The notes under the pieces are model-generated. The model did not search any database and was not told the DNA's origin. It saw nothing but the letters and a program-made list of their open reading frames with translations. From positions 1-64,000 of the forward strand of contig JAUPSS010000011.1 of the NCBI GenBank assembly GCA_040285825.1: a DNA stretch of 64,000 bases, in the 5' to 3' direction. A program made the translations under genes and the position numbers. Origin of the DNA: Eukaryota sp. TZLM1-RC. Lineage: Eukaryota > Protista > Metamonada: BaSk clade. Position 1 is the first letter of the stretch; each line of letters opens with the position of its first letter. Below, piece after piece: positions 1 through 64,000 of the stretch.

Positions 1-591
1 GTAACCTTTTAAACTTCATGGTACACTGAATAATTTAGAGAACAAATTGTGTTGAGTTGTCAGCGCTTTTTGTTCAAGTTCATTAATTGTTAAGTCTAAA
101 GAGCAAAAATTAAGCCTCTATTTTTGAAGTTAAACGGGGGAATTCATATCAATCAACGTAATAGTCAGACGTCACCTTACGTCTGATCTATTTTATGGGT
201 ACAGTCCACGATTGAATTTTAGAATAAAACTTGTTATTTCAAAATGTGCTGAAGCTTGAATGTGTAGTAATATCTTAGAGGGCAGGTTTTTCTTTCATGA
301 ACCAGTAATTAGAATTAACCATTACCTTGCATATGACGTTCCATGAAAGCAACAATGGAACCAATAGTTTCATTAGGATTTAACCAGATAAAAAGAGTTG
401 TATGAGCCATTGAGAGAACCAAAAGGTGGATGCTAATTTTGTATATGATTCATGCTGACCCAAAAATTCAGTTTTCTATTTACTATTGAAACCTACACTC
501 TTATTTGGGTTCTTTTGGGCAATTAATCATCTATCAAGAAAGATGAGCATTATTTATGGAATGTATTACAGTTGGTATTCATAGGGAAAAG

Positions 592-751
592 TGTTAGCCT
601 TGGATAATATTTATAATAGTTTATTTATAGTTTATTAATAGTTATTGTATTATTGCGCCCATGCGCTTAAGTTAAGGGAAATTCTCATTCCCTTGTAATA
701 AATCTAATTACATTTAAGGTATACTCAATGTCTAACCCCCACAGATCATCA
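592..751 (+). repeat. 5' LTR
   Basis: Starts TGTTAGCC, ends CATCA; matches 7861-8020 with one mismatch seen (ggaaattctc vs ggaaatcctc). Confidence 0.95.
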
Positions 752-876
752 ATACGTATTGGATCACCTTTGGGTGGTTCCAATGACAACTCCGAGACTG
801 TTAGGACTGATCCTCCTACGTCTCACTCTTTTCGAGTTCTTCCTCCCGAACTCCTCAGTCGGGACCAGAACAACCC

Positions 877-3800
877 TTGTCAACTGGGTCTGAGGGAAGC
901 AATGCTTCTTCTCCTCCTGTGTTAACTCCTCCCTCCGGAGATTCTGTTACACAACCCAATGTTACGAGTTCTTCCTCCCAAACTCCTCAGTTGGGAACAG
1001 AACAACCCTCTGGTGGCGAGAGAAGTGATACTTCCTCTCAACCCTCGGGTCAAGGTTCCACTCCATCTACGGATGACGTTCCTGTGGTTCCTATCAGTCT
1101 TCCTGTTCCTCCCTCTAATGTGGAAAACTTTTGTACCTCTTTCTCCTCCCCTGGTTCTGAAGGAGAGGTTGAAGATTCCCTTTAGGTCCTGAACAGTTCA
1201 GTACTTTAGATGAATATCTGAAGTATATCATCAACCAGACTGATCCTGACTCGGCCAGCAACAAGATATCTGAGCTGTTGAAGCTCAAGAGGGTAGAGCC
1301 TCCCTCTTCACCTATTGTTTGCGCTCCTGTTGCTCCTTCCACTTCTTCTACGGAAGTTCCTGGGAAGGACAACAAGTTCCTTCTACTTCTTCTACGGAAG
1401 CTCCTGGGGAAGGACAACAAGTTCCTTCTACTTCTTCTACGGAAGCTCCTGGGGAAGGACAACAAGCTCCTTCCATTCCTTCTAGGGAAGTTCCTATGGA
1501 AAGCAGCCCTCCGCAACAACCAGCTCCTCCTGCAGTCCCTGCTGGTAACTCTAATCCTACTACTCCTTCTCGAGAAGTTCCTGTAGCAGGTCCTCCTAAT
1601 ACTTCTGCTCCTACTACGGTAGCTCCTACAGAAGTCCATTCAACTCCATCTGTTCCTCCTTCGGGAGTTCCTACTAGAGGAGTAATTCATATTCCCCCAA
1701 CCTCTGGCCAGACTCCTCAGCAAGGTCACGTTGTTTCTTCTGTTCCTGCTGCTTGGCAGGTGCTTAGTGCTGCACAGCCTAACACCTATCAAGCCCCAAG
1801 CCAGCCCCAGGAATCAGATTCTCCTTTCATCTCTACCCAGCAGAGGACTGAAGCACAAACTTTAGTTCTCAATGCTGGTATTGAGTTAATGCAAGGAGAT
1901 CCTGCATCGATTCCTCCCAACGAACTCATTGCTGCTTTACCCCCATTTTGGGGTCCAGAAGTGGTTAATGATCACGGCTTTAGGATACGCAGAAGAATTG
2001 GCCCCTACTTCCCAACGGAGGAAGTAGACAATCTTACGGTTCGTTGTGACCCTCCTCCAATTTATCCTCAACGGGATACTGTTGGAGGGTTCAGAACTCC
2101 TCGTGAAGGTGTACAGAGGATTTTCGCTGGTGATGAGCTGAATCTCTTCCTCAATCGATGTAACCCATGTCCTTTCCCAGGTTTAGCCCTGGATACAATG
2201 CCTCTCTTGATATTTATATCAATAGAGATTTCAGGACTGGATGGTGGTACACTTACACTACGAACTACCAAAGATTGTACCTGCAAGACCGCAGACCTGA
2301 CCTTTGTGCGTCATATTTTGGTCCGGAGCATAGAAGGAATAGGCCTTTAAGGGATGCCCTGATGAATGTACAGGAGAACATTGGCGTCACCAATTCTAGT
2401 TCTCTTCTGTGGGTCAATATCGATGGTAATGTGCAAAGTTACTATCCGAGTGATCATGACCCAGTAGAATTGAGAACTTCTGAGCCTGACCCAGTTGAGA
2501 CAGACACAGTTTTCTCATCTTTGAGCATTGAGCCTCAGGATGACCAACAACAAGATGAGCCGATGGCAACTACTGACACTGTTGAGACAGTGCAACAACC
2601 TGTAGTTGTCCAATCTCAGGATCCATCAACTCCTTCCCAGGTTCCTCAGGACCCTAGGCTCCTAGGAGCAACTCCTTCTAACACTCCCATAGCTCCCCAG
2701 TTTTCCAACACTCTACTGATGGAAGCTATGGCGAGTTCACAAGATAGAGATAGAGATAGACAAAGAGGTGGTCGTCCTAGAAAACCCACCCTGGAAGCCA
2801 ACGATATCTCTGACCCTGTAAGGATCTTGAAATTCATCGACAGATTTATTCTGTATGCTAGGACTGAGAGGACCATTGAAGAGAGAGATATCAATGAATC
2901 TGATCCTACTCAAGTCAGACTAGCAAGAGAAGTGTCTGAATTAAGAAGGCAACTTGAGGAACGTTCTCGTCCTTCTGCCACTCCTCAATCCATAAGCAGA
3001 GAAAACCGGAACCTCCCTCTCAATCAGAGATATGGTAACCCCTCCACGAGTGGGACCGATTCAGAGCTGCTGCTCAAGTCGACCCTCGTAGGATTGCCTC
3101 CTGCGTTACTCCAGAGTGCTTAGCTGCTCTGAGAGCTCAAGGCAGATTTTCGTCTATGTCTGATAGTATCTCAGCTATCGACAACATTAATGAGGAGCAA
3201 ATATGGGAATCAATTTTACACCTCAGCCAGTATAGTACTTTAGAAACGGCGAGGAATCAGTTATATAGAGTTCAGATGAATTGGAATATTCAGGACTTTA
3301 GGAATCGCTGGGGCGACTTCACTGTGAGGCTAATGAGAACAGTTTCACGAAGTACCGCCATTTCTGACGTCAGGGCAAGCGACCGTGCCTTGTATGGTCA
3401 ACATTTCCTACAGCGCATTCAAAACTGGAAAATTGCAACCCATATGATCGATTCTGTTGGTATTCAGGCCATCAGTGACAACCTGAGAACAGTATGGTCC
3501 ACACCCAATGTTTGGCAACACCATACTTTACAACAATTTGTCGACATCCTTGCTGCTGAATACATGAGTTGGTGTTCAGCAAGATCCTATGACGAGCAAA
3601 GGGCCAATATCAGTGACAGCTATCAACAACATATGGGTCACTATGTTAGAGCAAACCCAAAGGACAAGAAAAAGAATAGGCAAATTTAAGCCTGCGGGTT
3701 CCAGCGTCGCCCCTGCTCAACTCACCAAAAAGGAGCAAGTCGCAAATTAAGAAAGAAAGAGATAAAGCTGGTCTCTGTAGATTCTGTGGTTTTCCAGGCC

Positions 3801-3883
3801 ACTCTATTAACGAATGTCCCGACCCTGATTGCCAGCGATCCAAGCAATGGCGAGATGCCAACCCAGATGCCGTTCGAGCATAT
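877..3883 (+). CDS. gag: Gag-like region, Pro/Ser-rich N-terminus, split by frameshifts
   Basis: ORF pieces 877-1185, 1319-2350, 2167-3123, 3156-3689; CX2CX4HX4C knuckle CRFCGFPGHSINEC at ~3776-3817, in frame with the pol ORF. Confidence 0.75.
1334..1475 (+). repeat. 45-bp tandem repeat (~3 copies) in gag encoding PSTSSTEAPGEGQQV
   Basis: ccttctacttcttctacggaagctcctggggaaggacaacaagtt repeated. Confidence 0.85.
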
Positions 3884-6800
3884 TTGGCTAGGGGTAGTAG
3901 TAATAGTAGTAATAGAGGCAGAGGTAGACGTAGAGGAAGAGGCAAGGGCCCTTCTAGTAGTAATAAACGTTCCCATAAATATTCAATGTTTACTATAGAG
4001 CAAGATAGCTCTCCAACCGGTAATACATCAAAGCAACGTTCAAACAAATGTTCCTTGTTTACTATAGAGCAAGACAGCTCTCCAGCACGTAAAACACCAA
4101 ACATAAAACAAACCTCAGTCTCCAACCAGTGGATTAAGTGTTTAACTAATCCTTTGACTACCCGGAATTTTAAAACAGCTACAACGATAGAAACACCAAA
4201 TAAACCCTGTTTCAATCATGAGTTCGACTCGAACCCAGACTCAGCGTCCCACAGCGATATCTTCATGGTTCGCACCTCAGATGTCGCACGCAAAAATTTA
4301 AAATTGAAATTTTCAATAAATAACTGCGAAATAGAAGGGATCATCGACTCTGGAGCTTCGATATCAGTCATCACTGTTGATTTAGCAGAGAGATGCAACA
4401 TGGTAAAGACTAACCATTGCATAAACTTTAAGTCAGCAAACAACATCATGTCGAAGTCTTTAGGATCAGCAGAAGGCACACTGAGCTTCAGACTCGGTAG
4501 TGTAACCCAACTAGTACACGTGAAACATAGCTTGGCCATCATTCCTGGCAACAATATGTTACTAATTGGTAGAGACCTGTTGCATCACCTAGGCTTATTG
4601 AACGATGAAGGCCTCTTCATCAAGATGGATGAGGAACATCGTACATTACTTCTGCCTGAGGCTGAATTCGACCATCGAATCTCCCAAGTCTCAGATGTCG
4701 TCAACGTCCCCAGACGTTGGTTGGAGCACATACAGTCTTCTGGTTGTACTATTAACCTCGACTGTGATAACGACAAGAAGACCTTACTTCTAACCTTGAA
4801 AGAGTTCGAAGAAACATTCACCCTTAAGCCGCATGCTGATGGGATTGACTGTCCTCCAATGGAGATCAACTTTCATGATGAAAGTATTCGAGTCAGACGA
4901 CCCCCTCGTAGGTTAAACCCCGAGAAGCAGAAAGTCGCCGAACAGATCTTCGATGAACTCGTCGAGTCTGGATTTGCTGTACCATCGAACCATGAGTTCA
5001 GCTCTCCAGTATGTCTTGTGGTATACCCTGATCATCGTAAGCCTCGCCTTACTGGTGATTACAGCGGCAAGGACGGAGTCAACGCCAACACTATTCCCGT
5101 TGAACCTAATCTCCCCAGAATATCCGATGTGCTAGTCTTCCTTTCGGAAGCCAATTTCATCGGTACCCTTGACCTCCCCAAAGCCTTTTGGCAACTAAAG
5201 ATTGCAGAAAAGGACTGGGAGAAGACTGCCTTAAGCATCCCTGGCAAAAGTATCATGTTTAAACGTGCTGCTTTCGGCCTCAAGAACGTTCCTGCAGTCT
5301 TCCAGAACGTTATGGCAGACATCTTCTCCGGAGACGGTGTATTCATCTATATAGATGACATCATTATAGTAGGTAGAACCTTCAACGAGTTCCTCGGACG
5401 TCTAAGACGTGTCCTCGAGAAAGCTCGAACCCGTAGAGTTAGCCTTGGACTGCCCAAGTGCCATTTTTGTGTCCTCTAGACACCCAATAAAGATCCTTGG
5501 TAGCAGATTCCAACACAAAACCAGGACCATAGATCCTACACGCACAGAGTCTTTACTGAATCTTCCCAGACCTAAGACTGTGAAAGACGCCCGTAGCCTT
5601 ATCGGCTCAGTCAACTTCATTAGGGAATGGCTTCCCCAGGTAACCAAGCATGTTGCCCCGATCATCAAATTAACACATGGCAAAACCACGTCGCTTGCAG
5701 TGGAAAGACACTCACAACTACCATTTAGCCGAAATCAAACGTCTGATCGCGGAGCATATGCCTCTCAACTTACCTCCGGTGGATAACCAAGTACTAATTA
5801 GTTGTGATGCCTCTGATATAGCAGTTGGCGGCGTGATTTGGGAACAAATAGAACCCACTAAGGACCCTGGTACTTCCTTACTCAATAGGAAATGTAGACC
5901 AATCAGCTTCTTCAGCAGATTGTTGACTAACTCCCAGCAGAACTGGCCCACGGTACAGAAAGAGCTCTATGCTATCCTTCTCATGCTTACCGAAAGTGGC
6001 TTCGAGAACTACCTCAAAGGAAGGCGTCTGATCATTTTCACAGATCACCAAAACCTAACTTACATGCTTACCGCTCCGAACAAAAACAGAATAGTCAGAA
6101 GGTGGCTTCCCATCTTTTCTGAGTTCCTATTCGACATAGTTCATACAAAAGGGGAAGAGAACCATTGGGCAGACATGCTATCTAGGATAGTACCGCCCCA
6201 AGACAATCATACCATCAACCATCTGGTACATTCTAATGACCAAGAGTTTCACCCTATCTACTACACAAATAGGATTGACGAAACTGAGTCAGAGAGATGC
6301 TTCGTTGAAGATCTCCATACATTTGAGAAGGTGCTCATCCTTCAAGACAAATGCTCCAATGACCTTCCACTCTTCGAGCCATGGCTCTGCAAGATCAGGT
6401 CCGAACAAAAGCGAGCCCTCGCTAACCAGGACACCTCGTTCAACAACTGTACTTTGGATAGTCGTCTAGATCTTTATCTGACTCCAGAGCACAAGATCGT
6501 GATTCCTCAATCACTGGTTAAGGATACGCTTAACCTTCTACATGGACTCCCGCAAGGTGGCCACCCCAGTAAGGCAGAAAGTCTCCTCAGACTCAAGAAC
6601 AGCGACTACTGGTGGCCTAACATGCTTTCAGACATGACCAAGCACGTCCAAGAATGCCCCTCCTGTCAGAAGACAGCAGCAGTCCCCAAACTGCATGTCC
6701 CTACAACTGGTTCCTTGTGGGCTGACAGACCATTCGCAAGAGTTAACGTCGACGTCATTGGTCCTCTTCCAGAAGATCAAGACGGCCACAGATACATTCT

Positions 6801-7876
6801 TGTATTTGTGGATAGCTTCACGAGGTTCACTATCATAGTCCCTCTCAAAGAACTCAACGCCAACCTTACTGCTGACGCTCTCATATGGAAGGTATGCGCG
6901 ATATTCGGGATTCCGTTCATAGTTCATAGTGACAACGGTCCTGAGTTCTCTAAAGCTGTCTTCGACGCTCTATGTGAGTTTTTGGGCATAGAGGTCTCAA
7001 AGTCCGTCCCTCACTTCTCTCAATCCAACGGTTTAGTCGAACGCCGTCACCGTGACATTTTTGCAGAATTTGAGGAAGCTGCTCGTAGATTTTAACGCCT
7101 ACGACGCATGGTCAGAGTACATACCCTATGTACAATTGTTAATCAACTCATCCAAGAGTTCGATTACAGGTTACTCTCCATACGAGCTCATGTTTGGTTC
7201 AGATTTTAGCCCAAGAGCTGACCCCGGCAAAAATCATAGAGACCCTCGAAAGCTCAACGTCTGAGTCAACCTACATCAACAACATTCAATCCAAATTTGC
7301 CAGATTGAAGAAGAAACAGGAGGAAGCAGAGCTCCGTCAAGCTTCCAAGGCTCCTCCTCGTGATTCCCAAATCGAAGCCAACCCTTTCTCTCCTGGCCAA
7401 TTGGTCAAACGAGCTTCGTCTTCCACTGCTAAGTTACATGGTAACTACAAAGGACCATTCTTAGTTATTGACACACCTCTACCTCCACAGCTGACATCAA
7501 GAACCTGTGTACTGGTATGGTTGTTAAAGCCAGTGTGAAGCACCTCCAACCTTGGCATTCCAGTTTACCAGCTGATGATGAATTTCACTCCTGGGTTGCT
7601 GCTGGTGATGCAGAAGAGCACGTGATCCAGAAAGTCCTCAGTCAGGATGGTGATTACTGTCAAGTCCAATGGCCTGGCAATCATATTACCACTGAGCTGG
7701 TTTCGACTGTTCAAAACACCTCTGCCTATAAAGAATTCTCCGAGTCTGTTTCTAATACTCGCTCTCGTCCTTCACGCCGTAAACGTCGTTCTGATAATAT
7801 TAACAATAATGTTAATCCAACTCCTATCAGGCCTCGACGCTCGAAAAGAAGAAAGGGCAGTGTTAGCCTTGGATAA
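3884..7876 (+). CDS. pol: Pol polyprotein (protease, RT, RNase H, integrase, GPY/F, chromodomain-like tail), frameshifted
   Basis: IIDSGAS; LDLPKAFWQ and YIDD; CDASD...KELYA...TDH...ADMLSR; H-H-CPSC zinc finger, DNGPEF, NGLVER; YKGPF; EEHVIQKVL..CQVQW. Confidence 0.93.
7844..7860 (+). promoter_or_regulatory. Polypurine tract (plus-strand primer)
   Basis: AAAAGAAGAAAGGGCAG immediately 5' of the 3' LTR. Confidence 0.85.
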
Positions 7877-8020
7877 TATTTATAATAGTTTATTTATAGT
7901 TTATTAATAGTTATTGTATTATTGCGCCCATGCGCTTAAGTTAAGGGAAATCCTCATTCCCTTGTAATAAATCTAATTACATTTAAGGTATACTCAATGT
8001 CTAACCCCCACAGATCATCA
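7861..8020 (+). repeat. 3' LTR
   Basis: Direct repeat of 592-751, followed by TSD AAAG. Confidence 0.95.
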
Positions 8021-8029
8021 AAAGGAAGC

Positions 8030-9149
8030 GTCGGTTCCGAAAAGATTTCCAAAATGGAAAGGGAAACAGAATATGGAGATGTTTTGATTGGAAACGTTGC
8101 TCTTCAACATACCTGGGAATGACAACTACCCTTGTTTCGTTTGTCATGATATTGCACCAAACCGTTATTGTATTGGTTTCTTATTGAAGATTTTTCATTT
8201 TAAGTCATGCTAAATTAAACATTCTACATACATAACTTCTGATCAAATACAATCAAATACAGTACATAGAGTTGATGAATCAAAGCGTCTTTATTGATAT
8301 TGCAAGAACGTTTTGTCTAGGATTCAAAAGATTCGATTTGTTTTTTTCATACAGTGAATTCTTCCATACCACTGCAGTGTTTTTTGAATATTGTTACTGA
8401 ACGACTGAAATGCTTGCCGAGAACGTCACTTTTGAGGATGAGTATGTTTGAATAGTTACCTCAATGCTATCCTTTGTGTCTGAAATGTATGGTTTCACAG
8501 AGTATGAATGTGTTCAACAGTTGATTCCTTTTCCTCATTCGAACTCATAAGTTCTTGATGAAGAGATAAACCCACTGATGAATCGTTCTTCTCTTATTGG
8601 GTTAATGGACGACTACCACAGTTTGTTATTCTCACTTTAAACAGCAATTGGGGTGAACCATGTGTGGAAGTTTGGAAAGCGACATCCTCCACAGCACCAC
8701 CAATGGAGGATGCTTCATTCTCATTTGTGAAAGTCCTGTATTACAAGCCTGATGTTTCAATGGTTGTCCCTTTCTTCACAATGGAATTCATTGTTGACAG
8801 CGAAGCTATTAGTCAATATCATGCATATCTATTGCCAATCATGATTCTGTTCTTTGTGGTGAACTCGAACAACACCAAGTTTAAGTGCCTCAAAGTCGTC
8901 TCTGGATTGAATAGACTTGCATGATTCAATCATAAACCGTGTTTTACCTGTTCCTGTTGAATTGATAAAGGGTAAAACGTTTGAATGATACTCAACTAAT
9001 AGACCTTGTTGCTGTTCTAAATACTTTAGCAGAAGGTTGGGAAACTCATTAAAGAACTCGGGCTTCTGATATGGCACATTCATAATGGAGAATGCAGCAT
9101 CTTTCATTGGTGGAGCTGTGGAGGATGTCGCTTTCTGAACTACCTTCAC
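8030..9149 (-). pseudogene. Degraded P-loop NTPase gene, probably interrupted by the Gypsy element and continuing into 1-590
   Basis: ORF 8829-9149 has Walker A-like NSTGTGKTR; downstream frames broken. Confidence 0.45.
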
Positions 9150-9459
9150 AGAGAGGAGTGTGATTTAATCATAAGTGAAGTGTAATAAAGATTTAGATCT
9201 TCACAAGTTATCTGAGTGTTTTTAACCTGTTAATGTTACAATCAAATGTGCATTTTCTGCTATTAATTTAACAAAATTAGTTAGTATTAATTTCGTTATT
9301 TAATTAACTGATTTCTTATATTTTGAACAATTTATAAATCAACAACTAAATAATCCACTTCTCCCAAAACCAAACTAGGTGTAATTCTCTCATAGTTTTG
9401 TTTTGTCCCATCAGTTATGAATTAATTTAATTAAGTGTGCATGTTCAATCAATATTAAC

Positions 9460-10510
9460 TAATTAACTTGCCTAGTTTTCCTCACAATATTAAAAAAATT
9501 CCCACCCGATCACTTTCAAATTTACGTTTTGCCTGACAAAGCTTCAGCACCATCTGGTTAAATTATATGAAAGCTTGGATTATGAAGTAAGGCTTGGCTT
9601 GGCCAAAACTGAAAATCCCGCTTTCGGAAATTTTTTAAAAGACATTTGTGATAGTTCTGCTGCTGCTTTAGTTGCTCAAATTCCCTTTAATTGTAGACTC
9701 TTTATAAAAAACATTGAATGGCTTATAAACATGCGTTTTCGTTGTTTTCTGTGGCCAAACAATTTGCCCAATAATTTAACTTGTAAATGTGGTAAACCTC
9801 TTTTGTTTACTCATCTTGTGAACTTTAAACTTTTCATTACATTTAGAAGTAAAGTACATAATAATTTCAGGGACCAAATTTATGTAATGTGTAAATCAAA
9901 TCGAGTAGATTCCTTTTTTAAGCTTTTGTTATCAAAATTAATTAACAATGACCCCAATATTGATAGTACGCGCTACAACAGTGCTTTTATGGGTCTTACC
10001 AGTGGTGATTTGGTTGTTCCCGGCTTAGAGGGTAGTTTTACTTTTTCAGATGCCATGTCTATAGACCCTTGTAATTCTTCTAATAAACATTTCATCAACT
10101 CAGCTGTAAACAATATTCTTCTTGCTGGCGAACAATGCAATATTGCTAAATATGCGAAACCCATTTCCTCAGTTAATGAAAATTCTCATGTCCAATATAA
10201 TTTATGTCCCTTTATTTTTTCTTTGCTTGGACCTCTAGATAAGGCTGCTATGGCTTTCCTTGAGGATTTTGATGTTGTTGTAAAGGAGAGAACTGGAAGA
10301 ATTTCCAATCGTGTATACTGGCGAAACAGGATTGTATTTTCTTTTTTATGGGAATAGATAAATTTTTTTCTGATTCACTATCTTCTTTTGGAAAATTTTC
10401 CGAATCTTAAGTAATTAATTGCTTCGATGTAGGGAAGACAGATTTTGAGGATGTGGAGTTTTAGTCGTGTATTTGATGATTTTCTATTCCTAATTGGACA
10501 AATAAATTCT
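9460..10510 (+). mobile_element. 5'-truncated CRE-like (RLE) non-LTR retrotransposon, 3' part
   Basis: CKCGK..HLVN..H zinc-finger region, GDLVVPG..D nuclease motif, PFIFSLLG; close homolog at 61650-62660 (-). Confidence 0.85.
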
Positions 10511-10676
10511 CTCATAGTTAAAAATACAAGCTTTCAAAAAGCTGTGACAATTTTTGATTCAGATTATTACAGCAACATTGCAAATTGAATCGGTCCAAAG
10601 CTTCTTGAACTGATTGGGAGAAACACTAGGGCCAGATTTCGATTGGCAATCTATCTGTATCTCGAAATGAGAAAAA

Positions 10677-10748
10677 TTCGCATACCGGGAATCGAACCCG
10701 GGTCTAGTATGTGAAAGACACTAATGCTAGCCACTACACCATATGCAA
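10677..10748 (-). tRNA. tRNA-Glu(UUC)
   Basis: Cloverleaf TTGCATA TG GTGT..GCAT T AGTGT-CTTTCAC-ATACT AGAC CCGGG-TTCGATT-CCCGG TATGCGA A; followed by T5 Pol III terminator. Confidence 0.95.
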
Positions 10749-10789
10749 CTTCACAATTTCATTTAGGACTAAGAAACACAACTGTGAGT

Positions 10790-11520
10790 TAATCTAGTAT
10801 AATCTAATCTAGTGGTAATGTGTAAAAAAGCTTCAACAAACTCTGACAGTATTATTTGAAGGCTTGCATTATGAAGTACGTCTTGGCATGGTCAAACAAA
10901 AAATCTCACTTTCGTAAATATTTTACTGATCTGTTTGTGATAGTTCTTGGTCTTGTTTAATTAATCAAGTACCAAGAATTCATGGTTTGTTTCTAGATGA
11001 CCCTTGCTTTTCATTATCTAAGCGTATTCAATCTTTAAATTGGCCTGATAATCTTCCCCATGCTACAATTTGTCAATGTGGAAAGAATGTCACTCCAACC
11101 CATTTATTTAATTGAAATTGTTTTATTACTTTTAGATCAAAAGTGCATAATGTCGTGCGTGATCAGCTCTATTGTATGTTTAAGTCTTAGAAAATTGAAT
11201 TTTTTAGAACCTTTGCTTTCAAATTTGGCTGATAAAGCTGACAGAATTTCTTTTGGTGATAGTCGCGGTGGTGTGCTAGTTTCCGGTCTTGATGGATCAA
11301 TCATCATTATTGGCGACATATCTACTGATGTATCAAACAGCTCAAATGAAAAACTGGCACCATCTTATAATTCAGTACACAAGATTCTTGCAGTTCATGC
11401 CATATTGACAACATTGTCTCTGACAGCATCATGTAACAAAGAACGATAAGTTATCAATTTTGATTTTTTCAGAGCATGACGCAAACCCCAATATAAGTTC
11501 GAACAAAACGGGGAAAGTTA
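10790..11520. mobile_element. Two abutting CRE-like fragments (+ ~10790-11370; - ~11375-11520)
   Basis: LEPLLS..DSRGGVLV; second piece matches 40280-40410. Confidence 0.75.
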
Positions 11521-12429
11521 CGAACAATTTTCAGTTAAAAAATTTATTAAAAATTAACTAAATAGAACAATTTGAAACCAACTATTAAGCAACTATTCAA
11601 GGGCTTGAATGCATTCATTAATGCTTTTGCGAATATGTTCCCAATCACCAGCGCATTAAGAGAAACATCCAGCATACGAAATGAAGAAGGTTCAGAAGGT
11701 AGAAGGATTGGCGTGGTTAGGTTGTGAGAATGAGTGTACATAATGAGAAACGAATATTTATTTTATCGTTCACAATTGTTCGAAAGAATAATTTCCAACA
11801 AAATGACAAAGCTTGCTCTGTAGAAACATTTTATGGATACTGCAGGTGAACAAAATCTGCCAAAGTGAATGAAAATTTGTTTGTAAACCATGGTATTCTA
11901 CAATTTTTTTCGGAGTCATAATAACTAAATTCAAATTTGTTTAAATTAATTAATAGACAGCTAATGTACTGTGATTATGATCAACACAGTGATAATCGAC
12001 TTTTACATCAGACACCTCATGGAAGCTATTGCTGAAGTTACATAGTTTTAGTTGTGGTTAAAAGACCTTCTATTTTTTCAGTAATGAAGTTTTCAGATAG
12101 TGTTTACTATGACCACCGCAAATTTAATTTCTATGGACTCTGGTATTTACATTTCGAAGTGAACGTGCAATTTAGGGTTACCTCCTCCAATACAGGGAAA
12201 TGGTTTTCAAATTTTGAAAATTCTGTATGATTGTCATTAAAAATGTGGTCTGAGAAAATAATTCAAGTTATTTTTTTACAATTTGTTAGTACCAAATGAA
12301 ATTTTAGGTCAGGACATTGTGTATTTTGATTTACCGAGTATATATACTTGGAATTATTGATGTTTCAAAAAACTCACAAATTGTTGAGTCGCAGAATTGA
12401 TACAAGCATTCACTGAAAATTCAAAAATT

Positions 12430-13626
12430 TTACCTAAAAAAGTAGGGTGAATAATAGCTGTCTTGATCCAAACAACTCAATGTTGATATTGGAAATTCTG
12501 CTGAATGGTTAAAGTATCTCAGTTTAGTAAGAACTTCTGTAGTAATTGGGTCATCCTTAAAGGAAAAGGTCACTGCCAATGGTCTTTGTGGAGCTTGAGA
12601 AACCACACCATCAAGAAAATTCAGTAAAGCGGAGTACAGAAACTCATAAGGTGGAGGAACATCAGGATACTGGAACAAAGGAGAAACAATAAACAATCGG
12701 GATATTTTGCGGTGGTTCAAAAACTCCAAAAAATCATCAATAAGATCGTCTTCAAGGTGCACTTTTGCAACATAATTCAGAGTAGAAGTAGCTATCTTTG
12801 AATGAAATGCATCCCATAGACCAAATTGAGATAGCTTTGGGAACATAGAGCTGGTGATAGAATCAATGTTTTGGATAAATTCCAAAATTGCCATCTTTGG
12901 TTCAACACAATGAAAGGATGGAAGTACGTGAAAGCTCTCCAGGACAGGTAACTTTCCTGCAGCCTGAATCACCCTGTGATCAATCTGTTGAGATCCCAAG
13001 ACAAGTGATTTAATCATTGTACAATTACTGAGAACACCTGCAACACTGGTTGGAGAAGCGATACAATTCCCAATGTGAAAGACCTCCAGAGGAGCTAGTT
13101 TCAACACATCAAGCACATGGTTGTTGAGGACAGGTAGATCACACTTGAACACTTTGAGAGGGGTTCTAGTTGTTGCTTGCAACTCAATGGGCGTATTTAA
13201 TGGTGAATAGCTATCGATGAGTGAATCGGTTTCTTCAGACACACAAGGATGAACAAAACCAACTTTGAGTTCACAGAGACTGCAAATCGTCTTGAAAAGG
13301 ACCTCTATCAATTTAAAACTTTCTATTGACCACTCAAGTGTAGATAATACCAGTTTCGTGAGGTTTGGTAACGAAACAGCAGACAATGGCGTACACCTAT
13401 GTCGTGTACAGTAGACTGGTGAGTTGGAAATGTCCAATTCTTCTAATTCTTCGCCATGAACCAGTGATGTGACTGTACCAATTGTGATAGGCACTTGGGA
13501 CTCGTGTATAACCAGCTTTGATAAATGTGGGAAGAATGAGATGAAATACACTAAAAAGTGTTCGTGTACGGCAGATAACAAAGAGAGATCTAATGCTTTA
13601 ACCTGAGATTCAATATTGATGGTCAT
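12430..13626 (-). CDS. Leucine-rich-repeat-like protein (possibly the C-terminus of the 13610-16003 gene)
   Basis: 398-aa ORF with LEELDISNS, LPNLTKLVL repeats; overlaps the upstream ORF by 17 nt. Confidence 0.55.
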   Translation of the reverse strand: MTINIESQVKALDLSLLSAVHEHFLVYFISFFPHLSKLVIHESQVPITIGTVTSLVHGEELEELDISNSPVYCTRHRCTPLSAVSLPNLTKLVLSTLEWSIESFKLIEVLFKTICSLCELKVGFVHPCVSEETDSLIDSYSPLNTPIELQATTRTPLKVFKCDLPVLNNHVLDVLKLAPLEVFHIGNCIASPTSVAGVLSNCTMIKSLVLGSQQIDHRVIQAAGKLPVLESFHVLPSFHCVEPKMAILEFIQNIDSITSSMFPKLSQFGLWDAFHSKIATSTLNYVAKVHLEDDLIDDFLEFLNHRKISRLFIVSPLFQYPDVPPPYEFLYSALLNFLDGVVSQAPQRPLAVTFSFKDDPITTEVLTKLRYFNHSAEFPISTLSCLDQDSYYSPYFFR

Positions 13627-16003
13627 TTGCTGGAATTAATACAAATGGGAGATAACAGACTTCGAACGAACAATTGATGAGCTCCAAGTTCAGGAGCTTT
13701 GGCATTGTGAGAATGCGAAACATGGAAAGTTTAGTTAGACAAACGTCAACAATCGTAAGTTTGGAAATTGAAGACAAGAGACCTGTCATACCGGATAGAA
13801 TAAGACGACGCACGAGACCAGGACCAAACAGAAAACTAGGTATGCGACCAAAGGCATCAAACAAGACAGATAACCCCAGGGAAAGTGGTATTCCAGAAAT
13901 AGAAACTGAATTGGATAATGAAGAGACTTCATCAACTGCACCAAGCACAGAATTGCACGGCATGTAGACAAACGATGAATCATTACCTGTGTTGCTGCCG
14001 GACCACTCAATATTGAGGTATAATCCTGGTGATTGATTGCCCCTACTGAAGGATATGGGAAGATATGCATTCGATGTGGAACATGATGTTGTGTTGTGAA
14101 CTATGAATGGGGAGGGAACTGCAGCAGCACGTTCAGCATTCCAATCCTCAGAGGAAGCACTTGCCAACATGGACGAAAAAGGATCATTGAAAAGCGATGC
14201 AAGGAAGAACACATCAGCACATGGATATCTGTAACCATAGCGTTGAGTGAAAATCAGGTGGCGAAGCGTGTATGGCGTAACACCGGTAAGATTGTAAAAC
14301 CCGAGCGAATGACTATGATGACTATTCACAGACAGAGTGAGTGCGTTGGAAGAGGCGTATAGTTGTTGAAGAAACTGTGAAACATTTGGTGCACTTTGAG
14401 TAATAGATGCCTGTCCCAGCAAGCGTAACCTACATAGACTTGAATGTGATGAACGAAAACTACGATGTTCAAAGCTAGGGGCATATAGAACATTTGATAC
14501 TGATGGTAGTTCGTGGACCATGAAGGTGAACGGTGCTGATGAACGAAGTAAAAACCGGCGGAACATAGTAAAAGCCGAACCGAAACTCTGAATATGCAGA
14601 GGAAGGAGAGGAATGGGTGGAGTGAACAGGAGTGGGAAGAGTTGGTTAAAACTGACCACATGCTCCTGAGGAGGAGCTATTCCGAGCAATCGCACGGTAT
14701 AGCAACCAAGAGCAGGATCAATTGACACAATTTCCACAGGCCAAGGAACATAATAGAAGAAGTCATTCAAATTCACGTGAGAACCTCTCAAGAACAATTT
14801 GGAACCTGTAGGGTAGAATGGAATTTGAGGACAAAGAAACTGTACATGAGATAGCGGATGTCCAACAACCAAGGTTCCAAGAGGGGATTGGAAGGCAAAT
14901 GTTACCTCAGAACAACAAAGAGGTTCATTGAAAGACCACATGCCTTGTTCAAGGTTACCCTCAAGCAAATCAGTGGATCTTATGAAATGAACTTCACCGT
15001 TGACCAGTACTATACTGATAAAATGTTTGGCACTATGACCAATGTAGCAAACTTGTTGATCAAATGAAACAACTTCGGTGTCGTTGTCTGTTAGAACACG
15101 GACTTGCCTTCCACTACTGAAAACCAGTGTGTCTGAATCATCAACAAACGAAATTAAGTCAGGCGGTACTGATAAGTCCGTGACCACTCTTGTATGAAAA
15201 ACACCAGAGCTGTTAATTTCAATTACTTTGATGTCTCCGTTACAGAGTAAGAGGCATATACTCCCATTATAATAGTTCACTTCAGCAGAAGTGCAACTAT
15301 GGGAAATGTCTTCCTTGAACCAAGTCTGTAGATTACCATTAAGATCCAACCCCAGTATTATCAACTCTTTCTCATACACAATCACTACGTAAAGCGAACT
15401 ATCATGAATTATCTCTTTAACGAAAGGAATAGAAGTAACATTAGCTGAAAGAGATGGTATTGTACAAATGCTGGTTTTGCTGATTAAATCTACGATGAAC
15501 AGCTTCCCATGGTAATCAACATAGAAATAGATGGTTCTTTCAGGAATTGAAAGCATAATACCTGTGACACTATAGGGGGTGGTCATTGACTCAAAACTTT
15601 TCTTTCCCACGTCATCTAACAACTGGTAACACACAAACGTCAGTGTACCAAGAGGATCAACCAAGGTGAGGTCCTGATCTGAAATTTGTCTATGGATAGG
15701 AAGAGCATGAACAGAAAGGCAAAGGGAGTCTTGAAAAAGGCAAACACTGGTTCTATCTTGAATTGAAACTTGGGTAAATGGCATCCAGTCATGATGAAGA
15801 ATGTCTCCCAGATACATGCTGAGTTCAAGGGAGCCATCTGCAAGGCGAAATAGGCGACAATGAAAATCTTCAATAAACATTACATAACAGGAAGAAACAT
15901 CAGCAGTAACTACTGAACACAGTCTACCATGTACACTGTGATGTATCTTTGAGAATTCTTTAACAAAGTTGATGTGAATAAGAGATCGCTTCCAGTAAGT
16001 CAT
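13610..16003 (-). CDS. Hypothetical protein, beta-rich (propeller-like) N-terminal half
   Basis: 797-aa uninterrupted ORF; true start may lie further upstream. Confidence 0.6.
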   Translation of the reverse strand: MTYWKRSLIHINFVKEFSKIHHSVHGRLCSVVTADVSSCYVMFIEDFHCRLFRLADGSLELSMYLGDILHHDWMPFTQVSIQDRTSVCLFQDSLCLSVHALPIHRQISDQDLTLVDPLGTLTFVCYQLLDDVGKKSFESMTTPYSVTGIMLSIPERTIYFYVDYHGKLFIVDLISKTSICTIPSLSANVTSIPFVKEIIHDSSLYVVIVYEKELIILGLDLNGNLQTWFKEDISHSCTSAEVNYYNGSICLLLCNGDIKVIEINSSGVFHTRVVTDLSVPPDLISFVDDSDTLVFSSGRQVRVLTDNDTEVVSFDQQVCYIGHSAKHFISIVLVNGEVHFIRSTDLLEGNLEQGMWSFNEPLCCSEVTFAFQSPLGTLVVGHPLSHVQFLCPQIPFYPTGSKLFLRGSHVNLNDFFYYVPWPVEIVSIDPALGCYTVRLLGIAPPQEHVVSFNQLFPLLFTPPIPLLPLHIQSFGSAFTMFRRFLLRSSAPFTFMVHELPSVSNVLYAPSFEHRSFRSSHSSLCRLRLLGQASITQSAPNVSQFLQQLYASSNALTLSVNSHHSHSLGFYNLTGVTPYTLRHLIFTQRYGYRYPCADVFFLASLFNDPFSSMLASASSEDWNAERAAAVPSPFIVHNTTSCSTSNAYLPISFSRGNQSPGLYLNIEWSGSNTGNDSSFVYMPCNSVLGAVDEVSSLSNSVSISGIPLSLGLSVLFDAFGRIPSFLFGPGLVRRLILSGMTGLLSSISKLTIVDVCLTKLSMFRILTMPKLLNLELINCSFEVCYLPFVLIPANDHQY

Positions 16004-16817
16004 AAATGAGTGAAGCTATTTACAGTGTCCCATTTGTGCTGATCAATAATCAATACTACCAAAGTAGCTGCCTACTGTTCTTGGAAGAACATGACTAGAC
16101 TAGATCTCAACACTTGCTTCTTCCAACATCGAGGATGTCCTTAAACATCAGGTTTTGGTCCAATTTTTATAAATTTCATAACTTGAGTTCAATGGTTCTT
16201 TTATTTTATAAACTGCGGCCATGATAAGAGCTGGTGAAATTCAGTGAATTATCAAATTTCCATGGTCTTAATATGACTTACACAGCATCAAGACTAAAGT
16301 AATATATAGAACCCTATAGAAAATTATAAGCTATGTTGGTGAAGCCTCTTATAGTCTGTTGGAGTACCACAAATAACCATTTTGTTGTATCAAAAGTTTG
16401 GAAGTATCAACAGCTTTTGAGAATTATGTATGATGATCATCTGTATGTTTCTGTAGTAAGGAAGCTATATCTTTTACTGGTCATGAAGAAATATCCAAGC
16501 ATGTTAATAAACTGATGGTATGCTGTACACTTCTAGCTCACACAAGATTAAGGGCGTGTTTGTCATTTATACATTGAAATATAACAACTTTGTGATAAAA
16601 AACAAATCAACTATAAAGAAATAAATTGACCAAATTAAATCATACTACTTGACTACACCTTATGCCGTCTTTGTCATTTCTGAACTCCTACATTCACCAT
16701 CACATATTTTGGTGCAAAGTGGTTGAAGTAAAGTCGATGAAATGGTGACCAAATAATTCAATTTACTAACAAAAAAACACGAAAATCTACACAAGCGGAA
16801 ACAACCGCTATTCACAC

Positions 16818-18346
16818 CTATACTATTGTTAAGAAAAACTGTACAAGGGCAAAGATCAACACTGCTATAGGTGACCAGCGCCCAATAACATATATAAAGT
16901 CGGTCCACCACCGATGTTCCACTCCGAGAGCTCTATGAATCTTGTGCTTTGGAATAAACCAAGTAAGAATAAAGGCCCCGAAAAACCCGGAAAAGATAAC
17001 CATTGTTGTTCCTGTGAATCTATCCACAAAGTCCAAAACACTTTCGTCACCTATTTTTAATTGTAAAGGTGTTGACGAAAGGGCTGATGGAGTTCCCAAG
17101 ACAAGCATTAGAAGACCAACAACCAAAACAGCCATCTTTGGTTTGAGTTTAAATTGTTCCTCGACAGCAGAGATAATTACCTTGAGCCCTATAATGAGAA
17201 AAGTAAAAACAAACCTGCAATACATGAACTGAATGCTGCCAAAAAGAACAACATGAAGAACATGATTCCTAGCCAATATCCACCAGTCAAAGATTTAAAA
17301 ACCAGAGGAAGGGTGTTAAATGCAAGCTCACTGCCAGCAGTGGGTTCTAGATCCAGTGCGAAAATAAAAGGAAACATGAAGAAACCTGAAAGTAGAGAAA
17401 CTAACATTTCAACTGAACCAACAATTAAAGCAGCACGGGGAACATGTGTCTTTTCTGGGATATAAGATCCATAACATTCAAGATAACTTTGATTAGAATT
17501 TCATAAACAAACCCTTGACCAACTCTGAGGTTAAAGAAGATGAGTTAAAAACATACGCAACAGTGTAACAAGCTTGTCCCAAGGCAAACACCCACAGATC
17601 AACACTTTTTAAGCGAGAAAAATCAAACCGCACTAAATAAGCAACAGCTTGAGACCATCCATCAGTTTGAGTTGCAACTCCGACCAAAGAAAACATTATC
17701 AACATCAATACTGGCATGAGTACACTGGAACTTTTCTGGATTGCGGCAACTCCCTTGATCAAAACCAGGGGTGCTGCAATACAAATCACAAGAAAATAAT
17801 AGAGAGACCTATAACCAGATGAAAAGTGTTTGAAAATAACAAGCTTATCATTGACAGCATCAACAGCATAACCTAAGCACCATCCTGTGACAACGAGATA
17901 GTAGGACGTAATAGCAATGGTCAGAATCACAACAAACCATCCGTGAATCCGTCCTATTTTATTGACTTGCCCATAACAATGCACAACGTCTTTCTGGGAA
18001 AGCCTACCTGCTGCAATTGAAAGCCACATAATGGGAAAGCATACAACTAACATAGCTATGATCTGTGCAACGACGTAGCTCCCACCTCCTGAGATAAGAA
18101 TGCGGTGAGTTTTTCAAACCATTGAGTCCTAGAATAAGACAATTAAAACCATAACAAACCCACAATGTAAGGAAACCTCCACATATTGCCCAGTCCAATT
18201 GCGGCACAGGTTAGTGAAGCAACAAATGATTTTTCAGAGCTGAACCGACGGCGATCACTATGTGGTGCAATTGGAGTATCTTGGGTGAACAACGGTATGT
18301 GGGTTTTCCCCAATAATGGGAGGGAATCACGTAACATTGGAGTCAT
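16818..18346 (-). CDS. Sodium:neurotransmitter symporter (SLC6/NSS) paralog 1, five short introns
   Basis: AIGLGNMWRFPY motif; splicing 18159-18129, 18119-18089 and three downstream GT-AG introns restores the frame (..GQGYLECYGSY.., FF.LFFLAAFSS). Confidence 0.92.
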
Positions 18347-18527
18347 GGAAGAAAAATGAAGAAAAATGATTGAATTTTAATGTCAAAGTGATTAGATTAA
18401 GAAACATTGTCTTGTTTGAAGTACTAGCTTATTTTGAAATTTTAATTAAAATTCAATTACAATTAAAATAGCAGCAGATAAAAAAATTCGGTGAAATACT
18501 AATTTATAGACTATAAATACACAGATT

Positions 18528-20139
18528 TTATTGACAATCACCCGTCAGTTTGGCAATTTCCGCTTTCAGACGTGAATTCTCAGCAAGCAACTCCCCAACT
18601 CTAGCCGATAACTCATTATTTTTCCTTGAAAGCTGATCTATCATAATACTTTCTTGAGATGGCTGGTTATGTGGCAAGAAACAGCTTTTCGACGCTTGGT
18701 CATGTGTTTCAACAATACCCTCAAGTAATTTCAAAGTACAGTCAGTCAGACTAACCAATTGGTTTCTCAAATCAGCACCATATCCTTCTTTTACCTCATC
18801 CTTTGTTACAGTTTCCTTGACCTCCTTGATCTCCTTTGCATCTTTGGTTTGATTAGCCTCTTTTCGAGCTTTAGGAGGCAACGCTTCCTTGGCGCTTTCC
18901 GGTGGCTTGCTACTTATTTTGGGTGTGGATTTGAGCGCGAACCTACCTCGCTGTTCAACTTCGACATCATTTGGCGGGGGGCACGATTCGTCCCCTGATT
19001 GATCCTTGACTGTAAACCTTCCTCTTTTGGCACGTTCTTTCTGTGGTGTAGGTGGTCGCGAGTTTTCTTTTGGTTTTTGATCTTCTTCCAAATCTCCAAA
19101 ATCCCATTTAGCAGATCCTATAGGTCTATAATAGTCGGGCGATTCTGACCGTTCAATAGAGGGCTGAGAGCTAGTGAAAGACTCAGATGTAGCCTCAATA
19201 TATTTTTGAACAACATTCGACACCAAATAATCTGCTTTTTTCCCCATATTCTTAATAAACCGATGATTCAGAAGAGAAGTCACATTTGCTCTTTTGGTAG
19301 GATCCTTATTGAGACAATGATCAACAAACTCCTTGAAGCTGCGTGACCATCTTCTTGGGTTCTTGTCATCAGCATCATCCACAGAATCCAAGGACGGTGG
19401 AGGGTTTTGTATGGTCATTAGAACCACCTTCATCGGAGGATACTTTGAATAGGGTGCGACCCCATGGGCTAATTCAATAGCAGAGATGCCGAGAGACCAA
19501 ATATCACAACTTTCCGAGTACAATCTTTGCTCAATAACTTCAGGAGCCTATGGTTAGTTTGTTTATGAAAAGGAGAAAACACACCATCCAGCATGGAGTG
19601 CCAACAAACGTGTTTCGTTGCTTCCTCGCACCATGTTCTACCAACAACCCGCAAACCCCAAAGTCACCAAGGTAGACGGAACCTCTACGATCTAGGAGGA
19701 TGTTTCCAGCCTTAATGTCTCTGTGAACTTGGTCATTGCGGTGAAGATATTCAAGGGCTTTGAGGGTTTCCCGTAGGATAGTGGCAATTGTGATTTCGTC
19801 AAAGCCATTAGGGGCGACTACCTTCATAATGTCACGGAGAGAACCAAGGAGAAGTGGCATGACTAGCCAGAGGGATTGTTTGTGGACAAAGGAAACATAA
19901 TGTGTGACAATATTGGGATGATGGTTAAGTGACATTGCATTAAGTTCTTTACGTATTTCATCCATAGAAGAAGAAGAACTTTCAAGGTTGACTACCTTAA
20001 TAGCAACTTCAGTATCCATGGCCTCACAATAAGCACGATAGACCGTGGCAGAAGCTCCGGAACCAAGTTCTTGCACAATTTGATAAGCATCTGCAGAAGA
20101 GGGAAACTGACGCTTGGCTGGTGATGAGGGAACCGACAT
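18528..20139 (-). CDS. STE20-family Ser/Thr kinase, OSR1/SPAK/Fray-like, C-terminal coiled coil
   Basis: GSGASATV, VAIK, HRDIKAGN, DFG, FVGTPCWM|APE across a 37-nt intron 19548-19584; YPPMKV. Confidence 0.93.
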
Positions 20140-20559
20140 GAACTACAGGGTGCACAGTTTAAGATAAAGGGGTTGTGTTTGTGGCCCTTTATTGTATTTG
20201 TTATTGAATTTATTTCATTTACAAACATCAGGAGCTATTTTTACAGTATTTTGCAAAATTGGTGAATTGCCATTCCCATTCCCATTCCCATTCCCACCCC
20301 ATTCCCAATTCTCAAAATCCATGCCGTTTAACACCGATCATTTTTTTTCTGATGTCAATTTACTTCAACTTAAGGAAGGATTGGTGTTCTATTTTTATTC
20401 TTTTATTGGAAAAAACAAATCTGTCAAAAGTTTTATTGGACAATACAAATTGTTTAAAACTAATGTCGCTATAATTGAGTGCGCACCAAACAAAAACAAT
20501 GTTATACCAAACGCACCATCGTACCACCGAACAAAAAAAAGTAATAGTAATAAAAAGTA

Positions 20560-20700
20560 GTGGTTGTGGTTATCCAATTGCTCCTTTTGTGGATTCTTCT
20601 CAGGTTGTTGTTGACTTTACTACTGTTGATTCTTTTGCTTCAATTTACTGTGAAGATGTCTTAGTTAGTTCTAATGGCCACTTAGACAAGGCTGAGTTGA
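20560..20700 (+). mobile_element. Short CRE-like fragment
   Basis: IAPFVDSSQVVVDFTTVD matches the 63376-63936 ORF. Confidence 0.8.
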
Positions 20701-20702
20701 TT

Positions 20703-21590
20703 CTAATTCTTTTCTGTTGATTCTAATTGTCTCTTCAGTAATAACTGATCCTTTTCTGAGCTCTTCTTCCACTCATCTTTATAATTTTCAAGTTTTTCAA
20801 TCCATTCCGCGTCCTTTGAACTACAAATATTTGTCAGCTGAGACTTGACACTTGTCAGCTCAGAGAACAGCTCAGTGACACGTGTTTCTGCTGAATTCAA
20901 CTGACTTTTGTAATTTTGCGCTTCCTTTTGAATTTGTTGAAATTCAGTTTCTAAAATATTATTTTCAGCCACTTGATTAGTTAATTCCAAATCCTTTTCA
21001 TTAATTTCAGACATTAACTGGGAATTTCGGAATCTTAACTTTGAAATTTCAGTTTCCAGTTTAGACATTGTTGATTGGTGATCAGAAACTTGCGATTGTA
21101 AATTAACCAACTCTAACTGTTGGTTGACCGCCTTGCCATCGTGATTGCTTTTCAGCTCAGTTATTAACCTTTCCTTTTCAATCAAATCATTTTCAAGTTC
21201 GGAAAGCTGCAGACACTGAGATTGAGTAGTTTCATTTAATTTAGATACTTCACACTCAAGTTGCTGGTTTAGTGATTGAACACTGCTCATTTCTTGGTTA
21301 AGTTGTGATATGTGCGCATCATGAGAGTGTAGAGACGACAGAGCAAGGGAAAGAGAGGACTGTAGTTGAGATTCAATTGAGGTAAGTTCTGCATTGATAT
21401 CATGGCGAAGGTCATTGAGATCAGAACGAAGCGAGAACGCATTTGAAACCTTCTGGAGTGTGTCTGGAGCGAAAAATACATCACTTACTTGTGGAAGAGG
21501 AAGATTATGTGATTTGCAGTAGTTTTGATAAGTAGTGATTGTGTGTTTAAGCTGAATCACCTTGGTTTGTAAAGAATTGAGTTTAGACAT
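20703..21590 (-). CDS. Coiled-coil protein, possibly 3'-truncated by the CRE fragment
   Basis: 295-aa heptad-rich ORF whose stop lies at the junction with the retroelement fragment. Confidence 0.65.
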   Translation of the reverse strand: MSKLNSLQTKVIQLKHTITTYQNYCKSHNLPLPQVSDVFFAPDTLQKVSNAFSLRSDLNDLRHDINAELTSIESQLQSSLSLALSSLHSHDAHISQLNQEMSSVQSLNQQLECEVSKLNETTQSQCLQLSELENDLIEKERLITELKSNHDGKAVNQQLELVNLQSQVSDHQSTMSKLETEISKLRFRNSQLMSEINEKDLELTNQVAENNILETEFQQIQKEAQNYKSQLNSAETRVTELFSELTSVKSQLTNICSSKDAEWIEKLENYKDEWKKSSEKDQLLLKRQLESTEKN

Positions 21591-21845
21591 CGGCTAATAA
21601 CACAAAACGTCAAACAGTGGTAACCTGTTGAGATTAATGGAGGACGTGGATAAAATGAACTGAGATGCTGAACTACTCAGTTGGAGAATTCTTACAAAGT
21701 AAATGGAAAGTGTGGGAAAGTGTGGGAATAGTGAAAACCTCCCAAAACCAAGTTGAGGGTTAAAAACCTCCCAGAATAGGCAACCAGAAGTCGAAAATGG
21801 GTGACAAGTGTAAAATTTGATAGATGAGCTCTTTATTCTCACTAC

Positions 21846-23801
21846 ATGTCAGACACCCCCTCTGTATCACGTGTATTCACTCGGTCTTGTGCACTTAACT
21901 CGCTGCTGACCCCTGCAGCGGTGCAACAAATTCGGACTGACCTTCCTGTGGTCACCGAGATTTGTCATGAAGCGTCTTTATTACTTCAATCTTTTCTTCT
22001 AAATTTTCCGTTGGCATCTAGAGGTTTAGTGGAACAGGATGTATGGTATCTGTTTATGACCGTCATCACCACTGGTTCTTTTCCAAAGCCTTCCACATCT
22101 AAAGGCCAACGCCAATTACTCCATATCTTTTACAATGGATTTCTTCCTGAATGCCCACAAGACAGGTCTCTTGTTTCATTGTGGGAAAATTCTTTAGTGC
22201 CTTACAGAAATTCATTCCATCTTTTCCTCAATGATTGGCTGCAGTCCCAGAACTGTAATTTTATCAATAGAAAAGGGCTTTCTTCTTATCTTGCCTGTCG
22301 TGCTCGTCAATTGGCCTCCAACGTTAAGACATGTTTACCCAAAATTTGTCAATCCTGGACAAAAAACTTTATTCGTGCTCATTGTAGAGCCCTGAATAAA
22401 ACAAATGTCTTTGCAAATAATATTCTTTCACTTTTGCCAGATGAACTACTAGCCCAACCCGAGGAAGTAGTAGTTGATTCTGTTCTTGAATACCTCATCA
22501 ATTTCAATTTGAATAATTCAAGAGAAAGATTTTTTTATTGAATGCATGTAGGTTTATCTTGAATCTCTTTCAAAGATTTCCTACCACTGCCTCCCTACTG
22601 TCCTCACATGATAAAATCACTGTTTCATCAAAGGAAATTAGTGAGCTTTTTCTCTTCAATCTTAAAATTTCACAATACTTACTCACTTTCTTTTCTCATA
22701 TGCATTGCTGGAAGAAATTTAGAATAATACCTTTAGCTTCTCATAAAGGTTCTAAATTTATTGAGGTACCTTCACAAATTTTCCACTCTGTGAAAAAAAT
22801 TTCCAATTATTGAAGGATCATCTTCCAAAACAAAGTTTATCAAAAATACATGTCTGAAACGAGTATTCAAACAATGTCCTTACCAAAAATTCAATATCAA
22901 CAGAAAAAGTTTGAAAAATAGATTTAACAAAATTTTATTGAAAACTAATGGTAATGAACTGCTTTTGACCTTTGAAGGTAAAAATAATGACTCAGAAAAC
23001 ACAGATGAGCTGGATGAACCACCGAAAAAGAAAAGAAGATCAAAAAGTGAAATGAAAAGTGACCCTAATGCCAACAAAACCAAAGAAACACAGTTGAAGG
23101 GTACTAAAAAAATGCCCCGTCGAAGACGTAGACATCCAGTCGAAATTTTACCTGAAAGGCCCCTTATCGGCGTTGATCTTGGCCAATCAAGATTATGTGG
23201 TTACTTCTTAAATGATAATCAATGTGGAGTTATCCCTTGTCCAACTGGCAGAAGATACATGACAAAAAATTCACCCAGTAAACACTCTCCCAACCAATAT
23301 TCCGTTCAAAATTTCAACCAATATTTGAACCATTGGAATTTGGTCAGGAGGAAAGTGTATTTGGAAAGTAATCGCCAGAAATGGAAAATAATTAAATTTG
23401 ATAACCGCAGACGAAAAGAGAGACGGTTCAGAGAGAGTCTCAACAAATTTCAAAGGCTGGCTGGACATCCTGAAAAACTCTATCTTGCTGTGGGTTCTGC
23501 TAATTTCCCTTCTCATTGCCGAAAAGTCAATCGATATGGATCAGCAAGGGCTTTCAGAAAATGGTTGTGTTATCAAAAGGACGTGAAGCACTTGTCAACC
23601 AGTGAATTTAATACAAGCAAAATGTCAAGTTGTTGCATGGCCGAGAATATTCAAGCAGGCTCATGGCAGATGCGTATTTGTACTGAGTGTCAAATAGTAT
23701 ATGACAGAGATATTTCCGCTGCAAAAAATATTCAAATTAAGAAGAAAGCGGAATTGTGGCCGGAAAGATACATTTGCCCAGATGCTCTGCTGAGGAGATG
23801 A
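21846..23801 (+). CDS. Fanzor (eukaryotic TnpB homolog), probably intact 651 aa
   Basis: RuvC-I IGVDLG, RuvC-II SEFNTSKMSSCC, CTEC zinc finger plus RuvC-III DRDISAAKNI; two frame breaks at T7 (22530-22536) and A7 (22793-22799). Confidence 0.88.
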
Positions 23802-23933
23802 ATAGGGAACATGAGCATACAGAAACAAAAACTTTTGAGACCGATCTACAAATACCTTAGTAGCATTTGGTAGATCCACTTAGATACATCAAGTCGCGAG
23901 GCTTTGTTCTGTGAATGCAGTAGGTGTATTCAA
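23802..23933 (+). ncRNA. Candidate omega-RNA scaffold of Fanzor 21846-23801
   Basis: Stems gatctacaaat/atttggtagatc, aagtc-GCGA-ggctt, tgaatgca-gtagg-tgtattca ending TTCAA. Confidence 0.5.
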
Positions 23934-24879
23934 GCGAGGCAGCCCATTGATGAAGATCATGATTGTCTTTGTCAAATGATGCTACATGTCTCTTACAGCC
24001 TGTGAGTAGACATTGAGAAAGTTGAAAACAGGAGTGAATTTCACAGGGGAATGCATGATAAGTGAAATTCACAGTATCATAATCACCATTCCCAATGCCA
24101 TTTCCACCTGATTCCCAAAATACCTTTTCTTACTCTTGACATCTTTTCACAAGACAGTTTATCTAAATCAAAGAACAATGCTTTTGAGGACATCAGGCTA
24201 TTATCTAGAATATTTGAAATATTTAAAAATTGAACAACATTATGAATTATCAAGTCCACATTTGTTTCTTCTTTTCTTACAAATATATTTAATAAAGAGA
24301 TTATCAACGTTTTAAGCCCAAATTTCGAGGCCAAGACCCTACTAACAAACTTTGAAAAAGGATTAGTTAGAGTATCAATAGAGAACATGGGTAACAAACA
24401 AGCTAACAGCTCCGAAATTTCGTGTAATATTCGAGAAAAGATCAGACCGAGATCAGGATCTGAATCTAAAAATTTGTTCAAAACATTGAAGTACGAAACT
24501 GTCAAGGTAATTACATTAGATTTGTCCGAATTCAGTTCAAAAGAACAATTCTGAAAAAAGCAAGAAAATACAAATGAATTGAAAAAGGGGGAAATGTAAA
24601 GACACATCGAATACCTGATCCACATCATGGCGGGAGAGAAAAGACTCCAAAAACCCTTAGATATGTGTTGCCCACTTGCAAGTAGTGTGGCTGTCTATGG
24701 AATCCTATTGTCCATGTTGTTGTCAATATGATTAATGTCGTAGATGAGTGTATTAAAGGAAATGAAAGAGCTTAAGTTTTCACCTGGGTATTTCATATGG
24801 AGTGCATTAAACTTTTCTAAACTCCACCATTTTCCATTCCTCCACTAACTTTTTTCCTTTTTATGTTGCAATGAAATTT

Positions 24880-25870
24880 TTATTCCTTTCTAGAAAATTG
24901 TTCCAATAACTTCTGGAAATCATTATTTTCTGACAAAGTTGACCTTACCTTGATGATTGAAACTAAAGATTTACCAAAGCTTTTAAGAACTGTTCCTAAA
25001 CTACAGAAGAATATCAATTATTTAGAAGCAGAATCACTGAACAACCAAATCAGCATGGCTAACAACCCAGTGATTTTTCTTTAAAATTATTTTTGTGTAC
25101 AGTGTGAATTCTTTTCCAAATAGATCATCTTGTTTGATAACACAAGTTCCTCGTCGTTTTGGATTTCTGCTTTCAGATATTCAATTTTTGATAGTCATGC
25201 GAATAAGACTTAATTTACCTCCTCCCCAATGCTTATCAAATAAGAAATGTAAATGTGGTGCTTATGGTTCTTTCGATCATCTAATTTTTTGTTGTATAAT
25301 CACTCAAAAAAGATCAATTATCCACAATGCAGATCGTGAATGTAGTTATGATCTATTTAAATGTGCTCCTCATCTGGTTCGATTTGAACCTCTGTTTGTT
25401 GAATAAAATTTCAGTTTGAGCCAAAAAGAAGGTGGTATTCAATGTGCATGGTATGATGGAACTGAGCTAATAGACAATTGTGCTACCGTATCTCCGTGAA
25501 AAAGAAGTATCAATTCTGACATGCAACATTGAGTCAAAGTTGCAGAACTTTCCAAGAAATCAGCACACGATGCCCTTTTACAACGTCTCAGTGGAGCAAG
25601 AGGCAGAAACATCAAATTGTCCAAGTTGTTATTTCAATTTTTTGGTACCCTTGGAACTGAAGGTCCCAATTGTTTAAATAATTCAAGAAAATTGCTCAAA
25701 AAAAGTGGTGGTACATTCGATTTGTTAATTTGGAAGAACAGAATTGTATTGTCGTTATTGAAAGCCTTTCCGCGTTGTATAAACTCAATTTTGAATAACA
25801 TTACGGAGTTTTATAACATGCTAGATGCTATGCAAGTGAATAGCGAAATTCTTCCGTCATTTAATTGATG
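24880..25870 (+). mobile_element. Diverged CRE-like 3' fragment
   Basis: MRIRLNL..CKCG..HLIFC..IHNADR..FEPL; FGTLG..WKNRIV. Confidence 0.75.
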
Positions 25871-26265
25871 GGGTTTGAGTAGGTAAAAGCATTAGTTAAG
25901 GTTTTTGGTTGAGATTTAAAACGTATCTGTTCCAGAACTTAATTTCATTAAAGAGAATGGAACAAACGTATTTGAGCCTCTTTAAACTGTATTGGGTGAT
26001 TCTGACCCAGTAGAAATGTGGAAATTGCTGGTGATCAAATGTTAATTGATGATTTTTTGTTTTTTCAATTTCATGAATTTTAAAAAACCAGTGTATTACG
26101 AACATACAATGTAACTCAACAATAAGCAACATTTTATATGCAAGACACAACCATATATAAGACAATATTTTTTAATTGAAGGAGCTGATCTGATGAAAGA
26201 AGAAGATAAATGAAAAATTCACTCGACACGTGATTGACAAAAAGAACATAATGACAAGTGTCACA

Positions 26266-28315
26266 GCTATAATAGAAAAGTCAAGAGTTCCACCAAGATC
26301 ACTAACGAGCTCAAACTCAGTTGAGCGAGGAGTGGAAGGTTCTTCGTCAGAGAGGGAAGGGAATGGGAAGAAAAATACAACGGATGTTGTGATGTTCGAG
26401 AAATAGGTGTGTGCAAAAGGTTGGTGACGTGTTTGGGCTGAGATGAAACAGAATGAAGGAATTAACTTGTGAAACTTTATGCTAACTTGTTGAATCCGCA
26501 AACACCCTAGATTAAACGAACAACTACTGTGACTTACCACAACTTGACCAGATTACTATTTTTGGAAAAGACAATCATTAAAGCAGCTCCAGTTTCCGTT
26601 ATAAATGTCTTTATTTATCAGTTTGTGCATGTTTTATTGTTTTGTGGATGTAAGAAGTTGAAAATAAACCAAATTTTAAAAGTAATTGAAACTCAGAAAT
26701 CAGTCATTTCTGATTGTCTATGCACCTTCTACTTCCAGTAAGGTCTATGAAGTCATGGGCACGTGCCTGTTCTCTTGATCAGTTCTTTGAGCAGCGAATA
26801 TGTGACTCTGTTGATGGACAGCTGACCAAGGTGACCTCCATGGCTCACTTGGGCAGTTTGCTGGTCAGAGTTTTTGGTGTACGCTTCCCTGAAAACAGTA
26901 CTTTCCTGACTCAAAATCAATTGTTGATCCAGTGTCTTGACTTTGTGCCGGTCTCTGAGCCAAAAGTCAGACATCCAGTCCACAGACCTGGCAAAGGTCG
27001 TGTGTACGAGAAGCTCCAGAGACTCTTTGCATCATGACCGCTTGCTGGCTTGTTCATGTCAAGAAAAGTCGTAATCATGCACTACCCATAGTAGACCTCT
27101 CCAACAACTGATGGATGCAAGGTGCCGCCAGCTGCAGGACAACTACCGGCAGTTTCTAGCTGATGGTCTTGTGTCTTGGAAGCTCAACTTATTTCGCATG
27201 TTTGCAGTTGGTCATAACTGCCCTGCACCAGCAATTTACGCTGGTTCTGTACTCCCCAACAACACGAATTTTCAGGAACCTCTTCTGTTTTGTTTCAACA
27301 CACACCATACATTGGCTACTTGTCTATTTTACTTATTGGTTGGAGATCCGCAAAGGTAAAACACTCTTATTTCTTCTCGAAAAGTGACCCTCAATCAATC
27401 AAACAGTACCTACATTTTTCGTTGCTGATTAACTATCCAAAACCACCTCGAGCAAGCCTTTCCACATAGCTTCACACGACAGAGACTCACCCCCTACCGC
27501 TAGTTTGAAGCCTGCTTTTATCCCTTTTCCACAGAGGTTCTCAACCACTTTATCACCAAAAACAGATCAAAAACACCCACTCATCAATAGATGTTTATGA
27601 CGTGCAGAAATTGAACCATTACCTGCTTGAAATATCAACTATCGGTGAGAATAAGGACTATGAAGGTAATAACGTAAGACGATCATTGCTAAAGCAGCAA
27701 TTATATCTGAGTGCTCGAAAAGAATTGAGGAGAAACACAATTGACTTCTTTATAGGAAAACAGAAAAGATTCAGCTCAATGATTAACCAAGTGAAAAAAT
27801 TTGCAGACAGTCGAGAGTAAAGTTGTGGTTTGGCAATGGAGGTGGTACATCACGTCAAAAAGTGAAAACACCACGTAAGGCGTTTCTCAAGTTGTTACAA
27901 TGTTCATTTGCTAATGTCAAGATCGTAGATGAATACATGACATCTGCAAAGGTGAAGTGCTGCAAGATGCTACACCAAAAGATCTATCGAGAAATTGATG
28001 GTGAAGTTAAAGTTCACACAGCCTATTTCAGTTGTCGGGAATGTAATCACGTTTGGTCTAGAGACATTTCTGCATCACTAAATCGGCTAGAAATTGCAAT
28101 TAGGGAGCACTACTATGGAATAAGACCAGAAGCGTTTCAGAGACCACAAAAAAACTAGCTTCAAAGCTACGTATTGTTCTAGAGGAGAAATGGGCTCACT
28201 GAGATTGGTGGCCAACTATTCGAGGATTCTGAAACGTCTGTGGACGATCTCACCAAGGATGAAAGTTCTTGGAATAAGTTTGAATGATGCTTGAAGAAAG
28301 TATGCATTTCAAATG
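26266..28315 (+). mobile_element. Fanzor element, family 2, copy C (pseudogene; ~400-bp deletion removes RuvC-I)
   Basis: Colinear with 50499-52912 (-); VDEYMTSAKVKCC, CREC..WSRDISAS, RPEAF; nonsense and frameshift lesions. Confidence 0.88.
28159..28312 (+). ncRNA. Candidate omega-RNA scaffold, family 2
   Basis: 28159-28288 matches 50635-50506 with 3 mismatches by eye; hairpins incl. CCAAGGAT-GAAA-GTTCTTGG and CGTC-TGTG-GACG. Confidence 0.65.
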
Positions 28316-28450
28316 AAACCAACAACTTATAATTAATCTCCTCCAAAATAAAACAACTAGATAACGCTCTCTCATAGTGAGATCTGAGAGAACGCAGTGC
28401 TGCATCAGACCATCTACGACTTCCCCCTAAAAGAGGAAAAAACAATTCCA
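28316..28450 (-). mobile_element. CRE-like 3'-terminal fragment
   Basis: Similar to 56345-56460. Confidence 0.7.
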
Positions 28451-29442
28451 TTCTGAGATCAGCATTCCATCGGAGTGAAACTCAAAGACTTTTAGTATTA
28501 ATTAGGTTGTTGTAACAATTGTCCAAGCTAATCATTATGAGCACATCAGTGTAGTTCTTTGTCTTTTGGTAACCCGATATTGATTGTTTGCTCAATGTAT
28601 CATGATTTGTGGTATGGCGTACGAAATTACGGAAGATTCTTCTCTTATTGGATCAACGTTAATGATGATAGCTGATCTAATGCAAAACAAAGGAATCATT
28701 AAAACAAACGACTCCCATAACAAAGCAAATATGTATTGGTCTTTATTCATCAACATCTTCGGCGAAGGGTCCAGGGTTCATGGACTTCCACATTGTTTTA
28801 TAACTTTCGCTTGGAACAAAATGCCATTCACTAGTTCGAATTGGAAGTTTGATAGCCCCTACAGTAGCAAGTGATAACAGTACAAAGATAAACACTAGCG
28901 TAAGATCTAGGGATAACAGTATGCTAACCAGCATTGATAGCACTCAGAAGAACAAGCGGATATCTTGTCAGTCATATTTGAAGCCTGCAGTGTTTTTTTT
29001 GCTGAAGCATGATCTGAAACCCAATACTATTAGTTTTTGATGAGATTCTGAAGTTCTTGTGTCATCGTTCTATAATTAACGGATAAGATTCAAAAACTGA
29101 TGGACTGTATTGGACAATATGTCTTTCACAAATGACAGAATAGATCTTCCAGATACAATGGCAGAAGTTGACACATGAAAGTTACACAAAGACTCAAAAA
29201 TGCAGTAAATTGTGTTCTTTGAGCAAGCTTTACTATATATAATGAAAATAATAGCACAACAGAGTAGTATTAAACATGGATGGTGTAACACACTTATAGA
29301 ATGAAATGAAGAATGTCCTGGAGAAGCTGACTTCATTCACTACATCACTAGTGAAAAGTATTTAAAAAGGCAGTTTGCCTTACTTTTTGCTCAATCGTTC
29401 CTTCTATCTTTTTGGGCCAGTTTTCGGATTCCAATTATAATT

Positions 29443-30896
29443 ATGAAGGGTGCAGAACCACTATTAGGCAAGACACACATTCCGATGTTTACCCAGGATA
29501 GTCCTGAGTCTCCCAAGCCCATTCGTCAACGCTTTAAAAGCGAACGATCTTTTGTTTTATCCTTGTCAGCAGCTGCTGTGGGATTGGGTAACTTGTGGCG
29601 ATTTCCCTACATTGTGGGACTGAATGGTGGTGGATCTTATGTACTTGCTCAGATCATTGCTATGTTGTTGGTGAGCTTCCCCTTGATGTGGCTCTCAATT
29701 GCTGCTGGTCGATTATCGCAAAAAAATGTTGTACATTGTTACGGTCAAGTTCATAAGGCTGCCAAGGTTTACGGTTGGTTTGTGGTACTGCTCACCATTG
29801 CTATTACATCTTACTATCTCGTAGTCACTGGATGGTGCTTAGGTTACGCCGTTGATGCTGTCAATAATTCATTGGTTGTTTTCAAACAGTTTTCCTCTGG
29901 ATATAAGTCTTTGTATTACTTTGTTGTAGTGGCAATCACTGCTCCTCTGGTTTTGGTTAAGGGTGTTGATGCTTTGCAAAAAAGTTCTCGCATCCTAATG
30001 CCTATTCTTATGCTGATTATGCTTTCATTGGTTACAGTTGCAACTCAAACTGATGGATGGTCCCGTGCTGTTGCTTATTTGGTTCGCTTTGATGTGTCTC
30101 GCCTGAAAAGTGTTGATCTCTGGGTATTTGCTCTAGGACAAGCCTTCTACACTGTCGTGTATGTTTATTTTGTCATAAATTAAACACAGTGTTGGTCAAG
30201 GGTTAGTTGATGAAATACTAATCAAAGCTTCCTCGAATGTTATGGCTCCTATATCCCAGAAAAGACACATGTTCCCCGTGCTGCTTTAATTGTAAGTTCT
30301 ACAGAATTTATGGTTTCTTTACTTTCAGGTTTTTTCATGTTTCCATTTATCTTCGCACTGGATCTAGAACCCACTGCTGGTAGTGAGCTTGCATTTAACA
30401 CCCTTCCTCTGGTTTTTAAATCTTTGACTGGTGGATATTGGCTAGGAATCATGTTCTTCATGTTGTTCTTTTTGGCAGCATTCAGTTCATGTATTGCAGG
30501 TTTGTTTTTACTTTTCTCATTATAGGGCTCAAGGTAATTATCTCTGCTGTCGAGGAAGAATTTAAACTCAAACCAAAGATGGCTGTTTTGGTTGTTGGTT
30601 TTCTAATGCTTGTTTTGGGAACTCCATCAGCCCTTTCGTCAACACCCTTACAATTAAAAATAGGTGACGAAAGTGTTTTGGACTTTGTGGATAGATTCAC
30701 AGGAACAACAATGGTTATCTTTTCCGGTTTTTTCGGAGCCTTTATTCTTACTTGGTTTATTCCAAAGCACAAGATTCATAGAGCTCTCGGGGTGGAACAT
30801 CGGTGGTGGACCGACTTTATATATGTTATTGGGCGCTGGTCACCTATTTTTGTTTTGATTTTTGTTGTCGTACGTTTTGTTCTGAGTCTTGTTTGA
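29443..30896 (+). CDS. SLC6/NSS transporter paralog 2, three short introns
   Basis: AVGLGNLWRFPYIVGLNGGGSY contiguous; GT-AG introns near 30159-30227 and 30500-30525 restore the frame. Confidence 0.92.
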
Positions 30897-31357
30897 ATTT
30901 CCTTGAGTGAAAGGTCTATAGCATGTGTGTTTTACTTTATTACATTTCTCTACAATAAACACTTACTAAGCATTAATTATTCTAAGATCTATTACCTGAA
31001 TCAGGTCATAATAAGTCAATAAAACTCTCAATCAAAACACACCTAAATGTTTTTAACCTATTGTTCAAAGGTCAAATATGATAATACAAATTCCAAAGAG
31101 CTGTCAAAAATTTGAAGGTGTTCTGCGTTTGGAATTTGCTCATTCCAATACAAAATTCTACCTCTTTTTTCCTAATGAGAATGATTTCTGTTACCAAACA
31201 ATTTTGTTACAAACCATCCTGGCCATATCAGTTTTAATTTACTTTGATCGGGATTGGGAGAAACAATCAGGAGTAATACGCTGTACTCTAATCGAATATC
31301 GCTGATTCAAACTCTTGAGAAATTGGTAATTTTGATCATGGCCGTTGTCTACATCAT

Positions 31358-31755
31358 AGCCGCTTGCTATCTTGTTCATTGTCAAGAACAGGTCATAATC
31401 ATGCACTACCCACTAGTAGGCCTCTACAATAACTAGTAGATGCAAAATGCCGCCAGCTACAAGGCAACTAGCAGCAGCTTCTTGCTGATGGTCTTGTGTC
31501 TTGGAAGCTCAACTTCTTCGGCTTGTATGCAATTGGATCAGCCACTTATGCTGGCTCTGTACTTCAAAACATCACGAACTGTCGGGAATCTCTTCCTTCT
31601 TGGTTCAACACACACCGTACAATGCCTGTCACTCTGTTTAACTTCATGGTTGGTAATCCTCAAAGGTACAACACTCTTCTTTCTTCCCGAAAAGTGAGCC
31701 TTAATCAAGGGAACAGTACCTACATCTTTCGTTGCGGATTAACAATCTAAAACCA
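31358..31755 (+). pseudogene. Internal fragment of Fanzor family 2 (copy E)
   Basis: Homologous to 27037-27445; VGNPQRYNTLLSSRKV..STYIFRCGLTI. Confidence 0.85.
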
Positions 31756-31975
31756 CTGGAAATTGATTTTGAAATGATTGTAAAGAGAAGAACTAACAGA
31801 CCTTTCAACAGATTTTTTTGGCAAATAGAATTGTGTTTTCTATTTTTAAGGGGATGTTGAAGATAGTTTATGACGCTTTGCTTTCTCTCGGATCTCACTA
31901 TCAGGGAGTTGCATCCAGTTGTTTTGTTTTGGGGGAGATGGATTATTTTGATGTTGAGTTATAAGTTTTCTAATA
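31755..31975 (+). mobile_element. CRE-like 3' fragment
   Basis: FWQNRIVFSIFKG-coding sequence; reverse-complement similarity to 56330-56530. Confidence 0.75.
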
Positions 31976-32070
31976 AATCAATATATTTCAAAAAGTTTCA
32001 ATCTGCTTAACAACACAACCCTTGCTGAGCAACCTAGCTTCCTACCAACAAACACAATGTCATTTTTGAT

Positions 32071-34374
32071 ATGATTGAACTTATCTCTCATTTTGTATCC
32101 GAGGAAGATATCATCGCAGTTGATGTCTTCAGGAGTCAGATATGCATGGGTACTTCTACAGGAAATCTCATTAACTATGACCTTGAACGAAGCACTTCAT
32201 CTCAACTCAATGCCCACTCAGGCCGAGTTACCTCCCTTCAAATTCTCACTATACAACCCTACGTTCTCTCCTCTTCATTAGATGGTACTCTCATCCTCAA
32301 TCACTTTCCATTCAACAAATTTCACCAAAAACCAGTCTGCATTTATCCTCCTCCTTTCGATCCATCCACCTCTACGCCTTCTTCTGTTCTCCCTATCCAC
32401 TCCATGGCCATTGATGAGTCTCGCAACGTCATTCTCATCTCCCACTCTTCACACCCTCTGACCACCAACCCTACTGGTTCTTCCACCATTTCAATATTCT
32501 TTCTTGAAAACACCAAGACGAAACCCACCCTCAAGTTCTCCCATACCCTTCTTTTCCCATTTCCTCCCCCAGTCTCGCTTCACTTTATCAAGGACAGATA
32601 CCTTGTTGGTAAGTTCTTGATAGGAAGAACATTCTACTCTGAATCGTCGTTAGATGCCTTTTACCAGTTTGACACAGATTCCATTCTTTCTAAATCTAGT
32701 TCGAAAACAATGATTTCCAACCCTGTCCCTCAACGCCCTTCACCCACTCTCCATGCTTTGCCTCCTCTCCTCGCTAATGCTGGGGAAGTTCCTGCGATAG
32801 GCGGAATACTTAAAAACCACGGCTTTGTCAAGTTTTCTTCTCTTACTTCTTCGCTTCACCACAATGTTCCTTTCCCTGTTGTCTCTATGACCAGCATTAG
32901 ACTCCCTTCTGGCCCAGGTTTAGTTGTTGCTGCTAGTGGAGGTAAACGGTCTGATGGGGTGATTGGGGGTCTTTATTGTTTAGATGTCCGGAATGGCTTG
33001 GTTGAGTTTGAGTTTAAAGCACCTGTTAATCAAGGTCAATCAATCAATAATTTGATGGGGTATTTGGTCAAGTCTACCGAAAAGTTTATTATTGTTGTTG
33101 CTAAACTACCAGGGACTAGGAAGAGATTTATTTGTAATTTTGCGATTAATTTCTCCTTTCCCGTTTGTACAGAAGTTTCAAAATCTAATCTATATTTCAT
33201 AAGGAATAATGCAGACTCTGTTCTTTTAAAGAGCATTAAGGAGAACAATTCAGAAATTAATCTTTCTATTTCTGAAATTGATCCGGTTAACCTTTATCTT
33301 TACCCCCAACCTAAAGATAAATTCAGTCTGAATTCAAGTGTTTCATTCGATGTGCAAAGTGATTTTTATGTCTCTTGTTTTATTTTTAAAGAAAATTCAA
33401 CTATTTTAGCCTGTGTTTATTCTGCAAATACGAAAAGTATTGTCTTTTCATCACCTTCAAAGGTAATTAATTCGGTTTTCTGTCGTGACTCGGTCAAAAA
33501 CCTTGTCGAATTCCAATCAAATGTGATTGCTATACATGAATCTGGATTGACTTTCATTGACTCTGTTGATGCTGACGTGTCGTGCAAGTATTTTCAATCA
33601 GATATGATTGTTTCCTTTTTGGCATTTGAAGATTTGTTTATTACACTACGAAACATTGATAGCTCTTTATTTATTGTCTATTCAAAGCTAGATTCAAACA
33701 AATCTTTTATTGATTCGTATCAGAAATTCCTTGTAAACATTCCTTTTTCTACTATATCTCCTATATCTTTTGCTGCCGTTTATTCCTCTGTTTTTGGGAT
33801 AGTATGCTTGGACACCCCTTATATTGTTAGACGGCAACCTACGTCATCAGAGCTGATGATTACGGAAGTCAAGATATTTCCTCACGGTTTTTGCCCTTCT
33901 TTTGTGACTAGATGTGGTGGATTTTTAGGTTTTTGGTCAAATAATTGTGTAGATGGAAACAATTCTATTTTTGGTTGTTTGCTTGACATGTTAGGAAGTA
34001 AAGTCATTGCTGTTCTTAAAAGTAATGATGCCTGTATTGATTTGTATTCCTTGAATAACCATGTTTGTGGGTTATTCCAAAGTGACTCAGACTCGCTCAA
34101 ATTAGGAATCTTTTCATTGGATCATTTATGTAAAAGGATATCTTCTGGGAGATCTTCAGTTGCTTCCAAGTTCACCAACCAGTTTAAATCACGAAATGTC
34201 TCAATTGATCATCTGAGGCTGGTTCCAAAAACATTAAAATCTCCTTTACCTTTGCTAACAAACGTTTCATTGCCCAACAATGTGGGAAAACCGAATAAAT
34301 CTAATAACACTGTAAATATCAGCGAATCACGATCAGCTAGCAGACTTTTAAGAAAGTTTGAGCATTTGAGTTGA
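32071..34374 (+). CDS. Hypothetical protein with N-terminal WD40-like repeat
   Basis: 767-aa ORF; AHSGRVTSL..VLSSSLDGTL. Confidence 0.7.
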   Translation: MIELISHFVSEEDIIAVDVFRSQICMGTSTGNLINYDLERSTSSQLNAHSGRVTSLQILTIQPYVLSSSLDGTLILNHFPFNKFHQKPVCIYPPPFDPSTSTPSSVLPIHSMAIDESRNVILISHSSHPLTTNPTGSSTISIFFLENTKTKPTLKFSHTLLFPFPPPVSLHFIKDRYLVGKFLIGRTFYSESSLDAFYQFDTDSILSKSSSKTMISNPVPQRPSPTLHALPPLLANAGEVPAIGGILKNHGFVKFSSLTSSLHHNVPFPVVSMTSIRLPSGPGLVVAASGGKRSDGVIGGLYCLDVRNGLVEFEFKAPVNQGQSINNLMGYLVKSTEKFIIVVAKLPGTRKRFICNFAINFSFPVCTEVSKSNLYFIRNNADSVLLKSIKENNSEINLSISEIDPVNLYLYPQPKDKFSLNSSVSFDVQSDFYVSCFIFKENSTILACVYSANTKSIVFSSPSKVINSVFCRDSVKNLVEFQSNVIAIHESGLTFIDSVDADVSCKYFQSDMIVSFLAFEDLFITLRNIDSSLFIVYSKLDSNKSFIDSYQKFLVNIPFSTISPISFAAVYSSVFGIVCLDTPYIVRRQPTSSELMITEVKIFPHGFCPSFVTRCGGFLGFWSNNCVDGNNSIFGCLLDMLGSKVIAVLKSNDACIDLYSLNNHVCGLFQSDSDSLKLGIFSLDHLCKRISSGRSSVASKFTNQFKSRNVSIDHLRLVPKTLKSPLPLLTNVSLPNNVGKPNKSNNTVNISESRSASRLLRKFEHLS

Positions 34375-35269
34375 CAATATGTTGAATTAATTCAATTAAT
34401 TAAGCGCCAGTCAAGGAGATTCCGATTGACTTTCAATTTGTAAATTTTTGGTTATTTTGATTAAACATTGATTTATTTTATCAATCAGTAATCAAATGTA
34501 CAAATATTAGCTTTACCGAACTTCTGAAACAGCCTTCTGTCGGCTGTGATGGAGCGAAATCCATCGGCACAATAGACAGCAGAATCATCATAATGTGTAT
34601 CAGAATGTATCTATAACTTTTTGTATAACTTTTTGTATTGTTGAATAAACCTACTGTTACTCAAGAGTTTGCTGCTACCAAGGTAGAATCAATCTCACTT
34701 TGTTTTAATTCAATGATCTCAGGACACTGGGTTTTCTTGTGGATTTTGCAAATTTCCACTACTTTTATGAAGTTTATGATTATTTATGTGTAAGTGTAAG
34801 ATAAGGTTTTTTCACTTGAAATTAACTTATCAGTAAACTTCTGTGTATAAATGCTTGCTCAGTGCCTCTTAACAACCATCAATGACATTCAACTTGGTTA
34901 TAAAAATCAGAGAACTTAATGGGAAAAACACTGTTGGCTGTCAAAGTCAAACAATACAATTGTGAGCTGTAGCTAAACGTGACCTTTCGTTTATGGAAAG
35001 TATCACGTCATCACTAGTTTAAATTGTATCTATTTTATCTCTAGTGCATGAAAAGCAACACATTATCATTTTGATATCAAGTTTCTAATCAAAAATTAAT
35101 TTTTCTTCAGGTTTGGTGCTTATTCAAAAGAACCAGCACAACAATCAGGCTTCACCAAAAATTGTTCAGAAGACCAGCTTAAAGAATAGGTTTTTGCTTC
35201 ACACTTGCCAAGGAACAAATGGAAAAAATTTCGTTAGATAATGAAATTAGCTAAAACTTAATAAAGTCA

Positions 35270-35379
35270 TTGTTACAGATGATGTCTATGATAATGAAAT
35301 AAGTGTCCTTTTTACACCGATGCAGAGGGCCTGAGTTTTTGAGAAGTGGAAGATTTTATCCTTAAAGATGAAACCCTTT
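35270..35379 (-). ncRNA. Candidate omega-RNA 3' scaffold, family 4 copy A
   Basis: Non-coding tail conserved with 60443-60530; similarity ends abruptly after ..CATCTGTAACAA. Confidence 0.55.
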
Positions 35380-37370
35380 TCATTGAACCTTGGCTCTCTG
35401 TAGGTATACCGGTCTATCTCCACCCTTTACGTGTGCTTCCATCACTGCCAAAATTTTCGACGCAGTATCTCTATTCCACAAACATTCACATGATTTACAC
35501 ATGGTAAGCCCGTAACGAATAGACATCTCATGCCTCTTCCATGGCCTAGGATTTCTGCACCATTGGAATGTTTCAACTGTTTTCTCCGCTTTCTTACAGT
35601 TGAAACAACAGCAACTGGTTCGAAACTCATCAATTAAAAAGACCTTATAACCAGCCTTTTAAATGAATTCTCAAACCTTTTCCTTTGGTATTTTCTTTGA
35701 ATTTCATGTGTTCTCGTTCCCAGTCTCCGATTCCAATAACTACTTGGCTGGGATCACTAATTACTGATTTGAATCTCTGAATCATCTTTGCTTCAGATCT
35801 TGTGCGATTAATCTCAGTCCACCATCTTAGTTTCTTCAATATTTTTTGATGATAGACTTCACCAACAATACTATTCACAAAATTCTTTTGTTTAATATAC
35901 TCCATAAATCTATCAAACCTGCAGCTTTTGGAATTGAATTGGGATAAAGTTGCTTTTTCATTCTGTTACAGATTTAGTCGTGTGAACATGATTTCTCAAC
36001 TTGAATGAGTAATCAATTTCGTGGGGAATATTGATTTCTTGAGGTACTTTACCTCTTAATCAACTAATTGTTTTTTCAGTTATTTGATTAATTATAGTGC
36101 TTAAAGCCATCCTTTGTTGCTGCTCTTCAGATGGTTCATAATTGGATGGATCAATCACTCTACCAGAAGAGTTACTTATTGTGATAAGAGTGTCATTACG
36201 TATGCTGTCTCTTATTCTTTTGAATTTGGAACTTTTCGACTCAAATATTTGTTGATTTTGAGTGTACCTGAAATGAACATATTTATCTCTCTCAGGTTTT
36301 TTTGAATGAGTCATTCCAGTAGCTAAATTGAAATAAAAACATAGAGTAGATCAGATTTCCCTGGATCAGCAGCAGCTGTGGTCATATCTTGGAATTCAGA
36401 AGGATTGATTCTGGGGTCATCAATATTTTTTTCTTTATCTTTCAATTCTTTTGTAGTTACTTTGTACTTTTGCAAGTCCAATCTAGATTGAATGAAACTT
36501 ACTGCAATTCCATCACTCTCAATATTAGACATGATGTACTTGGAATCTTCTGAATAAAGTTCAGTGTTGTTAATCTCATCCATTTTCAAAAAGGTATTCC
36601 ATAAAACCAAATCAGCGGCTTGATTATTACATTAATAGGAGGAGGACTTTTGATCAAGAATGTCCTTGAATTCGACGAAGAACAAGTTTTAATGAACTTG
36701 TCCTGTCAATTCTAATATACGAGGAAATACTAGAATTCTTCAAAGGCAGAGCATGAAAGAGTTTGCTCTTCTCATCTTCTAAATAATTATTAAAATAAAA
36801 CATTGCCCTCAAATAGTAATTTGATATTGGCGAAAAATCAAACTTTGAATACTTTTCCCTTTTGGAATTACCCGGAAAGTAAATGAGGGATCCGGTCATT
36901 AATGAAAAGCGGAGTATTCGATGAGACTTTGTTTCTCATTGCAGAAGTTTCGCCATCAATATCTCTACATCCTTCTAGAAGGAGGAATTTAACTTTGTTG
37001 ATGAATGATGAAAAGTTTTCTTATCTTGCTTTTTCAGGACATTTTTGTTTCTCTTAACATCATAAACAACATAGACAAACCGATCCAAGTAATCAAAGTA
37101 ATGCTCATGGATGTTATTATTGAAATTCACAATCAGTTTGTCAATTGTGTAATAAAAAAATTACTTATTCCTTTCTTTGATAAAACTTTTGGAACAAGTT
37201 TTTCTCTAAAGTGTTGGTGATAGAATTCCAACAACAAAATTTTCTGCAACATTGATGAAAACGTTACTCATTTTAAGGTCTACAATGAAATTCATCTGTA
37301 AAAAATGGCGTTTGCAGCTCTTTAATGCTCGTACCGCATCTTTTCTGCGAAAGAATCTCGTATGCGGTTA
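35270..37370 (-). mobile_element. Fanzor element, family 4, copy A (pseudogene)
   Basis: IESDG, AADPGKSDLLY (RuvC-I), IGIGDW..KGKG, IDEFRTSCCC (RuvC-II), CKSC..LWNRD..RPVYLQR read in a frame absent from the ORF track; stop 35380-35382. Confidence 0.88.
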
Positions 37371-37746
37371 CTTGATTCAGTAGAATGATAGAAACACACC
37401 ATGTACAGTGACTAAAAAAAGTTTCAAGCTCAGTATCTCATGTTGATTGTTAAAAGTAAAAATTGTTTTTTACTTTTAATTATTGTAAACATTTTATTAC
37501 TTTCAAAACAAACTATACGACAAGGTTAAAATTCTATGTCGTCATAACCCAAATCAGCCAAGAAGAATTGACTGGAGGTTTTTCTTTCATAAACGCGTCC
37601 AAGAGATAACAAAGCTGAAGATAATAAGGGAACAACATCTTTGAAAATTGAAAATACAATTCTGTTGTTTATTGAACAAAAAGTCATTGATCCATCATAC
37701 GTCAAGTCTCTCTTTCGGCTTTCAACATTCCTCTATCCATTGTTCT

Positions 37747-38481
37747 ATGTTTAATGATTCAAGTTCCTTGGAATATGAATCTCTCAAACATGAGCATGAT
37801 AGAACTCTTACATCCCTATCTACATTACGTGAAATCGTGTCTGTGCTTCGACAGGAGCTTCAAGATAGCGATAAACTGAAAGAAGAAGCTTTATCTTGTG
37901 TAGAATCTCTCCAACACGAACTTGAACTTCTCCGTCCTTATAAACGCCAACATATTGAACTCACTGACACTGTTACCTCATTACAAGAAGAACTATCCCT
38001 AACGCGACGGTCACTCACTCAACAACAACACCACAACCAAGAACTAAAGTCTGTGCTGCAGAAACAGAAACAAGCGAGAAGATATGAGTCTCAACGGGCA
38101 GAGACAGCTCTTATGTACATTAATGATTCTTCTATTGAAAGAGACTCAATCATAACACAATTGACAAGTGAAGTGAGGAAACTGGAGCAGGCAATTGAAG
38201 AACGAGATCGGCTATTGGTTGACAAGCACCGACCTAATGCCGACATAACACGAACTTTTTCTTCACCATTATCATCACCACATCCATCAACTTCGTATGT
38301 TTCTCTTTCAAAGGAAAATGTTGCATTAAAGTCAGTCGTGGAGAGGCAAAGTGAGGAATTGGGGAGGCTGAAGAAGAGGTCGAAAGTCGATGTGGATGTT
38401 GAAAGACTTGAGCAATTGTTGTTATTAAAAGATCGAGAAATACTGGAGCTTACCAATGCATTGTTGTCTGGTCAGGATTGA
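37747..38481 (+). CDS. Coiled-coil protein
   Basis: Heptad-rich ORF; first ATG MFNDSS. Confidence 0.7.
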   Translation: MFNDSSSLEYESLKHEHDRTLTSLSTLREIVSVLRQELQDSDKLKEEALSCVESLQHELELLRPYKRQHIELTDTVTSLQEELSLTRRSLTQQQHHNQELKSVLQKQKQARRYESQRAETALMYINDSSIERDSIITQLTSEVRKLEQAIEERDRLLVDKHRPNADITRTFSSPLSSPHPSTSYVSLSKENVALKSVVERQSEELGRLKKRSKVDVDVERLEQLLLLKDREILELTNALLSGQD

Positions 38482-38829
38482 TTGGTTGATTGGTTGGTTG
38501 GTTGATTGGGGGTTTTTCGGTAATGTGATTTTTTATTTAATTTATTTAATTTGTATTCTGTATTTTTAAAATTTACTTATCTTAATTTTATTGTATTTTC
38601 AAGATGTATATCTTTTTTAAAATCATTTCTGTTTGTCCCTTCATTTTGAAAATGGAATTCTGCATGTTTTTCATGCTGCTAATCCTTTCTAATATACAAA
38701 GTTACTTTTCTTTGAGAAATGGATTCAAAATAAGACGAAGTCATTGAAAATAAATAGAAACTTGAATAAATAAAAGATTAAAATGAAAAAAAATCACCCT
38801 TGACACGGAAAAATACTTCAATCAATCAA

Positions 38830-39642
38830 TCAATCCTGATAGCTTTCAAAACGTTCCAAGTCATCTTTATCCTTGATCTTGAACTTTTCTTTACCATCCC
38901 ATAAATCAGCAATTACAACTTTACCATCATAAATTCTTCCATTAAATACATGGACACAATCCACTGCACAAGCTCGTTCCTTGAATCGAACTGTCACAAT
39001 ACCTTCGGGGTTGTTACTAAAAATAGAAACCTTCTCAACATGACCAAACTTGATACACTCTTCATGTACATCTGCTCTCAATTCTGATGTCAATCCAGCC
39101 TCTGTCTCCATCTCTTGAATGGTAAACATGTTACGTAGAACCACTGTTCTGGTGGATGGAGGAGGCTCACTGGATTCTTCCCAACCCAAAGCTTTTTGAT
39201 ACTGTTTTTTAAACCTTCTTCTCCGCTCTCTAGCTGATATTGTGGAGATGTTCATTGATTTGGATGTTCCTTCATCCATGGTGTTCTTCTCCCCTTCTGG
39301 TTCCCTCGATGCTGGAGAGACAGAGATCGTGGGAAGAGAGGGTCGAAATAGGGAATCATCAAGAAGGGTGGTGGCCAATGATACCGATTCTGGACGTAGA
39401 TAAATTATCTTTGCATCTCCCTTTAATGAACCATCTTCATTTCGGTAAAGTTTTATCACTGGTTCATGTGTTTCTTCACTTTTACGAATAACGCCAGCTT
39501 TGGAGAAGTATTGAGCTACTTCGTCAATATCAGTATCAAGGGGAAGGCCTGTGACATAGATTGATGTAGGACGTTTTTCTACGGCTGTTTTCTCTGGCTC
39601 ATCGACTTTCTGGCGTTTGAGTGGTGGTTGATCAGAGTCCAT
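38830..39642 (-). CDS. HTATSF1: Tat-SF1/Cus2 splicing factor (RRM + UHM)
   Basis: SIYVTGLPLD..FSKAGVI..IKLY..KGDA..Y..ESV.LA; VVLRNMF..EECIKFG..NPEG..GRIYDG..LWDG. Confidence 0.93.
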   Translation of the reverse strand: MDSDQPPLKRQKVDEPEKTAVEKRPTSIYVTGLPLDTDIDEVAQYFSKAGVIRKSEETHEPVIKLYRNEDGSLKGDAKIIYLRPESVSLATTLLDDSLFRPSLPTISVSPASREPEGEKNTMDEGTSKSMNISTISARERRRRFKKQYQKALGWEESSEPPPSTRTVVLRNMFTIQEMETEAGLTSELRADVHEECIKFGHVEKVSIFSNNPEGIVTVRFKERACAVDCVHVFNGRIYDGKVVIADLWDGKEKFKIKDKDDLERFESYQD

Positions 39643-39724
39643 TGAATCTAAAGCAGTTGAAATTTGTAGAAGAAATCTTGGTTCAATGAATTCTGTCCCA
39701 ATTTTTTTTAATACATATAAAAAT

Positions 39725-41915
39725 TATTATTTATTGAACTTTTACACTTGATTAAACTAATTCATAACTAATAGGACGAATATCATTGAACCAAGATTTC
39801 CTCTACAAAATCTTGATCTGCTTGCTGTCTAGCTAAAGCTTCTCTTATTCGATTGAAAAACCGAGGCAATCTATTAAAAATGGCAAATTGAATCCGAGAA
39901 CGCCATAAAAAATATCAAAACTTTTCATTGTGTTTTGTTGAACCATTTTTTGGAAGTCATTCAAAAAAGTTTCTGGTTCTACTGATAGTCTTCCGTTTAT
40001 CGAAAATGGGAAAGCAATAAAAACTAGCTCTGTATTTCTACCAGCATTAGCTTCTTCAATAACTTTATCATATTTTCTATGCTTTTCTTTTGCTTTAAAA
40101 CCAAGAGCACTTGCAGGATTAAGTTTTCTTCTGTGAACCAAAGTATCATTTGCAACATTACATGAGACAAAATCAACGATAGTTTCAGAGTTCTCAATCC
40201 AATCACAATATACATCACCTCTATCATCAGAACCAAAATCATTCAGAGAAAGTGTTTCCTTCAGCAGAGGCTCTTTGATACACGATATTCTTGCAGTTTG
40301 TGCTATAGTGAAAACAGTGTCTCTAACAGCATCATGTAATGAAGAACGATAAGTTATCAATTTAGAACAATCCAGAGCATGGCGCAAAGTGAGTTGAGGT
40401 GAATTCGAACAAATAGATTTTTCTTTTGATAATAATTGATTCAATGGGGATATTCAAATGTAATCTCATTTTTGTTACAATTGCTTCATTAGTGGCACAC
40501 AACCCAAATCTTTGTGGTACAATGGTTACAAAAAGTGAAGAATCTGATGACTTGTTTTCACAAACACCCATTTCCAATAACAATGAGTGAAGATCTTGAT
40601 TTAAAACAGCCCAGTTGCATTCATTATTATAAAGATGTTTTTCATACATTCCAGTCAATCGTTTCGGTAATGTTCGAAGAGTGTAGTTCAAATTTAAAAC
40701 ATTTTTTTCTGGAATATTGCCATTGAATGATTGGGGAAAGCATCGACGCCATTCTTCTACATCAATTTTTGAAATTTCTTCATTTAATGCAAAAACAGTG
40801 GAACTTTGCGTTGCCATTAATGAACCTTCCCAATCTGCAAATCTTTCGGAAAACTCAAATATTGCATTTTTGCATCCACCAATAAAAGCACACGAAGTAA
40901 GAACAGAAGCCTTCGTCCATCCTAAACCGCGATAATGTGGACTAAGATAAGCATGGTCTGGAATTTGGAACATTTTACATTCCAGTAATTGTGACAAAAC
41001 TTTTACACGTAACTCATTAAACTTCTGAGCCAAAGGCCTAGTGACGAGAGGATTTGTAGATCAAAATATATGATAGAAGTTGGAACTAAAACACAGTCTT
41101 ATAATGGTAAATTTGATGTGTTTTGGTATATCTAAATTCATCATTCGGTCAATATTGTAGGAAATTGAGTTCAACTTTTCAAACAATTTGTTAGTAATTT
41201 CATCATTATTTCCTAAAAACGAACCCAAATGACGAATAGCATCAATTGAATATAATTTGGCTTGAAATTCAATACCATCAACTATTGTGGAAACTGGAGA
41301 ATTCGATAACAAAACACATTTAAGTAAATTAAGTCGGAGACCAATTTTGGTAAATAATTCTTTAAAACATACAGTTGCTTGTTTCACAATATTTAAATCA
41401 CCAATAAGCACAACATCATCCATATATGCAATCATTTTTAGTGAAGGAAACATCTCTTGAATTTGCAGTAGAATAGGATGAATGGCCAAACAAAACAAAA
41501 GAGGTCCTAACGGATCTCCTTGCTTTACGCCACTTGATGAACTCAAAATGTTGTTACCAAAATGTAAATTAGAATATGTGCAATATGTTGATTGAAAATA
41601 CGGTATTAATTCCGGCATATATTGCAACAAAGCACCATGAATACTGCAACGACTGAGTGAATTGAATGCATTATTAAAATCCAATGAGATACAAACATTG
41701 GATTCATTTTGGCGAAATAATTCATCTGTAGCAAATATCGCTGAAGATACTCCATCAGTGGTATTAATTCCATATTGAAAGGGTAATAAAATCGTTTTTG
41801 CTTTTTCATTGAACCTGCTTAAGCAACAAGCAGAAATAATATTATGTATGCTCTCAGAGACCGCAATAGGACGAACATCCATTTTTGAATTTTTGATACA
41901 TATTTTATTCAAACA
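39725..41915 (-). mobile_element. CRE-like non-LTR retrotransposon: RT + zinc finger + RLE, 5'-truncated, frameshifted
   Basis: RPIAVSE, QYGI, LDFNNAFNS, GVKQGDPLGPLLF, YMDD, HLGS; HALDC..HDAVRD..KEP..RGD..D..K.KY. Confidence 0.93.
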
Positions 41916-42325
41916 AAATTGTAAAAACTAAAAATCAATCTCCTTAAACTCCACATATACTATTCAAAACTTACTTACAGCATTTTTTTCATAACATTTT
42001 TCTAGTGATAAAAACGATCTAGAAACAAGGCTATACATTCCCTTAAAAATAGAAAATTTTTGACAATAGATGAGAAATCGTCTAGAAATGATAAAGCAGT
42101 TTTACCCAAGGTTCCAAATAAAGAAAAAGCAAAAGGACAAAGAAGATATTGAGTATGTGAGTTGGAATTCAGATTATTGTTTTTTTCAGCATACTTGATA
42201 ATTTTCGCTTCTTCAGCTCTACGTAAAGGTGAATTATAAGATTGTGTCAGTGTTTCATTTGAGCTGTTTGATACATCAGTAGATCTGACATAAATAATGA
42301 TCATTGATGCATTAAGTCCAGGAAC
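41915..42325 (-). mobile_element. CRE-like 3' fragment stacked on the previous element
   Basis: AEEAKIIKY..CPFAFSLFGTLG; similar to 11280-11370. Confidence 0.8.
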
Positions 42326-42839
42326 TATTAGTTATGAGTTGATTTTGTTAAGTGTGTAAGTTTAATAAATAGACCTTCTATACAAACAAATGAAGAAAAA
42401 TTCAATTTCAAGACGTTTTTGGTCCAAAACGAGACAACAATGGAAAGTAGCGCTAATAGGAAATGATTAAACTCTACAATAATTGATCATTACCATTTTG
42501 AGTTCCATTTGTTCATCTTTATCCTAGTTTTCAATAAACACAAAATTCGGTAAAAAACGTCAAATCGTTACAAATTTTTTGAAAGTGATGCTTTGATATT
42601 TTCTGGTGAGGTCAACTGAAACCTGATTGTAATCGATGTAAATTTTTAAAATTCAAAATGACTACACTAATGTTATTTTGTGCTTCCCGTGGTTGTTTGT
42701 CCAATATACTGTCAGCTTCAACATTGACTACAATGAATTTTTGAAATTTTTTGATCACTATGTTGTTTACCACCTTATGCAAAATGAATAATTAATGAAA
42801 AACTAAATGAGAATTTATAAAAACTAAAAACTAATTAAA

Positions 42840-45800
42840 TCATCCAACCAAACTTTCCATTGATTCCCCACTCAGGCTCTCAATTAACTTTAACAATGTG
42901 TGAACGGGAGAATCCATCAAGTCTGATTGTTCTGCTAGCTCTGTAAGGAATGGTAATGAGGACGGGAGCAAAACCAAAGCTTCTTCCTTCAATCTTTCAT
43001 ATACTTCTATTAATGCTAAAACTGCTAAGTTCTGGAAATCTTCATTATCAGAACGTAACAAACTCAGAACCTTGTTGTTAACAACATGCCAAAGGTGCTC
43101 CGAACGAGTTAAATTGACAAACAACCCAATTACGGGAATAACTTTCTCAACTACAAAATCAATTTCAAAAGAAGGTTTAGAGCACAACAAAAGAGACTGG
43201 CATAGAGCTGGAGCTAGCGTGGAAAAAATTTCATCATTTATGGGTTTAGCTGCTGTGCTGAACCAGTGAGACAGAATTGAAAACAAATCTTGTGCCATTA
43301 TTGTTAGATAGCTTCCAAATTCATTCACAATGCTATTTCCACTCAGGAATCCTATAGTAGCGACAAAATGTCTACTCAATACGCTCATCAAAGGATCAGC
43401 AATCTGTCCCAAAGTAGATACAACCACTTTAGAAAATGAAAGTAGAGCCATCCACCGGTGAAGATCAACTACCGAATCAGCCGTGGAAGTTATACCATAG
43501 CCTTGAATGGGAAATGAAGGAGAGAGGACAGCGGCTGGTTCACAAAGCCAGGAAACGAAGGCAGTAAACAGTGGGTGCAGATCATTTTCCGAAAGGCGAA
43601 GTACATAGTTCAAAAAAGCCTGGCTGACGTGAGGTAAGGTCATAATTATGTCTGGATTTGATTGAATTCTAAAGAAGTCAAAACACTCATAAATGGCAGA
43701 AACGTACAGATCTTTGAGTGAAGTTACGTCGTCATCAGACAAAACATTTGAAATTTTAGAAAGTAATTCAGCACAAAAAGAAATAGAATTTAATCGTTGA
43801 GGCATTTCTTTTATAATTGTGATTATTGTTGCAGGATTTGGATATAATGCTAATCTATTACAAATCGCAGTCATTAAATCATTACAATGTTGGTCTTTTT
43901 GGTTAGAATTAATTGAGGAGATAGTCGTAATAATTACTGATATTTGAGAAGAATTAATTAATCTGGGAACAGCTTCGACGATATTATTGAATAGAACTAA
44001 AATAGGCAGAATATTGGAATCAATTACAACTAAATAATTGGAAATAAATAAAAATACATTTTTTAAATTTTTCAATGAGCCTGTTTTCAAAGCAGATATA
44101 ATAGAACCAATAGTCTCAGCAAGAGTTGGGAATAATTCGAATGATAATAATGAAATTTCCAAGTTGCAAATAAACGAGAGCATTTTGTCGTAAAAAGACG
44201 TGTTAATGGTTGGTAGCGACAATGCAAGTCCAGACACAAATAGAAGGGAGGCTTGGTTGAAGTTTATAAAATTCTTTTCATATATTCTCGACTCCAAAAA
44301 GCCAAATAAGCAGTCCAACAGTTCAGCAAATAAAGAATCATTCAAGTTAGCTGATCCTCTGATATTTTGCACGTACTGTGTAGAAATTGCCAGAATTAGT
44401 AACTTATTAGCCTCTGTTCCATCCTTTAAAACAGAGAGAACTGTGGCCACAAACTCACTGACAGAAATTGAACTTGAAATAATTGAGATCATTTCCCTAC
44501 AATGTGAAACTGCAAAGCTAAACTTCTTTTTGGCAGAACATCTACAAACGACACGTAAAGCATCAACAAATACAGAAGCACAATTGGTGTTAATGACAAT
44601 AGAGGAAAGAATTTCAACAAGTTTTGACGTTAGGACCCTCAAAACAATTCTGGAATTTTCTTTAGATATATCATAAAAGCTCAAATCTGTGTCTGGTCTT
44701 ACAAATTCAAGAGATTTGTGGAGAAAGTCAAGCTTGGTTGTGTTGGTGGCGTTGTCCAAGAAATCTAAAACAATAATAAATTCTTTCTCGGTGGAAATGG
44801 AAAAATAGTAAAAGAATGCATACACTAAGGGTAATGTGGAGCCAAATGAATCAACTAAATCAGAAAACAAAGACAGAATGATTGGTTTGGGTAAAGTTTT
44901 GATCACATCAACAATCAATTTGATTGATTCATGGATGGTTACCTTTTTCGACTTGACTAGGACAGAAACTGCGGACTTGCAGACGTTTCTGATCGCGGTC
45001 AATGAAATTCCAGTCGAGTCAACGCTAGTCAAGGCAATCGACAGTCCTTCTAGGGCAGTTTCCGATCCAGAAAGGGAAAGTTGAGCTAAGCAATCCAGAG
45101 CATTGGATGACACTTTTGTGGAGTTGAACCCACAACACTTGATAATCGAAGCAACAGATTCTTTTGTTAAATTGTCGCTTTTGGCAAGGTTAGGAATGAC
45201 TGAAAGAATTGATCCCAATACAAAATCAGAATTTGATTGGGTTAGGGTTTGCAAATGCGAAATCAACTTGAATAGAGTGGTTAAGATAACGTTAAATTCA
45301 GAATTAATTACTAATGGTAAAGTTGAAGCAGTGGTAGAGATGATTTTAATGAAGTAGTTTAATTCTGCGAAATTTTCACAGTCTTCCTCAGTCAAAGCGT
45401 CAAGTGATCCCAACTTTTCAAGTAATAGTTCATTAAGAATAGAAATGGTTTGATCTTTTGCATTCGAAAAGACAAACTTAACCACATTAACAGTAATTTC
45501 TGTTGAAAAAGAATAGTTTGTCAGTAAAACTCTAATAAGTTTGTTCTGATAGTACCTCTTATTACTGGTAAAAGCATTGTAAAAAGCGCTGGTCAAAACC
45601 ACACTTAAAAGTTCTTCACTAACCCTTGTATTTGATAATAGACATATCGACGACTCTGAGACTATTGGACTTAAACCTTGAAGACAAAGTTTTGCCAAGA
45701 ACTTACTAGCAATTAAACCACCAAATTGAGCAGAAATAGAGGGAATAATACGTCTCCATTGGGCGAGTTGATTAAATAAAAAGTCTATGGAAGGATCTTC

Positions 45801-47330
45801 GGTGGTAATAAGTTGACGTATTTCCGAGCATTTTACTAATAAACTTGGTGAACTAATGTTATTGTTGATGTAAAGTAAACAAGGCAAGAAAAACGAAAAA
45901 TCAAGATCATCTCTGGTTATTATCAATTCACCAAAAATTTCTATAATACGCTGCAAAGTTAACACATAGATGGGAATTGTTTCCTGTTCCAAAACATTGA
46001 TTAATCTATAAATGAAGGACATTAAAACGGAAACTGGGTCAGAAGATGACGTGGTGAGGTCATAAATACACGTGTCGATTAGAGCAATGATTGACGACTG
46101 ATCTGATTGATTGAATTGGTGAGTCAACATCGTGAAGAAATCAAAGTTAGCTCCGGTTGATATGAACATTGTCAAAGATGAAACCAACTGGGAAACTGAA
46201 CCATCATCATTTGATTGATAAGTAGCATCGGCAACCATCTCATCATCAACAGTTTGATTGGACATTTGATTGACCTCTGGAACTGATTGGGTACTGTATA
46301 GCTGTGATAATTCAGGAATTTTATGAATTAATTCAATATCATTTTCCTTGATTGCCGGAATAATTAAATCTAAAACATCCTGAAAAATCTGAATTTTTTC
46401 TGCTCTTTTTAATATTCCGGGAATAATTAATTTAAATAAAGGCAACACATTAGTGCTTCCAATCTTATTAGTGAGACATTTCACCAAAACCTTACTCTCG
46501 ACAATTCTCTGAATATTACGGTTTCCGACTGTCATGACGTGACCTTTTTGAGTTAGGGTCAATAATAAAACGGCAACTGATTCAGCTGTGAAAACACTAC
46601 AATGTTTGAGAGTGGCGGTCATAATCTTGGTCCAATATTCTTGTTCTCCATCAGAATTGACCGGAATAAACGTGACTGAAAGGTTAAAAACCCCAATTGC
46701 GACTAATTGACACTCTGGCAAGTTCTTTGCCCTTATACAATTAAGTAGTAAAGGAGTAATCTTTGCTAACGCCGCGTCCTGTCCACGTGGCAACACGTAT
46801 GCTGACGTCATCAGAACAAGATTGAAAGCAGGTTTGCAGGGAAGGTTGGTCGGATCAATGAGAGAGCATATATGAGCAAAAAGGTTCAGATTGGAGGCAA
46901 CATGTTTGAAGAAGAAATCCCTGGTGAGAGCGTGTGCATTGGAGTTCTGAGGGAGAGAAAGAAAGGAGAACATTGTGTCCGATAAGTTAGTGACAGAGAT
47001 TAGGCGGGCAAAGAGTTTGGTCTCAAAGTATGGGAGGGCCATAGTGATGAGCGGCACAACGTGGTGGGGGAGAGTGGTGAGGCTGTACCGTTTGATGAGA
47101 AAGTCCAGAGTGACATGTGAGTTTGTAGTAAGGAAGTAGGGTGTGAGACAAGTTAGAAACTGATGGAGAGCCTCATTGATGATACTGATCTGATCATTGG
47201 TGAGGGTGTTGGGGTCTAGGTCCCTTGCAGTCTCGGAAAATAGAGTAGACTCAAACTTTATGAAGCGACTGTCTTGTGCTTTGAGCTCATTGAAGTGTTG
47301 TAGTGCCGTATCAAACTCAGCTTGGGACAT
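42840..47330 (-). CDS. UTP10: U3 snoRNA-associated HEAT-repeat protein UTP10/HEATR1
   Basis: D.RF..F..TLFS, L.PYFL..LDFLIKRY, LPYFET..F.RL at the N-terminus; LSE..L.PLF..W and LVLLP..LPFL.EL.E at the C-terminus; a short upstream exon is possible. Confidence 0.9.
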   Translation of the reverse strand: MSQAEFDTALQHFNELKAQDSRFIKFESTLFSETARDLDPNTLTNDQISIINEALHQFLTCLTPYFLTTNSHVTLDFLIKRYSLTTLPHHVVPLITMALPYFETKLFARLISVTNLSDTMFSFLSLPQNSNAHALTRDFFFKHVASNLNLFAHICSLIDPTNLPCKPAFNLVLMTSAYVLPRGQDAALAKITPLLLNCIRAKNLPECQLVAIGVFNLSVTFIPVNSDGEQEYWTKIMTATLKHCSVFTAESVAVLLLTLTQKGHVMTVGNRNIQRIVESKVLVKCLTNKIGSTNVLPLFKLIIPGILKRAEKIQIFQDVLDLIIPAIKENDIELIHKIPELSQLYSTQSVPEVNQMSNQTVDDEMVADATYQSNDDGSVSQLVSSLTMFISTGANFDFFTMLTHQFNQSDQSSIIALIDTCIYDLTTSSSDPVSVLMSFIYRLINVLEQETIPIYVLTLQRIIEIFGELIITRDDLDFSFFLPCLLYINNNISSPSLLVKCSEIRQLITTEDPSIDFLFNQLAQWRRIIPSISAQFGGLIASKFLAKLCLQGLSPIVSESSICLLSNTRVSEELLSVVLTSAFYNAFTSNKRYYQNKLIRVLLTNYSFSTEITVNVVKFVFSNAKDQTISILNELLLEKLGSLDALTEEDCENFAELNYFIKIISTTASTLPLVINSEFNVILTTLFKLISHLQTLTQSNSDFVLGSILSVIPNLAKSDNLTKESVASIIKCCGFNSTKVSSNALDCLAQLSLSGSETALEGLSIALTSVDSTGISLTAIRNVCKSAVSVLVKSKKVTIHESIKLIVDVIKTLPKPIILSLFSDLVDSFGSTLPLVYAFFYYFSISTEKEFIIVLDFLDNATNTTKLDFLHKSLEFVRPDTDLSFYDISKENSRIVLRVLTSKLVEILSSIVINTNCASVFVDALRVVCRCSAKKKFSFAVSHCREMISIISSSISVSEFVATVLSVLKDGTEANKLLILAISTQYVQNIRGSANLNDSLFAELLDCLFGFLESRIYEKNFINFNQASLLFVSGLALSLPTINTSFYDKMLSFICNLEISLLSFELFPTLAETIGSIISALKTGSLKNLKNVFLFISNYLVVIDSNILPILVLFNNIVEAVPRLINSSQISVIITTISSINSNQKDQHCNDLMTAICNRLALYPNPATIITIIKEMPQRLNSISFCAELLSKISNVLSDDDVTSLKDLYVSAIYECFDFFRIQSNPDIIMTLPHVSQAFLNYVLRLSENDLHPLFTAFVSWLCEPAAVLSPSFPIQGYGITSTADSVVDLHRWMALLSFSKVVVSTLGQIADPLMSVLSRHFVATIGFLSGNSIVNEFGSYLTIMAQDLFSILSHWFSTAAKPINDEIFSTLAPALCQSLLLCSKPSFEIDFVVEKVIPVIGLFVNLTRSEHLWHVVNNKVLSLLRSDNEDFQNLAVLALIEVYERLKEEALVLLPSSLPFLTELAEQSDLMDSPVHTLLKLIESLSGESMESLVG

Positions 47331-48067
47331 TGAAGGATGAAGCTGATTTTGACTAAGCTCCCCTAGAATCTATTGATTTATTTATTTCGAAACAATTAAC
47401 TTTCTGATGCTCTCCATTCACTTGGACCTCACTATAAGAGAGTTGCATCTAGTGGTTTTCTTTTGGCAGAGATGGATCATTTAGATGTTGATTTGTTAGT
47501 TGTTTATAATATAATCAACAAGTTAAAGAAAAAACAAAGACAATTAAATTTAGAAATTAGAAAAATGACGTCAAGTGCTTTTAAAAACAAATATATAAAG
47601 ACACCAATTGTTGTAAAATTTAGACAAAATCTTCGATCATTGGTGATGTTTAGGACAATACCGTATTGATTTGTCTTTGAAATCATTAGCATTGAAAACC
47701 AGATACGAAAACCGGTGATACTTTGTGTATGAATTGAATTTTGTGCTTGAATAATGAACTTTCAGATTCATTATTTATTGCTGTCTGCTATATTCTTCCT
47801 ACTATGTAGTATTTGTTGCTAGATTGAGACAATTTTAACCAGATAAGGCATACAATTGATCAAACGTCAATTCAGTTGCATTGCTTCAATCAGAACTTGG
47901 TTCGAACACGATAGGTGTTCCCCTATATTAAAGAAAGATTGTTAGGTTCACAAAAACAGTTTGTGCTGAGACATTTAAATGAGGATGTGAGTGATTTTTT
48001 AGGAAAACTTCTAAAGTTTCGTGAAATCCTTAGCCACCATATTAAACTCTATCACAACCAATAATCA

Positions 48068-48288
48068 ATGACTGATACACAACAATCTGCTGTCCTCTCA
48101 CTACTTGAAGACGATGACGAGTTTGAGGAGTTTGAAGAAGGTTCGTCTTACATCTTTCCCTGATCGCAGATTGGGAACCGCTTCCTTCCGAAGTTATTGA
48201 AGCTGAGGAGTTTGAAGAAGATTGGGACGAAGAAATACTAGAAGATGATGAGTTTCAACGTAATCTTCGGTCGATACTGAATCAATAG
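48068..48288 (+). CDS. SEM1: SEM1/DSS1 proteasome/BRCA2-associated acidic protein (63 aa, one intron)
   Basis: MTDTQQSAVLSLLEDDDEFEEFEE|DWEP..FEEDWDEE..DDEFQRNLR after removing the 29-nt GT-AG intron 48141-48169. Confidence 0.92.
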
Positions 48289-48769
48289 GTTTTTTGTATA
48301 GCATTCTGTAGAAGATTAAACCATCTGCTTCACTCAGTAGTTTGTCTTTTTTACAACCTACACTACTACTTACACTTTTTCATTATTTGCCAGATTATAT
48401 TATGTCACAATCATAGATGGAGTGACAATAGCCCTGCTATACGAAACATGTGCTGCATTACTCAAATCATTGAACTCGACATGATGCAACAGTATAGAAA
48501 AACTTGTTTTTGAATGGAATCAGGCATCAGTTTCACAAGGATATTTTGAAGTAGAAGCACATATTGGTATCTTTATTGGAGCACAAGATCAAATAAGGAC
48601 AGTACAGCAGATGCATATATTTGCCACAAGCATTGTTTAGATAGCATCATATCCTGTAAGACCTAGGGTGCAATGGAGCTGTAATCACCATCTATGAGTT
48701 ACACTGTTCAACTTCGATATGAGACTGAACATTTGTCACTATCAAGTGTAAAGGTCTTCAAATTATATA

Positions 48770-49155
48770 TATTGAACTTGTTCACTTAACAAAATAAACT
48801 CATAACTAATGGGACGAAATTCATTGAAACAAGATTTCCTCTACAAAATCTTGATCTGCTTGATGTCTAGCTAAAGCTTCTCTAATTCGATTGAAACACC
48901 GAGGCAATCTATTAATTATAGCAAATTGAATCTGAGAGCGCCACAAAAAGATAGCATATCTTTTCATTGTTCTTTCTTCAACCAATTGTCGGAAATCATT
49001 CAAAAACTTCCTGCTTCTACTGATAGTCTTCCGTTTATGGAAAATGGGAAAGCAATGAAAACAAGTGGTCCATTTCTACCAGCATTAGCTTCTTCGATAT
49101 CTTTGTCATATTTTCTATGTTTTTCTTTGGCCTTGAATTCAAGAGCTTTCACTGC
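48770..49155 (-). mobile_element. CRE-like 3' fragment
   Basis: Close similarity to 39730-40110. Confidence 0.85.
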
Positions 49156-49298
49156 ATAAAAGGTCTTTAATATAAATTAAACCTACCCAACTAATAGCAT
49201 CACCTTTTATCCTATTTCCTCCTAGAATGTGTTCTTGTTGCCCTAAAGACATTCCCTAAAATCACTGGAAAATACAGTTCGATTATAATACATTTTAT

Positions 49299-50510
49299 TC
49301 AATAAGTTAAGTACACATTGCAGAAATCACCTTCTTTAATTACATTCACATCAAAAAGAACTCCACTTTCTAATATTTCCAGGAAAAAATCCCCCGTTTG
49401 AGATGTTACCTGATCAAACTTATTGTTTGATAATAAAACAGTTGTACCAGATTTTAAATTCACAATACCCTCTAATAACCCCAGGACCCCCTTCTCGGTC
49501 AAGAGATTTCTGGAGAAATTCAGGAAAGTCAATTGTGATTGAGTCGATTCTATCCCCTTTGCTAAAATAGTAACACACTCATCAGTCAATCGACAACCTG
49601 CCAAATCCAAATGGGTTAAAAACCGAGTTGATTTGAGCCACCTTGACAGCAAGTGAACAGTATCTAAAGCCAAATGATTCTTAGCAAGACTTAGTTTTGT
49701 AATTTTAGAATCTAAATTAAAAATTAAGGGAGTAATAATGAACTGACTAATTGGTAAATCCATAAACCCTAAATTTCCAAAGTCAAGGCTGGTCAAGGTT
49801 GAATTATGACCGAGTAGGTCAGAAATAGCGCAATAAAGAGCTGTATGTGGAAGTTTTGAGTAATTGGATGCAATATTAAGAGACTTGAGAACGCGATTAG
49901 ACCTTAAATTCAGAAAAAGATCAAACAAGTCCACATAATTCAATCTGGTATTCTCCAAATTTAAAAGACAAAGGTTTTCAATGGCTGAAATATTTGAAAT
50001 TAAAACATTCGCTGCATGTGATATATCGTTATTACCAATGTCCAAATGAGAAATAGCTGACCGAGAAAGTGATTGAAAGAGGGGCTTCCAATCAGAAATA
50101 GTGGTTGAACGTAGGGTAAGGTGTGTAAGGAGGGGAAGTTTGATTAAAATACTGGAAAAGGGTTTTGAGCTGGTTGCAGTGCAAAAAGAGAGGTCTAGAG
50201 ATGATAAAGTGGTGAACATGTGAAGAGTAAAAAACTCGAAAAGTGGTGGTATGGTCAGATCAGTAATGAGGCCATGGAGTTGACAACCAATGTTAGAGCA
50301 AAGAGAGAAACTAGAAATTGGTAGATCATGCTCATCTGCTTGTGACAAAGAAGTGAAGACTGATGGTAAAGGTTCGGTATCATAAGCTTCACATATAGAA
50401 ACATAATGTGAAGTCAATGTCGTCATTGGGATTGATGTTGAATGGAAGTTGATGAAAAAACCAAATTGGATGAGGTCTAGTGTACTATCTGTGGTTTTCA
50501 TTTGAATCAT
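49299..50510 (-). CDS. RNI-like leucine-rich-repeat protein
   Basis: LTHLDLAGCRL, LTFLNFSRNLL, LKSLNIASN; start codon uncertain (50510, 50501 or ~50426). Confidence 0.85.
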   Translation of the reverse strand: MIQMKTTDSTLDLIQFGFFINFHSTSIPMTTLTSHYVSICEAYDTEPLPSVFTSLSQADEHDLPISSFSLCSNIGCQLHGLITDLTIPPLFEFFTLHMFTTLSSLDLSFCTATSSKPFSSILIKLPLLTHLTLRSTTISDWKPLFQSLSRSAISHLDIGNNDISHAANVLISNISAIENLCLLNLENTRLNYVDLFDLFLNLRSNRVLKSLNIASNYSKLPHTALYCAISDLLGHNSTLTSLDFGNLGFMDLPISQFIITPLIFNLDSKITKLSLAKNHLALDTVHLLSRWLKSTRFLTHLDLAGCRLTDECVTILAKGIESTQSQLTFLNFSRNLLTEKGVLGLLEGIVNLKSGTTVLLSNNKFDQVTSQTGDFFLEILESGVLFDVNVIKEGDFCNVYLTY

Positions 50511-52912
50511 TCAAACTTATTCCAAGAACTTTCATCCTTGGTGAGATCGTCCACAGACGTTCTAGAATCCTCGAATAATTGGCCACCAATCTCAGTGAGC
50601 CCATTTCTCCTCTAGAACAATACGTAGCTTTGAAGCTAGTTTCTTTGTGGTCTCTGGAACGCTTCAGGTCTTGTTCCATAGTAGTGCTCACTAATTGCAA
50701 TTTCTAGCTGATTTAGTGATGTAGAAATGTCTCTAGACCATACTTGATTACATTCCGGATAACTGAAATAGGCGTTGTGAACTTTAACTTCACCATCAAC
50801 TTCTCTATAGATCTTTTCGTGTAGCATCTTGCAGCAGTTCACCTTTGCAGATGTCATATATTCATCTCCGATCTTCACCTTAGCAAATGAACATTGTAAC
50901 AACTTGAGAAATGCCTTACGTGGAGTTTTCACTTTTTAACGTGATGTACCACCACATCCATTGCCAAACCACACCTTTACTTCTCGACCGTTTGCAAATT
51001 TTTTCACTTTGTTGATAATTGAGCTGAATCTTTTCTGTTTTCTTATAAAGAAGTCAAATGTGTTTCTCCTCCATGCTTTTCGAGCACTCAGATATAATTG
51101 CTGCTTTAGCAATGATCGTCTTACGTTATTACCTTCATAGTCCTTATAGTCACCGATAGCTGATATTTCAAGCAGATAATGGTTCAATTTCTGCACGTCA
51201 TAAACATCTATTGATGAGTGGGTCAGTGAAGCGGAGTGATTGATTTTCGTTGCTTTGGTGCCAAGAAGATATTTCATACGGTCGGCCCTGAACGTGTTCC
51301 AATACTGGAACCACATAGATTTGAGTGGTCGGGGTATGGCCCAGAACACTATTTCCGTTTGGTCATCAGGTGCCTGCCACTCAGTAGCTTTTGGTTTCTG
51401 GCGAGGTCTTGGCCGTTCAACCTTAGCTTGCAGGGTATGTTTTCTATCCCGAGTGGTTTCATAGTAATCAAGTTCCCCTCTAGATCTCTTATTACTCAAG
51501 GCTTCTCTGGACAATCTCACTCGTGTTGCTTTGGGGTGCGGTTTGAAAGTTATACGGACACTATCACCATTAGAAGACATGATGTAGTCATTAGCTTTTG
51601 TTTTAAACAATAAATAAGGGTTTTTCAAAATTGTGATGTGTTTTTGGAGATAAAATGGTTGAGAACCCATGTGGAAAAGGGGACAAAAGCAGGCTTCAAA
51701 CTAGCGATGGGAGTGAGTCTATGTCGTTTAAAGCTATACGGAAAGGCTTGCTCCAGGTAGTTTTGGATTGTTAAGCCACAACGAAAGATATAGGTACTGT
51801 TCTCTTGATTCAGAGTCACTCTTCGAGAAGAAAGAAGAGTGTTGTACCTTTGAGGATCACCAACCAAGAAGTTAAACAGAGTAAGAGCCATGGTATGGTG
51901 AGTGTTGAACCAAGAAAGTAGAGGTTCACGAAAGTTCGTGCTGTTGTGAAGAACAGAAGCAGCCTAAGTGGCTGGTGCAGGGCAGTTATAACCTACCGCA
52001 TACGAGCGGAAGAAGTTAAGCTTCCACGACACGAGACCATCAGTCAGGAGCTGATGGTAGTTGTCTTGCAGCTGGCGGCACTTTGCATCCACCAGTTGTT
52101 GTAGAGGCCTACTAGTGGGTGGTGCATGATTATGACATGTTCTTGACAAGAACAAGACAGCAAACGGCCATGATGTAGAGATTCGCTCGAGCTTCTCATA
52201 CACATGGCCTTTGCTAGGTCTGTTAAATGGACGTCTGACTTTTGGCTTAAAGACCGCCACAAAGTCAAGATACTGGATCCAAAATTGATGCTGAGTCAGA
52301 AAATGACTGTCTTCAGGGAAGCGCACAGCAAAAACTCTGGCCAGCAAACTGCCGAGGTGAGCCATGGTGGTCACCTTGGTCAGCTGTCCATCAATGTAAT
52401 CACACACTGGCCGCTCAAAGAACTGATGAAGGGAGCAGGCACGTGTCCATGACTGCATAGTCCTTACTGAAAACGGAAGGTGCAGACAATCAAAAATGAT
52501 TGATTTCTCAGTTTGAGTTACTTTTAAAATTTGCTGTATTTTCAACTCCTTACATCCACAAAACAATGAAACATCCACAAACTGATAAATAGACACATTT
52601 ATAATAGATACTGGACATGCTTTAAGCATTTTCTTTCCTAAAAATAATAAACTATTGCGAAATTTGACGAAATTGTTGTTAGTCAAAGCAGTTGTTCGTT
52701 TAATCAAGGGTGTTTTTAGATTCAAAAAATTCATAAAGTTTCACAATTTAATTCCTTTATGCAGCACAAACATGTCACCAAGAGAAGTCACAACACCCAT
52801 TTCTTCCTTCCCATTTCTTTCCCTCTTTGACGAAGAACCTTTTGCTCCTCGTTCAACTATATCTCAGTTCGCCGGGGATCTTGGTGGAACTGTTGGCTTT
52901 TCTATTATAGCG
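50499..52912 (-). mobile_element. Fanzor element, family 2, copy D (full-length pseudogene)
   Basis: ORF pieces from ~52458 to 50636; GDEYMTSAKVNCC, WSRDISTS, RPEAF; colinear with 26266-28315. Confidence 0.9.
50502..50635 (-). ncRNA. Candidate omega-RNA scaffold, family 2 copy D
   Basis: Near-identical to 28159-28288; multiple hairpins. Confidence 0.65.
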
Positions 52913-53278
52913 ATTATAGGCTTCGTTTAGTGCGCTCACACATTGAATCCCATAAAATAGACTTACAAAAGACAGTCTGTAGAGACACTACTGGCTATTC
53001 TTTCTATTCTATATTCTTGAGTCTAAACTCGAGCCTATTGCAGATCGTCCATCCCAAGCTGCTTCAACAACTTCTGCTGTGTCACCCCTTTCAGCTGCAC
53101 TTCTTGTCTTGAAACTAGACATCTGAATACTTATTATTACCTTGTCTCTCTACTTCGCCCTCTTCACCCTCTTTCTACTCATCTTTCCTCCATAGAAGAT
53201 GTTCCTCCTGTCTTCACTTGTATTACCATCAGTTATCAATATACACCCTTGCGCCTCTGGTATCGTTTGTTCACTCTC

Positions 53279-55414
53279 TACAAATCAACTCAATGGTTGA
53301 GTTGTACTATTGAGTTCTACCATTGAGTTGTACTATGAATTTGTATCAAAACACACCTCTGGCTTTTGACCAATTCATGCAATTTTGATAGACGTTGAGC
53401 ATACTTTTTAGATCTATCACTATATGATATCACGATCAAATGATAATTAAAGCAGCAACATCACAATACGCGTACAGGTACGCAATACATGGAAAAACAC
53501 TTATCTATGGGGTCTCCGGAACGCCTCAGGTCTTTCATTGTAGTAGTGCTCACTTATGGCATTCTCCAGCTGGTTTCTGGAGGCTGAGATGTCCCTCGAC
53601 CAGAGTGTCTGACATTGAGGACAAACAAACTTATCATTGTTCACCCTCCCATCATCGTGATACACCTTTTGATTGAATATTTCACAGCAATTCGTTTTGG
53701 CAGATGTGTAGAAATCATCTCCATTAGGTTTCACTTATGTACAATGTTTCTGAATCTCCTTTAAAAAGCGCTTTCTTGGGGTTTTCACAGCATGTCTTGA
53801 TGGCCCGTCACCTCCACTTCATAACCACATTATGGTTTCTCTTCCATTAGCCATTAGTTTAATGTTTTGAATAAATCCCATTATTCTTTTTTGCCTTCTT
53901 ATAAAGAAATCAAACTTGTTGCGGCGCAGGTCTCGGCGATCTCCATTTATCAACAGTTGGTCTAGTATAGTTCTCGAACGGAAGTCGGAATTCCTAATTT
54001 CTTCCTTGGTCGGTACCCACATCAAAGGCATTTCTATTTCATTAAAATATTTGTGTAAATTCTTTGCAAAATATCAATTTGGTGATGCATGATATAAGAC
54101 TGGTGGTTGAATGATCTTCGTTGCCTTTGGATTCAAAACAAGGCCCGAAAGTTGATGGTCCTCAATGCTATTATCTATTCTTGATCCAATTGAATAACCA
54201 CACAAATCTTTGTGGTTGGGATCAATTGTACAAATTGAGTATTCAATTGGATTAATGGGAAGAGGCTCGTAGGCGTCATCAATTCTTCCACGTTGTCTAG
54301 GATGAACCTGTTGTTGAAGTCTGGACTTTCGCTTCCGAGTCTTGGCACGCATATCGTCTCCTCCACTGGCTCTGTCGGTTGCGAATTCTCTGGCTACGCG
54401 GCGTTTTTTGGGTTTTTTGGGGGCAATGAAAAATGTGCAGTGGATTGAAACAGCTTCTGAACTTATTGTGTAAGTCAGAAACTTCTTTTTTCTGAAAAAG
54501 GCAAATGGGTCTTTCAGCAGACAGTGGTTGGCATCAAAAGAGAGAAGATGCTTTTCCAGTTTATGACTAAAAGAGATAAAGCCAGGAGAATAACTGGGGG
54601 ATGAGCACACGGCATTTCTTCGCATGGCATCAGATACAATATTTTCGAAAAAGGATAAATTATTTAGACCAGCACTGAATATGAAGAAAGTGTTGTCTGG
54701 ATTGAAATCAACATTGTCCAGCATCAACATACTGTCGAAACGATGAGGGTCGACTACATGCTGAGTTAGTAGGTCCAGTATGTACTCCTGTTGACCTGCA
54801 TCATACCATGCGCGCAAAGAGTCAGGAATAGTGGCTGCAGTCGTGTTCAACACAAATGAAGCATATTTCTTTGTGACAGGGGCACTCAAAGAAGGTAGCC
54901 ATTGTCCGGAAAAAGTTCAGTTTACAGGAGACAGGGCCATCAGTGAGTATTTGACAAAAACTGTTCGCCATTTGCAGTGCGTGAAAGCTTCTAATGTCGA
55001 AGTGGCACCAATTGGCGGTTCTTTTCTGAAAGCCAATATCAGGAAACGGCCAGCCATGTCGGAAAGAGACATCACAGAGTGCGCGGTATACTTCGATATA
55101 ATTTTCCAAAGGGCGTCTCACAGTCGGATGAGGCACCATGACAGAATCTTGGCTTTAATACCAAAACTGTTGTTCATATAACCAGAACGCTTTTTCTGAA
55201 TATTGGATTACGAATAGCTGTTCTAACCGGGCCGCAAGCTCAGTGACAGTTCGAATATAGCGAAATTGTCTTTCCATTGAAACAATAGCTGCAGTACAGA
55301 AGAACTGAGCAGCACTTGCTGGTACTGTCGTCTTGTTGTTGTTTTTTGCTGCTCAGGACGGTTAATCTCCCAGGGGAGTACACGCCCCCGACGTGACAAC
55401 TCTGAATTTGCCAT
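53279..55414 (-). mobile_element. Fanzor element, family 3, copy F (pseudogene)
   Basis: TIDPNHKDLCGY (RuvC-I), DDFYTSAKTNCC, CPQC..WSRDISAS..RPEAF; in-frame stops at 54074, 53819, 53735; 3' hairpin 53279-53345. Confidence 0.87.
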
Positions 55415-56324
55415 TGAATATGTAAGTCGAGAACAGGTCAGACAGTTAACAAAAAAAATTTCTAATACAAAAAATTGTATCTATAAAAAGATAAAACATC
55501 AGTAAAACGATAAATAAACACAAACCCAAGATTTTCACTCCTCATTTATTGTCAAAAATCATTATGGCAGCTTCTAGAGCACCAAAATTGGCAAAAAAAG
55601 TAATTAGAGAAATTTTAATGGGATTATCCATGGGATGTCCTCAAAGCAATTGAACTGATTATCAGTGCCAATTTATTTTAACATCAAATCTTGTGGTATA
55701 GACTGTAAATATATAAAACTCTGAACATCACACAGCGTATTTTATTTAAACGAAATAAGGTTCGAGTATTTAGTAATCATCAAAATTAGTTCTTGTATTT
55801 TTATTTTTTTTTGTTCAACTAACCACGTTGTGTTCAAAATATAGGTGGTTTTGATACTCTATAAAAGGTGTCATCAGAGCTCACCTATCCATTAGATAAA
55901 CTTATGTGAGGATAGTTCAATGCTTATGTTAACAGTGTACACCGCAGAACATGTGTTTCAAAGCCGTGTTCACATCTCAAACAAATATTTGCTGTTGAAT
56001 AAAGGTAAAGCTTCGATTTAAAGCATAAATACATACCTATATCTCAAGAATTCACGGAATTTTCCATGTAGTTTTTGTCCCTAAACATTAATAGTAAAAA
56101 TCCTTCCAAATTATGTAGTTTGAAAAGTTTGATTAAATTTGGTTTGATAAAATAATATCTTTCTTAATGATCTTGCACAATTAACAAAATAAACTCATAA
56201 CAAATGGGACGAAATTCATTGAACCAACCCTAACCCTAAATTTATGTCAGAACAAAATTGATAATGGTATTTTCAAAACTGACAAAATAGAAAATAATTT
56301 TGATAGTTCATATTTTTTTATTAT

Positions 56325-57180
56325 TAATTTTATTAAAACCTCTAAACCAACATCTCAATAATCCATCTCTCCCAAAACAAAAACACTAGATGCAACTCTC
56401 TCATAGTGAGATCCAAGAGAAAGCAAAGCATTAGAAACCATCTTCAACATCCCCTTTAAAACAGAAAACACAATTCTTTTTTGCCAAAACAATCTGTTGA
56501 AGTTTCTGTTAGTTCTTTTACAATCATTTCAAAATCTTTCAAAAAACGTATAGCCGTTGGATCAAATGAACCAAAAAGAGAAAATACAAATGGATACAAA
56601 TTGAATATTGCATGCTGTTGACTGGCCAATTTGGACAAAGTTCATTGTATTTTTTGATTTTGAAATTTTCAGCATTTGAAAGAGGATTATGAGTTTCAGA
56701 ATTAACAAGCCTTTCATTTGAGGCATTACAAGGATCAACAGACATAACATCCATCAAAGTGAAGCTTCCATCTAATTCAGGTAATATGACATCACCTCTA
56801 TTATTCTTATGAAAATCATCTTCAGTATCAAACAGATTTGACAACAGAGGTTCCAAAAAGGATTCAATTCTATGAGACTTACATATACAATATAATTGGT
56901 CTCTTACAGTATCGTGAACCTTGCTTCTAAAAGTAATAAAATGTTTACAATTTAACAAATGAGTAATTGTAATTTTTCGAGAACATTTACAAATTAAATT
57001 ATGAGGTAAATTATCAGGTCAGATAAAGGAACGAGACCTCATATTCAAAATCCAAGCAGAATCAGTTATGAAAGTACCATAAACTTGAGGAATGGTTGTT
57101 ACTAAGGCAGAAGAAGTACTATCACACATATCTTGTAAAAGATTTGCAAAAGCGGGATTCTTTTTCTTGGCCAAGCAAAG
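56325..57180 (-). mobile_element. CRE-like 3' fragment
   Basis: HLLNCKHF..HDTVRD..LEPLL..RGDV..DVMSVDP..KIKKY. Confidence 0.88.
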
Positions 57181-57789
57181 ATAGTATATTTTTCGAAAAG
57201 TATTTTAAAAATAACGTTTCTGATATTTCATTTAATTGTGCATATTTTTAACACAAAATCTGTACATAAAATGTTGAAAAGTGTAACGGATATGTTTTAA
57301 AAAATGATATTTGAGAATTCATCTAGTGTTTTGTATCAAGAAGTTGTAATAAATTGTTGTTTTTGATTATTGTATTCATTTGATTTTGTCATTCCTATCT
57401 GATTTTCGTCATTTTTTCAAACATCAAACCTATTGTTTAAAATTTGATGTCGAAAAATAATAAAAATTGATATAATCAATAGATTTAAATATTATTAAAA
57501 ACATATATTAAAAATTATTTTTGAAAAGTCTATTATATTAATTAATTTGAAAATAAAACATCACCACAGAAAGCACAGGATTATGTAGCAAATTTGATTT
57601 AAAAGTTTTCAAAAGATAATTGAATCTTTTGAAATCTTTCTAGAAAATCTTCAACTTCACCTTGAGTTATCATTTTGGCTGAATATACAATTTTATTGGA
57701 AATCAATCATATTTTAAGAATTTCATGTTCTGTTTTTAAAACAAAGGATAAGGTCCACAAAAACGTCTTTATTTCAAACCTAAAAACAA

Positions 57790-58974
57790 CTACTGGTTGT
57801 TGTTGTTGTTATTGTTATTGTTGCTGTTGTTCTCTTCGTCATTTTCTTCAGGGAAGCAGAGTTCATCAGTCTCATGACAAACAGGAGGATTCTGCCAGTA
57901 CTTACAATAGGAACCTGTAGTCAGTAAATCGAATCAAACCGTACCTTCAGGACATTGGACTGGTTCAGGGAAAGCAAGAGTGCAGAAAGCATAGTCTTCA
58001 GCCTTGAACCAACCACAGCCTACATGAGTTGTCAGAGGCCCTTCAAACACTAAGACATGTCTTTCAGCTTCGTCGTTCTGGTTGTTATTGTTATTGTTCT
58101 GGTTGTTGTTCTGGTTGTTGTTGTTGTTGTCGTTCTCTTCCTCGGCTTTTTCAACATGAATATCAAGGTAGAGGATGCCATGAGAGTCTTCCATTTCGTT
58201 TCCGTTGTTGTTACCGTTCTGGTTGTTGTTTTGGTTGTTGTTGTTGTTGTTCTCGTTTTCTTCATCATTTTCTTCCATTTCCCATTTGAGGCACAATTCC
58301 ACAGCTCCAGTTTGAGTGGTAGGACTCCAGATGAGCTTTCCTTGGACAGTATCATTTACTCCTTGGTAGTCAAAGTGGCCATTAACACGAACAATACGGG
58401 TTTCAAGGTCTTCTTCATTCTGGTTATTGTTCTGGTTATTGTTATTGTTATTGTTATTGTTCTCTTCATCATTTTCTTCTTCTTCTTGGAGATAGAGGAC
58501 AGCGGGCCATTTGAGATCTTCGTCATTCTGATTGTTATTCTGATTGTTGTTGTTGTTACCGTTCTGATTGTTGTTGTTACCGTTCTGATTGTTGTTGTTT
58601 CCATTTTCCTTTTCGAAACGATATTCAAACTCATGACGGTTGGGATAAAAGAATCCTCTGAGTTCTAAGGGGAATTCAAGCTGGAAAGGTTCAGTGACAT
58701 TACAGAGTTGTTCGCGAGCGCAAGGTAAATCAGATCCTTGACAGACGGCAGGATCTTGCCAGTACTTACAGTCTGAGGGTTAATTATAAAAATAAACAAA
58801 CAAGAGGCATCATCACCAGAGACCCTTTGGCAGTAGCGGTCTTGTTGGTAGCGAAGTTGCTGTTCTTCTGAGGCCCAGAATTCATGGACATGTGATCCAC
58901 AGAGAGCTGAAACAACGAAGAGAGTGCTTCGATAAGAAGTTTTGGTTGGTCACAAACAGAATAAGAGTCTTCAT
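57790..58974 (-). CDS. Secreted Asn/Gln-rich protein with two Cys-rich SYCKYWQxPxVC modules, three introns
   Basis: Spliced product MKTLILTLFVVSALC-GSHVHEF..YCQRVSGDDASYCKYWQDPAVC..poly-N tracts..GSYCKYWQNPPVC..; GT-AG introns of ~28-31 nt. Confidence 0.75.
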
Positions 58975-59661
58975 GATTACAAGAAAGCAAGCAGAGTGGA
59001 TGAAAAGGTCCCACTTGTGCTTAAGAACCACACTGTAGACAGGCACTGTAGATTCGAATTTCACTGTCAATATCCATTATATATTCCAAAAAGGTCCTCA
59101 TAACAGAACGGGAAAACCTCTTTTTTAAATCTTATCAAAGCAAACTCTAATTTTGTAAGTGTGACTATTTCAACATTTTTTGAGTTCGAAAATATTTTAT
59201 CAATATTGGCTTTAAACATTTAAGAGTTTCAAAAGAAAAACACCCCAGGTTGTAATAGTTTGAAAATAATACGATGTTGTGATCTAGTTCTAATTTTGTT
59301 ACCACTGATGTGGAAAAATGCACCTATAATTTCAATTAGTGTTCATTAATATTGTTTCTTCGGCTTTCAAAATCTTTATACAAATATGCAAATCCTATAC
59401 ATGATATACTAATTTTAGGTATCCAAAATGTAGTCATTAATCGAAATCAAAAGTCTGGGACGTTTACCAGCTTTATTATTATAATTATACGAAACATTTA
59501 AAACAACTATCGAAGATTAATATTCAAAGATATACAAAATATCAAAGACTTAATCTCGCAACTTTTCTAATGTCATTTCCATAAAAATATAGTGATTTTC
59601 CTCATGAATTAACTCCATATAATGTCAAATTAACACAAACCAACTTAAAATACCGTTATCA

Positions 59662-60441
59662 TCATCTATATCGACGTTTCCTGTCCCTACCCCTCTCAAT
59701 GACATCCAAATGCAGGGAAAGCTCTTTTACCTTTTGCCTAACTTTAACAAAACCAAGATGAAGTTTCCCTCCAAAATGATCAGCCAATCTTTTATCAGTA
59801 TCTGTAATGGAAAGTCTCGCTCCGCAAACATCACAAACTCTAATCCTTGCAGCTTGGGATCCCTTGGCCGCAGAGACGGTGAGCTGTTGATGTTGAAGTT
59901 CTAGCTCAAATTTCTTTTCCCTCAGCTCTTCAGCCTCCTGGAAAAGTTCAAAAGATCTCTCTAGTTCACCAGCTTCACCAAGGTCCTTTATCCTCGGAAT
60001 GAGTTGTTGAATCTGACTAGAATGAGAAATTGTTCAAGTAACACACGAAGAGTACATGCTGATCTCGGGAGGAGGTTCAATGGTAGTATCAACTTCTGTG
60101 GACATGAAATGTTTTTCTTCTTCTAATCTGTTTTTAAAGCGGTCTATGCGCTTGTCACAATCGCTTACTATACGTTCGAGGGTACGGAGAGCTTCACGTT
60201 CAAAACCATAGTCACGAGTCTTCCTAGCTTTCTCGTATTCAGCTTTCAGTGTATCTGAGTGCTTGAGGGTACATGGACGGTACATGAGTTTGGTGTTGGT
60301 AAAAAGATCACTAGGACAAAGGCCAGTTAAATACAATTTACAAACGTCTGGATCTGTGAACTGTTGACGGTCTTGTGACACTTGACCATTACGGTTTTTT
60401 CCAAAAAGGACATCAAGTTCAGCTGATAGGGGATTTGCCAT
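59662..60441 (-). CDS. LUC7: LUC7 U1 snRNP-associated splicing factor
   Basis: FTDPDVCKLYLTGLCPSDLFTNTK..C.LKH; second zinc finger VCDVCGARL..RLADHFGGKLHLG after the 39-nt intron 60017-60055. Confidence 0.95.
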
Positions 60442-60442
60442 T

Positions 60443-63205
60443 TGTTACAGATGATGTCTATAACAATGAAATAAGTGTTCTTTTTACACCGATGTTGAGG
60501 GTCTGAGTTTTTGAGAAGTGGAAGATTTTCTTCTTGATACCTTTTTCTTTGAACCTTTGTCAACCTTGGCACTCTGTAGCTATACCGGTCTATCTCCACC
60601 CTTTACATGTGCGTCCATCACTGCCAACATATGCAGCGAAGCATTTCGATCTCTATTCCACAAACTTTCACATGATTTACACATGGTAAGCCCGTGACGA
60701 ATAGACATCTCATGCCTCTTCCATGGCCTAGGATTTCTGCACCATTTGAATGTTTCAACTGTTTTCTCCGCTTTCTTACAGTTGAAACCACAGCAACTGG
60801 TTCGAAACTCATCAATTAAAAAGACCTTATAGCCAGCCTTTTAAATGAATTCCCAAACCTTTTCCTTTGGTAGGTTCTTTGAATTTCATGTGTTTTCGTT
60901 GTTCCCAGTCTCCGATTCCAATAACTACTTGGCTGGGATCACCAATTACTGATTTGAATCTCTGAATCATTTTTGCCTCAGATCTTGTGCGATTAATCTC
61001 AGCCCACCATCTTAGTTTCCTAAATATTTTTTGATGATAGACTTCACCAACAATACTATTCACAAAATTCTTTTGTTTAATATATATGCCATAAATCTAT
61101 CAAACCTGCAGCTTTTGGAATTGAATTGGGATAAAGTTGCTTTCTCATTCTGTTACAGATTTAGTCGTGTGATCATGATTTCTCAAATTGAATGAGTAAT
61201 CAATTTCGTGGGGAATATTGATTTCTTGAGGTACTTCACCTCTTAATAAACTAATTGTTCTTTCAGTCATTTGATTAATTATACTGCTTAAAGCCATCCT
61301 TTGTTGTTGCTCTTCAGATAGTTCATAATTGGATAGATCAATCACTCTACCAGTAGAGTTACTTATTGTGATAAGAGTGTCATTACGTTTGCTGTCTCTT
61401 ATTCTTTTGAATTTGGAATTTTTCGACTCAAATCTTTGTTGATTTTGAGTGTACCTGAAATGAACATATTTATCTCTCTCAGGTTTTTTTGAATGAGTCA
61501 TTCCAGTAGCTAAATTGAAAAAAAATAGAGTTGATCAGATTTCCCTGGATCAGCAGCAGCTGTGGTCATATCTTGGAATTCAGAAGGATCGATGCTGGGG
61601 TCATCAATATTTTTTTCTTCATCTTTCAATTCTTTTGTAGTTTTTTTTCTTGAATTGATTTTATTCAACAACAAATATGAAAACATAAAATACACAATTA
61701 AAACTCCACATCCTCCAAACCTGCCTCCCCTACATCAAAATTTTTAATTGCTAAAGATTCAAAAAATTTGCAAAAAGAAGAGAGTGAATCAGAAATTAGT
61801 TTCATCATTCCCTTGAAAATAGAAAATACAATCCTGTTTTGCCAGTAAACACGATTGAAAATTCTTCCAGTTCTTTCCTTTACAACTACAACAAAATCCT
61901 CAAGGAAAGCCATAGCAGCCTTACCTAGAGATCCAAGCAAAGAAAAAACAAAGGGACAAAAATTATATTAAGCATGAGAATTTTCATTAACCGAGGAAAT
62001 GGGTTTCACATATTTAGCAATTTTATATTTTTCGCCTGCAAGAAGAGGATTATTTACATCCGAGTTAATGAGATGTTCGTTAGAAGAATTACAAGGTTCA
62101 ATAGACATGGCGTCTAAAATAGTAAAACTACCATACCGGGAACAACCAGATCACCTCTTGTCAGACCCATAAAAGCTCTGCTGTAACGCGTACTATCAAT
62201 ATTGGGGTCATCAAGAATTAATTTTGATAACAATGGCTCTAAAAAGGAATCTACTCGATATGATTTGCACATTACATAAATTTGGTCCCTGACATTATAA
62301 TGCACTATGCTTCTAAATGTAATGCAATGTTTACAGTTCAAAAGATGAGTAAACAAAAGAGGTTTACCACATTTACATGTTAAATGATTGGGCAAATTGT
62401 TCGGCCACAGAGAACAACGAAAACGCATGTTTAAAAGCAATTCATTGTTTTTTAACAAAAGTCCATAAACAAAAAAAATTACCGAAAGCGGGATTTTTAG
62501 TTTTGACCAAGCCAAGTCTTACTTCATAATCCAAGCCTTCATATAATTTAACCAGCTGGTGCTGAAGCTTTTTCAGGCAAAAACGTAAATTTGGAAGTGA
62601 TCGGGTGGGAATTTCTTGAACATTCTGAGGAAAACACTGAATCCAGGTATCACTAGGCAAATTATCTAATTCAAATTGAAGTTGATTTTAATAAAAATTT
62701 GATTCACCATGGACCAAATGAACATCATCAGGAAATCTTTGGATAAATTCAAAAATACATTTTTTCCACCTCCTAAGAAAGCTGCTCTACATAAAATCGA
62801 AGATTTCGTGAAACCAATTCCACCCAATTCAGCAGAACAAAAAACATGACTTCGAATTAAAGATTCATTTACTTCCAATAAAGAAAAAAAATTCGACCCG
62901 AAGTTTGTTGAAAAATTCACAAAAATCAAGAGATACTGAAGGAGGAGTTGACCTTAAAATATGAGTGAATTTTACAGAATAACAAATTTTTAATTTTAAA
63001 AATTTGATGTGTTTTTCAATATCACATTCAGCAATAAAACTAAGATCCTTGTCAAAATTCTCCAATAAATTGTTCAACTGGGAATAAATTCTTTTGCAGT
63101 TTCTTTGTACTTTTCAAGTCCATTCTTGATTGAATGAAACATGCTGCTATTCCATCAGTCTCGATACTAGACATGATGTACTTGGAATTTTCTGAATAAA
63201 GTTTT
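60443..63205 (-). mobile_element. Fanzor element, family 4, copy B, interrupted by CRE insertions
   Basis: 60443-61642 colinear with 35270-36455; resumes at 63087-63205 matching ~36445-36560; LWNRDRNAS RuvC-III. Confidence 0.9.
61643..63086 (-). mobile_element. 5'-truncated CRE-like retrotransposon inserted in Fanzor B with a 15-bp TSD
   Basis: AATTCTTTTG(T/C)AGTT at 61628-61642 and 63087-63101; short A-tail; THILRSTPP, ELGGIG, zinc finger and RLE motifs. Confidence 0.88.
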
Positions 63206-63940
63206 TAAATAAATAAATATTTATTACGAAGAAACAAAACAAAACAAAACAAATTTAAACACATAAGAAACAAAATTCTCCACTCCAACTCTTGATGAAT
63301 CCTTATACAGCTTGGACATCATTAAATTTAAGTACTTGGGAACACTTCTATACAAAGCAAAAATGATGCGATGCTTCATAATTTCCCTGCAAAATTCTTA
63401 CCAATTGAACGACATAAATTGTCAAACTCATTGAGAAAATTCAAGGCAGACTGACCAATATTGCCAAAAATCGAGAAGGCAAAAGGAACAAAAGAAAACT
63501 TCGAGTAAAGGTTCCTATTTAAATCATTTAATATCTCAGCATATTTGTCTCGTTCACGAACCTCATTCTTGTTCAAGTGACCATTACAACTAACTAAAAC
63601 ATCATCACGATAAATTAAGGTAAAGGGATCAACTGTAGTAAAATCAACAACAACTTGAGAGGAATCCACAAAAAGAGCAATTAAATCACCTCGACGTGAA
63701 TAAAACAAATTATTATCACTATAATGCTTCAACAACGGTTCTACTTTGCAACTAAAATTGTAACTCTTAAACATTTCAGAGGTCACATCACGAACAGCAT
63801 TATGAAGAACTGACCGATATTGAAGAAACTTCTTACCACTCACAATATGACGGCAATTGGCAAACGGTTTTTCGTTACAAATACAAACAGAATTATCCAA
63901 AAGTCCACTTGGATTCAACCCTAATCTCAAACGCATGTGT
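63205..63940 (-). mobile_element. CRE-like 3' fragment (another family)
   Basis: MRLRLG..CIC..H..HNAVRD..VEP..RGD..DFT..KY..PFAFSIFG. Confidence 0.85.
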
Positions 63941-64000
63941 TGTTTCCAAACTTCATTTGTGAAGTGAAGACAAATGGCTTTGGTTGCTGAGAACTTAAAC

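Follow-up and report, generated by a model that had tools for sequence, protein, structure and literature searches.

The window, a stretch of 64,000 nucleotides from the metamonad Skoliomonas litria TZLM1-RC, carries a copy of a Fanzor repeat with a nuclease gene in three overlapping open reading frames (ORFs), followed by a conserved 3' region. The main features of the copy and of its gene are the following:

21698 to 24076, + strand: Fanzor repeat copy, from blastn and MAFFT comparison with eight other S. litria copies
21846 to 22541, + strand: ORF piece 1, frame 0, 231 aa, helical N-terminal region; annotated in the public record as a protein of its own
22517 to 22813, + strand: ORF piece 2, frame 2, 98 codons open
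22794 to 23801, + strand: ORF piece 3, frame 0, 335 codons and a stop; WED hairpin, basic linker, RuvC-I/II/III and TNB zinc finger
22530 to 22536, + strand: T7 run, first frame break in the alignment of copies
22793 to 22799, + strand: A7 run, second frame break in the alignment of copies

The repeat family and the reading frame

The Fanzor repeat family is represented in S. litria by more than 80 annotated fragments, and its proteins, labeled hypothetical in public records, form two clusters with 82 and 27 annotated members. The family is eukaryotic, transposon-borne and multi-copy, as befits a Fanzor. Orthologues are present in two sister species, and intact genes were found in three Skoliomonas species (P0139, 651 aa; P0152, 648 aa; P0023, 659 aa). 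The left limit of the window copy is uncertain: homology is clear from 21714 and diverged from 21698, and 21599-21713 weakly resembles an upstream module. Its right end is sharp and lies at 24076, and not at 23935 where the original prediction had placed it. Terminal repeats were recognized in the orthologous element of sp. GEM-RC1, the left end of which is the exact 13-nt reverse complement of the right terminal repeat, and in one S. litria copy. No terminal inverted repeats were found inside the window copy, and no left terminal repeat within 7 kb. Across the family the 3' end is constant and the 5' ends are variable, and some copies have direct duplications of 8-12 nt. No gene for a serine recombinase or a Y1 transposase was found beside any of the 12 loci fetched. 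Two further candidates were discarded: the upstream ORF at 20703-21590 encodes a coiled-coil protein of generic type that has no relation to the PF04457 gene adjoining other copies, and P0161, considered as a Fanzor, is the neighboring XPG-like gene.

The stop of ORF piece 1 is due to the T7 run. It had been proposed that one T added to this run and one A removed from the A7 run would yield a single frame of 651 codons, and the other copies bear this out. The paralogue P0139 (locus L009), 97.4% identical in nucleotides to the window copy, has T8 and A6 and an intact ORF of 651 aa that is contiguous in the DNA, and the majority consensus of seven copies is likewise an open frame of 651 codons. 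The first run is also T8 in L001 and in the copy encoding P0178, and L003 and the copies encoding P0176 and P0179 lack one base there as well. The second run is A6 in all seven other copies aligned at the site. The gap was expected to read through without a stop, and the paralogues indeed carry RERFFLLNAC and SVKKFPIIEG uninterrupted across the two sites. In an exact protein look-up for an independent assembly, ORF piece 1 was present in the NCBI record only; ORF pieces 2 and 3 had no entry in the collection. That the frame changes are bridged biologically, by short introns or by programmed frameshifts, is extremely improbable. In favor of this stand the eukaryotic host and the slippery runs at both sites, but paralogues and orthologues in three species are colinear and uninterrupted at both of them, and the ORF of the intact paralogue needs no bridging in the DNA. 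Introns and programmed frameshifts were rejected on the basis of this colinearity.

Motifs, fold and selection of the encoded protein

The gene had been read as that of a Fanzor/TnpB-type RuvC nuclease, and the TNB profile, the Fanzor1-like predicted fold and the conserved catalytic triad agree on this. The TNB domain (OrfB zinc-ribbon, Pfam PF07282) was detected on 22911-23798 with 29.4 bits against a cut-off of 26.3, while NCBIfam guided_TnpB matched weakly over the last 60 residues. The structure comparison that had been suggested alongside the HMM search returned a predicted RuvC fold with Fanzor1 as its nearest relative. The fold of the C-terminal third is that of a RuvC/TNB nuclease, with a pLDDT of about 90 over RuvC in the model of ORF piece 3 and two long helices between RuvC-I and RuvC-II. 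Foldseek matched this model to Cas12f/TnpB/Fanzor with probability 1.0, and VIA gave Z 14.2 to PpFz and 13.7 to SpuFz over 212-222 aligned residues. In a model of a full-length orthologue, 441-470 residues align with the Fanzor1 structures SpuFz and PpFz, and at most about 320 with TnpB, Fanzor2 or Cas12f; the N-terminal part of this model is of low confidence (pLDDT 40-66). The motifs of the nuclease were located as follows, with column counts taken from an alignment of 37 sequences:

22944 to 22952, + strand: TNG WED motif, counterpart of the Fanzor1 TDG (T 29/37; D 22/37 or N 10/37; G 32/37)
23019 to 23135, + strand: basic stretches PPKKKRR and MPRRRRRH, in a low-confidence linker of the model
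23175 to 23177, + strand: RuvC-I catalytic Asp in GVDLG (D 37/37)
23604 to 23606, + strand: RuvC-II catalytic Glu in the Fanzor 'alternative' position, just before the zinc finger (E 36/37)
23631 to 23690, + strand: zinc-finger cysteines CC ... CTEC, with Ser for the first Cys of the usual CxxC
23709 to 23711, + strand: RuvC-III catalytic Asp in RD (R 35/37, D 34/37)

The catalytic D, E and D and the CC..CTEC cysteines, which had been noticed from the letters of the window, thus occupy invariant or near-invariant columns. The triad of the split RuvC corresponds to D128, E271 and D306 of ORF piece 3. Known Fanzors are distinguished by DPG at RuvC-I, by an alternative RuvC-II Glu six residues before the zinc finger and by an Asp 4-8 residues after the second CxxC, and Fanzor1 has TDG as its WED motif (Yoon et al., 2023; PMC10711439). 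The alternative Glu and the Asp after the second CxxC are both present in the protein of the window copy (E-FNTSKM-S-S-C-C ... CTEC-QIVYDR-D), and the 143 residues from the RuvC-I D to the RuvC-II E fall within the published range of 120-160 (PMC10711439). In the zinc finger, the first Cys is replaced by Ser and a Cys stands two positions on. The DPG hallmark is absent from the window copy, which has L after the RuvC-I Asp; of the 37 sequences, 30 have P and 5 have L at this position. DLG was seen in all S. litria and GEM-RC1 members and DPG in the TZLM3-RCL orthologues, which makes DLG look derived within a DPG clade. The basic stretches, judged by their composition, look like a nuclear localization signal.

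The overall architecture, with a large REC, paired long REC2 helices and a length of 600-700 aa, is that of Fanzor1, with the N-terminal part of the orthologue model at low confidence. For the N-terminal piece, no match was found in Pfam or NCBIfam. For the N-terminal ~300 residues, no relatives outside the genus were detected, the Atlas returning only generic helical-repeat look-alikes below the reliability count. Sequence searches of solved structures, with a single protein and with a profile, found no Fanzor and only a TNB match in Cas12m. Finally, dN/dS among copies is about 0.3 (0.24-0.59), and dN between species is 0.35 with dS saturated; the substitution pattern shows that the protein of the family is under purifying selection.

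The structured 3' region

Downstream of the catalytic core the copy continues to 24076 with a region whose predicted helices are listed here:

23832 to 24076, + strand: conserved structured 3' region, candidate omega-RNA scaffold, from conservation against GEM-RC1 and helices
23843-55/23863-76, 23877-90/23923-36 and 23891-95/23900-04 (GCGA loop), + strand: helices of the predicted structure
23909-12/23917-20, 23949-59/23964-73 and 23999-24003/24028-32, + strand: further helices of the predicted structure
24034-24044/24062-24072, + strand: terminal 11-bp hairpin, with a C-G to U-A compensatory change in GEM-RC1
about 24064 to 24076, + strand: right terminal repeat ...GAAATTCACAGTA, overlapping the 3' arm of the terminal hairpin
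24077 to 24100, + strand: flanking DNA, putative guide source after any target-site duplication, by analogy with Fanzor1 (PMC10432273, PMC10711439)

This region is 78% identical to its counterpart in sp. GEM-RC1, compared with 62% for the coding sequence and 43% for third codon positions, and the conservation may, from the alignment, begin about 100 nt inside the coding sequence. When GEM-RC1 was placed on a structure predicted from S. litria alone, 17 changed pairs were kept (6 of them changed on both sides) and 8 were broken, mostly in an outer helix, a covariation signal that rests on one other species. Of the pairs in the predicted structure, 13 are G-U, and folding favors the plus strand (-69 vs -51 kcal/mol); the fold z-score of the window RNA alone, -1.4, is not significant by itself. 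An antisense ORF of about 70 codons in the region is not colinear between the species, therefore coding does not explain the conservation. On the left side of the element, no conservation across species was detected by blastn. The comparison with GEM-RC1 thus shows that the 3' region is strongly conserved in a strand-specific manner, with compensatory changes, and the one-sidedness of this conservation together with the compensatory pairs supports a structured RNA ending at 24076.

The original prediction had recognized part of this arrangement. The GCGA-loop stem at 23891-23895/23900-23904 is real and belongs to the family-conserved structure. The proposed 'terminal hairpin ending TTCAA' does not belong to the family structure and is not terminal. 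At about 23912-23932, it pairs well only in the window copy because of two copy-specific substitutions (23916, 23931), and a further 140 nt of conserved region and repeat lead on to 24076. The suggested omega-RNA limits of 23800-23950 were wrong at the 3' end.

It is also conceivable, if rather unlikely, that the region is a DNA-level or mobility signal, for example subterminal transposase sites or a 3' stem-loop used in copying from the 3' end. The overlap of the terminal hairpin with the terminal repeat fits such a role, as do the constant 3' and variable 5' ends of the copies and the 8-12 nt direct duplications at some of them. However, transposase binding sites are not usually conserved on one side only, with a left subterminal region devoid of cross-species similarity, and the 13 G-U pairs and the clear strand preference also speak against it. 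Furthermore, the conservation extends into the end of the coding sequence, as in omega-RNAs of TnpB and of some Fanzors (PMC10432273). In Fanzor1 the terminal repeat forms part of the RNA scaffold (PMC10711439), so the mobility and scaffold roles are not mutually exclusive.

State of the window copy, possible function and relation to known systems

The window copy, although nearly whole, is most probably a young pseudogene. It carries two one-base frameshifts in the gene and three pair-breaking substitutions in core RNA helices, and it has no recognizable left end; 6 of its RNA pairs are broken, compared with none in L001 and L003. The copy contains no nonsense codon, and none of its catalytic residues is affected. 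Decay by real lesions is evident in the family: nonsense codons were found in L002-L005, four of the seven sibling copies compared, 2-, 3- and 8-nt indels occur among the siblings, and many indels of the family lie outside homopolymers.

The original prediction favored an intact, functional gene, with the T7 and A7 runs as homopolymer sequencing errors, which would have been left in a repeat beyond the reach of short-read polishing. We regard this as unlikely, despite a number of observations on its side. Each break is a one-base change in the length of a run of seven, all three one-base differences of the window copy sit in homopolymer runs, the intact paralogues have T8 and A6, and neither a nonsense codon nor a catalytic lesion is present. 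Moreover, the assembly was built from Nanopore R9.4 reads called with Albacore and polished with Illumina reads (PMC11316075), and substitutions unique to the window copy are absent within about 200 nt of either run, so that short reads are not uniquely placeable there for polishing. T7 is scattered across the copy tree and shared by non-sister copies, while the closest sister copy has T8; the tree gives a mixed signal on inheritance of the T-run deletion, and the recurrence is as compatible with a systematic miscall as with a slippage hot spot. On the other hand, over 4.3 kb no run of L001 or L009 differs by a single base in length from the copy consensus, which indicates that leftover run errors are not frequent in the family. 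Siblings of similar age have 3-4 indels each, many of them outside runs, plus nonsense codons, and real decay at such a rate is therefore expected. The A7 run is absent from every other sampled copy, and a sequencing error explains neither the pair-breaking substitutions in the RNA nor the missing left end.

Taken as a whole, the best explanation, which we consider fairly probable, is that the 2.4 kb at this locus form the right-hand part of a single copy from a multi-copy S. litria transposon family, that this family encodes a divergent Fanzor1-like RNA-guided RuvC endonuclease of 651 aa when intact, and that the window copy is a young pseudogene. By analogy with other Fanzors, the family protein would enter the nucleus and bind a transcript of the final ~250-350 nt of the element. 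This candidate RNA would run through the right terminal repeat into the flank, which would supply the guide, and the RNP complex would cut matching DNA, helping the element to persist. RNA binding, guide use and cleavage by the Skoliomonas family are thus suggested by its resemblance to characterized systems. The RNA of the window copy might be usable in trans by the protein of an intact copy. A more far-reaching reading, which we consider somewhat less likely than not, is that a Fanzor1-like system, active and specific to the lineage, exists in Skoliomonas (BaSk-clade metamonads). Its RuvC-I motif would be altered to DLG, its N-terminal half would have no known relatives, and its omega-RNA, unusually long at ~245-350 nt, would end in a terminal-repeat hairpin; its copies may spread by an unusual route. 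Such a route may be reflected in the constant 3' end, the variable 5' ends, the 8-12 nt duplications and the XPG-like accessory nuclease genes that are co-repeated in a sister species.

Fanzors are eukaryotic RNA-guided nucleases and are of practical interest as compact genome editors. In the literature searched, no paper linking Fanzor to metamonads was found. What is new here is a genus, Skoliomonas, with a divergent Fanzor1-like family under purifying selection and intact genes in three species, a candidate non-coding RNA region kept more strictly than the protein itself, and a concrete testable pair consisting of the intact paralogue P0139 and the candidate RNA. Since the window copy is probably a pseudogene, its value is mainly that of a pointer to the family. 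Should the reading of an active system be true, a new programmable nuclease would have come from a halo-alkaliphilic anaerobe, and with it a new way in which Fanzors move.

Concerning known systems, Cas12f, Cas12m and other miniature type V effectors gave the best Foldseek E-values for the RuvC core, and UnCas12m4a was the only PDB sequence match (E 0.007, TNB region). The likeness is limited to the RuvC/TNB core, whereas the Skoliomonas gene has no CRISPR array, a eukaryotic host and a multi-copy transposon setting. Fanzor2 and IS607-type TnpB (ApmFz2, PDB 9B0L; ISDra2 TnpB, PDB 8H1J) share the RuvC/TNB core (Z 12.4-12.8) and the omega-RNA logic at the right end, which applies here to a candidate RNA. 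They differ in length (~400-470 aa against 651), with only 158-178 residues aligning; the IS607 serine recombinase TnpA, a criterion of that class, is absent from the 12 fetched loci, and the orthologous GEM-RC1 element has terminal inverted repeats. From Fanzor1 (SpuFz1 of Spizellomyces punctatus, PDB 8GKH; PpFz, PDB 9CF1) the protein of the window copy departs in DLG against a near-universal DPG at RuvC-I, in TNG against TDG in WED and in the displaced first zinc-finger Cys. Further differences are the ~300 N-terminal residues without detectable relatives outside the genus, the lack of a sequence-level match to solved Fanzors, a candidate RNA scaffold of at least ~245 nt compared with 75 nt in SpuFz1, and the heterogeneous left ends of the Skoliomonas copies. 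Nevertheless, Fanzor1 is likewise eukaryotic, transposon-borne and of ~650 aa, and it has the same order of a large N-terminal REC/WED, RuvC-I, two long helices, RuvC-II, zinc finger and RuvC-III, with the Glu in the 'alternative' position by the zinc finger; the TNG of the window copy resembles its TDG WED motif. As in the SpuFz1 and SfAV Fanzor elements, the nuclease is all that the element encodes, and it is Fanzor1 that provides the best structural matches of the Skoliomonas protein (Z 13.7-14.2).

Reading frame and integrity of the window copy

The Fanzor gene of the window is divided into three ORF pieces, with the frame switching at two single-base runs:

21846-22541, plus strand: ORF piece 1, open in frame 0
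22530-22536, plus strand: T7 run, first frame switch
22517-22813, plus strand: ORF piece 2, open in frame 2
22793-22799, plus strand: A7 run, second frame switch
22794-23801, plus strand: ORF piece 3, open in frame 0 again

The original prediction restored a 651-aa frame by adding one T and removing one A. The ancestral frame was thereby rebuilt correctly: paralogous proteins read through both switch points without a break, seven DNA copies give a majority consensus with a 651-codon open frame, and the gene of P0139, an annotated intact 651-aa S. litria paralogue (contiguous ORF L009:4001-5956; 97.4% nucleotide identity to the window copy), carries T8 and A6 where the window copy has T7 and A7. 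Intact genes are also present in two sister species, with 648 aa in sp. GEM-RC1 and 659 aa in sp. TZLM3-RCL. Among S. litria copies dN/dS is 0.24-0.59; the intact S. litria gene and its GEM-RC1 counterpart share 59% amino-acid identity, with a dN of 0.35 and saturation at synonymous sites (43% identity at third positions). The Fanzor protein has thus been under purifying selection.

It was also proposed that the window gene is intact and that T7 and A7 are sequencing errors, a reading that we consider unlikely. Eukaryota sp. TZLM1-RC is Skoliomonas litria, a free-living metamonad, and its 31.9-Mb genome, with a repetitive share of 55%, was assembled from R9.4 Nanopore reads with Albacore calls, followed by Nanopolish and then Illumina correction (PMC11316075). 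This chemistry is error-prone in runs, and all three one-base differences of the window copy from the family are located in runs; there is no private substitution near either run, so short reads would not be placeable there. However, over 4.3 kb no run in L009, which holds a contiguous open frame, or in another S. litria copy (L001) departs by a single base from the length in the copy consensus, and residual run errors are therefore not common here. T7 recurs in copies that are not immediate relatives, and T8 stands in the closest sister (P0178); this would agree with an error, but A7 is found in the window copy alone. Sibling copies of similar age have accumulated 3-4 indels each, including 2-, 3- and 8-nt ones, plus nonsense codons. 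Furthermore, the window copy is without the left part of the element, and six pairs of the predicted 3' RNA are broken in it (three in core helices) versus none in L001 and L003. We regard the window copy as probably a young pseudogene, and doubt that its gene is truly intact.

Conserved 3' region and candidate omega-RNA

In Fanzor1, the RNA scaffold includes the terminal repeat, with the guide located past it (PMC10432273; PMC10711439). A common end point, ...GTGAAATTCACAGTA, was found in 9 of 9 S. litria copies that keep an intact end and in both GEM-RC1 copies; in the window copy it is at 24076. Ahead of this right end, 224 non-coding positions can be aligned between S. litria and GEM-RC1; they are 78% identical, exceeding the gene's second codon positions. 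Third-position conservation in the last 34 codons is unusually high (68%), which places the probable start of the conserved nucleic-acid element inside the CDS. No cross-species similarity was detected by blastn on the left side of the element, and the constraint is thus specific to the right end.

The RNA structure was predicted from S. litria copies only and then tested on GEM-RC1, in which 55 pairs were unchanged, 17 were kept despite changes (six of them two-sided, against 0-1 in slid controls) and 8 were broken, mostly in the long-range outer helix. Thirteen predicted G-U pairs and the better folding of the plus strand (-69 vs -51 kcal/mol for the opposite strand) point to a plus-strand RNA. 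An antisense frame of ~70 codons, open across the region in S. litria copies (window 23857-24072, minus strand), does not account for the conservation: the open frame of GEM-RC1 is not colinear with it, and it is probably not a gene.

This comparison gives good support for a conserved RNA region, a candidate omega-RNA scaffold with the features expected of one. The structured downstream omega-RNA originally proposed holds as a conserved structured region, and its GCGA-tetraloop stem is among the conserved helices of the family structure, but its end was misplaced, the true one being 24076. The 'terminal hairpin' at 23912-23932 proved to be an alternative local fold that pairs well in the window copy only, because two private substitutions create this pairing; they also weaken a conserved helix.

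Element structure and neighbouring repeats

No terminal inverted repeats were found inside the window copy. The unit shared in GEM-RC1 (3445 bp) starts with 13 nt that are the exact reverse complement of the right end; L005 of S. litria has a 13/15 match at the corresponding place, in a 3431-bp unit between copies of an 8-nt duplication. The full element is therefore ~3.4 kb and, with no recognisable transposase gene, likely non-autonomous. Other copies carry left modules specific to copy groups; a weak similarity to one of these, at 21599-21713, is the sole trace retained in the window copy. In some copies, direct duplications of 8-12 nt occur at differing left ends, and those of three S. litria loci (10-12 nt) flank units with unlike left ends:

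L002:3597-3608 / 6292-6303: direct duplication, begins TA
L006:2828-2838 / 6220-6230: direct duplication, begins TA
L005:1926-1935 / 5366-5375: direct duplication, begins TA

Such duplications around units with unlike left ends, combined with a constant right end, do not fit simple cut-and-paste.

L009 is the only intact-ORF copy found; 5 nt before its right end it carries an inserted repeat with a reverse transcriptase, and this insertion splits gene and RNA end from the flank. This insert (L009:6226-8326) is a 92% identical copy of the ~2.1-kb RVT_1 repeat with a reverse-transcriptase ORF at window 39720-41912 (minus strand), and the Fanzor end's final 17 nt reappear beyond it. Three S. litria copies (L005:2362-2940, L006:3371-3793 and upstream in L009) have in common an upstream module, up to 1 kb long, with an opposite-strand ORF encoding an MJ1316 domain (RNA cyclic-end recognition, PF04457). 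In sp. TZLM3-RCL (L007:1923-6021, L012:2757-6331) an XPG/FEN1-like nuclease gene precedes the orthologous Fanzor gene by 54 bp; the pair is repeated as one (3.6 kb at 96%), P0163 is a fused gene model of 1323 aa, and the right end is just ~41 nt past the stop codon. Other window repeats (56308-57180, 31765-31994, 47401-47541, 28316-28455, 9323-9396, 61788-61976, 35265-37234 and 60439-61637) belong to families that also flank Fanzor loci in other parts of the S. litria genome. The sole Rfam/ARAGORN match in the window is a tRNA-Glu (TTC) at 10677-10748 (minus strand).

Protein fold and relation to known Fanzors

Proteins from the window region match solely 'hypothetical proteins' of Eukaryota sp. 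TZLM1-RC (81-97% identity), and no description of Fanzor in metamonads was found in our literature search. An exhaustive profile search over 1.84 billion representative proteins returned just 91 relatives at E < 0.001, the nearest all from three Skoliomonas species and the next metagenomic proteins of 550-690 aa with the same domain. No recognisable relatives of the N-terminal ~300 residues were found outside Skoliomonas.

In the last ORF piece, a Cas12f1-like TNB domain exceeds the Pfam cut-off, and there are weak guided_TnpB matches. The RuvC residues named in the original prediction (Asp of GVDLG, Glu of SEFNTSK, Asp of DRD) are indeed present, on invariant or near-invariant columns of a 37-sequence alignment. 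The suggested comparison with SpuFz1 and TnpB also yielded a RuvC fold: the predicted structure of the C-terminal 335 residues is confident across the nuclease part, and its matches to Cas12f, TnpB and Fanzor structures have probability 1.0, the top Z-scores and longest alignments being to Fanzor1 (PpFz, Z 14.2, 212 residues; SpuFz, Z 13.7, 217-222 residues). The model of P0023, an intact orthologue, aligned over 441-470 residues with Fanzor1 structures, against at most ~320 with TnpB, Fanzor2 and Cas12f, its N-terminal 420 residues being of low confidence. Domain, triad and fold bear out a Fanzor-type nuclease gene, and the gene is a genuine Fanzor1-like one, carried by a multi-copy transposon. 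As a family, these genes make a good candidate for an active RNA-guided nuclease.

When Fanzor sequence fingerprints (PMC10711439) were compared, the glutamate of the window protein was seen to occupy the 'alternative' position beside the zinc finger, like that of Fanzors. The 'TDG' of the Fanzor1 WED motif takes the form TNG. RuvC-I has DLG in place of the Fanzor DPG, and TZLM3-RCL orthologues retain DPG. On these fingerprints we class the family as a divergent Fanzor1-like lineage rather than a textbook Fanzor1.

Follow-up and report, generated by a model that had tools for sequence, protein, structure and literature searches.

The closest described counterparts of the element treated here are the Fanzor1-Helitron2 elements CRe-1, CRe-2 and CRe-3 of Chlamydomonas reinhardtii (Bao and Jurka, 2013; PMC3627910). 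Like the family presented in this study, they carry Fanzor1 as cargo without a transposase of their own, combine intact 3′ ends with frequent 5′ truncation, and show variable duplications at truncated copies (theirs of 7–19 bp) with extra captured bases inside the left duplicate. However, their target lies after TTTT with no tie to genes, whereas the present family inserts before ATG at gene starts, and no Helitron partner was recognised for it when its longest copies were translated. The Fanzor1 family MCi-2 of Mucor is alike in having no terminal inverted repeats, variable 5′ regions, a conserved 3′ part and duplications with a fixed leading motif; its motif is ATAATT (11–12 bp), and no start-codon link has been reported for it (PMC3627910).

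Among bacterial elements, IS91 resembles the family in its hairpin end, its orientation-specific insertion 5′ of a tetranucleotide and its variable far end. IS91 and IS200/IS605 differ from it in that they are bacterial, encode an HUH transposase, leave no duplications and follow no start-codon rule. In IS200/IS605 elements (IS608), the target is chosen by base pairing with bases at the hairpin foot. Insertion tied to gene starts is otherwise familiar from Ty3 and Ty1 at Pol III genes, where Ty3 is base-precise, and from Tf1 at Pol II promoters. These are LTR retrotransposons tethered by protein contacts, and to our knowledge none of them docks on the start codons of protein genes or involves an RNA-guided nuclease.

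The Fanzor1 proteins SpuFz1 and PpFz1 are the best solved-structure matches of the family (E 3e-14 and 3e-15). Their guide comes from the right flank, and flank or duplication is folded into the scaffold stem, as may also hold at the locus described below. Indeed, every Fanzor guide RNA ends in its own right flank (PMC10711439, PMC13565253), and folding of flank or duplication into the guide scaffold stem is established (PMC10711439, PMC10432273). The difference is that the copy at the locus studied here is a pseudogene, and that long copies of its family have an upstream PolB-type exonuclease region.

The host, TZLM1-RC, is the soda-lake protist Skoliomonas litria (PMC11603281), whose assembly combines 41x Nanopore with 206x Illumina coverage and is 55% repetitive (PMC11316075). 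The window, that is, the whole stretch analysed, comprises 64,000 nucleotides (positions 1 to 64,000 of contig JAUPSS010000011.1). In the searchable Fanzor/TnpB literature, outside which most subscription papers fall, we found no paper on start-codon docking or on Fanzors in Skoliomonas. Fanzor1 and one-ended insertion with duplication are known parts of the picture; the start-codon target rule is not among them.

Results

A Fanzor1 Tail Ends on the Start Codon of LUC7

The gene and the element end that abuts it are laid out as follows:

59662..60016, minus strand: LUC7 exon 2, with the second zinc finger and the stop codon (Pfam LUC7, E 2.8e-29)
60017..60055, minus strand: LUC7 intron, 39 nt, GT-AG
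60056..60441, minus strand: LUC7 exon 1, with the native ATG at 60441 and the first zinc finger (Pfam LUC7, E 1.4e-34)
60439..60468, minus strand: terminal hairpin, its basal CAT (60468-60466) pairable with the host ATG
60474..60490, minus strand: second small hairpin, overlapping the Fanzor stop codon (60486-60484); candidate part of a guide-RNA scaffold

Searched exon by exon, the Pfam LUC7 profile of 246 positions is covered from 5 to 117 by exon 1 and from 131 to 243 by exon 2. With both zinc fingers present and a GT-AG intron between the exons, LUC7 is intact, as the preliminary description had proposed. Exon 2 is 62% identical to that of strain GEM-RC (tblastx). The ATG at 60441 is the native start, because it corresponds to the first residue of the orthologue in GEM-RC (9/15 identical); the NCBI model P9112_000758, which exon 1 matches at 98%, begins instead at an out-of-frame ATG at 60413 and omits it.

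The NCBI LUC7 models of both TZLM1-RC and GEM-RC are mis-spliced. In GEM-RC, a run of T close to the LUC7 start (L001:10030-10050) also shifts the frame by one base, probably through an assembly error. The gene downstream of LUC7 (57790-58974, minus strand) contains repeated YWQxP modules and poly-Asn tracts, and the piece of it that was tested had no Pfam match.

Read on the minus strand, two hairpin arms (60465-60457 and 60451-60443) form eight Watson-Crick pairs and one G.T pair around a 5-nt loop, and are followed by A at 60442, the ATG at 60441 and the codons GCA AAT CCC. The Fanzor stop codon lies 42 nt upstream of this ATG. A second copy of the family in the window (copy A, 35270-36458) is 92.8% identical to the LUC7-side copy (copy B), and the match stops exactly at 60442; the tail is therefore element DNA right up to the LUC7 ATG. 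The initial claim that the Fanzor right end sits directly on this start codon was thus borne out.

Pairing between the basal CAT and the host ATG is possible in 8/8 aligned copies. Neither hairpin is accompanied by compensatory changes among these copies (both are conserved without covariation), and the terminal hairpin alone is only modestly stable (z −2.2 in copy B, +0.5 in copy A). The CAT-ATG pairing could be target selection by base pairing or the known folding of the flank into the guide scaffold. An Rfam scan of the window returned only a tRNA and no Fanzor guide-RNA match, and the right-end tail had no exact match in JGI metagenomes.

The Copy at LUC7 Is Dead and Interrupted

Copy B consists of four pieces separated by three retroposon fragments, with its far end at contig position 65951:

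60442..61642, minus strand: 3′ piece of copy B, Fanzor1, frame broken by frameshifts and stops
61643..63086, minus strand: fragment of a non-LTR (CRE-like) retroposon within copy B; it ends in poly(A) and has a ~14-bp duplication
63087..63203, minus strand: second piece of copy B, 89.8% identical to copy A 36444-36561
63204..64000, minus strand: second retroposon within copy B, continuing to contig position 64974
contig 64975-65324 and 65655-65951, outside the window: further pieces of copy B

The RuvC acidic residues are recognisable in copy B (around 61550, 60809 and 60650), with the E of the D-E-D triad just upstream of the zinc finger, and the motifs DPG, DEFRTSCC and NRD can be read in its broken frames. 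An intact frame, and with it an active nuclease, is not present: frameshifts, stops, the three retroposons and 5′ truncation have disabled the copy. The family matches Pfam Cas12f1-like_TNB (E 1e-7), and the C-terminal part of one member (L003) matches only PpFz1 and SpuFz1 among solved structures, which rules out a Fanzor2 identity. Long copies of about 4 kb have a PolB-type exonuclease region (Pfam PF03104, E 7e-8) upstream of Fanzor1, apparently in one frame, and copy B has nothing of this upstream region. Besides the PolB-type 3′-5′ exonuclease region, such copies (L004:492-1166, L008:7240-8600, L012:6178-10448) comprise a leader, an ORF without a name and one more coding stretch. No transposase was found in the element, and translation of the longest copies revealed no recognisable RepHel or HUH protein.

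The duplications flanking the three retroposon fragments (the third at L002:4760-5089) start with AACT, AACT and AGCT, hinting at a target preference of their own.

Duplications Point to Displaced Native DNA Upstream of LUC7

The two sides of the insertion at LUC7 carry the same word:

60434..60444, minus strand: right duplicate CAA-ATGGCAAA, 11 bp, spanning the LUC7 junction
ATG at contig 65955 (L002:4459), outside the window: left duplicate CAA-ATGGCAAA, 5514 bp upstream

For the left duplicate, comparison with random ATG-started words placed no more than 35 bp from the left boundary gives p = 0.005 (unconditioned, 3.5e-4). Its last four bases, CAAA, overlap element sequence, forming a microhomology join. 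ATG-started duplicates also lie at the left boundary of L003 (9 bp, p 0.0007) and L012 (7 bp, p 0.015), and farther out, at 313–453 bp, in L005 and copy A (10 bp each). L010 has a duplicate of only 4–6 nt (AATG), L006 has a 12/13 match to its right junction, and a left-flank search yielded no duplication in L004, L007, L009 and L011. Combined over the 11 loci, the p value is 0.005 for a window of 500 bp and 0.055 for one of 35 bp. A fixed length of 8–9 bp had seemed likely from four copies and was weakened by L010 and L012.

We read the ATG-started duplicates as target-site duplications, in which case the region upstream of LUC7 was moved away but retained, and the ATG belongs to the host. An ATG supplied by the element was rejected for this locus, as the ATG is also present in the left duplicate and matches the orthologue start. 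It had been stated that no native upstream sequence remains. This is correct immediately next to the gene, but at the far end the duplicate is followed by probable native upstream DNA, which appears to have been displaced by about 5.5 kb rather than lost. In GEM-RC, the LUC7 start lies 73 bp from the divergent gene TAP42 with no element in between. The divergent neighbour beyond the left duplicate in S. litria is an unnamed 129-aa ORF, and the rebuilt empty site would place it at 53 bp. As this gene is not TAP42, synteny with GEM-RC was rejected as support, and the duplication by itself carries the rebuilt empty site.

Some left boundaries have further details. At L003 (8943-8975), snap-back filler, an inverted copy of CCCAG, sits between the duplicate and the truncated element, as is typical of end-joining repair. 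Just left of the LUC7 duplicate (L002:4443-4460, contig about 65971-65954), an out-of-frame ATG opens six codons (MSAPLS) that are similar to the beginning of LUC7 (12/18 nt); this is either chance or an older footprint. A tRNA-like gene, recognised by eye, lies just outside the 12/13-nt duplicate of L006 (1410-1490). At L005:1-2619 (minus strand), one annotated gene joins LTR-retrotransposon pol and MULE transposase domains, and may be a nested insertion or a gene-model fusion.

A Sister Copy Suggests Movement Without Left End or Protein

35270..37235, minus strand: copy A, same Fanzor1 family, 5′-truncated and dead, ending at an A-ATG that opens no gene

Copies A and B group together in the family's sole supported clade (100/99) and have three frameshifts in common. 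Copy B is nested in the 5′ extent of copy A, beginning 37 nt inside its left boundary. From these features it follows that a copy without left end or protein can move, and the simplest reading would be that a dead donor lacking its left end was copied from its right end by a protein acting in trans. Similarity between flanks showed no relation to element kinship (p = 0.31), so guides do not appear to pick new targets, and guide-directed target choice was rejected.

Right Ends of the Family Dock at Gene Starts

Ten further family loci, all from this single assembly, were picked by their Fanzor fragments, blind to the downstream gene. One had no right end, and together with copies A and B this left 11 readable right ends. 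All 11 abut A-ATG, within the target word AATG(A/G), and the right ends are fixed to within 1 nt before the ATG while left boundaries are scattered along the element. Nine of the docked ATGs are annotated starts of unrelated host genes, namely LUC7, ARS2/SERRATE, a CCCH protein, an amino-acid transporter, a THOC5-like gene and four unnamed frames of 144–553 aa. The same junction at nine unrelated genes indicates family-level targeting, not a peculiarity of a splicing gene.

In these loci starts make up 1.4% of ATGs and 6–12% of AATG(A/G)C words. In a tally made before the last three loci were added, the probability of at least 6 of 7 copies at starts was at most 1.7e-5. This rules out chance insertion at the LUC7 start, and sequence preference alone does not explain the docking. 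The two copies at other ATGs are in gene-start regions as well, as the distance from their left ATG duplicate to the start of a divergent ORF is 1 nt and 60 nt; the second is copy A, with its duplicate at 37687 and the probable ATG of the divergent host ORF at 37747.

A promoter or leader role of the tail for LUC7 is plausible. The nine docked host frames are long and intact against about 30 disabling hits expected at the element decay rate. Gene calling favours open frames and so biases this comparison, and for LUC7 by itself an intact frame is uninformative (P = 0.36 under neutrality). Divergence is 2.3–2.9% in the tail and 2.4–2.5% in the body (p 0.4–1.0, with low power for a motif of a few bases). 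The last 40–100 nt have no extra conservation over the element body and decay as fast, and hence bear no sign of domestication.

Discussion

We give a probability of roughly 55% to our main reading, namely that the LUC7 locus records a single insertion from a family of Fanzor1-bearing elements directed to gene starts, by one-ended copy-in that places the right end before (A)ATG. The family has the fixed 3′ end with hairpin, ragged 5′ ends and variable duplications at truncated copies expected of Helitron2 or other one-ended elements, but not the insertion at TT or after TTTT of Helitron2, as the target is (A)ATG in 11/11 copies. Its signature is best read, by analogy, as Helitron2/IS91-like one-ended copy-in transposition aimed at gene-start ATGs.

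An enzyme supplied in trans would recognise the hairpin-bearing right end and attach it to the sense strand immediately ahead of (A)ATG, where DNA is open at the transcription start, in what we infer to be targeting of open promoters; the start codon of the target gene would then lie very close to its promoter. Copying would proceed leftwards and stop early; a short microhomology (CAAA at LUC7) would then let the free end be sealed to the cut target, and the duplication would result. The ATG may be chosen through base pairing with the CAT at the foot of the hairpin, in the manner of IS200/IS605 ends, or it may simply close the guide-RNA stem. The native LUC7 promoter would have been pushed 5.5 kb away, and LUC7 survives most likely through transcription that is now started by the element tail or by signals inside the gene. 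The best explanation of copy B is that it is a passenger and not a regulator of LUC7. It has also been suggested by Craig that Fanzor cleavage might cause such duplications (PMC10288648).

A bolder version is possible, although we hold it tentatively and think it rather unlikely as a whole. A class of transposase-less elements would read start codons, the hairpin CAT pairing with an ATG exposed in an open promoter, and would copy in from one end, possibly helped by the exonuclease-Fanzor protein. It would bring its own promoter, so that essential genes survive, and each insertion would create a guide RNA against the first codons.

Docking might instead be a survival filter, with an AATG-like insertion preference and selection for copies whose tail works as promoter or leader. 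The constant AATG(A/G) word in 11/11 copies agrees with this, as do the CAA-like tail end, which many native starts share (A at −1 in 12/23), and the two copies at ATGs that start no gene. However, in a genome that is 55% repeats (PMC11316075), harmless non-genic AATG sites outnumber starts by about 8:1 and should be filled; both non-start copies are still beside gene starts, and the tail is not conserved beyond the body. We consider this explanation improbable.

Equally improbable is copying in trans by reverse transcriptase, in which a Fanzor transcript ending at the hairpin would be inserted by target priming by a non-LTR enzyme. CRE-like retroposons are abundant here and leave duplications of similar size, and the fixed 3′ end, 5′ truncation and duplication would fit. 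Yet the right ends join ATG directly, with no poly(A) or repeat tail, and a guide RNA would include some 15 nt of the donor flank, of which nothing was carried along. Local retroposon duplications begin A(A/G)CT, not ATG, and no evidence of retrotransposons encoding Fanzor is reported (PMC13565253).

A cut-and-paste DDE element (hAT- or MuDR-like) with an 8–9-bp duplication, truncated by Fanzor homing with aborted gap repair or by later deletion, is also quite improbable. Four copies do have a duplicate of exactly ATG+5, MuDR-type Fanzor1 elements with 9-bp duplications exist, L005 contains a MULE transposase domain, and restorative homing is established for TnpB. It is difficult to reconcile such an origin with duplicates that vary in length (4, 7, 9, 10, 11) and abut truncation points, with left ends that are absent in most copies, or with the fact that no left-end base is left inside the duplicate in copy B or L003. 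Moreover, copy B was apparently copied from a donor without a left end, no terminal inverted repeats are seen, and gene-start targeting would be left unexplained.

The idea that the locus is a domesticated guide-RNA gene, homing to or regulating LUC7 through a Fanzor in trans, we find very improbable. The locus does have the tail and hairpins, an RNA reading through them would include the opening codons of LUC7, and guide-only “ghost” loci are known (PMC10432273). However, nine unrelated genes show this anatomy, decay of the tail proceeds at a neutral rate, and the copy arrived dead. A guide matching LUC7 is nothing special, since it would follow from any Fanzor insertion there. Homing to, or regulation of, LUC7 by this copy is likewise unsupported, as it has no nuclease and the likeness of flanks is unrelated to how closely elements are related (p = 0.31).

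Least probable of all is that the junction is misassembled, or that this LUC7 is silent and another copy does the work: no piece bridging the LUC7 junction was present among the listed short exact matches in three metagenome runs, the LUC7 frame would be intact by neutrality in 36% of cases, and the paralogue word search covered proteins of 74–236 aa, so that a longer paralogue is outside its range, but the duplicate 5.5 kb away, ten other junctions built alike, the 41x long-read and 206x Illumina assembly (PMC11316075), two intact zinc fingers and a single LUC7 match in the genome within the searchable length speak against both of these objections, which had been foreseen in the preliminary description.

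If the targeting is real, it would amount to a new strategy by which an element reaches safe, expressed sites and reshapes promoters genome-wide, and to a natural model for DNA placement at a gene start. To this the LUC7 locus adds a clean footprint (duplication, microhomology and dead donor), which bears on the question raised in 2013 of what moves transposase-less Fanzor elements and leaves duplications at their truncated copies. The regulatory idea specific to LUC7 adds little.

A second Fanzor family in the window has comparable right ends. Both of its copies (50501, minus strand; 28313, plus strand) end in TTCAA followed by ATG, and the ATG at 50501 shares its frame with an LRR-like ORF; a duplicate at the far end was looked for and not found. 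The 5′ leader of another Fanzor family in the window (21726-21861) is 83–87% identical to the left end of L009 and L012, which suggests a left end or a mover shared between the two Fanzor families.
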